A stretch of DNA of 64,000 nt, taken from NCBI GenBank assembly GCA_976226885.1, contig OZ320318.1, positions 1,674,001 to 1,738,000 on the forward strand, written 5' to 3'. The notes beneath the pieces were generated by a model. It was not told where the DNA came from and did not search any database. It worked only from the letters and a program-made list of their open reading frames with translations. Origin of the DNA: Iphione sp. A-MEVVRFRX5 (Eukaryota). Position 1 is the first letter of the stretch; each line of letters starts with the position of its first letter. The position numbers and the translations under genes were made by a program. Positions 1 through 64,000 of this stretch are shown here, piece by piece.

Positions 1-534
1 GGAATAGTCGGAGTGACGAGTGGCGGTGGCAGACGCCGGGCGGCAACGGTTGGTCGGGGGCGTGGCCCAACCGTTCGTGCGATCGAGATGGTGCATAACT
101 TGGGTCAGCCGGGTGGTAGCGAGTATGGTCTCCTCATCCTTCAACGGGGTCTCAGTTGATCGTGGAGTGTTGTAGATTTGTGCTTCAGCCGGATGGAAAG
201 AACCCGGTAGACAATCCTTGTTGATGACTGCTCTGGGCGCCTCAGCGAGGGCTGGATGGTCGATCAGGGCACGTCTGGCGGTACATTCGAGCGGGCGTTT
301 CCAGCTCAGCGGTTGTGCTGCAGAAATAGTTGCTTCAACGGTTGAGACACCTGGGTGTTTATTGCGCTTGTGTCGTACCAACGCCGACTTCGTCGTGTAG
401 GTTTTCGGGCAGTTCGGACACGGGAACTGTCCGTCGTCATCGGGGTGCATCTTCGCATAATGCATTCTCAGTTGCCGTCCAGTGTTGAAAGTAGACGGGC
501 ATAGGCAACAACTGAAGCTTGGTGCCGTAGCCAT
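1..534 (-). CDS. C2H2 zinc-finger protein, partial (>=178 aa, no stop before the window edge)
   Basis: Manual translation from ATG at 534: MATAPSFSCCLCPSTFNTGRQLRMHYAKMHPDDDGQFPCPNCPKTYTTKSALVRHKRNKHPGV... Two canonical C-x2-C-x3-F/Y-x5-L-x2-H-x4-H fingers. Absent from the ORF track because it has no stop in the window. Confidence 0.75.
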   Translation of the reverse strand, partial: MATAPSFSCCLCPSTFNTGRQLRMHYAKMHPDDDGQFPCPNCPKTYTTKSALVRHKRNKHPGVSTVEATISAAQPLSWKRPLECTARRALIDHPALAEAPRAVINKDCLPGSFHPAEAQIYNTPRSTETPLKDEETILATTRLTQVMHHLDRTNGWATPPTNRCRPASATATRHSDYS

Positions 535-587
535 CGTGGCTGAACGGTTGAGGCGGCTTGAAACGGTTGATCGAGAGAGAAAACCGT

Positions 588-3035
588 TTAGTATGAGTCC
601 CGTAGATTCAATCCCTTCGGACGGAACGTATCCAAGATGGCGATCCACGCTGATTCGAGACGCAGTCTCGCGTTAACTCCCGTGGCGCTCGTGTCGAGAT
701 GCGTGATCGTGACGTCATCAATATGGCAGCTGCCACGGTTGAAGTGGAGTGGGACGGGTTTTACATCTCGCATGTTGCGAATGTCGTTCAAGTGTTGAAG
801 TAATCTGGTATGTAAGCTGTTGCTGGTTTGGCCGACATATTGTTTCGAACAGTTGCGACACGTTAGGCAGTAGACAACGTTGACGGAGCGGCACGATGCG
901 CTGCCGACCTTGTTGAAACGTTTCGAACCATCCGAGTTTTCGATCGTGGTTGACGTAATCAACCGTCTGCAAGTCGAACAGTTTGGTTTCCCGCATCGAT
1001 ATGTGCCCTTAGGACGCGAGGGTTTGGGGTAGGTCGAGCATGTCAGGATCTCCCGAAGGTTGCGGTTTCTCCTATAGGCGAGGATGAACTTGTTTTCCAG
1101 TAGCTTTTGGTTGCCGGCTGACTGGTTGAGGATTTGCAGTGCTGTGTGTAGGTTTCTACCAAGGTCAGGAGCTGTAGGGCCATGGTAAGTGGTGATGTAG
1201 GGGATAGTTTTGTTTTCTTGCCCAGGTTGGTGGTCAGCAAGTAGAGTGCGTCGGTCGAGGCGTCTCACTTCTTTGAAAGTCGTGATCAAGATATTCTTTG
1301 GGTAACCCCGTGCGGCGAAATGTCCCATCATTTGTTTGGCATGCAGGTCGTAGTTTTTCAGTTCAGTGCAGATCGTGCGTACTCTGAGGAACTGGCTGTA
1401 GGGGATGGAGGACTTCTGTTTACGTGGGTGATAACTGTCGAAGCGGAGGTACAGATGGGCGTCTGTGGGTTTAGAGTATAGCTTGAAAGCTAGGCGGTCC
1501 CCATGTTTGTAGATTGTGGTGTCTAGAAAGTCTATCTGGTCGTAGCTTGCGTTGTGAGTGAACTTGATGGTGGGATGGCTGGAGTTGAGGTACATCATGA
1601 AGTCTTGGATGGTGTGGTCATTGGTGCCGTCAAGTATCATAAGGATGTCATCGATGTAGCGGTACCACAGTTTCGGGGTGTGGGGAGCGTTGGCGAGTAG
1701 TGATTTCTCCAATTGTCCCATGAACAGATTGGCGTACGACGGGGCCATGCGGGTGCCCATCGCCGTACCCTGGATTTGATGGTAGATGTTGTTGTCGAAT
1801 TTGAAGACATTGAATTTGAGGATGTACATCATCAGTCGTAGGATGACCCACACGTCTGGGTTGCGTTGGTGGCCCTCTAGGAGATAGTCCCTGCTGGCAC
1901 GGATGCCTTCGTGGTGGGGGATGTTGGTATAGAGGGCACTAACATCCACGGTGACTAATAGGTCTGTGGGGCTGCAGGTGTAGTTCTCCAGTTTGCATAT
2001 CAAGTCTTTGGTGTCTTTGATGTAGCTAGGCAGGGCCTCCACATAGGGGCGCAGGATTCTGTCCACGTAGGACGAGATGCGTTCTGTGATGCTATTGCAT
2101 CCCGAAACTATGGGGCGTCCAGGGGTGTTGGTTTTGTGAATCTTGGGTAGGAAGTATATCGACGGAGTTGTGAAATTTTTGTTGTAGAGGCAACGTCCAG
2201 CATCCTCGGGTAAGTGGCCTTGTTCGGTGCATTGGTTGATAAAAGTCTTGATTTGTTGGTAGAAATCAGGGGTAGGGTCGTTGTTGAGTTTGGTGTAGTG
2301 ATCAGTGTTATTGAGTTGTCTGTACGCTTCGGCAGTGTAGTCCTTAGTATTGAGTACTACTACTGCGCCTCCCTTGTCCGCCTGTTTGATGATGATATTG
2401 CGGTCTTGGGCTAGCGAGTGCATGGCTGACACTTCAGCTGTCGTGAGATTGGGAGTGGGTGTACGCCGCTGGTGTAGAGGTAGCTGTCTTTGGACGGAAG
2501 TGAGGAAACAGTCTAGGTATTGGTCCTTCCCTGCAGAAGGGGTCCAACCTGAGGACTCTTTCAGGTGTGCGTGTGGGCTGGTGTCTGGGTCCTTGTCCAG
2601 GTCTTGGAAGAAATGCTTGATTCGTGTGCGTCGTGCAAATAGGAAGAAATCCTTGAGAATGTGTGCCGGGTGGGGCGCCTGAGTGGTGGGGATAAATGAC
2701 AGTCCTTTGTCAAGTAGAGAGAGTTCCGCGTCTAGCAGTGGGCGATCCGACAGGTTAACTACGGACTTTAGTTGTTCCTCGGTTGGTTCTGTTGTCGAGA
2801 TGCGGAAGAACCGTCGGTTTTTCTTGTGCGGCGGTTGCGAAGGTCTCGTTCCAGGGTGGTTGCGAAATTGTCCAGCAGGTCGCGTATCAGTTGTAGTTCG
2901 CTCGGTGTCACTTCTTGGTCTGGGCGTGTGAGTAGTTCTTGGTATTCGGCCGTGAGCGCGGTGCATCTTGAAGACCAGTAGTCCTGCAGTAGTGATGTCA
3001 ATTCTGCGCCCGTGGTGGTGAGTACCGTCTCCCAC
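588..3035 (-). CDS. PLE reverse transcriptase + GIY-YIG endonuclease
   Basis: VVNLS..LLDKGLSFIP, ADKGGAVVV, YFLPKIHK..PGRPIVSG, GTAMGTRMAPSYANLFM, RYIDD, linker CxxxxCxxC, VYCLTC..QYVGQT, GLN C-terminus. The frame is open from 3059; the listed start is GTG. Confidence 0.95.
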   Translation of the reverse strand: MGDGTHHHGRRIDITTAGLLVFKMHRAHGRIPRTTHTPRPRSDTERTTTDTRPAGQFRNHPGTRPSQPPHKKNRRFFRISTTEPTEEQLKSVVNLSDRPLLDAELSLLDKGLSFIPTTQAPHPAHILKDFFLFARRTRIKHFFQDLDKDPDTSPHAHLKESSGWTPSAGKDQYLDCFLTSVQRQLPLHQRRTPTPNLTTAEVSAMHSLAQDRNIIIKQADKGGAVVVLNTKDYTAEAYRQLNNTDHYTKLNNDPTPDFYQQIKTFINQCTEQGHLPEDAGRCLYNKNFTTPSIYFLPKIHKTNTPGRPIVSGCNSITERISSYVDRILRPYVEALPSYIKDTKDLICKLENYTCSPTDLLVTVDVSALYTNIPHHEGIRASRDYLLEGHQRNPDVWVILRLMMYILKFNVFKFDNNIYHQIQGTAMGTRMAPSYANLFMGQLEKSLLANAPHTPKLWYRYIDDILMILDGTNDHTIQDFMMYLNSSHPTIKFTHNASYDQIDFLDTTIYKHGDRLAFKLYSKPTDAHLYLRFDSYHPRKQKSSIPYSQFLRVRTICTELKNYDLHAKQMMGHFAARGYPKNILITTFKEVRRLDRRTLLADHQPGQENKTIPYITTYHGPTAPDLGRNLHTALQILNQSAGNQKLLENKFILAYRRNRNLREILTCSTYPKPSRPKGTYRCGKPNCSTCRRLITSTTIENSDGSKRFNKVGSASCRSVNVVYCLTCRNCSKQYVGQTSNSLHTRLLQHLNDIRNMRDVKPVPLHFNRGSCHIDDVTITHLDTSATGVNARLRLESAWIAILDTFRPKGLNLRDSY

Positions 3036-3397
3036 CTGATGGTGAAGGCAGTAGATAGGTCAGGTATCTGTGCCGAGATTGTCGGTTGGAGGCCTTTCGG
3101 GATGGTGTGGTGCACTATGTGGTGCTGTAGGAGTGTGGCGTGATGGTTGGCCGTGACGATTCCTTTACGTAGTTTCTTGAGGGCCCTGAATAGTATGATG
3201 GCTCTCCTCGTGAGAGGGTCATTGGTAGGGCCAAGGTTGGGGCCGTTCTGCACGGTGTTATTGTCCGACGGGGCCGGTGAGGGTGTGCGGCTCCTAGATG
3301 TCGAAGTTGTTTGTATAGTGAGTAGTTGTTGTGGGTCTTGTTCTTCGTCTGTCCTGGTACGTGGTCGTTTGGGGTTGGCCTGTCTGTTGCTTGCCAT
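2768..3397 (-). CDS. PLE N-terminal ORF (209 aa) overlapping the RT ORF in another frame
   Basis: ATG at 3397; helical segment ending H..IPKGL resembles PLE N-terminal domains; overlaps the RT frame over 2768-3059. Confidence 0.75.
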   Translation of the reverse strand: MASNRQANPKRPRTRTDEEQDPQQLLTIQTTSTSRSRTPSPAPSDNNTVQNGPNLGPTNDPLTRRAIILFRALKKLRKGIVTANHHATLLQHHIVHHTIPKGLQPTISAQIPDLSTAFTIRWETVLTTTGAELTSLLQDYWSSRCTALTAEYQELLTRPDQEVTPSELQLIRDLLDNFATTLERDLRNRRTRKTDGSSASRQQNQPRNN

Positions 3398-3666
3398 AGT
3401 AAGTCCCTAGTGAGTGGCTGACGCCTGTGTAGAGGTAGATCCAGAAGGATGCTGTCCGTACTGTGTGGATCACCGTTGGTGTGGATGGAAGTCGGGTACG
3501 GTAGAATACCTCTATGGGTGTAGGGAACCGTTTTCAGGAGGATCCGTGAGGATGCAGCCAGCCAAATGATGATGAAATAAGTAATAAAGTAGGCTGGGAA
3601 CTCACAAAAACGGTTTCAAAGGCTTTAATGCTGAACAGGTCCAACTGTATAGATAACAATGGTCAA

Positions 3667-3707
3667 TCACAAGCTTTCGGGACAGGTGTTGTCCCTTCCT
3701 CAGGTGA
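3667..3707 (-). ncRNA. Minimal type I hammerhead ribozyme
   Basis: Minus strand: UCAC-CUGAGGA-A-GGGACA(ACACC)UGUCCC-GAA-AGCU-U-GUGA. Stem I UCAC/GUGA, 6-bp stem II, palindromic AAGCUU stem III as in dimer-forming PLE hammerheads. Confidence 0.85.
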
Positions 3708-4266
3708 ACTGGTAATGATCTGAACCGTTCTCCACTCTCCCTTTTATACTAAACCGTAACTAGGTGCTGACAACATAGCAACCAATCAGAACAGTCCTTT
3801 TCAAAAGTCAGTGTGGCAGTGAAGCTGAAGTCATTGCCTGATTGGTCAAAAATGTAATGTATGTCTAGGAGTGGATTTAAATAGTAGATGTCATTGGTAA
3901 TGTAATCAAATATAGAAAGAAGTGAATAAAGATACATATAGCAACAAAAAGTCTTTAAGTTATTGGTAATATTAATGTATTATTTTAAAATTTTATGATA
4001 AAGTTGCTCAAAATCAAACATCAAGTTAAATTCTACAGTACAAGTTTTCCCAGATATCATCGTTGATTAGTCTACCCTTGAAATAAATCTCTTCCCAAGT
4101 CTATGCAACTGAAGATAGTGAATGTTCCTCTGAAACAACAAAGTAAATTCTGCACCAGCGACCTGCATAGTAGTAACTAATGTCCACAAGAAAGTCTTAA
4201 GCAGCGGTCAACACAGAGCGGTGAAACAGGTTTAAACTGCCCCTTGCTGTGTCTGCTTTGCTACAG

Positions 4267-4393
4267 GAAGCAGCTGGGTGAGGAGAAGGCGGTCGGGGCC
4301 AGCGTGGGCAGTCTAAGCATGCCCCGAGAGGACGTGAACAGCATGGTGGAGACGGCCGAGTCTGCCCGAATCAAACTCTACAAGAGTGTGGAG
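4267..4393 (+). CDS. Host gene 1 exon (KQLGEEKAV...KLYKSVE)
   Basis: ctacag|G ... GAG|gtgagt, 127 nt. Confidence 0.8.
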
Positions 4394-5930
4394 GTGAGTT
4401 TCCCCTAGCTATAAATATACAGTAGAACGTCCCTCTGAGAAATAACTCCTTGTAACATTAAGCACCATTGATACACAAACTCTACAAGAGTGTGGAGGTG
4501 AGTTTCCCCTAGCTATAAATATACGGTAGAACGCCCCTCTGAGAAATAACTCCTTGTAACATTAAGCACCATTGATACACAAACTCTACAAGAGTGTAGA
4601 GGTGGGTTTCACCTTGCTTGAACGTCACTCTGAGAAATAACTCATCATAGCATTAATCACCATTTGTACACGGATGAAGACCACAAGGCGCAGACCTGGC
4701 GGTCAGTACCACTCCCTCCAGCGATTTTAACCAAATCTCAATCCTACTCAACTTTACAGATTTAGTCACTTGACCTCTTGAACCAGGCAAACCTCCTCGT
4801 GTATGGAACAAAGACACGTACATCAAAATTCAGCCTTCTTACTTCCTGTCAAGTGTTGTTGAGTTCTCTGCAGCATGGATAGAGACGTGCACGTTCTGGT
4901 ATCACGAGTCAGATTCATAAGTATGGTAAATCTTGTTGTTTACGCTGGCGTATATTCCAGATAATGACATAAAACATCATCTCCCACCATCAGATCCATT
5001 AATGCCATGCATCTCCTACAGATGAACAACAGCGAGAAGCTACAGCGCCCTCTGCTGATGATGGACCGCTTTGTCAAGCAGTCACCATGGCAACCCGTTA
5101 CTCTCATGGACGTGTGCAGTGGGCGCCTGGACCACTTGAACCTGAAGCACGTGGTAAGGTAACCCACTGCATGGTTCTACCCTCTAGCATTCATTCTCTG
5201 ATATAACAAACAGAAAAATGCAGTTACTCAGTGCAAAGACACTACTCTGTTATGACTTCCAGTGTAAGGTTGTCATGCCTCTATAATAGAATCATTCTCC
5301 TATAAGAGAAGCATTCTCTCTCTCCCCCTCCCTGTCTCCCCCCATTTTTTACTCCCCGAGTCACTCTTTCACCCTTTCCCTCTTTCACGACTGAAGTATG
5401 TAGTATATTGTAAGAAACTACACTTCACGTTGATGATCCTCACAAAGTCTGTTAATTTCTGTCCATTACAGAGCAGGTTGGAGAGCCAGTTGTCTCAGGT
5501 CTATGAGCAGCTCATCAAGTTGAGTCGCTCCCTCAGGTCCTTGCTGTTGACTGGCGGTGGGCCTGCTAACCGGGAGGTGCCCACGGCTCTCTACGAGAGG
5601 CTCGGTGGCCAGACTGCTGCTGCTTGTGAGTTGCTCAACTCAGTGACTGCTGAGCTGCTTGATCTGACCCTGCTCGTACCTGCAGCTCCCTGGGTGAGTG
5701 ACTCACTAGATGGATGTATGGATATTGTTAGTAACATTTAATATGCAGTACTGTTTTTTCCTGCTGGATCTTTAGTTCTAAATACCTGCTTGAATTTTTT
5801 CATTGTTACAGTCGTATACATGTGAACAGGGCAGAATAGATGCTACTATTAACGATTAGTTGGTGAAACCACAAGGATATGGGGTAGAGGAGCGCATCAT
5901 CCTGTGTGCCAGTGTCAGGCAGTCTGTCTC

Positions 5931-5961
<31 letters not shown>

Positions 5962-8900
5962 ACCTATTTATTATTTTTTTCTCCTGGCTTTCTTTTATGA
6001 AAGCCTCCTCTTCAGAAACCGCGACTCGCCGCCCTGACGACTGATGACGTCATAAAGGCCTTACCAAACTTCCCGAAATCCAAAGCGGCTGAGGGTCGGC
6101 ATCTGATCGAGGCTCTGCTGAAGTGTTACACGCTCACCAATCACATGAACAGTCTCGAGGTACATAGACGTACAAGGTGGTTTAAAAGCTGAACGTGTGG
6201 GTGCATGTATGTAGCATGTGACTGTGGTTATCTCTGTGTGTTTGTGTGTGCATGCATTTACCCGTATATACAGAGAAAAAAAAGGGGGCGAGCTTGCTCT
6301 CTCATGTCTGGGCTACTGTGTGCACTCAACCCTCACTTGACGACCAGATCACAGACAAGGCTAGCACTGAAAGACCTGATCACAGCCGAGACTGGCTCTC
6401 TACAGAGACACGATATCTCCACTACCTGAGATGGTCTACTAAGTGAGAGGCTATCTCTTTACTCCCTTTATGTATAAATGTTTACTAAGGTACATATGTA
6501 GTGGTTGAGTTGTCTCTAGTCTCATTGTAATCATCATTTGTGAATATTGGCCCATCCCTGTTTATGTTTGAGTTTGTTTACGTGTAATATGGTTGCTCAG
6601 TGACTTACTAATAATTCATGTAAATTTGAAATTAACAAAAAGCATGTCGCCTGTGAAAAAAATGCTGATATTGTCTTTCCCTTTGTTGCAAAGTGGCTGT
6701 ACTTGAAAGTGATTATACTTTTTGTCCTACTTTGTTTTTATACAGAATAATGTATTGAAAGAAGAGCTTCTGTTCCACCAGAGGATATATGATCTACAAC
6801 AAGAATACATACAGTCATTGCTTGCTGCTGTGAAGTAGGTTAAAAAGAAGAATTATACTGTTAATGACCTCCCATTTAATGCTTTCTTTCTGTTCTGTTC
6901 TGTGTGTGGTTGTAGTTCATGGATAATGCCATGTTCGCTGCTGAATTGTGTCTGTTTTTACACTTAATGTCTTGCGAAAAGGTGTGGCAAAAGGAAAAGA
7001 ACACTGATAACCAGTAATTTGAATTCCTAAGACCAGTTACTTGGCCATAATGATACCAACCTACTGTCACCTGAAGTACCTTTACTGATTCATGATTAAC
7101 TGTTTTGTTCTATATTCTTGTTATTAATGGATAGTCGACAGCTAATTTCCCGGAAGCATTTATTAGCACTAGGTAAAAGAAATTACCAGTATCCAAGGTT
7201 AGATTTTAACATTTACGGGAGTTGTTGATTTTTTCTTCAAAAAGCTCACTACATGTATGTATATTGTTCATTTCCATAAGAGAGGGATACGGAGAGTTTG
7301 AAACGTCGACAAATAGTCTTCTCTGCCAGCCAATGACAGGTAAGGACGAATATTAACATTGTTCAAGATAATATTAGTTAGCACCACTATGAGTCGCTAC
7401 GTGGCGATGCAGGGAGATGTAGTTGGCGCCACCTGGGGTAAGGCAGTGAAGTTATTTCCGTTTGGGGTAGCAGTGCAGCGCCGGATCGCCGTCCGTCGTT
7501 TTTGATCTATTATTTTAGTTCTACATTCTGTTTCCACTCCCAAAGTGGGATTCTACCTCGTTCTACGTCGTAGAACAGGCAGATTGGTTACTGGACGTAT
7601 AACCAGCAGGGGAAAGCGTTATTTCTTCGCTTTTTGTTCGCTCCCACGTGGCGGGCAGCGGCAGCCATCTTTGACACAATGTCGAGGAGAGGGAAATCGG
7701 ATAAGCAATCCGCGGAAGGGTCCGTAGAGGAGGTTCAAGCGGTTCCCGCAGTCGTTTTACCACAACCATCGGACCCTCCACAAAATGCAGTGTTTACACA
7801 ACTTCTCACGGCAATTATAGATATGCCCAAGGCACTGGGTGATAGACTCACCACGATGGAAGAACGGTTGGAGGCAAAGCTGGGGCCAGTAGCCTCATCA
7901 AGCGGACACTCCACGCACTCAGCACGTGTCGATCTTTGGTCGTCGTCGGAAATGGGAGATACTCGATCATCCATTGCTCCGGACGAAAATCTGATCGCTA
8001 GACAAGACAGAGACCACGAACTATCCGAAGGAGAAGTCGAAGAGGACCCAGGTCCGCAAGGGTTTTATGACGAGTTAGTCACGGGCCTGGACGACGATAA
8101 AAATGTCGGGAAAGATGCACACCAGCGGGTAGCCCGCTACACGGGAGGCCGTATTAAAAGACCTCTAGAAGGAGAGGAAGCGAAGAACCTTAGAGTGAAG
8201 TACCCCAGACCGGGCAACATCCCAGACATGCAACCGCCCAAACTGAACGGAGCACTGTGGCACCATCTCCACCAATTCGCGCGTAACAGAGACAAGGTGC
8301 TACAACGCATCATGCATGCCATGGTCCCGTCTCTAACGGCGACCATCCGTCTCACAGAACTCCTCATCTCCCATGAGAAGGATGCAACCTGGATTCGCGA
8401 CGCCTTACAGCTCACGTCCGACATAATTTCGTTGGAAGTAGGGGTCCGCGATGATGTTCTAAAGTTCAGGAGAGCAGAGGTCAAGCACAACTTAAGTCCG
8501 GTGTTTAAGAGACTAGTGGAAGAGGCACACCCTTCACAACAGTGGCTTTTTGGCGACGAATTGCGCCAACACTGTCGTAACCTCGAAGATGACGAACGGT
8601 TAGCGCGCAAAATGGATAAAGGAAAATCCGGGCCCAAGTCACAGGCTAAGAACAGGCACGAACCCTACCGCAAACCGGATGGGAAGCAAGGCAAAGGAAA
8701 ATTCCAGAAACGGTACGGGAAAGGCGACTACCAGTCAACCACCACATACCGTAGCCCACTTGAAGCAGTCGATGCGTCAAAAAACGGGGCAGCGGGGCCC
8801 AACAAGACCGGGCCCCAGAAAACCCAGAACAAGTAAACGAGGTGAGTTACAACCCGCCCGCGGGAAACCTGTTAAACCATGTTGAGGGATGGGCCAGATT

Positions 8901-11900
8901 GACTTCTAACCCGGTGATCCTTAACATGATACGAGGAGTAAAAATCGATTTTACCTCCCCCCCGGTGCAAGTAGAAAGGCCACGCCCCTATGTGTTTCCC
9001 CAATGCCAAGCGGAGGCGGTCCAATGTAATATAATCAAACTCTTAGCTTCTAACACCATAGCGATTACACCGCCTGATGACCTGTTATGGGTATCAAACA
9101 TTTTCTTAAGGCCCAAACCAGACGGATCTTACCGTATGATTTTAGACTTATCACAGCTAAATCAGTATGTGAGGTACGAACATTTCAAGATGGAGAACTT
9201 TGAAACTATTCTACCACTTGTTGCCCAAGGGGCGTGGTTGGCGTCTATTGACCTAAAGGACGCCTACCATGCCATTCCCATTCACCCTAGCCACCAGCTG
9301 TACCTAGGATTCCAATGGGGCAGCACTTTCTACAGATACAAAGTGCTCCCATTTGGACTCGCCTCAGCACCTCGCATATTTACCAAACTACTTCGCCCTA
9401 TGTTGTCCGAACTTAGGGAACGAGGGGTGTCGTTAGCGGCTTATATTGACGATCTACTTATTATAGGTCATGATGAGGAGAGCTGCGATCGCTTTGTACA
9501 TCACACGCTGGATGAGGTGCAGGCTTTGGGTTATACAATCAACCATCAGAAATCTTGCCTTCGGCCTTCACCAGCTATCGCCTTCCTCGGGTATGTCATT
9601 AATGCACAAACATGCATGATCACACCCACAGAACACAAAAAACAAACGGCCAAACAACGTATCACAGAATTGTGGGACACAGACAACCCAACCATCAGAC
9701 AAGTAGCTTCCGTGATCGGCACTCTCGGAGACCTAACCAAAGCAACACCATATGGTTGGCTGCATCTTAAAGCTATGGAGCGGGAAAAGATCAGGGCACT
9801 GAAACACACACACAGCTTCAATGCACACATGCAACTGTCAGAGGAGTTTTGCTCAAACCTACAATGGTGGTATCAACATATCGACTCCATGGCAAGACCC
9901 ATCCACCCCCCGCAACCGGACATTCACATCTATACAGATGCATCAAACACAGGATGGGGAGCAGTTCATGAGGACAAGAAAACAGGGGGTTTCTGGTCAG
10001 CGGCCGAAACAAACCTACACATTAATGCACTCGAACTTAAAGCCATACTTCTGGGGCTACAGGCGTTACTGTCACACGTTTACAATACCACTATCCTGGT
10101 GTTTACTGATAATACATCTGCTGTGGCATATATTAACCACCAGGGAGGCACGCGCTCCTTGGACTGTGCCAGAATCGCTTATGACATAGGTGCATGGGCG
10201 GAGCACAAACAAAATACCCTAGTGGCTACACACATTCCGGGCGTGCTAAACACGGAGGCAGACACTCTCTCTAGAGAATCGGACAACAACATAGAATGGG
10301 AGTTGAATGATGTAATTTTTCAACACATTGTTGACAACTGGGGCACTCCCTCGGTCGATCTCTTTGCTTCCAGGTTAAATCACAAAGTAGATACCTACGT
10401 AAGCTGGCGTCCTGACCCAAATGCTTGTTTCGTAAATGCCTTTGTACTGGACTGGGGGAGTTTTGACAAATGTTATGCGTTTCCTCCCTTCAGCCTCCTG
10501 GGAAGAGTGGTGCGGAAGGTACATTGCGACAACGCCAACTGCATCGTCGTGGCCCCGTTATGGAAGGGCCAGTGGTGGTACCCGCTTGTGCGCAGTCTGT
10601 CTCAAACCCCGCCGCTCATCATTCCTCCGGCGCCCAACAACCTTATCAGTCCAGCAAAACACCACGACGCAGCCATAGCAAGCACCAGCCTCATTGTAGT
10701 CCGCTCATGGTAGAGGCAATAAGAGACTTGTCCGCAGACCCGCAGGTCTCAAGACACATCTTGCATTCATGGAGGCCTAAAACAAGAAACGTGTATCGTA
10801 GCTACCTAAACAGGTGGCATGTCTATTGCATGCAGAGGGACATTAACCCTAGACAACCCTCTCTCCACCAGGCGCATAAGTTTTTGTGTTTCCTATATGA
10901 ACAAGGTCTCAGATATAACGCCCTCAACGTGGCACGTTCGGCTCTTTCGGCAATTTTGCCTGTTTTTCAAAGCAAGTTCGGTTCTCACTCGTTTGGGGCT
11001 CACCCCGTTACTGTTAGGATTTTGAAAGGCATGTTTAATGTTCGCCCACCTCGGGCCCGCTATACCCACACGTGGGACATTGATCTTATCCTGAATCTGA
11101 TCAGGGACTGGACGCCCAACGACGCTCTCTCATTAAAGCTGTTAACCTGGAAGGTAGCCGTGTTGATTCTCCTAGCTTCCTGGGGACGATCACAAACAGT
11201 GTACAAAATTAAGAGAAGTAACATCCATTTTACACCTCAGGGTGGAGTAGTCATCACATATGACTCGGTACTAAAACATTCCAGAGCAGGTCGTAAGACA
11301 GACAAGGTTGCCTTAGACCCCCTTAAAGAGGATAGAGCACTCTGTCCGGTCCACGCTCTCAAGGTGTATTTAGCACGTACCAAAGACATTGCTGAATCGA
11401 CAGACAGACTTTTTGTTTGTATTCTTCCGCCTCATCAGGAGGCATCCCAGGCGACTTTAGTCAGATGGGTAAAACAGGTAATGACAATGGCAGGAATAGA
11501 TACCAGTGTTTTTTCTGTCCATAGCACCAGAGGTGCTGCAGCATCAAAGATGTATCACGCAGGTGTACCTATGAACGCGATACTCGCTAAAGGTATGTGG
11601 GCATCAGAGTCCAGCTTCCGGAAACATTATTGTAAACCGGTACAAGGAACCGGTCGCAAAGCTTAAATAGCTCATGATGGTCAAAACAAACGGAGGTTAC
11701 CTCCTCCATTCGGGGGCCTAACCCCCAGTCTACGAACAACAGGTTATAATGTTCCTTGGGTAGGTGCTCGTATCCGACACACTACCAGTTTTTTGCTAGT
11801 TCTTGCCCTCCTTGTAGGGGCCTTTCGTTGGAGTTGTTTCAGCAATAAAAAGTCACATTGCTTGTATTTCACGTGTTGAGACTGAGTCTGTTCAGGGTTT

Positions 11901-14900
11901 AGCCCTGCTACCACGGTCACCTAGCACGTCTTCGAAGTCTCCCTGCATCGCCACGTAGCGACTCATAGTGGTGCTAATTACATGGTTTGGCTAGACTTAC
12001 CTGGTAAGTTGACGTCAAACCCTGGTTAGCACCATATGAGAAGCGTAGTGGGGAGGAAGGGCCCACCCTCCTCCCCTATAGCGCTCTCATATTGCCCCAC
12101 TAGCTCGCTGTGGGCGCTGTCCAGTAGAGGTACTAGGCTCCCTCCTCACTGTAAAAACTTTAATCACTGCCTTACCCCAGGTGGCGCCAACTACATCTCC
12201 CTTCCTCCCCACTACGCTTCTCATATGGTGCTAACCAGGGTTTGACGTCAACTTACCAGGTAAGTCTAGCCAAACCATGTAATTTACAGACACCAAATTG
12301 TTTCACGTATATGTAATCAGTGGCGCTCAGGCGAACTGATAGAGGATACAGTATAGAAAGTTGTTAAAGGTCCACTATAGGTAACAGTGGAAGGTCCGGT
12401 TTTGTATGTGTGGAGAGGTACGTGTGAATATTCACTCAGGTACAATAAATGTTCCCTCAGATACAGGCCCGTAGCCAAAGGGGTATCAGGGGTATCGTCC
12501 GATACCCCACGCAAAACCTAATGCACATAGCCTTGCACATAGGCATAAGGACACGCTCATCCAGGAGTTCCACCTCTGGGGTATCGGAGGTATTGTCCGA
12601 TACCCCCAGAACAATTCCTGGCTACAGGCCTGAGATACATGTGAATGATAACAGTCGTGTGTGACTATTGATGTTGGAGCCTGCCTCAGGCCTCAGTCAG
12701 CATCCCATGTACCTTGATGAGATAAGCCTTCTGGCATGGAGGGGGTAAGGAGGTATATGTGTGCGTGTGTGTGTGTGCGTGTAGGCTGCCTGAGCTGCAC
12801 ATGGAAGCTCATAGCTGCACCTTCTGCTAGTAGTAAATGACAGTGTCTCTACAGAATTAAGCATGTTCAATAGAAACCGCCATAGTACACGTATGTCTAA
12901 TTCAAGTACATGTATATAAAATGAGGCTATGTGAGTCTGATCAGTGAAAAAATATGTATTAATAGTATTAATTCATAATTTTTATATTTCAGTATTATCT
13001 ACAGTAAGTGATATATGACTTAAATAACGCTAACTGCTGAAAATGAAATTTATGTAGATGTATAGAGCTTGACAAGAGTGTTGACAAGCACGAGGATTCA
13101 TAACTCTCTTCATGTCAGCTTCGTTTCTCAATTGAATGTTCCTTTGAAGTAGATACCTGAACACTTGGTTGTTTTTATTTCCCGTCTTAGTTTCATGACA
13201 ATGTTTTGTTTATTGTAGTTATTTTGGAGAAGTACCACCTGCTGCAGTCGACGGCCTCAGAGGAAGCTCTGCGTGAGTTCATCACGGTCTTCAAGAAACA
13301 TGCTGATCAGGTAAAAACACATGGCTGAGAAAAAGACTAACCTTTCATGATATGACTAACATATAAACAACACCATTGAAGTTAAATAGACCTGTTTAAA
13401 TTATACTAACCTTTCATGATATGACTATCATATATTTATAACAACACCGAGTAAGATAAACCTATTTAATATCAGGCAGTGTCCAAAATGACATGATTGA
13501 CCTGATTCTTTGTGTGTAAAACTGCACACAGATTGGGGGAAATATTCAGGGATATGGGGGGTATCTTTTTGATACTCAGATTCGAGAGTCAAAATCAAGC
13601 TACTAGTCTTGTGAATGGCATACAACTACGATAAAAAAATGCCCGATTTATTGTCTGCAGATAGAAGAGACAGTCTCAGCCCTGACACCTGAAGAGGGGA
13701 AGTCCTCGGGAGGTAAGCGTATAAATTCGTGTTTTACTTGTCCCATCCTCAAGGAAGGATGTATATAGGAGTGTTTCTCTTCTAAAATGCAATCCAAAAC
13801 CCTGAAAAAGGGCAAGGTAAGTGTATGTACAGTTCTCTATGATACGTGAGACAACTGGGTTTGGAGATTCCGCTAAAATAGGTCTCTTGTTGACTAGAAA
13901 TTATTTGGAGAAATAACTGAGAATCTAGCATGTGTTCTCTCTATCCTCTCTGAGTCAGTATATAAGATTAAAGCCATGGACGAGAAGTAAGTGAGAATTC
14001 GTCATGTGTTCTCTCTCTCTCTGCTAAGTCAATATGGATGATGAAAGCCATGGGAAATTTTTAAGAAGACCAGCCTCTGAATCAAAACAGACTTTAATAT
14101 TGCGCTTAATTTAATTTAGGTGTATGATCTAGATTAATTCAGATAAGCAAATATTGATAAATTGTTGATCATATTCCTTCTTATTTAGTTGGTAGGGAAG
14201 CATTGTCAGCCTTTGGGGACCAGTTTCTCTCCTCTGTGGAGAAAATCCGGCGAGACTGTCGTCTGAAGAGGGATGAGTTAGTTGCTGACCTGGACGAAGT
14301 GAAAAGACAGCGCCAAGATCATCTCGATGCCATCAAGGACATGTTTGGACCAGCCAAGGGAGAGACAGCAGAGGACCCAGGTGAATTGTATGATGAAATT
14401 ATAGGCAAGACAGAGAGCCTCAACCTCTCACCCAGCAACCTGGAAGAGGAGGTATCAGATCATAACAAGCAGCAGAAGAAGAATATGGCTAGGTCCAAGG
14501 ATACCAAGACATCGCGTGTTGGAGAAGGCAGTATGCGCTCGAGTGGAAGAGAGCAGTCATCACCATCAGTTACCACCATGACACACGATGGCTCCGTTTG
14601 TAGTTGTGGCATGGCTGACTGTGATGAAACACTGCACACTTCCAGGACAGACCCCAGACAAGAAGATGCCAGTGAAAAGGCTGGCAGTGAGACTGATAGT
14701 GACAAAGTGGGTGAAGCAAATATCACTCAAACTGGGAGTCAGGCCCGTCGACCCTCAAGCCTGGGTGACGTGGCATCCCGGGGAAATTCAGGTCCAAACC
14801 GGAGGACACCACCAACCCCACGCACATCACGGCTTCCAGCCCCATCACCCTCCCCACTGACGGCTCGCACCAATGGACGCAGTAATAGCACCCCGGGACG

Positions 14901-15081
14901 TTCAAGACTACCAACACAGCACATGCGCAAGAGCCTTCTCCCAGGAGCAAGTCCAGCGCCTAGTTCCAGGGGACACATACTACCAGGGGGCCGGTTGACA
15001 CCCATCAACAAACTGGTGCTGAAACCACGGTCAGGAAGTGAAACTAGAGCGTCAGTAGATCAGGAGGGGGATTTACCTTAG
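4267..15081 (+). CDS. Host gene 1 (5'-partial), uncharacterised helical/coiled-coil protein with a Ser/Pro/Arg-rich tail
   Basis: join(4267..4393,5022..5153,5472..5693,6016..6159,6746..6834,7281..7339,13219..13310,13661..13712,14189..15081). All introns GT-AG, phases match throughout, no internal stop. Family not recognised. Confidence 0.85.
4373..4620 (+). repeat. 104-bp tandem repeat (~2.4 copies) containing the exon 3' end and its donor
   Basis: AAACTCTACAAGAGTGTGGAG|GTGAGTTTC recurs at 4373, 4477 and (diverged) 4581. Confidence 0.9.
5022..5153 (+). CDS. Host gene 1 exon (MNNSEKLQRP...NLKHV)
   Basis: ctacag| ... |gtaagg, 132 nt, phase 0-0. Confidence 0.8.
5472..5693 (+). CDS. Host gene 1 exon (SRLESQL...VPAAPW)
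   Basis: ttacag| ... |gtgagt, 222 nt. Confidence 0.85.
6016..6159 (+). CDS. Host gene 1 exon (KPRLAAL...HMNSLE)
   Basis: cttcag| ... |gtacat, 144 nt. Confidence 0.8.
6746..6834 (+). CDS. Host gene 1 exon (NNVLKEELLFHQRIYDLQ...)
   Basis: atacag| ... |gtaggt, 89 nt, phase 0-2. Confidence 0.8.
7281..7339 (+). CDS. Host gene 1 exon (EGYGEFETSTNSLLCQPMT)
   Basis: cataag| ... |gtaagg, 59 nt, phase 2-1; links the flanking exons in frame. Confidence 0.8.
7378..7449. repeat. DIRS left inverted terminal repeat
   Basis: 7412-7449 is the exact reverse complement of 12164-12201; the outer part matches imperfectly. Confidence 0.9.
7679..8836 (+). CDS. DIRS gag-like ORF1 (385 aa)
   Basis: First ATG at 7679; PxP.LN..LW..L...R..D..LQ motif typical of DIRS gag; basic C-terminus. 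Confidence 0.85.
   Translation: MSRRGKSDKQSAEGSVEEVQAVPAVVLPQPSDPPQNAVFTQLLTAIIDMPKALGDRLTTMEERLEAKLGPVASSSGHSTHSARVDLWSSSEMGDTRSSIAPDENLIARQDRDHELSEGEVEEDPGPQGFYDELVTGLDDDKNVGKDAHQRVARYTGGRIKRPLEGEEAKNLRVKYPRPGNIPDMQPPKLNGALWHHLHQFARNRDKVLQRIMHAMVPSLTATIRLTELLISHEKDATWIRDALQLTSDIISLEVGVRDDVLKFRRAEVKHNLSPVFKRLVEEAHPSQQWLFGDELRQHCRNLEDDERLARKMDKGKSGPKSQAKNRHEPYRKPDGKQGKGKFQKRYGKGDYQSTTTYRSPLEAVDASKNGAAGPNKTGPQKTQNK
8764..10713 (+). CDS. DIRS ORF2: reverse transcriptase, RNase H, DAM-like methyltransferase domain
   Basis: DLKDAY, LPFGL..APRIFTK, YIDD; RNase H TDAS..GWG, HINALEL, TDN, N.EAD.LSR; MT DLFAS..AFPPF. Frame open from 8764; first ATG only at 8926. Confidence 0.95.
   Translation, partial: SSRCVKKRGSGAQQDRAPENPEQVNEVSYNPPAGNLLNHVEGWARLTSNPVILNMIRGVKIDFTSPPVQVERPRPYVFPQCQAEAVQCNIIKLLASNTIAITPPDDLLWVSNIFLRPKPDGSYRMILDLSQLNQYVRYEHFKMENFETILPLVAQGAWLASIDLKDAYHAIPIHPSHQLYLGFQWGSTFYRYKVLPFGLASAPRIFTKLLRPMLSELRERGVSLAAYIDDLLIIGHDEESCDRFVHHTLDEVQALGYTINHQKSCLRPSPAIAFLGYVINAQTCMITPTEHKKQTAKQRITELWDTDNPTIRQVASVIGTLGDLTKATPYGWLHLKAMEREKIRALKHTHSFNAHMQLSEEFCSNLQWWYQHIDSMARPIHPPQPDIHIYTDASNTGWGAVHEDKKTGGFWSAAETNLHINALELKAILLGLQALLSHVYNTTILVFTDNTSAVAYINHQGGTRSLDCARIAYDIGAWAEHKQNTLVATHIPGVLNTEADTLSRESDNNIEWELNDVIFQHIVDNWGTPSVDLFASRLNHKVDTYVSWRPDPNACFVNAFVLDWGSFDKCYAFPPFSLLGRVVRKVHCDNANCIVVAPLWKGQWWYPLVRSLSQTPPLIIPPAPNNLISPAKHHDAAIASTSLIVVRSW
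10707..11666 (+). CDS. DIRS tyrosine recombinase
   Basis: N-terminal SAM-like domain, catalytic R (WGRS), LCPV..L..Y, HSTR, W..ESSFRKHY. The ATG overlaps the ORF2 stop; the frame is also open further upstream. Confidence 0.93.
   Translation: MVEAIRDLSADPQVSRHILHSWRPKTRNVYRSYLNRWHVYCMQRDINPRQPSLHQAHKFLCFLYEQGLRYNALNVARSALSAILPVFQSKFGSHSFGAHPVTVRILKGMFNVRPPRARYTHTWDIDLILNLIRDWTPNDALSLKLLTWKVAVLILLASWGRSQTVYKIKRSNIHFTPQGGVVITYDSVLKHSRAGRKTDKVALDPLKEDRALCPVHALKVYLARTKDIAESTDRLFVCILPPHQEASQATLVRWVKQVMTMAGIDTSVFSVHSTRGAAASKMYHAGVPMNAILAKGMWASESSFRKHYCKPVQGTGRKA
11938..12061. repeat. DIRS internal complementary region (ICR)
   Basis: 11938-11977 is complementary to the left end 7378-7417; 11976-12061 is complementary to the right end 12199-12284. 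Confidence 0.92.
12164..12284. repeat. DIRS right ITR plus 3' extension
   Basis: Pairs with the left ITR and with the ICR as described above. Confidence 0.9.
12464..12632. mobile_element. MITE-like element (169 bp)
   Basis: TIR CAGGCCCGTAGCCA / TGGCTACAGGCCTG (1 mismatch); AGATA duplicated on both flanks; internal GGGTATC..GATACCC hairpins. Confidence 0.65.
13219..13310 (+). CDS. Host gene 1 exon (ILEKYHLL...KHADQ)
   Basis: ttgtag| ... |gtaaaa, 92 nt. Confidence 0.8.
13661..13712 (+). CDS. Host gene 1 exon (IEETVSALTPEEGKSSG)
   Basis: ctgcag| ... |gtaagc, 52 nt. Confidence 0.8.
14189..15081 (+). CDS. Host gene 1 terminal coding exon
   Basis: atttag| acceptor in frame with ORF 14203..15081; stop TAG. 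Confidence 0.85.
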
Positions 15082-15994
15082 GACCACCCCCCCCCCGACT
15101 CCCCACCTGGTATATTGAGGGTTATATATACATGTTACCTTTCTACATTCCTGCCTTGCCAGTATGGTATATGAGACTCAAGGATGATTATCACCTTTCT
15201 CAAGTAAAGTTACATTCCTTCCACTATGATGCAGGTACAGCAGTCCTAACAGGGTGTTTTCCTAAACGTTCAGACGTGATTTTGCAGCACAAAGATAACA
15301 GAGTAATATTTGTTTTATAGTCCATAGAGAGTGGATTGTCTGGCATAGTGAGAGCATTTATAAACATAGAATAATGAGGCTTGGTCCATCCTTCAATCTG
15401 TGTGCTTTCCAGAGTGGCCTGTGTAGAAGGTTGTATGGAATCAGGGTTCTTCCTCATATCTTATTACATTGATTACAGAAATGTTTTATATATGTACTAA
15501 TTACATGTACAGTCTTAGGCGGGAATGATCAGATGTGGGGTCCTCGTTCTACTTTGATTTGTTCCTATATAGTTGTGGCAAGTTCACATGTTCTGTCTAT
15601 ACATGTATATTGTATGAATATGATTGTATATACCTAAAACAAAATTGAGTTAAGGAAATATATTAAACGAGGAAATGATTTGAAAAAACTGATATTCAAT
15701 GGAGGTCATATCTGCTGCAGATAAGTGTAAGGTCAGCAGATAGGATGACCTCCATTATATGCAGCCACTCAAACCAGAAAAAGGGGGAGGAGCCTGTTCT
15801 TTGATGTTAGAGCCAAATTGGAGGCTGGGCCTCCAGTACTACTTTATCTGGAGCCCTATGGGATTCCCTATGTCGCAATTAGATCTTGATTTTCTTTCAA
15901 GTTGAGTCTGGGTGGGAGGAGGCCTGAGCTGGAGGGAATCAGATAAGAGTGATTGACAGGTCCTCAGGTCCTACTGTGTTGTTAGAAGGACTCT

Positions 15995-16380
15995 CAACCA
16001 CGCTCCCGTCAGCGCGAATGACCGAGGGGAGGGGGTCTTAGCACGAAGAAGCTGGGTGGGGGCGCTAAACCACGCTCCCGTCAGCGCAAATGACCGAGGG
16101 GAGGGGGTCTTAGCACAAGGGAACTGAGTGGAGCCACTAAACCACGCTCCCGTCAGCGCGGGACGCCTGCGAAGAGGCCAGGGGGGAGGGGGTGGGGAGG
16201 AGTGGAGGCTGGACACCCTGGACCGCCTCAGTCGCGCTAGGCCGCCCCCAGCGCTAATAGCACCCCCCACAGCCCAGAGGTACACCCTGGACCGCCTCAG
16301 TCGCGCTAGGCCGCCCCCAGCGCTAATAGCACCCCCCACAGCCCAGAGATACACCCTGGACTGCCTCAGTCGCGCTAGGT
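15995..16380. repeat. Two adjacent GC-rich tandem repeats (~71-bp and 69-bp units)
   Basis: AACCACGCTCCCGTCAGCGC x3; ACACCCTGGACCGCCTCAGTCGCGCTAGG x3. Confidence 0.8.
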
Positions 16381-19189
16381 CCTTTATTTGAGAGAATATG
16401 ACCTCCATATGCAGTGTTCACTGCAATGTTACTTGTCTAAAATTTCAATCTCATTTAGAGTCTGCGAATAGACCTTCTTAAGTGTTTCTATTAAACATCA
16501 ATGCAGTTAGATATTTTTGGCCAGATGTCGCTATTTTCCTTTGTCAGACTGTATCATGTCAAAGTTCTGTGGTGGAAACACATCTAATGAAGGTGGAGTT
16601 TCTATGAATGCACACGTGTATAGTGCATGTAAGAATTTTTAGTATTATAAGAATGAACTTCATAGGTGGAGTGCATGCATAGTTCTGGTGCATGCATTGT
16701 TCTGGTGCATGCATTGTTCTAGTGCAAGCCTTCTCATGTGTCAGAAAGAAGCAATACACGTAAATTTCATGCATGCAGATACTCTGCACTCCAGTAGCAT
16801 ATTCCTTTTAATCGACCCCAGATTTACAACACAGTAACACCATATCAAATTTCTGTTTGTACTTTTTTGCTCAATTTATATTTGCTCAAAGCTTTTGTAA
16901 CTTTTACACCCGTTTTTTACTTATGAGAATCAGTCGCATTCTGTGATATAATTATGTACAGGTACCTGTCATTCATCAAGACAAGTATGGGATAACATGT
17001 AGAAAACATCAGTTTCACCTTTTATGATCCTGATGAGAGTTCACATTGAAAACTGCAACTTTCTAACAGAGTTCAGTAGAAATGAGATGCATCCTCTATA
17101 TTTGTAACCTATGTTCATGTGCATGTAGTCATGGTTACAGTCTGTCACCTAAAGGATAAGTCTTTAATTGCCATACAGAGCTAAGTGTGCAATGAATAAA
17201 AGTAAAGGAAATAATGCAGTCACAGTGGCACATGGTTGAAGAAAGGATAAATGAAAGAAAAGAAGATAGTGTAAATGCACAGTACCTTTGCTTGTGCCAT
17301 TTGATAAGTAAAGATATAATAAACTATGCAATATGTATAATCATGTCTTTGTTGCATTTCTAGTGATATTTACATGAACATTTATCAATCATGAAAAACT
17401 TATGAAGAAACATATCCCATCCCGTACAGTATCATGTACCAAAGATTTATCATTTCCAAAGAGAGACAAATAGAATGCACACTTTTCAGTAGGTTTTAGA
17501 TATGTATACTCTGTTTTTGAAGCAGACAGTGATATTTGCATGAGCATGTCTGAACCACCTGACAGCTGACAGGTTGATCAGAGTAATCTGTGGTTGCCTG
17601 CTGCAATTAGAAGAGAACAAAAATGGCTGGACACATTTCTCAAAAATAATAGTTCATATGTAGCAAGTATCACTATGAGTTCTAAATACGGTTCAGACTC
17701 ATAACCTGCACAGTCTCTATCTAAAGATATTCTGTATCTACACTGTTCTGATACTGAAGGAATGAATATTGAGGAAAAGTAACTAGACTTCCTTATAAAC
17801 CTTCATATCCACATGAAAACATTTGCAACAGTGATTATTCAGATATCAGGCCTTGACTGTATTTGAGTCTAGGTGATGATATTCTGTCAGAAAGAGAGAA
17901 CTCATGAAAAGCTGACTATCAATTCCCTCTTCCATCATCACCCGTTACAAAGCCATGATCCGAAAAATGAAGGTCATATCGCTGGAGATGTTTCTCCCTA
18001 ATGTGCAAAAATGCTTTCCCGGTGAGTGCCTCTTGTCTACGTCGGACGAAAAATAAACTGCGACACCAGATGGAATTGAAGACATCTTGTCAACAAATAA
18101 GATCGTCCAACCCAAACCACAGCCTTCAACCAAGCCTGAGCCAACGGCTTCAAAGTCAACTTCAAGGTATCATAGCCAAAAATCATATCGGAACAAATAT
18201 TTTTATATTATTATAAGGTTTTATAATATGTATAATGGGCTATTTCTGAAGTTTGTATAATATATAAAGGCAGAGATATCACGTCCAGCCTGGACAGTAA
18301 GAGAAGTCAGGAGGATCCCCAAACACCACAGTGCAATATGGACAGCAAAGAACAGAGCAGAAACCATAAAGGGGGGTGGCCACAAACGCAGGTTATGTCA
18401 AAAGCGCTTATTATGACTTCAAACCAATTTACGCATGCAACAAGGAAAAGAATGCGAATGAATGAAAGAAGTACTCAGTTTCACCAAATACGAACAGCCA
18501 TGCACACCTTCCAGCAGTTTAAATATAGAAATGAGATATATGATCTCTATTTGTAGCCAATGTATTGATATCTGTTAGAAACAGTCAACATTAAAGTTGA
18601 CGAGTGAACTGTATAAAAGTGACAGCGGCGTGTGCATGTGGTTCCAGAGAGAAAAAGTCAGCAGGACACAATGAAACCGGACACTATTTCAGTGATACCT
18701 AATGAATGCCCTTGTTCTCAGAGATACCTTACCACTGTCCTTGTTCTTATCCCACTCTCTTCATATCCTCTGTTCATAATCAATCTACTTGTTTTGTAAT
18801 CTAAGCCTGGTGAAGTTTATGAAAATACTGTTTGAATGCTACCAATGAATTTGTCGTGTCTGAAAACCTTTATGTATGAAGCTTCAGAATAATGGAAAAA
18901 GTTTAGGAAAATCAATCATAGTACCATACTTGAGTCAGTTTTCTGCATTGTTCCTATGGGGCATTATTTCACTAATTTTGTTTTCCTTTTTGTGGCATGA
19001 AACCTTTTATAATTCAACAACCACAATCACGTTGCTACATCTAGCGTGAGGTGAAAGGTCCATTTGCCTGCATTGGTAAGGTGTTGAAAGAGTGAGTGTT
19101 ACTGTGCTGTCAAAGTCCCCTAATCCAGAAGTAAAGAGGACCAGGTCAAAGCAGTCCACAAGGAGAAGAGAACAATCAAGGGCAAGGTA

Positions 19190-21760
19190 AATGTGAGTTC
19201 CTCGGGGCATGTTTGAAGCTGGGAAATACGAAGCCCCTTAACATACTGGGAGTATACAGGCCACCAGGGGACCGTGCCTCCGATTCAATACAGGATATTA
19301 ACCGGGTATGTGACGCATTTCTAAAAAAAACAACTGAGGACAACATCTTGCTGGGGGATCTCAACTTTGACTACAGTGCCGCAGGAAAATCGGGCTATGG
19401 GATATCCACCACTCTATCAGACAGGGGACTACGGCAAATTGTTAACTGCCCCTCTATGATATCTAACACACACATCCTGGACCAGGTTTGGGTAAACTTG
19501 AGGTCAATAAAGGAGGTCTCACCACTTCAATCCTTCCTGAGTGATCACGTACCCATCTGTATAACGATCAGAAAAAGGGCTCCGAAATTGATGGAGAACA
19601 TAGTCTACAGCAGACGTAAGTGGGATAATGCCGACCCTGCCCTGATTGTCGGCCATTTATGGGAAGAGGGGTTGCTGACCAAAAACGGGGATCACATTGA
19701 AGGTTGGGACAGGATGATCAACATGGCTGGGGAGCTTGTGGGGGAAATGTGTCCTGAATATACTCCAAGAAGAAGAGCAAATAGGGAAGGGTTCTCACCA
19801 AGCCCTGGGTTGCATGAGATCATACAGGACAGAGCCTACTACTATAATAAGTGGCGCTCAACAGGTTGTCTAGATAGCAAGAACATTTTCCAGTTCCTAA
19901 ACAAAAAGTGTGCTAGTATCATGAAGAGGGAAAAGGCTGAATACTGGAGAAGTAAGTTTCTAAAGGTGTAACTCCAGGAAGACATGGTGCTTAGTTAATG
20001 AGCTGACAGGAAAGGGTCAACACAGCCATAAGTTACCTGATCCGAAGGTCATCAAGGGTATAACAGGGTTGGAACTTGCAGACAGCTTCAACAATTTCTT
20101 CATCTCTGAAGTTGAGAAGTTGGTGGGCCCGGGTGACCACGGGATGCAGGCAGTGACACCCTCACTGACGCCTGAGACCGAACTCTCTGCACCAACACCA
20201 CTAGAGTTAGTGAAGTTAATTCAGGGCATAAAAACAGTGAAGTCCTCTGGTGTTCATACGCTGCCAACTAGGATATTAAAACCACTGTTGCTGTGCATCC
20301 CTGACTACCTTGCGTGGGTATTTGCCAGAATCCTAGCCACGGGCGAATATCTGGCCAGCTGAAAGTAGCGAGGGTAACACCCGTCCAAAAGAGAGGGGAC
20401 CCCAACGATCTGAAAAACTACCGGCCGGTATCCATACTTCCATTACCAGGGAAACTGTGAGCGATGGTTCGTGCCTGCTATGACCAACCATCTTGAGAAG
20501 CACCACTTACTGAGTGACTCACAACACGGCTTCTGGCAGGCAAGAAGCACGGAAACTGCAGTAGTGGACGTAATGTGCAAGGTCCAAGAGCATACCAATA
20601 GAGGTCAATACGTCTGTATATTGGCCTTTGACCTTTGCAAGGCATTTGACCTCGTCTTGCATCAAAGGGTCCTGGACAGTATGAGACAGATGGGTTTCGG
20701 GCCGCGATCAAGGGGCATTGTGTCTAGCTATTTCAAAGAAAGATCACAGTTCGTACAATGTGGTGATGGCACTTCAAGTCTGTTACCACTGGCAAGATGC
20801 ATGCCCCAGGGGTCGGTATTCAGTCCGCTAGCTTTCAACCTGGTTATCAATGACCTCCTGAACAGTCTACCCAGTGGGTGCCATCCGGTTGCCTACGCCG
20901 ATGACTTAACAGTTGTTGTGGTGGCAAGAGACCTATTGCACTGAAGAAGCAACAGCTGCGACGCAATAAATACAGTACGGGCATGGTGTCGTCGTGAACA
21001 GTTCATTCTCAGTGAGGATAAATGTGTGTATTTACCGGTGGGGAAGGCTGCTGGGCTAGACCTTGAGTTATACCTTAATGGCACCAAGATGAAAATGGTC
21101 ACATCGATGACTCTACTTGGCTACCACCTTGACGCAGCCTTTGACTTCAGGCTAAGCATGAGGGCTCTAAAGAGGGCAATGTGGGTATCAGCCCTACAGT
21201 TAGGATGTATAAAGACATGGCTACCACTGCACGTCAGATGTATGTTAGTGAGATCACTAATAGTGTCGCAGGTGTGGTATCATGCCGTAACCCTATTTGG
21301 GCTGTCACAATCAAATATTGTGAGAATGCAAACCCACCTAAATAGATGTGTTCGTGTCGCTCTGCAGCATGGTCAGTACCTATCAGGAAGAGTAATACAT
21401 TCCAGACTGGGTATCCCCCGAATAAGTGAACTTATCTTGCACCACGCATTATGTGCCATCCACCAGCAGATGAAGCTTGTCCTGATTACCTCCCGCAAAA
21501 AGACAAAGACCAGGCAGGGCTGCACGTTGATGGGGAGTACTGAAAAACCGAGGTCAGCCAGGGCTGCACGCTCCCTGAGGTATCAAGGGGTTAGACACTG
21601 GAACTCTTTAGCATTACACATAAAGTTGCTGCCAAAACTGCCCAGGCAGGGCCAATCGGTGTTCGCTGATGCTCAGTCTGATGCTCTCCTCTCGCGGTTG
21701 GTACTCGTACCCCAACAAGTGTACACTCCGTGTCTGTTTTGGATGCCTGACACATGACGG
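19190..21760 (+). pseudogene. Decayed, 5'-truncated non-LTR retrotransposon (CR1/L2-like) ORF2: APE endonuclease + RT
   Basis: GVYRPPG, GDLNFD, LDQV, SDH (EN); NYRPVSILP, QHGF, DLCKAFD, PQGSVFSP, YADD (RT); several stops and frameshifts split it into ORFs 19213, 20069, 20471, 21026. Confidence 0.9.
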
Positions 21761-22665
21761 AGGGGCTGTGCTCATTATAGTACTCTCAGTGTAACTACTT
21801 CTGCCCCATCAACCATAGAGCATATGTACTGTCTCTATTTCTCTGTAAACTGGGAATATTAACACATTCTGATCAATTTCAACTGTGATAACTTACCTGT
21901 GATAGGGACTCACTTAAAATTTTTGAACCTTCAACACACTTATCGGTCTCATGTATCCTTAAAACTTACCTTGCTAGAATGATGTACCTATAATTTGACA
22001 ATAATTGTACACTTAATTGACCTTAATTTGAATGTCAGGTGGTCCTCCCCCGAGAGGTCGCGCAGACTCACCACCCAGTGACTATAGCTGAGCGGCTTGA
22101 AGCATTGTATCCCGTGATTGCCTCTTGTAATTTCATCCATTGTATAGTACATTATACAACAAGTGTGTCATCTAGCCTAATTTCTCTTTTTAAGTTGTGT
22201 AAACTTCACCTATTCAAGGTATGTTTTTGTACAGTAACCCCGTAAGGGGGTAATATGATGTACATCATTAATGCTACCTTGTCAACTGTAGAACTTTACG
22301 TAGAGGGGTAATGCATCAGTGGCTTCCTCATATATGCCATTTATTTATGTGCTGTTGTTTCTACAAGCAGTAATGTAACTGACCCACTAGATTACCATAC
22401 CCATGATTCGTTTCTTCTTACACATGTAGGATTTTACAATAAGCAAAACCAAGTAGACTCGTATACTTCACCACTTGTTTGCCAATTGCTTACTCACACA
22501 CTTTGTATCTATCGTTTTCCAACACGTTCTGTTGCCAAGGAGAGCTCCGTGTAAAAACGGAGATTTGGTAATAAAGACTTCTTGAAATCTTGAAATCTTG
22601 AATCTCTTTCCTATGGGGTAAGTTGCTTTAAGTGAGTTAGTAAACCAGCATCAATCTTTTTGCTG

Positions 22666-23070
22666 GATCTGCATGCCAAGAAACAGTTCTGAATAGGCCT
22701 GAAATTCCTGTTAGATTTTCAAGCATCACAGTTTATCTGTATTTGAAACCTTGGGAGATCTGCATGCCAAGAAACAGTGCTGAATAGGCCTGAAATTTCT
22801 GTTAGATTTGCAAGCATCACAGTTTATCTGTATTTGAAACCTTGGAAGATCTGCATGCCGAGGAACAGTTCTAAATAGGCCTGAAATTCCTGGTAGATTT
22901 GCAAGCATCACAATTTATCTGTATTTGAAACCTTGGGAGATCTGCATGCCAGGAAACGGTTTTAGACAGACTGGAATTCTTTTCAGATTTGCCAGTACAT
23001 GCATTTTATTGTAGATGAACCCTTGGAGATCTGCATGCTGAGGAAAAGTTCCTGACAGATTCCGATTTCT
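22666..23070. repeat. ~91-bp tandem repeat, ~4.5 copies
   Basis: GATCTGCATGCC recurs at 22666, 22757, 22848, 22938, 23028. Confidence 0.9.
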
Positions 23071-23225
23071 GTGTCAGATTTCTATAACAATCTATATGAT
23101 TTACAGCCTTAATAATTTCTGCTGATACTAAATTCATTCACATTTTCCGTGGTCCACTATTCTAATAAAGGTATAATATCCTTGTTTGAAAGCCATGTGT
23201 TTAAATTTTTCTTTGTTTGCAGTAT

Positions 23226-25148
23226 TTATACACAGGAAGAAATCCGCTTCTTGAGCTCCTGGAAGGCCTCATCGCATTGGTCGTCCCACCGGAACTCTGC
23301 TTCCTTCATCAACAAAGTGTTCAAAGGCATGGTGATGGTAGCAAAGGCCCGTACGAAACTGCGGTAGTATGAACAGAGGCCAATAAAACTCCGCAGCTCC
23401 GTCAGACAACGGGGTCGGGGCCAAGCCTGTATTGCTCGGATCTTGTCAGGGTCCGGTCCTACGCCATCAGCTGAGACCCGGTGCCCCAGATACGCCACTT
23501 CCTCCTGAAAGAGCTGGCACTTGCTTGGCTTCACTCTCAGTCCCGCCTGTAGCAGCCTGCTGAAAACCTCCTCCAAGCATTCGACCATCTCCTCCACCGT
23601 CCGCCCAATCACAATCACGTCATCCAGATAGACCAGGCACGTCTGTCCCACCAGTCCTCGCAGCACTGCCTCCATGAGTCGCTCAAACGTAGAGGGAGCA
23701 TTACAGAGGCCGAACGGCATCACGGTAAACTGGTACAGACCGGCGGAGGTACACACCACTGTCTTCTCCCTGTCTTCTGGTCGTAACTGTACTTGCCAAT
23801 ATCCTGCCGCGAGATCAATGGCCGAGAAATACTTCGCTCCCTGCAAGGCATCCAGTGTATCATCGATGCGGGGGAGAGGGTAGGCATCCTTCTTGGTAAC
23901 GTGATTTAGGGCCCGGTAATCAATGCAGAACCTCCAGCCGCCATCTTTCTTCCGAACCAAGACTACTGGTGATGTCCATGGACTGGTCGACGGCTCTAGA
24001 ACACCCTTTCGTAGCATGTCGTCCACTTCCTTCTGTACGGCCTTGCGCTTGGCCGGAGGCAGCCGTCGCACCCTCTAACGAATGGGGCTGTGTCCCTGGG
24101 TGTCAATGTTGTGGACGACCACATCGGTTCGTCCTAACAGCTCGTCTTCCCGTTGAAACACCTTGCTGCAGCGCGTCAACATGTCCTTGATACGCTGTCG
24201 CTGGGAGGTGGAGAGCGTGTCCGGCAAGGTTTCCAACAATCCAGTCAGTCCGTGAGTGGTCTCTTCCTCAACTACTCGTGCCCGTCCGAGTTCTTCTTCC
24301 TCCTTGCCTGAGACAGGGGTCGCCACTCCTATAACTGTCCCCTCCCTCAACTGAATCCGCGTAGAGCCAGGGTTACAAAGCTGTAGCAGGCCTCGCGTCA
24401 CTCCTGTCTCCCACAGCGTCCTAGCTACATGGATTCCCGACCTCGCCTCGAAGTTCTCCGCGCCTTCCACTAAGACTTCCTCGGCGGCCCTGGCGGCCCC
24501 ATCCAGTGCCGCCTCCACGTATCCTACGCTTCCGCCTTCCACCGCTGTGTGCCCTACCAGACAGACTCGCCGTGACTCGCCCTCTCTATCCTTTGGCACC
24601 CTCACTCGCAGCTCGGATGTAGAAGCGTCCAACAGCCCCCTCCAATGCACCAAGGTGTCCATGCCTAAAATTCCGTCGCAGTCAATGTTGGCAATCAGAA
24701 CCTTCACAGAAACACACAGGGACTCGAACCGTACCTCCACCTCCGCCCGTCCTCCTACTTTCAGAGGTGTCCCGTCTGCACACAACATGCGTCCTCCTAC
24801 TGAAGCTTCACCCTCGATGCCCACTGCTTCTGCAACTTTTTGACTCAGGATCATCAGGGAGGCGCCCGTATCGACCAGCCACTTCACCTTTCTCCCTCGA
24901 ATTTGACTACTGAGGATGATGCCGCAGCCAGTCTGGTCAGGATCTCCTTCCAGCACCACCTCCTGGCACTCTTCTTCCCCCAGTCGCAGTTGCCGCAGAT
25001 GATCCTCAGCAGAGTCCTCAAGTGTGGTAACGGCCGCCCTCCCTACTGCTGGGGAGCGGCTGCTGGCCCGTTTCCCGAGGTCTTGATGCAGCAGGCGTCG
25101 TCCCCTTGTACTGCAGGCAGTCCTTCTTAAAGTGTCCGGGATCATCAC
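23226..25148 (-). pseudogene. Gypsy pol fragment (protease + RT)
   Basis: ORFs 24075..25148 and 23226..24071 are in one frame separated by a single TAG (24075-24077). Confidence 0.9.
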
Positions 25149-26211
25149 AAATGAAACAACCCTTCTTCTTCCCCTGCCTTCGTGCTCCTGTTCCCGAGTC
25201 CTGACGCTTCACCAGCTGACCCAGCAATTCCTCAATGCGGTGCCACGGTTCAGCTGCTCCACTTGACTTGCCTTCAGTACTCTCCTCTCTGTGCTCAGCC
25301 ACGTGTACCCGCTTCGGTGTGCGTTCTCGCTTGCTGTCATAATAAGACTCGGCCAGTTGAGCTTCTGACAGCGCTGTGCGGAAGGAGGTGACTCGCACCT
25401 GCGTTACCCACTTCCATTCCTTTTCATTGGCCAAAGCCCCAAGGAAGTACTCCCGACACATCCTGTCCTTCCATTGGCCCGTAGCCTCGGGATAGGCCAA
25501 ATGGACCAATCGCTCCACGTCATCGGCTAAATCGGCCAGTTTCTCCTCCTTCCCCTGTCTGCGATACTTCAGCTGCTGCATGTAGGCATCGATCTGATCC
25601 GCCGGCTGGAACCGATCACGCAGGGCCTGGACTATCTTGTTGAACGCTTCGGGCTCTTCCACATCGACCTGGGCGTTACGCAACGCCGTCCGTGCTGCCT
25701 TGCGCAAAGCCACTCCAAGTTGAATGGCTTTCTCCCTGTCATCCCACGCGTTGGCCGCTGCAACCAGCTGATAATGGTGGAGAAAATCCGGCAGGGACGT
25801 TGATCCATCATAGGTGTCCAGCTTAATGGAGGTGCGGAGAGGTCTCTCCGAGGGCCGGGCCACCCGCCTGAGCTCGTCAACCAGGTCCTGAATGAGGGGG
25901 TCCTCCTCCTGCCTTGGCCGGACTTCTTCCTCATCACTGGACTCCTCTTAGGAAGACGCCCCAGCAGCCTCTTCTTCCTCCTCTTTGAGTTCACGTGCTC
26001 TAACTGCTCGGGGTCGAGGTGCGGGAACGGGGGTGGCTGTTATCGCCCGCCTTTCCCCCTCCCCAGCACCTGTAAATGGGGATAGAGTCCTTCTCCTCCT
26101 ACCGTCAACCTTCTCCTCAGCTTCAAGGGTACAAGCCGTGTCTGCACCGCGCCTCGAGGGAGCCTTCTTCCCCCCCCCCGGGGAAGTTCTCCGCCCAGCC
26201 CGATGACCCAT
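25018..26211 (-). pseudogene. Gypsy gag
   Basis: ORFs 25948..26211 and 25018..25863 are in one frame separated by TAA (25948-25950); KLDTYDG, CFICDDPGHFKKDC. Confidence 0.88.
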
Positions 26212-26384
26212 GCTCTGCCCCTAGGTTCCCCGCACCAACTGCGGGGAAGGGCATCTCCGCAATTTCTGAGGAGTAAGGATGCTCCGCATCTTCTGAGGAG
26301 TAAGAGTGCTCCGCACGATCTGAGGAGTAAGAGTGCTCTGCACGATCTGAGGAGTCATTGTTCTCCGCACCAGAAGGAGAGCCT

Positions 26385-26402
26385 ATCCCACCGCTGCCAC
26401 CA
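26385..26402 (-). other. Primer binding site, tRNA-Leu type
   Basis: TGGTGGCAGCGGTGGGAT, 1 nt after the LTR end; complementary to the 3' end of metazoan tRNA-Leu(AAG/TAG) as I recall it (..ATCCCACCGCTGCCA-CCA). Confidence 0.85.
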
Positions 26403-26403
26403 A

Positions 26404-26635
26404 TGTTACGACCCAATCTAAGCATGTCGAATAAACTGATGTCCACACAGGAAGAAAATAGACGTGCTGTTTATTCAAGAGCAAACTGTGAACTGACTTG
26501 GTCCCCGCACGCATCCTTATTTATACACCAGCCATAACGTGCGGGGTAACTAACTGCGGAGACATTTACTCCTCAAAAATCGCGGAGAACAAGTTACTCA
26601 GCATGAATTGCGGGGAAGTACATCCCCGCACAACA
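26404..26635 (-). repeat. Gypsy 5' LTR (232 bp)
   Basis: TGTT...AACA termini, directly followed by the PBS. Confidence 0.85.
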
Positions 26636-28739
26636 ATATTGTCTTTTTGTACTTTGATGCAGTCTTTTTAATGTACTAACATTTGATCACTACACTACAG
26701 TGGTTTGACCAAAAGAGTTGGCATCAGCAGCAGAAGTACTTGCACTTTTCTTCTTGTTTAGGAGTAATGAGTAATAGTGAGTAATTGATGATTTCTGTGC
26801 TTACCTTTCCTGACGGAATAGTCATGTGGTGACAGCCTTATGAATATTTGGCAGAAAAATCACTTTTAAGATTATTTCATTGCCATTCTCACATTCAACA
26901 TATACATAGTTCAAGATATCTTCCCCTCCCACAAAAAATGTCTACCCTGACCCTTCTCTAGTAGTGTGGTCTATAATGTCATTTTATTTTGCCAAAAATC
27001 ATTATCAGAGGTACCCCTTTACATCACATATTACCATAGCGTTTGGTTTGATATTTACAAACATATCATTTGTCCCTGTAGAGGAACATGTCTATATTTG
27101 TCCTGGTACTTTTTGACTTTCTATATATATATCAAGAGAGAGGCCGTAGGCCACAAATTTTATACAGAATGCCAAATTCCTTGTAGAAATGATTATAGAT
27201 TGCAGGTATGTTTTGTTAATTGCAGAAAATTTTGCAGAAAAGAGTCACATCAGTAAGGGTATGCATGCAAATACAGACGTATATACAGGGTCAGGGTTCA
27301 AAACAGGGATAAAAGCCTAAAAGCATAAGATTTGGGGTACAGGAGTAGAGGTCGAAGGACAAAGTTAGACTGGTGTAGGTCAAGCGGCAGGGGTATAGGA
27401 AAAGTAGATTTTGTTTGTAAATGTTGCAGAAAGATTACAATGAAGGGTAGCTGTAGTTATCTTTTGTGCTAATGTAGTATGAAATCCTCAGGAAACATGT
27501 GCCAATGATGCACGAAGAGGTCCCATGTCCCTACTCCTGGCCATGCCTGCAGTACACTGTGCCTAGGTCTACAGTGTCCCCAAGTCTTCTTTACCACAGG
27601 TCAGTGAACTCACACATCATCACAGGGTTACCAGACTTGTTGCAATGCATTTTTGCTGCATTTTTACAGCTATGTCATGGAATTCCTCGATTCCATCAGT
27701 GGAGAGTCTATTCTGATATATTTAAAGGCAATACACGATGGTTGCTTGACCCTCGGGTAATCGATCAGTTGCCCATACAGATGCCTGCCTCCTGCACATC
27801 CACACCCACCCTTACCACCAACCCCGCTCCCCCTACTAATACCTATTCAATGGCCATCTTTTTGATGCATAAGGCCTACCTCAGGAACACGTATCTGCTG
27901 TGCGAGAGAGGTCTGAAAGACTCCTCATTACTTTCACGGCTGTACTAGACCTCCCATTAGGATGTCATAATGAGATGAAAAGGAAAGCTCATACCTGTTC
28001 ATCCAATGAAAACCTCCTTTTATTTTCAACCATGCTGTCTCTTTTCTCTACTCATTGTCACATGTGTACAAATGATAGACAAGCACATCAATCAGTTACA
28101 TACTATCGTTTTGTAATGTCTTCGGTGGTTACAATATATCACAGACATGATTATATTGAATCACTCTTTTGTATATGCACATGTATGTTCTATTTAGTAC
28201 AAATGAATGAAATAAACATTAGGAACATAATTAGGTTCAGATGTATGACATTTCCACTTCTATGTATAATTCTAGTATTCCACTATTTACATCATACCTC
28301 TGGCTCCTACTGATACTTGTCCAAATCTAAGGACCTTACACCATTGCAGCTGCTAAAAACTAAATCCAACTGCTGGAAATCAGCGCAGATCCTACCATTC
28401 TAACTTAAAGACTTAACCTGGGCCTGAAAATGGTTGTCTTAGATTTTTTGTCTTCTTCATATGCAACTGATAATACAGTCGAGCGTTTCACATCAAAAAC
28501 GTGTATTATCTTACAGAGATGACATTATCCCCTCTTCTTTCTAGGTAGTCATTGTATTCTACCAAAAATGAGCCATTTTTGTTTTAAATGTAAAGCCTTA
28601 AATGTAAGGGCAGAGGAACCTCATGCCCTGGGACACCCAAGACAGAGGACACGCCTAGACTGGGGAAGAGTTTAAGAAAGAAACAGGAAACCCCTAGACT
28701 GGGAAGAGTTTGGGCTGCAACAACCATGGTACCATCCAA

Positions 28740-29310
28740 GCCTGAGGACACCTGTAAGTGGGGAGGACTGGGAACGCCTGTGAGTAGGGAGGATTGGGAA
28801 CACCTGTAAGTAGGGAGAACTAAGAACACCTGTAAGTGGGGAGGATTGGGAACACCTGTAAGTGGGGAGGTCTGGGAATGCTCGTGAGTAGGAAGGACTG
28901 GTAATACCCGTAAATGGGGAGGACTGGGAACACCTGTAAGTAGAGAGGACTGGGGACACCTGTAAGTGGGGAGGACTGGGAACACTCGTGAGTAGGGGGG
29001 ACTGGGAATACCCGTAAGTGGGGAGGATTGGGAACACCTGTAAGTGGGGAGGACTGGGAACACCTGTAAGTGTAGAGGACTGGGAACACCTGTAAGTGGG
29101 GAGGACTAGAAACACCTGTAAGTGTAGAGGACTGGGAACACCTGTAAGTGGAGAGGACTGGGAGCACCTGTTAGTCTGGAGGACTGGGAGCACCAGTGAG
29201 TAGGAAGGACTGGGAACACCCATAAGTGGATAGGATTGAGAACACCTGTAAGTGGGGAGGTCTGGGAATGCTCGTGAGTAGGGAGGATTGGGAACACCTG
29301 TAAGTGGGGA
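28740..29310. repeat. 26-bp minisatellite
   Basis: Consensus CACCTGTAAGTGGGGAGGACTGGGAA. Confidence 0.92.
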
Positions 29311-29454
29311 CATGTGAGCTTCTGCTGTAACTGTTTTCATGCACTCATTGTTTTAGATCTATGGGTATATACAATCCATTCTTTTTCTTCAGTAACCTGT
29401 GTTAAATTGTTCAAATGGTAAGGTGCATACAGGACTCAAGATATGAGATCTGCT

Positions 29455-29985
29455 TTACATATAGCATGATAAAGTCTGTATGTGTGGTATGTAGCATGAT
29501 AAAATTTGCATGTGTGGTGTGTAGCATGATAAAGTCTGTATGTGTGGTATGTAGCATGGTAAAGTCTGTATGTGTGGTATATAGTATGATAAAGTCTGTA
29601 TGTGTGGTATGTAGCATGGTAAAGTCTGTATGTGTGGTATATAGGATGACAAAGTTTGTATATATGGTATGTATAACAATAAAGCCTGTATGTGTGGTAT
29701 GTAGCATAATAAAGCCTGTATGTATGGTATGCAGCATGATAAAATCTGTATATGTGGTGTGTAGCATGATAAAGTCTGTATGTGTGGTATGTAGCATAAT
29801 AAAGCCTGTACATATGGTATGCAGAATGATAAAGTCTGTATGTGTGATATGTAGCATGATGGAAGTCTGTATGTATGGTATGTTGCATGATAAAGTCTGT
29901 ATGTGTGATATGTAGCATGATGGAAGTCTGTATGTATGGTATGTAGCATGATAAAGTCTGTATGTGTGGTATGTAGCATGATAAA
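29455..29985. repeat. 30-bp minisatellite
   Basis: Consensus TAGCATGATAAAGTCTGTATGTGTGGTATG. Confidence 0.92.
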
Positions 29986-31660
29986 GTGCCCTGCCCTTCT
30001 GATGTTCCTATTCTAGGTTTTCACACTAAGCTAACTTAGCCTATAAACGGAGAGTTTGATTGGTCAGTTCTATTCGTCATTCAGAATTTGAACTGGCCAG
30101 GTTGTTTCCAAGCCATCTGTATGATAGGCTACTTCTGTAAATGCATCTCATACTTGGCCGAGATCCAACATGGTGCAATCTCTTGGGCCTCCCTACTCTT
30201 TACCACTGCTGCCTACATCTCCATGATCACTGCCACACAAAGCCCGGTTCATTTCCTGATGGTAAAGGATTTCTGCTGACTCAGCAATGAGTCAGTTGGC
30301 ATACGGTTGGGCAACCGAATGTTCGGCTAATGGTTGAAATCTACATGGCGTCACGTTTGCTGTCAGTGTGATGCATGTTGGTTCGAACACCCTGGCCGTG
30401 CAGTCAGCCATACACGCCATGCAGGGGGCAACAGTCGGGAGACCAGTGTCCTGCAGACTGGTACCCAAGCCCTTGTTTCATTTTTCATTAACACTTTCAT
30501 CAAAATTTCCCCCAAATCATTCGTATGAGAGCGCCAATTATCATCACTGTTCACACGACTACCACCCTGAGGCCTCTGAGGCCTCAGGCTCTGTCCTCTG
30601 GACCCGCATCTTCAGGGGTAAATCTTGAACTTCACCAATACAGTGATGCTGTGGCGGTGATTGATAACGGTCACTGATAAGTCTTAGTTAAGCCAATTAA
30701 TAAGCAAAACTTATGCACAGGAAGTAGAAAGAGTAGCAATGCCTCTGACTGTGGGCTGTGCCAGGCCCAGCCTCATTCAAAGTATGGACACTATAAGGGG
30801 ATATGTCGATGTGCACAGGTTGTCTGACTGCGGCAAACTGATTTCAGCATAGTCTGAGACTATACCCATGTACATGGATTATATGGACCCGCAGGTGGGT
30901 CCAGACAGAATGATAATATGTCCGTACCAGACCTGCATACATGGAAATACCAGCTTAGGCTAAATTTCCATGTAGCTCACTTTCACACCCATGACCGTGT
31001 CTTTCACTGTGTTTTGGAGAGAATATGCTTCCAGGCATGTGTATAGCATGTGCACCTCTAGCGTGTTTTCACATTGGGAAGTGTCCCAATCTGCTCTGTT
31101 TTCACAGCCATGATGGTGTGTATTGTTTAGAAACTATGCTTGTCTACTGAGATGATACATGATGAACAAGCTAAATATTCACACGTGTGCATGGCGACAT
31201 GGTTTTACTTTTCATGGACTTCAAACACTCTACACAGATACATGGAAATGAAGCCTACAAAGACTGGGGAAGAAATACAGCATCCCCTGGCTAGGGGGTT
31301 GTTCACATGTCCACGTTTGCAGTGCTAATGGATGTGCTATAGCATATGCATTAGTTGTTTCACATACACCCATACCGGCACACACGATATCGTACTGTGT
31401 TTGGTTATGTTTCTCTGTACCCACTCCAGGGTGGGTTATCACGTCTCGAACCAGTATACCAAAGGAAAGTAGTGTAGAAGACAGCTGCTCCCCTTCTGGT
31501 ATTATATCATCATGTACCTCTACAGGGGGTATCATGTTAACATCTCTACTCATGTGAAAAATACTCATACATGTGAAGATCGCCTTATCAGGTCATGTTG
31601 GTACCATGTTGATTTGACTGTGACAGCGAGTGACCACATTGCCGAACAGTCTATAAATGT

Positions 31661-32230
31661 CTATTAGTTTGGTGCTGGGCTCAACTGGCTGGACTAGTGA
31701 GGTGGCTGGTTTACTGAGATGGAAACGGGGCCACGGATGACTGTATAACCCTCTCACCCCTAACATAACTATATACTCTATTAGTTTGGTGCTGGGCTCA
31801 ACTGGCTGGACTTGTGCGGTGGCTGGTTTACTGAGATGGAAACGGGGCCACGGATGACTGTATAACCCTCTCACCCCTAACATAACTATATACTCTATTA
31901 GTTTGGTGCTGGGCTCAACTGGCTGGACTTGTGAGGTGGCTGGTTTACTGAGATGGAAACGGGGCCACGGATGACTGTATAACCCTCTCACCCCTAACAT
32001 AACTACATACTCTATTAGTTTGGTGCTGGGCTCAACTGGCTGGACTAGTGAGGTGGCTGGTTTACTGAGATGGAAACGGGGCTGCGGATGACTGTATAAC
32101 TCTTTCACCACTAACATAACTACATACTCTATTAGTTTGGTGCTGGGCTCAACTGGCTGGACTTGTGAGGTGGCTGGTTTACTGAGATGGAAACGGGGCC
32201 GTGGATGACTGTATAACCCTCTCACCCCTT
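31661..32230. repeat. 117-bp tandem repeat, ~5 copies
   Basis: CTATTAGTTTGG at 31661, 31778, 31895, 32012, 32129. Confidence 0.92.
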
Positions 32231-32820
32231 TCAACACTGCATACTCTACTTCTTTCATATGACCTGCCTCTATCGAACATTGTTAGAATGATTCCATTTT
32301 CGTGACATATAGTACTGAAGCTTCACATCAAATGTTTTCCTCAGTCATATCTGACCCACTAGTTTAAGCAATAACGGCCTTGAACCATGCAAACTTCAAG
32401 AGTAAAAGTATACATGTACTCCCAGCCATTTCATCACACTTCTCCATTTCACGGAGTCTGGTGAATGATTCCCCCACACATGGGAATGCTGGAGGTATCA
32501 TTACATTCATTGAGAAAGAAAATATTCACATTTGTCAAGACTATAACGCGGACAATTTCACCAAATACTTTACTGTGAAAGAAGTCTTTTTGCTACACCT
32601 CTGCAATATCAACGCCAGTGTTCGGAACTTAACATTTGTCCCCAACATCTTTAAGTGAAAGTTGTTCAGGCTATTCAGTTGCATGTTCTTGAGACATCGT
32701 AAGTATATTTCATCAGCATATTTTATATCTTGTTTTGTAAAGATATTTCAATAATGATTGATTAGAAATACTTCCCTAAAATCCATTATATGTGCTTTTT
32801 TCTCAAACACTATAGGTTAA

Positions 32821-33001
32821 CCCACTCAGGGTGGCACTGTGCATTAATGCTCTCCCAGGCCAGGGATAGAGTGTGCATTAATGCACTCCCAGGCCAGGGA
32901 TAGAGTGTGCATTAATGCACTCCCAGGCCAGGGATAGAGTGTGTTAAAGCATAGAAAGATGAATGTGTAAAGACTGAGATACTCCTGCCAGTTTTAAAGG
33001 G
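32821..33001. mobile_element. Possible piggyBac-type non-autonomous element containing a short 3-copy repeat
   Basis: TTAA|CCC ... GGG|TTAA; inner TIR match is poor. Confidence 0.35.
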
Positions 33002-34559
33002 TTAAGAAATAAATCTCTCCAAGCAGCCATCATAGGCCTTCCTTTCATTACTTATAATTCTAACTAATATAGACCTGTAAATTTTGATTAAATATCTATT
33101 TAAAGAACATCAACTGTTAAAGGCCTTAGCCTTTAAAGAGTATATTTTTTTTTACAATCCCCTGTGCAGTGTTTTCATACCATAAAAATGTCAGCCCTAA
33201 ATGGGTTTAATTAGTTCTCAGTGTATATAGCGAAGTTGCTATACATGATTCAACTCATGTGGTCATTTTTTCCACCAGAAATTGTTGCTTACTCAAACCA
33301 TCTTTGTACAACAACACTGCCAGACAAGAGATGAACATATGTAGCAATTTGCATTTGCATATTAAATTATGATTTGGGAACACTTGACTTTGCACTATAC
33401 AAGTACAACAGACCAACCGGCAACCAGCGGGGGTAACATCAAAATGAGGCTCCCGTCTGTGAGAGCAAAATGGCAGCATGCACTAAAATATTACTATCCC
33501 CGCATGCAGCAGTACATGTACATGGTTTGCAACACTTCTGCTTCTATGTCAAAGGGCTGTCAGAGCTGATTTGATGTGTATTTAAACTATAACAATTAAA
33601 TGTTATCTCTACTTCATTTATCAATCAATTAACAAAAAAAAAATACTTAAGAAAATCAAAATCCTCTCTAAAGTTATGTATTTTGCTAAAATACTATAGA
33701 AGTGAAGAATAGGTGATAAAGGCAGTCTCACCTATTTCTTTATTGTAATTTTCTCAAATAAAATAAAACCTCGTTCCAAGTATGCAAACTTTTCACTCAA
33801 AAGGTTACCATTATCCAGAGGCTTTAGGTGCAATAGGAAGTAGTGCATACCATGTGTAGCTGCACACTGGCAGCAGTACTAAATAGGCAAATTGTGTCAT
33901 TTTGACCTCATTCCTGCCGGTCAATTCTGTCCTGTGGTGTTTAATTCACTGACGTTATACATTAATTAATGCCCCTTTCCTTCACAATTCCGTTTATGAG
34001 AAAATTACCTTTAATATTACGCTTGCATGTGAGTTGCCTTTTTTTTTCCATGACTGTGAGTTACCTATTTTTTTGCATATGAGTTACCATTTTTTTTTAT
34101 GAATTATTTTGGTTTTGCACTGGGAAGACTACAAATTGGATGCACCTTAAAAACTTATGTTGATATCTTGAGTAACTTATTCTCAGCACAGAAAGATCCT
34201 ACCTCGACTACCAAAGAACCTCTCTATACATGTATTTACAAACTCAGATAATAACTCTTTAATAATTCACAAACTCATCTCTATGGCTGCACAAGACAAA
34301 CCATACCACGTGAACATCCAGGAGGAAAAAGAAAGGGATGATTCAATGAACAAAGTCGGGTATCACAAGTGGAATTGCTTTATATATCGTAATTACATGA
34401 ACCAGGGAGCGAAGGGAGGCCGCTCTGCAGGGAACCGGCATCAAATTTATCTTACATGCATGTACAGCATTAAAGTGTTGGTTAACTGACCGATCGCACA
34501 TTTCCTAGTGACCTGTGAAAAAGTGGCAGAACTTATTATCGTTATTGATGACGTACTTT

Positions 34560-35140
34560 CAAACTGCCCCATGACCACAGCATTGACTGTTGTAAGTTAG
34601 TGTAAAAGGATGCATCCTTGATCACTGTTTCTCCAAGTCTCACACAGAGACATGCGATTGATGAATTAGGAAGCTTAAAAACTGCCCCACAACTGCTGCA
34701 TTAACTGTTGTAAGTTAAAATGTAAAAGGATGCATCCTTGATCACTGTTTCTCCAAGTGTCGCACAGAGACATGCGATTGATGAATTAGGAAGCTTCAAA
34801 CTGCCCCACAACTGCTGCATTAACTGTTGTTAAGTTGAAGTGTAAAAGGATGCATCCTTGATCACTGTTTCTCCAAGTGTCACACAGAGACATGCGATTG
34901 ATGAATTAGGAAGCTTCAAACTGCCCCACAACTGCTGCATTAACTGTTGTTAAGTTGAAGTGTAAAAGGATGCATCCTTGATAACTGTTTCCGTGAGTGT
35001 TGTAGAGACCTAAGATCAATGAATTAGGAAGCTTTTGAACTTCCCCATGACTGTTGGATTAACTGTTGTACAAGTGTAAAAGGATGCATTCTTGATAACT
35101 GTTTCTCCGAGTGTCGCATGGAGATGTGCAATTGGTGAAT
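34560..35140. repeat. ~119-bp tandem repeat, ~5 copies
   Basis: AAACTGCCCC...GTGTAAAAGGATGCATCCTTGAT recurs. Confidence 0.9.
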
Positions 35141-36665
35141 CAGGGAGCTGTGAGCTGCAAAAGAAGTGAGAGACCAACCGAAGTCAATTCTTTCTATTTT
35201 TCAAAACATGAAAACCTGCCACTGCAGAAAACTTTACATTAACTCATTACTTATTCATTACTGGTCAGCATAGCCCGGTGGGTGGGGGCACAGGGCGGCA
35301 GGGGTGCGGGTGGTTGAACATTTCATGGTCGACTTGGAAGTCATTGCAGACAGGGTAATCAATTTTCTTTCAATATTTTTGACATGGATACAACCATAGG
35401 TTTCACACCTGATTCTGGCTCGTTCAATCTCCACCAGATGGTGCTGGTACTGCATACCGTGCGCATGCGTCGATCACCACCAGCCAATGGAAGTGTGCGG
35501 CGTGGTGGCAGCAGCCATGTGGACATTTCAAGGATGGCTTGATATGTGCCGACAATGGTTGAACAGGGAATTAAACACACACACACACACACGTACGTAT
35601 ATATATTACAAGAGCATCAATACACACACACACATACATACATACACACATACATACATACATAAGGTGTGTGCTGTATATCATATATACACACAGCGAC
35701 TACAAGCAGCACAGGGAAAACCAAGGCAATTCATCAACATTTTTATGACCTTTACACGCACTGGGCTTTAAGTTCCTCACTTTCAGTTTCCAAAGTGGAA
35801 ACCAGAAATCAATGGAAATTATCATTTTTTCTATAAAAAAAATCTAACATTCGGCAGCATACATTTCGACAGCTCATGATTCGTTAAAGGAAAAGTAGGT
35901 ATGAAATAAAATATTATTTCTAATGGTGTCATAACATGCAAGAATATGGAAATGCTTCAAGTCGTGGCACATGTGAACGCTGACCCTTTATGCCCATATA
36001 AGGTAATAAAAGTCGTTAAGGAAAACAGAGGGTTGGGCGTCCTGGGTCATTGCTCCTACATCACCAGACCGCGAAATCTCGGCCACGTCCTCCTCTCTCC
36101 TCCCAGTCCCTTCCACGGAGGTGGGGTCGCTGGGCGGCTCAACAAGGGGTTACAACACCATCTCTCTGTGTATAGCTTCATGTCAAAGTGCGAGAATGGC
36201 ACGAAACAGCCCATTCTCATTGGCTGGAGGCCCGTTGCAAGTCAAAAAGGAAAAAATAAACCACAAAAACCCATTGTGTTGTAACGGGCTGGTCCAGCGA
36301 TGCGTCAATTCTAGCTTCCTAGTCGTTACTGCCCGGTCTATAAAGACCAGGGGGAGTCCATTGTCCACCTTTTCGAGAAATCCATTCGTCGTGACACGTA
36401 CATCATGATATATCACCTAAAGAGTTTGTCAACATCTCAGACTTCCTTGCCATTGTAGCTCGTCATATATAATACATATCATACCTATATATAATACATA
36501 TCATATATATATATATAGTTTATATATATACACACCGCAGGTGCCATGCTGGAGAAACACCCCCAACAGCTCCCCCCACCTGTTTCCATGGGGGCGTGGG
36601 GGGGCGTGGCGGGGGGGTTACATATTTTACTCTCTAGATGACACCCTAAGGACTGGAGGCCAGTC

Positions 36666-36935
36666 TCAGTCATATTCATCTATGGTGTCGAACTGGTCGC
36701 TCTCTTGGGACGGTTGTCGCGCTGCTGAGGTAGAGGATGAGGAGGACGAGGAGGAGGACGAGGATGTGGATGGGTTGTTCGGGTTGTGGGACATGGATGT
36801 GGCTGATGGGTGTGCGGCCCGCCTTAATTCTGATTCCAGGAATTCTGTGTTCGGGATGCCGGGGTCTCCTGCCGCTGGACCCGACGTCGTGTCTTGACCT
36901 TCCAGGTTCTTCCGGCACACAGGACACGTCCCGTG
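36666..36935 (-). CDS. RNF115/126-like exon 9 (HGTCPVCRK...stop)
   Basis: ttgcag| acceptor, TGA at 36666-36668. Confidence 0.92.
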   Translation of the reverse strand, partial: HGTCPVCRKNLEGQDTTSGPAAGDPGIPNTEFLESELRRAAHPSATSMSHNPNNPSTSSSSSSSSSSSTSAARQPSQESDQFDTIDEYD

Positions 36936-39900
36936 CTGCAAATACACACCACTAGCTGAGTCAAGTACACAAAGCTTACATGTTAACACAGGATAGACCT
37001 AAATCAAGATGAACTGAAGGTAAAATCTCCGAGGAATGATCGGAGCCTGAATTATGTGTGGAAGGAGAGGGCTTCCAGTTTAAAAGGGTCGTATGAGCTA
37101 AGAGCTATCCAGCTTGTTTCAAATCAGGGTTAAACCAAGTACTCAAATCGATGATTTGATACATAAGTACAGGGACTCCATAGCCGTCAGTAACTAGAGG
37201 GTTTCATCCAACTGAATCAACCTTAACCAGCAGCCTACCAGTTCTAGCTAGGGCACGATACAGTCCGTGTGATAGTGGTGATTGCAAAGAAGGTAGTGCA
37301 CAGATTCATGTTACGTGAAAACTTCCATAAACACACTGCATTGTAAAGCTTTATCTGTGAAATAATCAACCTTAACCAGCAGCCTACCAGTTCTAGCCAG
37401 GGCACGATACAGTCCGTGTGATAGTGGTGATTGCAGGGGAGGCAGCGCACGGATTCATCTAACTTGAAATCTTCCATACACACACTGCACTGTAAAGCTT
37501 TATCTGTGAAATAAACAATAACGGTATGATCACTCAGTAATAAGTAGTGGCAGCGCAAGGTTGCAATAATCTCATGAGAGATTGTCGACATACACACTTC
37601 ACTGTAAAGCTTTTTAAATGCTAAAACTGTGTGATGGCTCCATAAGATGCAACCTAAGGCCAGATTTAGTTAATGATTTTTGTTCTCCCAAGCATCCCCA
37701 CCCCGCCCCACGCTGGAACCCAGTCTTACACTGCAGTACATTCTCTGGATCTGTATTCACACACATCCAGCAAACGTCGAGCTGCTATTTCTGCCAGGGC
37801 TCTCTATCTCTCTCTCCTGAGTCATCCACATACCTACTTGTTCCTTGGTTATCTTCGTCGTGGGAAGTTTCTGAATGTTTTCCTTCGAGGCAGGTGGTGG
37901 TCCAGTGCCGTCGAACTGGTTCAATAACTGTGGGATATAAAAGAAAGGAATGACTCCCTCCGAGCCTACCCTGACCACTGTCTTAGCACACTGATGACCC
38001 TAACACTGCGGTTGCTTGCAAACCTCAACTGATTATAGGAGGCGTAACTGGTTCTTTTTCCCACTCTATCAGTAGCACATCTCACCCTTGTCTTATCTCA
38101 TTTAGGTTTGGATTTAAAAAAACACTCACGTATAAGCTAGTGTCTCTTCCATGTACTTTGGTATGGAGGCGCAAGTGTTGGACATTCATAGACGTAGTTG
38201 GCTTGGCAAGCAGGATACCCTGTTAGTGTGTGACTGAACTATATGCAGGTTTTTTATACTTAAGTAATCCTATGTCTACTCGTACCTGTGAAGTCATGGT
38301 GTCCAAACTGCCTGCACCCCACACGTAATATCCTGGGTTTCCATATAAATTTAACACATAGTACCCCTGAAAGAGGGGCAGTAATCCTATGTCTATTCTC
38401 ACCTGTGAGATAATGGAGTCCAAACCGCCTGCACCCCACACGTAATATCCTGGGTTTCCATATAAATTTAACACATAGTACCCCTGAAAGAGGGGCAGTA
38501 ATCCTATGTCTATTCTCACCTGTGAGATAATAGAGTCCAAACTGCCTGCACCCCACACGTAATATCCTGGGTTTCCATATAAATTTAACACATAGTACCC
38601 CTGAAAGAGGGGCAGTAATCCTATGTCTATTCTCACCTGTGAGATAATAGAGTCCAAACCGCCTGCACCTCACGCATAATCTCCTGGGTTTCCATATAAA
38701 TTTAACACATAATACCTCTGAAAGAGGGGCAGTAATCCTATGTCTATTCTCACCTGTGAGATAATAGAGTCCAAACCGCCTGCACCTCACGCATAATCTC
38801 CTGGGTTTCCATATAAATTTAACACATAATACCTCTGAAAGAGGGGCAGTAATCCTATGTCTATTCTCACCTGTGAGATAATGGAGTCCAAACCGCCTGC
38901 ACCCCACGCGTAATCTCCTGGGTTTCCATATAAATTCAACATAGTACCTCTGAAAGAGGGACAGGAGCATAAAGTAAGTTATTTCACACACATCTGTAAT
39001 GGTTCCCGATATCTGTGGTTAGTCTGGTCGGAGACGTGCCCCGCATGAAAACAAGCCTAAAGGCCATTCTTCAAACAATTACAAGCTGGCCGATCATAAG
39101 TAACTTAGTCGAACTCTGTAGGTAACACAAGAACGCTGAAATAACGGTCGCCGATGACATACTTTCAAACCTGCCTAGAACAACAACAATCGCTGGACAC
39201 ACAAGAACCATAACATCAAGTCCATTTACAGGGATATTTTCTGCCTTCTGTTAATGTGTTTACACAAAAAAAAGCATCCCAATGCACAGACTAAAAGAAA
39301 CTAGTTTTATATCCAATGGCACTAGTACTATAACTGTAATCAAATACTATATACTGTAATATAATATAATACTATAACATAACACCAACAACTCTGCCAG
39401 TAAGCTGCAGGCTTGTTGATCCTATCAGTGGATAAGGGCAACACGGAATGGCTGGGGGGCTGCACTGATCCTGACCACCTCGTTATCTACGACTATATTT
39501 ATCATTATGGTTATCTACTGTTTCATCGTCTACTATTTATATCAACCAATTTATTTCGTATACTTCGGACGATCAACTTACATGGGAAATGTGCCCGTCC
39601 TCCCGAAGACAGCGCCCCCTGTCAGTCCTGTGAGGAGTTGCTGAACTATACTGGAAGGTAAAGGTTAGACTGAGTACAAGCACTTAATCCTCGACAGAAA
39701 CGATTATATCACGCACTTATCATTCAACATAGTCTGCGGACTAACTCAGAAATAAACCACAATATTGGCCATCGGCATTTTCTGATTGAAAATCTACCGC
39801 AAAAAAAAAAGATTGTAACCAATTCTGGTTGATATAAAGAGAGAAAGACGTCGTTCATCAAATGACGAAAGAAACTTTCACAAAACCTAAGTGTATTGAA

Positions 39901-42900
39901 AGTGTTTCCATCTGTTATAAAATGCAATATAAAAAATATCGATTACAGTCAACTTGCATATGGAAGGCCACCTCTTGGACTGTAGAAATTAGGTGCCTTT
40001 TGCCTCCCCCATGGTCTCTCTTTGTATGGAAATGTTTGTATTGGGTACAGTTTAAATTTGGTCTCACCCCCCCCCCTTCTGATCGCTCCCGTGTTCTCTC
40101 TTTATTAGATCTGTGTAAATCTGGCCTCTCCCCCAGTCTCTCTCTTGTGTTCTCTCTTTATTAGATCTGTGTAAATCTGGCCTCTCCCCCAGTCTCTCTC
40201 TTGTGTTCTCTCTTTATTAGAACTGTGTAAATCTGGCCTCTCCCCCGGTCTCTCTCCCGTGTTCTCTCTTTATTAGAACTGTGTAAATCTGGCCTCTCCC
40301 CCAGTCTGGTCTCCCCTGCGATCTGGTCTTGTATGTGGACGTTATGATATGAAGCTGGGCTTACTTTTCAATGGCTTGGTACCGAACATGTCGCACGCCT
40401 GGCGCGCGGAACATGATCCGGTTTTGCCGGAAGGGGTACGACCGCATCGTCGGCTCATCCGCCTCTGCGTCAGGCGCCATCGGGCCGTCAGCGTCGTGTC
40501 CTTCCGCTTCCGCTGCCCGCCCGTCGTCCATGTTGGTTAGACTATCAAGGAAGGTGTGACCCCAAATCTGAACACATCAACGATAGAGAGAAAGAAAGAA
40601 GGTGTCGATGAGGTTAGGCTGGGAGAATAATATTATCTGGAAACTTGTACGGGACAAGACTGCAACGTTAAGTCATGGATAATTGCTTCCAAAGGTGCTC
40701 ATCAGCAAGCATCCTACCGTTCTAATACTACAGATAAAAACATTTCACCACCAAAACACACGGGAACATAACCACTGACAGGTGGCCACTGGACTACACA
40801 CACACACACTACCCCCCACACACACACACACCCACACCCACGTGACCTGCGTGGCTCCTACCTCTGCAAACCGCTCGGCGGGGTCCATCTCGGGCGGCTG
40901 GAGGGGCGCTGGTTGTTCTTCCGGCTCCCTGCTATTGAATAGACACAGACAACATATAAATAAACAATAATAACAATAATAGGTCGGCTAGACAAATATA
41001 TGTTATCAAGATTTGAGTCTTTTATACATAAATTCACTGATATCTCAGAAATTTAACGCAAGTTTCCTCTAAACATGCACAAATTTACATCTAGGAAACC
41101 CTATGAAACTATGCTCTGCATAATGTATAAATACATACATTCATATACATCATACATACATCCCCTTAAGTATCATGGCTAATCACTAGAAGCGACACAT
41201 CACAGCTGCCTGCACAAGCCAATCTGACAGCCGCCACTGAGAGAGGTTCCACATTCATCAACACATGTGAAATCACTGAACACGACTAAAGGCCGCACAC
41301 CGGCCACGTGTTATGTGAAGGTCATTGACAGCATGTATGAAATCACTGAACACAACATGTGAAATCGATGAACACAATTAACAGTTAACTTAAGTGCATT
41401 AACAGTGCTCTAGAGGTACAAAGGAAACTTACTCTTGCATCTCTTCTATGAATCCTGATTGACATCGTGGACACGTGTAGTCCTGAAAATACAATAATTA
41501 TTACATTAAAATTCATACTTGAAACCAACACCGGTTATTTGGTGACAGGTATGCATCATACATGAATGTAAACTCAACAGAGAAAGATGAAAAAATANNN
41601 NNNNNNNNNNNNNNNNNNNNNNNNNNNNNNNNNNNNNNNNNNNNNNNNNNNNNNNNNNNNNNNNNNNNNNNNNNNNNNNNNNNNNNNNNNNNNNNNNNNN
41701 NNNNNNNNNNNNNNNNNNNNNNNNNNNNNNNNNNNNNNNNNNNNNNNNNNNNNNNNNNNNNNNNNNNNNNNNNNNNNNNNNNNNNNNNNNNNNNNNNNNN
41801 NNNNNNNNNNNNNNNNNNNNNNNNNNNNNNNTAATGAAAGAACCATATGCTTCAAATGAAGCCAAGAGTGCAATGTAACCCACCAGTCGGACCGGAACGG
41901 GAAATGAACGGCCAACATTCGTTGGTGGTGGATGCTTGTACGGAGCTGTTACAACCACTAGCAAGCAGCACGATGGTTAAAAGCCGTTTCATGACTATAT
42001 AGGTAAAGTGGTACCTCAGTATAGGGTCTCTCAGGGGACAGGGGACACGCCATCAATGGCGCTAACATTGACAAGAACACCAGCACAATGTGGCTATACA
42101 AGGTCACATCTAGGATGAAGGACACTGCCTGAATTGGGGGCACTTTCACTGAGCAACAAGGAAGTCCATAGACTCTCTCAAGGGATAGGGGACACGCCAT
42201 TAATAATGCTTACGTTGGCTAGAGCACCATCGCAATGTGGCTATACAATGGGTGGACATAGGTTTGTCCTTTCTAAGGTCACAGGCCACTTCTGCGGGTT
42301 CAAAACTATGAAAATTCACATGCGTAAATTCATATGTAAATTTTGCCCAAACTGCATGAGCTGGAGTTAACAATTCTCGAATTTCACGAAGCGCTTTTGA
42401 CTTAGGTGGGGACAGACACATAAGGTTTGGATGCAGTTCTCAGTGGCGAAACAGCAGCTATCCTGGGCTCCTTCACAACCTCCTTCACAACTACACAATC
42501 AGTAGCAATATATTTAGCACCTCATAAAACAGAATACTGAGTGAATGATGTCACAAGTTACTTCTCCTCACCTGCTTCACATCGTGAATCGAGCTTCAAA
42601 CATGTCATGTACTTTCTGGTCTCGCAGTCTTGTCATTAGCGCCTCCTACATATTATATGTTACTCCTTCTGACATTTTGAATCAGGGTAATTGCCATTTT
42701 CTCCTCGTCTGATTTATTTTTCTTTACTATTCACTGATATGAGACGTAGGCATCATAATCTATCCACAAAATAAAACATAAAGAGACCAGAAGGTGCGAC
42801 AGATACCCAGTGACCAGTCACCAATGTACAGGTAAGATACCCAGTGACCCCCCACCTACCGACAGGTAAGATACCCAGTGACCCCTCACCTATGGACAGG

Positions 42901-45900
42901 TAAGATACCCAGTGACCCCTCACCTGCGGACAGGTAAGATACCCAGTGACCCCTAACCAATGTACATGTAAGATACCCAGTGACCCCTCACCTGCGGACA
43001 GGTAAGATACCTAGTGACCCCTCACCTGCGGACAGGTAAGATACCCAGTGACCCCTCACCTACGGACAGGTAAGATACCCAGTGACCCCTCACCTGTGGA
43101 CAGGTAAGATACCCAGTGACCCCTCACCTGCGGACAGGTAAGATACCCAGTGACCCCTCACCTGTGGACAGGTAAGATACCCAGTGACCCCCCACCTGCG
43201 GACAGGTAAGATACCCAGTGACCCCTCACCTCCGGACAGGTAAGATACCCAGTGACCCCCCACCTACGGACAGGTAAGATACCCAGTGACCCCTCACCTG
43301 TGGACAGGTAAGACATCTCCACTGACAGGCGATTGTCACCAATTTTGCTCACAACGGAGCTTTTCCATGCACGTTTCAATACTTGAAATGCTAAGAAAAC
43401 ATGTCAACTCAATAGTACAGTTGCTTCGCCCTCTGGTCCACCCATTTCCGGTACAATGATTAATAAAATATGCAGAAATATGGCCAAACGTAGCTTATTC
43501 AATGCGAAATCAATGAACATCCCAAAACAAGTACATCAGGCATCATCAAGCAGAAGGGGAGCTTGATGCTGGGGCAGAGACAGTCATGAACAACATTCAA
43601 GTAACGAAGCATTCACACCAATAGGCACTTACATACCACCTATCAAATCACAGGGAACACTGAAGGCTGGCATTTAAAAATACTCAGAAATATGGTTCAC
43701 AGGCCAGTGTGGCCGGTTTTGTTTGGAATGGACGGTGACTGTACTGTCAAGGTTTCACTGTATTAAAAAAAGCCTTTAACCTATCTGTCCATTAATATAC
43801 ATGTATATGTTGCCATTTCAGACAGACCCACAAACTAAAACATTTTTCTTGTTGAGAGCAGCCCTCCTGCAATACCTGTAAATACTTTAGTTACACATCC
43901 ACATCTAAATACTGTCGGCGGAGATTATACTGGCTCCATCTGGGACTCAGGTAGAGCCTGAACTGGCTCTGTCTGAGACTCGGGCAGAGCCTGTACTGGC
44001 TCTGTCTGGGACCAGGGCAGAGCCTGTACCGGCTCCGTCTGGGACTCAGGCAGGGCCTGTACTGGCTCTGTCTGGGACTTGGGCAGAGCCTGTACCGGCT
44101 CCATCTGGGACTCAGGCAGGGCCTGTACTGGCTCTGTCTGGGACTTGGGCAGAGCCTGTGCTGGCTCCGTCTGGGACTAGGGCAGAGCCTGTACTGGCTC
44201 CATCTGGGACTAGTGCAAAGCCTGTACTGGCTCCATCTGGGACTCGGACAGGGCCTGCACTGGATCCATCTGGGACTTGGGCAGGGCCTGTACTGGCTCC
44301 GTCTGAGACTGGGGAAGGGCCTGTACTGGCTCCATCTGGGACTCAGACGAACACTGTACTGGCTCCATCTGGGACTTGGGCGGAGCCTGTACTGGCTCCA
44401 CCCTGAGCCCAGCTGAGTTACTTAGTTCCAGGCTGAGCAAGAGGAAATGTATAAAAGTGAACATCGATGGAGTGAAACTGCATTTTGTACTTGATTGTCT
44501 CTACAATAAACATCGCATACTGACTCTAGGTATTCAAGCCTGCAGGTGTACGTGGCATCAAACAACAATACTGTGCATACATCATTGAAATAGACCCCAG
44601 CGTGGGTGTCCTACAGCCTACAGGGGTTTTGGCTGTAAGTTCTGTCATCTCATCATACTGTCATTCTCTCTGGTTCTAATATAACTAAGCCCCCCCCCCC
44701 CGCTTCCCAGGTGTACATGGCATCAAAACACTAGCAATACTGCGTGTACATCATTGGCCTGGTTCGATCTGAACTCGAACACGCTGTATATGAGATGAAA
44801 TAAATGTAAATCAATTAAAGGAGGCCTCCATCTTGGAGGGTCTCCATGAGTCTTTCTGTTGTTATTCTTCTGTTGGTTGCGTACATGTGTGCGTGAGTGA
44901 GTGTGTATGTTGTGTGTACATCTGTGCGTGCGTGAGTGATGGTGGTCGTAGTGGTTGGGTGGGCGGGGGTGGGATGTCTTTATCCCAGTATTGCATGCGG
45001 GAGGTCTGGTCGAGCTTATGGCAGGTGTCACTGTCACGTGGTGTGTAAGTTATACGGTTTCTATTCAATTACAGGAAATCCTCCCGGGGGGGGGGGGGTT
45101 CTTTGACCAAATCATGCTTGCATTTGGCACGTCTCTTTTAAGATCCAAACCAAAATTCCAACCCAATCATCTTTAAAGGCAGTTTTCAAAGGGGTGCATT
45201 ACACAAACGTTCTACTAGAAATACTCCATATAACCTATGCTACACCCAGAAGTAAGACAAGTGCTAATTCTTCTGATCTAACTGTGACTGACATCACTAT
45301 GAAAGGTTATATTATAGTCTATATTACTGAACACAAAGTCCTTTACAGATGAAATCAAGTCAGCATCCCAAACAACACTTCAACTCAGGGTAGACAAAAT
45401 ACAGTTGAACGTCCCGATTCCGGACACACTCAGTTCTGTGTGAAATTGTCCGCATTTCAGACGTGGCCGGATTATAGATCAGTTAGTACAATATGACTTG
45501 AGAGTGAATTTGCCCGAGTTTCTTCAACGTCAGGGCGAATTCACCTGAGTTTTGCCGATTTTCAAACAAACTTGCCCAAGTTTTGCTGATTTTCGGACGA
45601 ATTCACCTGAGTATTGCCGATTTTCGGACGAACTTGCCTGAGTTTCGCCGATTTTCGTACGAACTCACCTGAGTTTTCATTATAAATTTGCCTCCCTGGA
45701 GCCTAAAATTCGCACAACAACACCTCGTACACAGGGTTTATTCATGTCTACCTTTGAAAATGACTTCTGAAGCCTCCCTGCAGCCCTAAATTCACGCAAA
45801 ATCATGTACAGAGGTGTGAAAGTCTACCCTCTGAGGGTGTCAGGGGGTCTGGGAGGCCCCAAATTCGCACAATTTTACAGTTTAAACCTGTCCTTAGGCA

Positions 45901-48900
45901 GACGCTCTCACAAATTAGCTGTCCTGATTAGAGACGTCCTCTTACTATGCTTAACTATAGGAAATGAATCGGTTCTTTTTCAAATCGTCCGCATTTGAGA
46001 CGCGTCCGCATCCCAGACGTGTCCGTCAGGAGACGTCGCACTGTACATGTACTTTCTATGTACATGTAGGTTTCGTGTCTCTCCACTCCTCCACCGCAGA
46101 GGAATGAATAGTGATAAAAACAGATGATTCTGACTTCATTAGGAATGAACGATTTAGTGATAAATAGATGATCTTCATTATGAATGAATAGTGATATATA
46201 GATGATTCTCACTTTATTATGAATGATTTAGTGATGAATAGATGATCTTCATTATGAATGAATAGTGATAAATAGATGATCCTCACTTCATTATGAATGA
46301 ATGATTTAGTGATAAATAGATGATCTTCATTATGAATGAATAGTGATAAATAGATGATCCTCACTTTATTATGAATGAATGAACAGTGATAAATAGATGA
46401 TCTTCATTATGAATGAATAGTGATAAGAATAGATGATCCTCACTTCATTATGAATGAATGAACAGTGATAAATAGATGATCTTCATTATGAATGAATGAA
46501 TAGTGATAAATAGATGATTCTCACCTCATTATGAATGAATGAACAGTGATAAATAGATGATCCTCACTTTATTATGACTGAATGAATGAATAGTGATAAA
46601 AATAGGTGATCTTCACTTCATTATGAATGAATGATTTAGTGATAAATAGATAATCTTCATTATGAATGAATAGTGATAAATAGATGATTCTCACCTCATT
46701 ATGAATGACGATGACCATCCATCTCTGGTTTAATTGTGAAGCTCAACTGTGCCACATTATAAATAGACAGTATACTTCTGTAAGGGAGAACTAGTTACAC
46801 TACTATAAGGAGACCAACCACAAGAAATTTATGAACGAAGTTTCTTGAAGATGTTCACTGTAAACAAGTCTAATATTCTGACTAATATAACACCATCAAT
46901 ACCGGGGTGATTTAAACAGCTGAAGCTGCCCATGTAATTATCAGTCATTCTGCCAATGGGGCTGGAATAACTCAATCTGTTTGGGCTACGTGCATGCGAT
47001 ACTGACAGGCGTTTAAAAACAAATCGGGCTTAATCGGGAATTTTCTCAGACCTCTTTTTCAGGTAATGCTAGAATCTTTTCCCCAGGTACAACTACGTCT
47101 GTGCTTGTATTCTACTCTTTAAAAAAACAGGCTGCTTGGCTGAATTAGTCCAAGACAACGTGAGAAGTTCCGGTTAGATGAATAAGTCTGTTACTCTCAG
47201 GTAAACTTTTCAGGAGGTGCTCTCATTTGTTTTTTTTTCAATGACAAGCCCATTTTCATTCGATCTCAGTGCAGGTGTTTGAAGTTTAGAACTGGTTTTA
47301 CTGGAGATGTGTGTGAAGTTTAGAACTGGCTTTACTACAGGTGTTTGAAGTTTAGAACTGGTTTCACTAGAGGCATGTGTAAAGTTTGGAATTGGTTTCA
47401 CTAGATGTGTGTGAAGTTTAGAGCTGGTTTCACTAGAGGCATGTGTGAAGTTTAGAACTGGTTTCGCTAGAGGCATGTGAAGTTTAGAACTGGTTTCACT
47501 AGAGGCGTGTGTGAAGTTTAGAATTGGTTTCACTAGATGTGTTAAGGTTAGAACTGGTTTCACTAGAGGTATGTGTAAAGTTTAGAACTGGTTTCACTAG
47601 AGGCATGTGTAAAGTTTAGAACTGGTTTCACTGGAGACATGTGAAGTTTAGAACTGGTTTCATTAGAGGCGTGTGTGAAGTTTAGAATTGGTTTCACTAG
47701 ATGTGTGTTAATGTTAGAACTGGTTTCACTAGAGGTATGTGTAAAGTTTAGAACTGGTTTCACTAGAGGCATGTGTGAAGTTTGGAAGTGGTTTCACTAG
47801 AGCTGCTGTGGTAGGAACACATGCAGCCATAGCTCTCTTCAACTTCCTGAATGTGCTCCTGGTCAAGCATTACACGTTCCTACAGATCAGCACAAAGTTG
47901 ACAAACTGTCGACCGACTGTGTGTAAGCAACTTCGACTTGGTCTCGTGTTATTTATGCTTTGTTTTCTCTATTTCTTCTACATTAGCTTAAATGACCTGT
48001 AGGGAATCTTGAAGGGAAGTTAGTAACTCCGNNNNNNNNNNNNNNNNNNNNNNNNNNNNNNNNNNNNNNNNNNNNNNNNNNNNNNNNNNNNNNNNNNNNN
48101 NNNNNNNNNNNNNNNNNNNNNNNNNNNNNNNNNNNNNNNNNNNNNNNNNNNNNNNNNNNNNNNNNNNNNNNNNNNNNNNNNNNNNNNNNNNNNNNNNNNN
48201 NNNNNNNNNNNNNNNNNNNNNNNNNNNNNNNNNNNNNNNNNNNNNNNNNNNNNNNNNNNNNNNNNNNNNNNGAGGTAAAAAGAAACTGAGTCATTTCTAG
48301 ACTGTTCTGTAATGATCGACAGGGAAAAATGAACACGACTCATGTAATCATGTATTCTCTTCCCTGTGTCACCAAAAAACGTTCTTTAGACGTCATTCTT
48401 TCATACAGTTTTTAGGAACCTGCCGAGTCTGTAGAGACTTTGATTCTTCTTTCAGACACATCCACCGACACTGAGGACACCCTCACCACTAGACCATTCG
48501 CTGGCCTGTCTGCCGCCCAGCTACAGCGAAAACTTCATCTTTTCTGACATTACAATACACAGTCAACCAATAAATACACATAATCTGGTGACATAGTCGG
48601 TAGAAATACGCAACAAGTTGCATCGTAACTACTTTACCTATCTGCTGAGTCCTTCACTGACTAAAGCCATTACAAACTTAACCTACACCAACATGATATC
48701 TTCTAGAGACTCAAATAACCATCTTCTCCATTCACACTCGGAATCCCACCCCTCCAAACCTTCTCTAATTCAATCATGGTGGTTGAAAAAAAGTTAAATT
48801 TGTTTTTTTCTGGATGAAACACTTGTAATTTTCGGCTAATACTTGTCCCACCAGAACAAATCTTCCTGACTTCTCAACCACATGGAAATCCAAACAAACC

Positions 48901-51900
48901 ATTTCAACTCTATCCCTGTACCATATTACAAATAACACTCCATTATTAACGAATCCGAGGGTTTAAGCTCCTATTAACTAATACATTCATGGAGACCTCT
49001 GTGCACGTTAAGTGACGTAACACAGAAGAGCCTCCACTACACATAGTGAGTACTACCAGCCAGGAAACCTACACCTGCTAACGTCACCTACACTCTATCC
49101 AGAGTGGGACAGTCCAACAGCAGCATTCCTAGAGTACTCCCCTATACAGAGGTGGAGGACTTCTAAATGCAAAACCACAAGAGGCTCCACTACACGTAAT
49201 GGGTATTCCTTGTGGTTCTTATGGTCCCAGTTAGGGAACCTGCACCTGCCAATGTCACCTTCACTCTAACCAACATAAATCTAACAGAAACGTATAGACA
49301 AGTTCCAGAGAACACTAGATCAGCCTAAATACATGCATCACAGCACGCCTGTACCATCCATGCTGGAAACTGATGCTATCTGGAGAGGATGACTCAACCA
49401 TCGTGTGGCAGAGTAGTAAATAAGTGCAATAGCATGATTTATTTTACTTAATAACAAAATTATAGAATATATTTTCTTAATTGGTCCTCGTTGATCCAAG
49501 TCACCCACTCTCCGTAGCTTCCTGCTGCTAGGCTGTCGTTAACATGAGTGATTTCTCTCGGACAAAAAAAGTTTCATGGACGAACGACAATAGCATAAAT
49601 GCATGTACATGTATTGTCACATCTGGTGCCACAAGACAGGGAATGTCTACGCCGGGTTTAAAAGCTCTCGGCCTTCTAGTCTGAAGGAGGTTAGTAAAGC
49701 CCACATGATTATAATGAATACATTAAGAGAGAAGCAGAGAGGGAAGCATGTAGAGAGAGATGGGTTCCAAAGGGCCCCCGAAAACTCGGAACCAACCAGT
49801 AAAAATATTTCCACACAGTAGCACCCTAGGGCTGGGGCACCGAACGAGCTCACATCACACGTTTGCTGACAACACGATTGGATATAGAGGTAGAGTAGGG
49901 TCTAACTCTGCCTTGCAGACAGAGCGCACAGTGGATATGTCCAGGAAGTGTGCACATGAGGCTCAGAGGCCAATTGTCTCACATAATAACAGATAACAAT
50001 CTGGACAGGGGCGCCCTGTGGACAGTTTCATCCCGAAATGTGATATTTTACTGTCCATGTAAATTTATATGTTTTAAGATGTACAGCAACTCTCCCCCCC
50101 CCCCGCCTGCTTGGTAACATTATGTCACAATGAAATGTCGCTTGTATAGGTTCAATCAGTCTAAATAGGACTCTACACACTCTGGTGAAGGTGAGGAAAA
50201 GCTGGAGATCAGCAGACTGGACAGGATCAGTCCTTGATAACGAGCCTCCTCGGCCGTCTCAGTAACAGCTCACCGATGTAGACTGTTCTCTCCCTCCCCC
50301 CCGCGCTTCCCCCAAGGAGAAAAACCCAAGTCGCTTTGATTTGAGACAGTTAGCGCATACTTACTCATACCTGTAACTACCTGAATCCCACCCCCCCCTT
50401 CGAGTGCAGTTAAGTTTCACTGATCTTGAATAATTTCATGACTTTATATGACATACTGCTTTAGCTACTAGATACATTAAACCATCACATAATAATCTAT
50501 AATCTGATACTCTACGGACGGGTTCTGTCATCTGAATAACTTCGCAACAGAAGACTTGACTGATATGCAACTGGTACGTTCCCAGCAGGTCTGCCCTCTA
50601 CTTTTAAGTCCAATCACAAGACTGTGAAGCTTGTCCCTTTTTTTTTTTTTTTTTCTTGACTTCTTGGATGCCATTACAGGGTAGTGCCTGCTTCTGATAG
50701 CTGCTCCTCGTTTTAGTTAGTTGAAGCTTGTCCCTTGTTCCTCACGTTTGAGACGGTCCAGTTTAAGGATTACCATCAATGCTGACTGCTGCAAGTTGGC
50801 TGTTCACTGCCACTTCAGCTCTATGTATGTTATCAACAGTTGGGTTCAGCTAGTGCATCATATGTGAGCAACAGCCTAAAGATGCTAAAATAGTCTATTC
50901 AAAAACTGAATGAACTGTTATTTCTGGACCGGAGGCGGGGGGTCGATTAGATTTTTTTTAATAATTGACTTTCTTTAATGTTCTTATTACCCAATCACCA
51001 ACGACTGACAGAGACAGGTACTGATCAAGTGACAGCAATATCCTCACCTGTCATAATCAATAAAAGGGTGAATAAATTACTGCTGTCAATGAATGATTCC
51101 GCAAAATTCTCAAGAACATAAAAAAAACTGGTACACTCGATTCTTGTCCGGAGCGTTAGTACAACCACAGGCATCAATGCTGCCCCCTTGGATAGCATCC
51201 AAGAATAATGGTGGTTAACCTTCCCAGCACAGACTGCTTCTCTGTTATACTTAGATATATATATACGTGTATATGTAAATATGTGTATATATATATATAT
51301 ATATTCCTGACTGAACTTTGACATCCAAGGATACGGTCACTATGAGGAAGCAGAATGACCTGTACTCTACTGCTGCTGAACAAGCTACACAGACCCACAT
51401 GAACTGTTCTCCCTTATCACTACCTTAAGGGAGCACATTGCACAGCCAATCCTTACCTTTAACCCGTGGGGAAAGCGGTTCTCATGCTGATCATTTGTTC
51501 GACGGAACTGACAAGAGGACCAGGGAGACTTGGGGGGAAGGGGGGGGGGCTAATTTTCTCGGGCAAGATAAAGAATGAAGTCTTTGAAAAGGAAAAATTA
51601 ACTACGACATCATGCCCTTTCTGAAAGAATTTTTTCTGAAAAATTCTTTCCGAAAGAAAACTTGACGTTCATGTGTATCTCCTGATGAAACACGAGCAAC
51701 TTATGATGAAACAACCTCTAACGTTTTCCTGTGCACCATCATGGGTACATGAACGACTTTATATCACTACCGTTCCTGAAACTAGTGAAACACCATAGGC
51801 ATTATACCATAATTCAATGACATTATTTTACACTCATATTGCCTAATAATAATTTCGCAGCGTTTTCTTTAATGGTATACCCAAATAATACCACCTTAGA

Positions 51901-53011
51901 AAAGGGTCTGCTCCACATGAGTTCTCTAATGAGGCAACTTTAACACATATATGGGTATACCGGAAGTAAATGTATCACTTTATTACAGTAGTAACTCAGA
52001 ATTAAGGCCACCAATGGGACCAGACAAAGTTGCCCTTAACTGTAAGCTGCCCTACTACCTGAATTAATCATATCATAGAAAATAAACCCTGGGGACTTAC
52101 TAAACATACCCTTATTCCTGAGTTGCCCTCCTAGTCAGAGCTGGGCAAACTGTCACATTTCACAAAAAAAGTGTGACACAGACAGTAAAGAATGCGACAA
52201 TTCTATCTTGTGGTTCAGCATTGAACTAATTGTATTAATGCGACAACTTTTCTTGGGTGCCCAGCTCTGCTAGTTCGGTCGCCCACAAGGTGAGTAATTT
52301 AACACTGCTGTGGAAAAGTTCTTTATAAGAAGCACATCATTTTAGTATTAATTATCATTATTTCTAATGAATTACTGATAATTAAATCATTTCCCACGCA
52401 AAGAGGACCTGTAGATATCCCTTCCATTGAAGTAATTACTGGAAGGAAATACCAGTAGAAAGCGGTCCCATCCCAGAGAGTTTGTGGAAATAGCTACATT
52501 TGTTATAAGGAGGCTCCGTTATCAGAGGCTTCGTTGAGAGACGTATACATGTATGTGTGTACGTCCCTGTGCAGTACATGTATGGAGACGTCACTCAAAC
52601 TCGAGGCCAATCCCTAGGCTACACAGTACGTGGTTCTCCACCAAGTGGTATAAAAATGGAGACAGGCTCACTGTAGGACAGCGTAGATAGCTGATTCCCT
52701 AGTTTCGGCTAGATCTCAGCGCTGTACACAGGAACTGCTGATGACAGGTTTAAATTCTTGCTCGACCCGGAATTTGTTGGTCACGTAGTAACCAAAGACT
52801 TGAAAGAGCCCTGAACGGCAGACGGGGTGACATTTCACGATGACAAATCGCTCCTTTAGAGGGTTTTAATTTAGAAAGCACGAAAGAGAATGACCTCAGA
52901 GATATGTTAATGATTTAGATGCTAACTCACCGGTAGTTTTGGATCAATAAGAACTGAGCATTGGTGACAGAAGAACCTGTTCTGACTACTCTCGACTGCT
53001 GCCTCGGCCAT
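36666..53011 (-). CDS. RNF126: RNF115/RNF126-family RING-H2 E3 ubiquitin ligase (343 aa, 9 exons)
   Basis: complement(join(36666..36935,37388..37503,37834..37927,38871..38949,39582..39650,40365..40567,40862..40931,41433..41482,52931..53011)), 1032 nt. N-terminal [23 protein letters not shown] zinc finger, [31 protein letters not shown]2. Cannot separate RNF115 from RNF126 orthology. Confidence 0.93.
37239..37354 (-). pseudogene. Degenerate tandem copy of the RING exon
   Basis: Same length (116 nt) and splice sites as exon 8, 149-bp period, two in-frame stops and a Cys>Phe change. Confidence 0.9.
37388..37503 (-). CDS. RNF115/126-like exon 8 (RING-H2 core)
   Basis: [20 protein letters not shown]; tcacag| ... 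|gtaggc. Confidence 0.93.
37834..37927 (-). CDS. RNF115/126-like exon 7 ([16 protein letters not shown]...)
   Basis: ccacag| ... |gtatgt. Confidence 0.92.
38270..38965 (-). repeat. 117-bp tandem array (6 copies) of RNF exon 6 with its splice sites
   Basis: Exon 3' ends at 38286, 38403, 38520, 38637, 38754, 38871. Confidence 0.95.
38871..38949 (-). CDS. RNF115/126-like exon 6 ([26 protein letters not shown])
   Basis: tttcag| ... |gtgaga; the only array copy that keeps both the frame and the DYAWG motif. Confidence 0.85.
39582..39650 (-). CDS. RNF115/126-like exon 5 ([12 protein letters not shown]...)
   Basis: ttccag| ... |gtaagt. Confidence 0.88.
40085..40310. repeat. Pyrimidine-rich tandem repeat, ~4 copies of ~55 bp
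   Basis: TTTATTAGA(T/A)CTGTGTAAATCTGGCCTCTCCCCC recurs. Confidence 0.85.
40365..40567 (-). CDS. RNF115/126-like exon 4 (IWGHTFLD...QAIE)
   Basis: gttcag| ... |gtaagc. Confidence 0.87.
40862..40931 (-). CDS. RNF115/126-like exon 3 (REPEEQ...ERFAE)
   Basis: aatag| (NAGNAG) ... |gtagga. Confidence 0.82.
41433..41482 (-). CDS. RNF115/126-like exon 2 ([16 protein letters not shown])
   Basis: tttcag| ... |gtaagt. Confidence 0.92.
41598..41831. other. Assembly gap (N run)
   Basis: Ns. Confidence 1.
42803..43314. repeat. 34-bp minisatellite, ~15 copies
   Basis: Consensus GACAGGTAAGATACCCAGTGACCCCTCACCTGCG. Confidence 0.95.
43930..44405. repeat. 33-bp minisatellite
   Basis: Consensus CTGTACTGGCTCCATCTGGGACTCAGGCAGAGC. 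Confidence 0.9.
45402..46043. mobile_element. Tc1/mariner (pogo/Tigger-like) MITE with an internal ~33-bp repeat
   Basis: TA|CAGT...ACTG|TA; imperfect TIR sharing CAGT..ACGTC..CGGACAC. Confidence 0.6.
46105..46710. repeat. AT-rich compound minisatellite
   Basis: TGAATGAATAGTGATAAATAGATGATCTTCATTA variants. Confidence 0.9.
47270..47790. repeat. ~32-34-bp minisatellite
   Basis: GAAGTTTAGAACTGGTTTCACTAGAGGCATGTGT. Confidence 0.9.
48032..48271. other. Assembly gap (N run)
   Basis: Ns. Confidence 1.
52931..53011 (-). CDS. RNF115/126-like exon 1 ([27 protein letters not shown])
   Basis: ATG at 53011; donor gtgagt. Confidence 0.9.
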
Positions 53012-53161
53012 CTTGCCTTCCTTGAAAACGTCCACTCTCGCAATTTCACGCCCGGGGCGAGACCGGAGTGTTGTGGTTTCTTGAACGACGTCGGGGAGGT
53101 CGCACCTTTTACATTTTAAGTCGTCATTGCATCATTCTTTACTCCCGCCACTAACCACATC
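53012..53161. promoter_or_regulatory. Bidirectional promoter / 5' UTR region shared by the RNF115/126-like and ARL15-like genes
   Basis: 150 bp between divergent ATGs; CpG-rich relative to the flanks. Confidence 0.7.
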
Positions 53162-53224
53162 ATGTCTGGGATTTGTGAGAATCTGCAACTTCTCTGTGCT
53201 GTCTGCAAGATCGGAGCATACTCG
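53162..53224 (+). CDS. ARL15-like exon 1 (MSGICENLQLLCAVCKIGAYS)
   Basis: ATG at 53162; donor gtaaaa; phase 0 matches exon 2. Confidence 0.72.
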
Positions 53225-56200
53225 GTAAAATTAGTAATGCTTGAATGACTTGTCACGGCATGTCTTCTCACGAGACCACTTCTCATTAGCTACCTGTTTA
53301 GTTCCACATTCAAGTCACGCTATAATTCTCCATAATCCATATCCTTAGTAGAATGCACCAGAGACCTGACACTTTTGAAACAAGAATATCATTTTCCTGA
53401 TTACTCTTGATCTTACGTGTACTGCATGCACTTTTTAAGTCCAGAGTGGTGCGGGATATGAGCGATAATAAGGGGAAAAGTGGATGTAAACAAATGCACT
53501 AAGGTCGATTCTTAGACAAAATGTCACCCTAGTCAAAATGCCACTTCTTTTTTTTATGTCAAAATGACACCCTACTTTAGTACTAAGTGCAAGCATGTTA
53601 TTTTGTAGGATTAAGTAGAGAGAACACTTTTCTAAACTTAAATTCTATAGACAACTATATTATCCATTCTTGACTTATCTGTGCTTTTGTAAGTTTCACT
53701 GATTTTCACATGTGTACAACAGGTTTATACCTAGTTCAAAGAGAAGAGGTGTCATAGTGATGATAGTTGAGTATATTTTGCTAGTCAGTGGGTTTATACC
53801 ACTAATCAGCAAGGTTACACCCTAATAGTAATTATCACCAAATCGGAGACTTTTTCAGTATTTAAACTCCTTTTTATCTTGTGCTATGTGGAAGGTGTAT
53901 TTTAGATGTAGAGCTACAAAGGGAGGGTGTCTTAATTTTTTTCCAACAAAATATTATGAACATCAAGTGTAATTAATCTGTAGATAAACTAGAAGAAAAG
54001 CAAGAAAATATAGGGTGACATTTTACCTTTCCAGTTAGGGTGGCATTTTGACTTGGGTGACATTTTGACCTGTCCCCATCAGGATTACCTGCATGTCTTT
54101 CATGTTTACTGTAAAATATATGTCATGGCAGAAAGTAAAGGGTTAAGGGCTACATGCTACAGCTGACTTGAATTCTCGGTGAAGCATTATGAGCAATGCC
54201 CTGACCCCCCCCCCCCTCCATATCTAAGGGGCGCAAATGTCTTGTGGTTTTGGCCCGAGGAAGTCATCGGAGTGTTCTCTCTCTTAGTGTGATAGGATTT
54301 AGGGGCGCAAATGAATGGGCGCAAATTGTTGCAGTCGCAGGTGTCCTGTATTCGCACTAAGGCATCGGTTATTGAACACACCGCAGTATATACTTGGTCC
54401 ACATTGCGTATGTGTAAAGGGATTTGTGATTGCATTTGCTACTTTAGTTTCACCATGGAATTTTGTTTCCTTCTTTTTTTCTGGAAACTAGGTAAACCAG
54501 AACCTTAAGACTAGGCATGTTTGGGAATACCAGTATATCACATGGACTAAGATAAACAATGGGGAACGGCTCATTGTATATTTTCATTACGGAAACACTT
54601 TTAGCAGAAGTTTGTGTACATCCAATTTCTTTCAATTTTCTCGGGTACTACGAAGGATAGAATAGAATGGAAACATTTTTGTTCATCCTTCGTGTGACTT
54701 ATGTACTCCCAATGAAGCAAGAACCCTCATACATTTCATTCATGCATATGTTTCAAAATGATTGGCAAAATGTAGGTGATTTCAATATTATTTCTTTTTC
54801 AAACATGTTGACCTATTTTTTTATCCTTTCTTTCCTTCTTAATATCTCACAATATGGGGCATAACCTTAATCAAAGGTCACCTGATCCAAACGTCAACTC
54901 AATTCAAGTATTAACAGGTTTTGGTCCAAACTTTGTCTAGAGTACAATTTAGCAGCTTACCCCTGCCATCTTGAAAAAAAAAAAACACTGGCACGCTGTC
55001 GCTGTACATGAGGTGTAGGGTTAGGGCTAGACTGGCACCCTGTCGCTGTACATGAGGTGTAGGGTTAGGACTAGACTGGCACCCTGTCGCTGTACATGAG
55101 TTGTAGGGTTACGGCTAGACTGGCACGCTGTCCCTGTACATGAGGTGTAGGGTTAGGGCTAGCATTGGTTATAGTTACTATTAGCATATTACAGGAAGAG
55201 TTAGTACTATATATCAAATTCAGTAAATATGTTATATTTCACTGGTCCCTCTACATCTCAAATCACATTGGATAAGACAGATAACATGATTTGAGATAGC
55301 GGGGCAGATCCCTAAGATGTACCCATTCTCAAATTTCAATGCAAATTTCCTATTAAAAGTGCAAGTAGTGCTACATGGCCAGTTGCACCACTGCCTCATT
55401 GGACATGGCACCTGCCTTAGGAGTGGGGAAGTATCACAGTGGGTAATATGTAGCAGTAATAATATGGATAAATCCAGGCCCAAAACTAATTAGGGGATCG
55501 CTGAATGTCAAAGTAATGGGTAGCGCTGACCTATCTTTTACGAAATTGTGACATAATCCAAATTTTAAGTGATCTGATTGGTTGATACCCATGATGATGT
55601 CACAAATAACAAAAAGATCTCAGCAATACCCATTTATTCAACCATCGGTGATAGGTCCATTAGTGATGCTACCATGGACATGTGGCTACCTTTAAATTGG
55701 CTGTCAACTGGGAGAATTTTAATGGATGTTTCGAAAATAGTACCTACCAGTGATGGTAGAGAGATTTGATAAAGTAGTTTTTGCAACATGTATTATGTAT
55801 AGGTTTAATCTAGAAAGGATCTGTTTTCCTTTTCGTGTAATCAGTTTATGCTTGAACCAAAATGTTGATGTCTGCACCAGCTGACATTTAGACTGTAACC
55901 CAAAAATTTCACATAAATTGAAGATATAAAAGAGAAGAAACAGATCATTACAACTTCGTGGCAACAATTCCCCTCAAAGGGAGACCATGAAAACTGCGTA
56001 CTTCGTTGTGCAGATAAGTGTAATGCTGCTGCACGTAACTCATTGCTAACAATAGTTGATGTCACTGGTATGTGATGTGCCTGTAGGTCTTACACCTGTG
56101 TCTTTGTTCTGGCTAACTCTCATGATCACTGGCGTGTGATATGCCCATATATCTTACACGCACATCTTTGTTCTGGCCAGTGATCATATCACTAGCATGT

Positions 56201-59200
56201 GATGTGCCTATATGCCTTTCACCTGAGTGTTTATTCTGGTTGTGATATGATCACTGGCATGTGATATGCCCATATATCTTACACCCGCATCTTTGTTCTG
56301 GCTAGTGGTCATATCACTGGCATGTGATGTGCCCATATGCCTTACACCTGGCTTTGTTCTGGCTAACTGGATGCATATGAAAGGAGATAAGTAATGTTGC
56401 ACTCAAGCTGAACTTCGCCTCCTCCTAACACACATGCTGACTCACTCACCCTCCCTTTCTCACTGTCATGCTTTCTCTCATTCTGTCTCCCTTTCTCTCT
56501 CATCCTCTCCCCCTTCCCTTCCTTATTATAGTTAACAGCTCAGGGGAAGACATTCTCCAGGGGTGGGGGATGGTGGGTGGGGGGTCATGGGGGGGTATGT
56601 GTGGCTCTTACTGCTCACGAGTGTCAAAAGGAAGTACCCTGAGCTGAGACAAACCCCTCCCCCTATAGTCGGCGGCTGCTGGCAGGGACAGGGGCCTCTT
56701 GCCAACCATGAGCGTGGGAAACACATTATGATACATGTGTACACTACAGGGTGTGAGGGGGGAGACTTTCACTGGAAGCTCATAATAGCTTGGAACATGA
56801 ACAAAGGTACCCAGTGATACTAATGATAAGGGTACCCAGTGATAGTAATGATAAGGGCATCCAGTGATACTAATGATAAGTGTACCCAGAGATACTAATG
56901 ACAAGGATAACAAGTGATGCTAACGATTATGGTATCCAGTGATACTAATGATAAGGGTACCCAGTGATAGTAATGGTAAGGGCATCCAGTGATACTAATG
57001 ATAAGTGTACCCAGAGATACTAATGACAAGGATAACAAGTGATGCTAACGATTATGGTATCCAGTGATACTAATGATAAGGGTACCTAGTGATACTAATG
57101 ATAAGGATACCCAGTGATACTAATGATAAGAGTACCCAGAGATACTAATGATAAGGGTACCCAGTGATACTAATGATAAGAGTACCCAGAGATACTAATG
57201 ATAAGGGTACCCAGTGATACTAATAATAAGGGTACCCAGTGATACTAATGATAAGGATATTAAGTGATACTAATTATAAGGGTACCCAGTGCTACTAATG
57301 ATAAGGGTACCCAGTGATACTAATAATAAGGGTACCCAGTGATACTAATGATAAGGATATTAAGTGATACTAATTATAAGGGTACCCAGTGCTACTAATG
57401 ATAAGGATACCCAGTGATACTAATGATAAGAGTACCCAGAGATACTAATGATAAGGGTACCCAGTGATACTAATAATAAGGGTACCCAGTGATACTAATG
57501 ATAAGGATACCAAGTGATACTAATTATAAGGGTACCCAGTGATACTAATAATAAGGGTACCCAGTGAAACTAATGATAAGGGTATCCAGTGATACTAATG
57601 GTAATGTTATCCAGTGATACTAACAATAAGGATACCAAGTGATACTAATTATAAGGGCACCCAGTGATACTAATGATAAGGGTACCCAGTGATACTAATA
57701 ATAAGGGTACCCAGTGAAACTAATGATAAGGGTATCCAGTGATACTAATGGTAATGGTATCCAGTGATACTAATGATAAGGATACCAAGTGATACTAATT
57801 ATAAGGGTACCCAATGATACTGATGATAAGAGTACCCAGAGATACTAATGATCAGGGTACCCAGTGAAACTAATGATAAGGGTACCCAGTGATACTGATG
57901 ATAAGAGATGCCGCTTTTAACAGCTTTGGAGCTGGTTGTGAATATTTTGATATAAAAAAGAAACTCTTTACATTTTTAACAGATGCTAAGGCTGACAGGA
58001 TAACCGTGCTTTAAAACACAAGTTTTATCGAAACTTTCTGATATAACCCCAAACCATATACTTATATAGAGAAACAATCCCTTGTATTCTCTCCTCATCT
58101 TCCTGTTCACTGTATGAGATGAGTCACCTCTAGCATAACGTGTGAATATTTACCCCTCGTCTGTTTTTGGCAGCTGTTTTGCCGGTTATGCTGTAAAGGG
58201 CCGCCGCTGCCGAAGCCGGACTTCCCCGTCGTCTGTCTCGGTCTGGGTGAGTCAGGCAAAACGAGCATCCTCATGGCACTATGTCAGGAGAAGTTAGAGA
58301 ACATCGAACCTACCAGGGGCTTCATCATCAAAGCTGTGCAGCTCAACAACTGCATCTTGAGCATCAAAGAAATCGGAGGTGAGGCCATAGTGTGTGTTAA
58401 ATACCACGGTAATAAACACTACTTCTGAAATTGTAGAGCGTTGGCCAGATAGTCAGGTCAGGTCCAAGTTGTGGTAAAATATTGTTACAGATGTCCATAT
58501 TGTTGAGTACTATTCAGATTTTAGGGCATGTCCACATTGTAGTAAATATTATAACAATCATATTTACTTTATAATAATGCTATCTATAATTCAGGTCATG
58601 TCCACATTGGGATCAAATGTAATAACAGGTCATGTCCACATTGTGATAAAATATAATAACAGGTCATGTCCACATTGTGATGAAATATAATAACAGGTCA
58701 TGTCCACATTGTGATAAAATATAATAACAGGTCATGTCCACATTGTGATGAAATATAATAACAGGTCATGTCCACATTGTGATAAAATATAATTCAGGTC
58801 ATGTCCACATTGTAATAAAATATAATAACATTCCGATGTTTTAGGACAGCCCAAAATTCAGGTCGTGGTCACATGGTGATGAAATATAATAACATTCCGA
58901 TGTTTTAGGACAGCCCAAAATTCAGGTTGTGGTCACATGGTGATGAAATATAATAACATTCCGATGTTTTAGGACAGTCCAAAATTCAGGTCGTGGTCAC
59001 ATGGTGATGAAATATAATAACATTTCGATGTTTTACGACAGTCCATAATTCAGGTCGTGGTCACATGGTGATGAAATATAATAATAACAGTCAGATTTCT
59101 ATACTGTCCAGATTTCAGGTCACATGGCAGTTTTTTCCATGATATAGCATTTGACCGAGTTAATTGATACTGTCAATGACAGAACTTGAAATAAATATGC

Positions 59201-59912
59201 AAAAGCAGACTTTTTAACGGGCTTACTGCAGGAGATTATAAATTATAATATAAAGCAGCTTATAAGCAACATTATAATCAGTGCCATCTTTTACACCATG
59301 TGTGGTACATGTGGGTGAGTCCAGCAACCATACAGTGTCTCTATTTAATTCAGACAAGCAAATGTATGAAAGACATTGTCTTGGACAGGAGGAGAGAAAG
59401 TACGCCCATTCTGGAAGCACTACTACCGGGGAGCGATGGGGGTGGTGTTTGTGGTGGACAGTGCTGCCCCCTATGACGAGATGGAGGAAGCCAAGGGTGC
59501 CCTGGCTGAGGTCCTGAGCGACCCGACCCTGAGTAAGCTGCCCTGCCTTATACTGGCCAACTGTCAAGACAAGCCAGATGCCCGCAACGAGCAACAGGTA
59601 GGACTCTGTTCATCATCATATTTAAGAAAAGATCAGACTTGAAAAGATTAGCTGAAGCAGATAGATCAGTTTAATCCACATAAACTAAACTATATCATTG
59701 ATGTTCCCCACCATGTATAATTACTCCTTGTGTTGCAGGTGAAAAGTGACCTTGACCTGAACACAGTCTGTGGAGACCGGCCATGGGCCCTGCATCTGTG
59801 CCAGCTCAGTGATGTCGAGGGCATTCGGGATGGCTTCGCTAAGTTGACGGTCCACCTGTTTGCTCCAGAGAAGGAAGAGGACCGGCCACGCCTACCAAAC
59901 AACAGAATATGA
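53162..59912 (+). CDS. ARL15: ARL15-like small GTPase (216 aa, 4 exons)
   Basis: join(53162..53224,58174..58378,59389..59597,59739..59912). LCCKGPP, P-loop GLGESGKT, family-typical E-I-G-G in place of DxxG, FVVDSA, ILANCQDK. Confidence 0.92.
53517..54067. mobile_element. MITE-like element with a 28-bp inverted repeat and subterminal motif copies
   Basis: 53517-53544 CAAAATGTCACCCTAGTCAAAATGCCAC vs reverse complement of 54040-54067 (1 mismatch). Confidence 0.65.
54987..55162. repeat. 44-bp tandem repeat x4
   Basis: ACTGGCAC at 54987, 55031, 55075, 55119. Confidence 0.9.
56060..56365. repeat. ~62-bp diverged tandem repeat, ~5 copies
   Basis: TCTTACACC..TCTTTGTTCTGGC recurs. Confidence 0.8.
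56805..57905. repeat. 25-bp minisatellite, ~1.1 kb
   Basis: GATACTAATGATAAGGGTACCCAGT. Confidence 0.95.
58174..58378 (+). CDS. ARL15-like exon 2 (LFCRLCCKGPP...KEIG)
   Basis: tggcag| ... |gtgagg; not in the ORF track. Confidence 0.92.
58520..59120. repeat. Compound minisatellite (~34-bp units followed by related ~62-bp units)
   Basis: AGGTCATGTCCACATTG.. then TTCAGGTCGTGGTCACATGG.. Confidence 0.88.
59389..59597 (+). CDS. ARL15-like exon 3
   Basis: ggacag| ... |gtagga. Confidence 0.92.
59739..59912 (+). CDS. ARL15-like exon 4
   Basis: ttgcag| ... TGA. Confidence 0.9.
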   Translation: MKSDLDLNTVCGDRPWALHLCQLSDVEGIRDGFAKLTVHLFAPEKEEDRPRLPNNRI

Positions 59913-61029
59913 TCTTTTACAATGTGTACAACACAACCGCTTCAGAAGAAACTTGGAAACATGGATGTCCATGTATTTGTTTGCTCAGCACTGTCACTGA
60001 TACAGTAGGGATGGGAAGGATAAGTACAAGTCAACCATGGCAAAGGCAGTGGACCATGACTTAAATCATCACTCTCAAGTCTGGATCACTCAGTTTTCTA
60101 TCTGTGCAGGGAAACCTCACTATTGCAGACACAGGAGGGACTTTGAGCATTGTGTCCACAGTGGCGGTTGTCTGCAGTAGCTGAAGTTGTCATAGAAATG
60201 CAGTAGAAATGTAGTTCTGGAGTCGTTATGTCCGCCGTGAGGGTTGTCCACTATGTCCAGTTGTCAGATAACAGAGGTTTGACTATCATTCACGTTAAAC
60301 TCCACATATCAAGCCCGCGTCACTATGTTGACTGGCTCTACATTCAAATCTCATTATGCGGAGACTTTGTATCATAATTTACTCCTTATCTGGTTGTATT
60401 CGCAAGGAATCAAATGTCATTTTCCTGTACATTCATGTTTATTTTATCCAGATTTTTCATTGTCTGCATGAAATTGCCACAAACAGAGGGTGTCTGCACA
60501 GTGAGGCAAAACTAGACAGTGTCTCTATCAAAATTTTATTGAATTTTTGGTGGAGTATATCTGCGTTCATTTGTGATTGAAGAAAAAAACAGTGAGAAAA
60601 TTAGTTGAATAAGTCAAAGGAGAGAAAAAACAGTCCATTGTTAGGTGGCTAAGTTGTGAAATAACTAATAATTTGTGGGGCAAAATTGACACGCCAAAAG
60701 ATTTGAATACCAATACATTGTACTATGAGAATCTCTCGAGCTGTTTTATAATAAAAAAAACATACGGAGCCAGGGAAGGGAGTTGGAGGCAGACAGAGAA
60801 GTGGGTGAGGCTAGTTGCAAAAACCGTTGTTTCCTAACTTCATACAGTTTTTCTCTTTTGAACAAGGGTTTGTAGATTGGAAATGATTTAGCAGCTGCAG
60901 CGGTTGAAGACAGGTGGAGTTGGACAGTAATTAAATCTCCCAGCGGTAGGCAAATTAGATTGCACACAACACAAGAAAGAGACTAAGAGACTGGGTTTGA
61001 AAGGTAAGCGATTTTGATGTTGGGGATAG

Positions 61030-61325
61030 GCTCTATGGGCCTGACTGTCTCCATGGGTCTGTCTCTATGGGTCTGACTGTCTCCATGGGTCTGTCTCTAT
61101 GGGCCTGGCTGTCTCTATGGGCCTGCCTGTCTCCATGGGCCTGACTGTTTCCATGGGCCTATCTTGGGGTAAAGGCTCCATGGGTCTGCCTGTCTCCATG
61201 GGCCTGCCTGTTTCCATAGGCCTGACTGTCTCCATGGGCCTGCCTGTTTCCATAGGCCTGACTGTCTCCATGGGCCTGACTGTTTCCATGGGCCTGTCTT
61301 GGGGTAAAGGCTCCATGGGTCTAAC
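61030..61325. repeat. 18-bp minisatellite
   Basis: CTGACTGTCTCCATGGGC. Confidence 0.9.
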
Positions 61326-61463
61326 TGTAACGGCAAACTCTTAGATTACTCAAAGCTGGGTACATGTAGTTATAAGCTTCGGATAACAGACACAACTTCA
61401 AGCCCAAATAGCTATACATGTATACTCTCCAGTCATATCAAATTCGATTATTCACATCCCAAT

Positions 61464-61496
<33 letters not shown>

Positions 61497-61739
61497 AGTT
61501 TTCATTGTCAATGTATTTCTTTTGAAACCAGTTCATGTACATCCATGTAGCAGTGCATTCTCTCCTCTATTAGTGTAGACCTGATTTCTTGACAACTGTT
61601 ACAGTTTTCTCCATTCTCTAACAGATGCTCAGTGCCTATACAATTTTCACAGTGTTCTGTATCATTCAATGTAGATGCAGGGTGTCTGCAACTATTAGCA
61701 GTGTATTCCATCCTCTATTAAAACAGACCTGATATCTTT

Positions 61740-62110
61740 AAAGTAACTATGCCATGTTCCATCATCCAGCATAGACCTAAGGTGTCTATAACTGTTAACA
61801 GTCTATTCCATCCTGAAATATAGACCCGGTGTCTCTACAACTATGGAAGTGCTGATTAGCGTCCAGCATACACTCAGTGCCTGTGCAGTTGTCACATTAT
61901 TCGCAGTCATCCAGAATAGACCTAAGGTGTCTATAACTGTCAACAGTTTATTCCATCCTGAAATATAGACCCGGTGTCTCTACAACTACGAAAGTGCTGA
62001 TTAGCGTCCAGCATACACTCAGTGCCTGTGCAGGTGCCATAGTATTTACGATCATCCAGCATAGACCTAAGGTGTCTACAACTGTCAACAGTTTATTCCA
62101 TCCTCAAGTA
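61740..62110. repeat. ~145-bp tandem repeat, ~2.5 copies, with a diverged tail
   Basis: CATCCAG(C/A)ATAGACCTAAGGTGTCTA recurs three times. Confidence 0.8.
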
Positions 62111-63109
62111 TAATAGTAGTGTCTCTACACCTGTGAGAGTGTTACTGGTCTAATCTAGATCTATTGTTTGGACTGTGATGGGAATTTTCTGTCTTGATAT
62201 ATCTGTACAGTTGTCATACTGAATCATCAAACATAGACCAAGTGGGTCTATGACTGTTATGGTGTATTCCATCCTCTAAAGTAGACAGAGTATTTTGACA
62301 ACCATATTGTCTCCATCCTCAGATATAGAGTTTTCTGTGATAGTGCATTCCATTCTCCTGTGTAGAAGAAAAAGGAGTTAGTGATGGAGAATAACTCTTT
62401 CCCGAGAAGAGTGTGTTCTCTCAGTCAGCCTCTGTGGGGGTATCATTTCCATTTCAGGGGAACTCTATTTATTTACAGATATATATTATTCCATGGTTAC
62501 GCATCAGGGTAACACTCATCAAATATAGTGCACCCTGGTATATATATATTCTCTCTTTTCATTGTTTTGTAGGAAAATATTCGTGTAATTTCTCTGGGGT
62601 TAAGCGCCAGTGTTGGTTGAAATGTTTTTGTTACATGTTTTATTATTTTTTCCAATATCAGTAATTTTTCTTTGATTTCTTAATATAAAAGTTGCTTAAA
62701 GGCTACATTAGTATGAATATTACAGACCTGCATTGGGTCACATGTGTCTTGTTTTGCATATCACGTGATTGCTAGTGGCTTTGTCTCTGTGTTTTGTTAA
62801 AGAGTATCAGTTTTTTGTTTTTGAACTCAAATATCACCTGCCCGGCTAGCAATGTATTTGCTAAAGGTACTTACTTTTAGAGGTGTGCACTTGTAAAGTA
62901 TCACACATGTGCACTTTATATGTATCACTAGACATGTGCTGATTGGCTCTTATAACCTGCCAGGGTGGTGCAGGGATGAGCCCATTTATCCAGCAGATAG
63001 TTGGATTCCCCACTTTGTCATCCACAGATCTTGCCCGATTTGACAAGCCCTTTCTTCTAAAACCATGACAGGTGTATTTGTGTGTATTTGTGTCATTAAC
63101 AAACAGAAT

Positions 63110-63630
63110 TTTACTGAATGAATAGTTGGTTGGAGGGGGCAGGAGAAGACAACGTGGTTGAGAACCATGATTTTACAAAATGAGTAGTTGGTTGGAGGGG
63201 GATCGGAGAAGACAACATGGTGGAGAACCATGATTGTACAGAATGAGTGGTTGGTTGGAGGGGGCGGGAGAAGACAACATGTTGGAGAACCATGATTGTA
63301 CAGAATAAGTAGTTGGTTGGAGGGTGCGGGAGAAGACAACATGGTGGAGAACCATGATTGTACAGAATGAGTGGTTGGTTGGAGGGGGATCGGAGAAGAC
63401 AACATGTTGGAGAACCATGATTTTACAGAATGAGTGGTTGGTTGGAGGAAGCGGGAGAAGAAAACATGGTGGAGAACCATGATTTTACAGAATGCATGGT
63501 TGGTTGGAGGGGGATCGGAGAAGACAACATGTTGGAGAACCATGATTTTACAGAATGAGTGGTTGGTTGGAGGGGGCGGGAGAAGACAACATGGTGAAGA
63601 ACCATAATTTTATAGATTGAATGGTTGAAG
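63110..63630. repeat. ~60-bp minisatellite, ~8 copies
   Basis: AGAAGACAACATGGTGGAGAACCATGATT..CAGAATGAGTGGTTGGTTGGAGGGG. Confidence 0.92.
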
Positions 63631-64000
63631 TGGGTGGGAGGATACTGTGGATAACTCATATTTAATCTGGAATACCCTAAGATGCCATGCTATTTGTTGA
63701 ACTGTGAACACTTTCAGCTTCTGTGCCATTCCTAGAGAGTATATTTTCTTCACACCATTTCAAGGGTGACTAACTTTTGTATCTTTTCTTACCTAAACTA
63801 GATGCTGGAAATGCTGTGCCTTTAACATTAGTGATATTCACTTCAAGCACTGGTGTGAAATCTTTTTTCATAGTTATCATGAATGGGGAGATGTAGTATA
63901 AGCATCTTCCAGTTTCCCTGGCTCGATCTCACTCCTTTATTCAGGTAAGTACGTTGACCTTTTTAACTGGGGTAGTTGTATATGCGCGGATTTGAAGTTC

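Follow-up and report, generated by a model that had tools for sequence, protein, structure and literature searches.

DIRS1-like retrotransposons, as described in PMC3266345, PMC7192593 and PMC9210276, carry ORFs for gag, for reverse transcriptase, RNase H and methyltransferase (RT/RH/MT) and for an overlapping tyrosine recombinase (YR), together with inverted termini, an internal complementary region (ICR) and NTT ends. The available portions of these accounts describe overlapping ORFs and do not state how ORF2 or YR is translated, nor do those of PMC6681497, PMC3783388, PMC5633606, PMC3950715 and PMC4157794. Our literature search found neither a slip nor a splice described for DIRS1-like elements; Repbase entries, supplements and Poulter and Butler 2015 may say more. 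At the locus reported here, in contrast, we identified a candidate slip site, stimulator, splice donor and splice acceptor.

Frameshifting by −1 between gag and pol is known from retroviruses and animal LTR retrotransposons (PMC5009743, whose available portion does not mention DIRS). The present element differs from these in that no protease or DDE integrase was found in it and in that the shifted frame would branch, by a predicted splice, into RT or YR. Programmed frameshifting has also been proposed for a YR retrotransposon, since the available part of PMC13003380 quotes Poulter and Butler 2015 as conjecturing it for the YR ORF of Ngaro-like elements. That conjecture, as quoted, concerns the pol/YR overlap of another superfamily and names no signal, whereas here the slip would occur between gag and pol and YR would be reached by splicing. 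In retroviral env and foamy-virus pol, one transcript gives a second product, an envelope or an enzyme, after an intron has removed part of the coding region, and the spliced ORF has its own start. In the present element the predicted donor comes after the gag stop, in the −1 frame, and production of the spliced form would therefore still depend on the slip. We propose, with a probability of roughly 0.78, that a slip cassette near the end of gag drives frameshifting into RT/RNase H/MT and that a predicted intron lets the shifted ribosomes reach YR.

The element and its surroundings

The window, which is the whole 64,000-nucleotide stretch of Iphione sp. DNA that was analysed, holds the following parts of the element.

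7377–12284, + strand: DIRS1-like tyrosine-recombinase retrotransposon with three open ORFs (ORFs, Pfam, terminal repeats, ends)
7377–7449, + strand: left terminus, inverted terminal repeat (inverted pairs I2 and I3; copies diverge upstream)
7679–8836, + strand: gag (ORF1), 385 aa, ATG to TAA (homologues align)
8785–10713, + strand: pol (ORF2: RT, RNase H, Dam-like MT) as entered by a −1 slip; predicted Gag-Pol of 1011 aa
10494–11666, + strand: YR exon, 390 aa (ORFs, Pfam); predicted Gag-YR of 778 aa
11938–12061, + strand: ICR (inverted pairs I1 and I3)
12164–12284, + strand: right terminus, inverted terminal repeat (inverted pairs I1 and I2)

Under the definition taken from the available part of PMC3266345 (inverted termini, ICR, NTT ends), 7377–12284 is a DIRS1-like element. 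It has pol domains, a YR ORF, an upstream gag-like ORF, inverted termini with an ICR complementary to both ends (inverted pairs I1–I3), and NTT ends (GTT at the start, ATT at the end). Comparison of genome copies placed the left end at a point common to them, and the left and right parts of the ICR overlap at 11976–11980. The 385-aa ORF has 4509 library relatives at E≤0.001 and no Pfam family in a Pfam search, and its label 'gag' rests on position and family convention. In pol, Pfam matched RVT_1 (1e-23), RT_RNaseH (2.6e-06) and Dam (6e-04), the last two weakly and Dam below its cut-off. Phage_integrase matched within 10467–11666 (7e-08), in a YR ORF that overlaps the end of pol, and neither a protease nor rve (DDE integrase) matched in the three ORFs at E≤0.1.

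Donor-like motifs, part of a short palindrome, occur at 12002–12010 in the ICR and at 12255–12265 in the right terminus. Exon-like pieces on the + strand flank the element (5268–5741, about 13230–13310 and 14161–15081); the element may therefore lie inside a host-gene intron in sense orientation, and none of the pieces matched a Pfam family above cut-off. The genome holds many DIRS families with open ORFs, some as near-identical copies, which suggests recent DIRS activity.

Candidate frameshift signal between gag and pol

ORF2 lies in frame −1 with respect to gag and overlaps it over 73 nt (8764–8836), up to the gag stop TAA at 8834–8836. The parts of the junction are as follows.

8761–8763, + strand: TGA, the last pol-frame (−1) stop before the slip site
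8779–8785, + strand: slippery heptamer A_AAA_AAC in gag phase (sequence and conservation)
8786–8793, + strand: 8-nt spacer, constant in length in the A_AAA_AAC clade and about 6–7 nt in the G_GGA_AAC clade
8794–8816, + strand: 7-bp GC hairpin with a 9-nt loop, predicted frameshift stimulator (pairing, covariation, fold)

A −1 frameshift at this place had been proposed in the initial annotation, and every coordinate that it gave for slip site, stem, stops and overlap proved correct on recheck, as did the position of the first ORF2 ATG (8926), downstream of the conserved ORF2 N-terminal segment. The site has the X_XXY_YYZ form in the upstream frame, within the overlap and with the downstream ORF in −1, and it is the sole canonical heptamer in gag phase across the whole gag ORF. 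The stem arms are 8794–8800 and 8810–8816. Folding of the 60 nt that follow the heptamer gave −21.4 kcal/mol (z −2.4, matched by 4 of 200 shuffles), a modest result for the fold strength of this single copy against chance, and the case against chance comes from the relatives. A longer stem running through the hairpin loop was unsupported (15.7% paired), and no pseudoknot partner for the loop was seen by eye. Rfam returned no family for the site and one chance match, and a viral contig scan found nothing matching.

Searching the element's own genome at the DNA level, we scored 40 of 179 candidates and obtained 41 matches, and the 30 best copies (72–100% identity) were taken as the close-copy set. 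The heptamer is present in 29 of these 30. The tight overlap, which the initial annotation had stressed, exists at this locus and is not conserved, as the upstream −1-frame stop shifts between copies. Identity at third positions of gag in the 30 copies reaches 0.945 in the cassette versus 0.62 in the gag core and 0.61 at the start of pol; part of this high identity reflects dual coding after the slip site. The first A of the heptamer and its Lys codon are not dual-coded, and the slip Lys is AAA in 29 of the 30 copies, compared with 4 to 25 for the 19 other Lys columns.

A further 110 own-genome loci were taken from protein and DNA searches. Among 129 loci with a mappable junction (seven clade-B loci and four without an anchor were excluded), 123 keep a heptamer there. 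When the K-N pair of gag was located by protein, its Lys was AAA in 94/95 loci versus 521/1037 gag-wide, and the preceding codon ended in A in 94/95 with its residue variable. The stem also covaries: 67 distinct cassettes from the first 100 loci gave 25 double-change cells versus 6.3 in shuffles, a value reached by 0 of 500 shuffles, with the reservation that stem counts are inflated by relatedness and that the double changes fall on only three pairs (a spread that 57 of 500 shuffles reach). Across the 7-bp stem, 95.9% of 465 cells are paired and three pairs carry compensatory type swaps, whereas slid stem controls drop to 70% pairing or less. A sister clade (21 representatives, 43–48% pol identity) carries G_GGA_AAC and an unrelated 10–13-bp hairpin in the same place.

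The signal recurs in other hosts. A metagenome scan found 379 relatives, of which the best 80 (33–43% identity) were used, and pooling brought the loci examined to 204. The junction is intact in 150 of them, and 141 of these have pol in −1 to gag. Clustering at 70% RT identity gave 66 clusters, which are kin rather than independent draws, and 59 of them hold an in-frame canonical heptamer inside the overlap, whereas the heptamer rate in these ORFs predicts 8.6. Heptamers in the other two frames occur in 22 and 4 clusters, with most of the 22 due to stem arms in the G_GGA_AAC clade. In a set of 62 representatives (two of these rows are damaged copies of other families) the types are G_GGA_AAC (21), U_UUU_UUA (17), A_AAA_AAC (16), U_UUA_AAC (2), A_AAA_AAU (1) and G_GGU_UUU (1), with none in 4. 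The six types require 11 changes on a quick tree, and four of them are among the shiftiest heptamers listed in the available part of PMC5009743. Swaps of heptamer with frame and place held are as predicted by selection for ribosomal slippage.

The stimulator is less uniform. Downstream of the heptamer, a stable fold (z≤−2) occurs in 30/33 own-genome and 5/25 metagenome representatives, as against 3/58 upstream controls; a covarying 3′ structure 5–9 nt downstream is present in the clade of this element and weak in most metagenome families. In the metagenome loci (L141–L220) U_UUU_UUA is the commonest heptamer, often followed by GG as in HIV-1 and mostly without a strong local hairpin. Gag tails are enriched in FLG (26/134) and KNG (11/134), which fit the heptamers, and also in FR and FQ, so that this enrichment would be weak evidence for frameshifting. 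Together, heptamer conservation, stem covariation and recurrence in distant DIRS families support the −1 reading, and A_AAA_AAC with its hairpin very probably drives the shift from gag into RT/RH/MT.

Predicted intron and routes to the recombinase

The frameshift interpretation in the initial annotation thus holds up, and it was incomplete: the GTG at 8842, there considered as a possible start codon, coincides with a predicted splice donor that had been overlooked. The predicted intron, 8842–10493, has the following sites.

8839–8847, + strand: predicted 5′ splice site, intron from 8842, 5 nt after the gag stop and in phase 0 of the −1 frame
10463–10467, + strand: branch-point-like pentamer, whose TGA is the last YR-frame stop
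10480–10493, + strand: predicted polypyrimidine tract and 3′ splice site, overlying the FPPF-S motif of the MT domain, in YR phase 0

In the scheme that we propose, most ribosomes would stop at 8834 and yield Gag (385 aa), and a fraction, paused at the hairpin, would slip on A_AAA_AAC and bypass the gag stop. On unspliced RNA the slipped ribosomes would make Gag-Pol of 1011 aa. Where splicing has joined 8841 to 10494 and taken out the 1652-nt intron, they would pass through 19 codons in the −1 frame and go on into YR, giving an in-phase Gag-YR of 778 aa.

The donor consensus is kept in 30/30 close copies and in 124/129 own-genome loci, and a donor lies near the gag stop in 58/62 representatives versus 66/619 control windows. 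The acceptor CAG ends at 10493, and YAG is found there in 123/123 own-genome loci, although the FPPF-S acceptor counts as one inherited site. Splice scores here are simple match counts and not the output of a trained model. At four metagenome loci (L142, L145, L175 and L184) tandem donors stand 4 nt apart behind the gag stop, the first in phase 0 and the second in phase 1.

Splicing could be real and the frameshift could make Gag-Pol while the spliced RNA gives a separate YR, with ribosomes either reinitiating past the gag stop or starting at an AUG that belongs to YR. The donor does lie close behind the gag stop, and an ATG in the YR frame precedes the conserved YR core in 39/49 representatives, this element included (near 10560 and 10707). 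No such ATG position is common to the families, however; in several the first lies more than 500 nt in, and 10/49 representatives have no Met before the core at all. Database proteins could also be read in favour of a separate YR, with no Gag-YR protein, and none over 643 aa, among the best 150 of the 4509 Gag relatives, but a slip-dependent fusion would not be called as one ORF. Conservation of phase matters only if ribosomes cross the junction. Of 58 representatives, 53 have the donor in phase 0 of the −1 frame, a contrast of 53 to 5 with phase 1 and not a three-way one because phase 2 is barred by a pol stop, and acceptors that have moved stay in phase 0. We rate separate production of YR as unlikely; translation across the splice junction as a Gag-YR fusion is the likely route. 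Two automated protein models from Diadema antillarum (XP_071483612.1 and XP_071502116.1) connect Gag with the YR frame and contain no RT, leaving Gag at two different points of its core and entering a few codons before the predicted acceptor; they were not counted as support for Gag-YR.

If protein constraint (on V-S in pol and on FPPF-S in MT) had instead produced the splice-like motifs as a by-product, the frameshift would still make Gag-Pol and YR would be reached in some other way. FPPF is encoded by pyrimidine-rich codons in any case, and among 140 own-genome loci, most of them chosen by RT match and only 20 of them orphan gag/YR hits, we saw no spliced copy. Coding need nevertheless accounts poorly for the pattern. 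The donor sits in a poorly conserved linker and is yet kept in 58/62 representatives. The FPPF-S Ser that supplies the acceptor AG is encoded by AGY in 40/44 cases versus 416/2011 (21%) elsewhere in pol, and YTRAY occurs 16–42 nt before the acceptor in 22/40 versus 5.2 in control windows. This AG is missing from families with FPPF-C or with a TCN-encoded Ser in FPPF-S; there, the first good acceptor in phase 0 is found at +23 to +26, +179 to +185 or +221 to +227 rather than at +14. The acceptors have moved downstream by 9 to 213 nt, in each case to the last YR-frame stop or beyond it, and in 8/49 representatives the acceptor TAG is itself that stop. This joint shift of acceptor and YR-frame opening is the best independent evidence for the intron. 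Donor, branch point, pyrimidine tract and AG are thus conserved as a GT-AG set beyond coding need; a by-product origin is very unlikely, and 8842–10493, which carries RT/RH, is probably removed by splicing.

The search for spliced copies comprised own-genome gag and YR searches, with 150 matches listed for each and compared by eye, and inspection of the 20 orphan hits. Two loci (L110 and L111) do connect gag to YR, by a deletion that starts before the heptamer and leaves the splice sites unused. They share this one internal deletion, from the gag tail into YR, and are possibly a non-autonomous subfamily. Spliced RNA would retain both termini and the ICR, and truncated DIRS-1 can be mobilised in trans, according to the available part of PMC7192593; the absence of intron-less copies from L001–L140, a sample biased to RT-bearing copies, suggests selective use of unspliced RNA.

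One group of families differs in layout. In clade B (L093–L099, 43–44%) the donor lies 9 nt before the gag stop and in gag phase, and the acceptor is at +26, moved by 12 nt and in YR phase 0; Gag-YR would thus arise by splicing alone, without a slip. Five clade-B loci (L093 and L095–L098) have A_AAA_AAC followed after 7–8 nt by four G tracts and no hairpin, whereas L099 has no canonical heptamer. The G tracts are a possible G-quadruplex stimulator, although the coding of an Arg-Gly-rich gag tail could explain them.

Last, ORF2 might be reached without any slip: ribosomes could start at GTG 8842 or at an internal AUG, the RNA could be spliced into ORF2, or the polymerase could slip along the A run, and the hairpin would serve packaging or splicing control. 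We rate this as extremely unlikely. In its favour, GTG 8842 is invariant in the 30 closest copies, an ATG 11 codons past the conserved Trp is common in the own genome and a strong hairpin is absent in many distant families. Against it, 34 of the 60 representatives that have a phase-0 donor carry GTG at 8842 and 26 carry GTA, so this codon is no general start; no Met precedes the conserved Trp in 51/62, and acceptor-like sites before the pol core occur in only 14/62, scattered and in all phases, with no conserved acceptor leading into ORF2. Polymerase slippage does not fit G_GGA_AAC and U_UUA_AAC, which are not homopolymer runs, nor the keeping of gag phase by all types. The pol frame is closed within 60 nt before the heptamer in 80/118 loci with a heptamer and within 45 nt after it in 0/118.

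Implications for DIRS1-like elements

Signals like the slip cassette and elements like this one are both known; the combination of the cassette with the predicted intron was not found in print and is conserved across many families. We think it fairly likely that animal DIRS1-like elements share one program, in which a single −1 slip is followed by alternative splicing that picks Gag-RT/RH/MT or Gag-YR, with the acceptor in the catalytic FPPF motif and with some families rewired (a donor before the gag stop, Gag-YR without a slip and maybe a G-quadruplex stimulator).

DIRS1-like elements are widespread in animals, and exact coordinates are now offered for the proposed translation routes of RT and YR. 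If the scheme is true, both enzymes are Gag fusions whose ratio would be set by the slip rate times the splice rate, and annotations that start ORF2 and YR at the first ATG would be wrong for many families. The families would also provide a large collection of naturally occurring −1 signals in which heptamers and stimulators have been exchanged. We infer that joining the enzymes to Gag serves packaging; this would account for the way in which an element lacking a protease gets its enzymes to its RNA.
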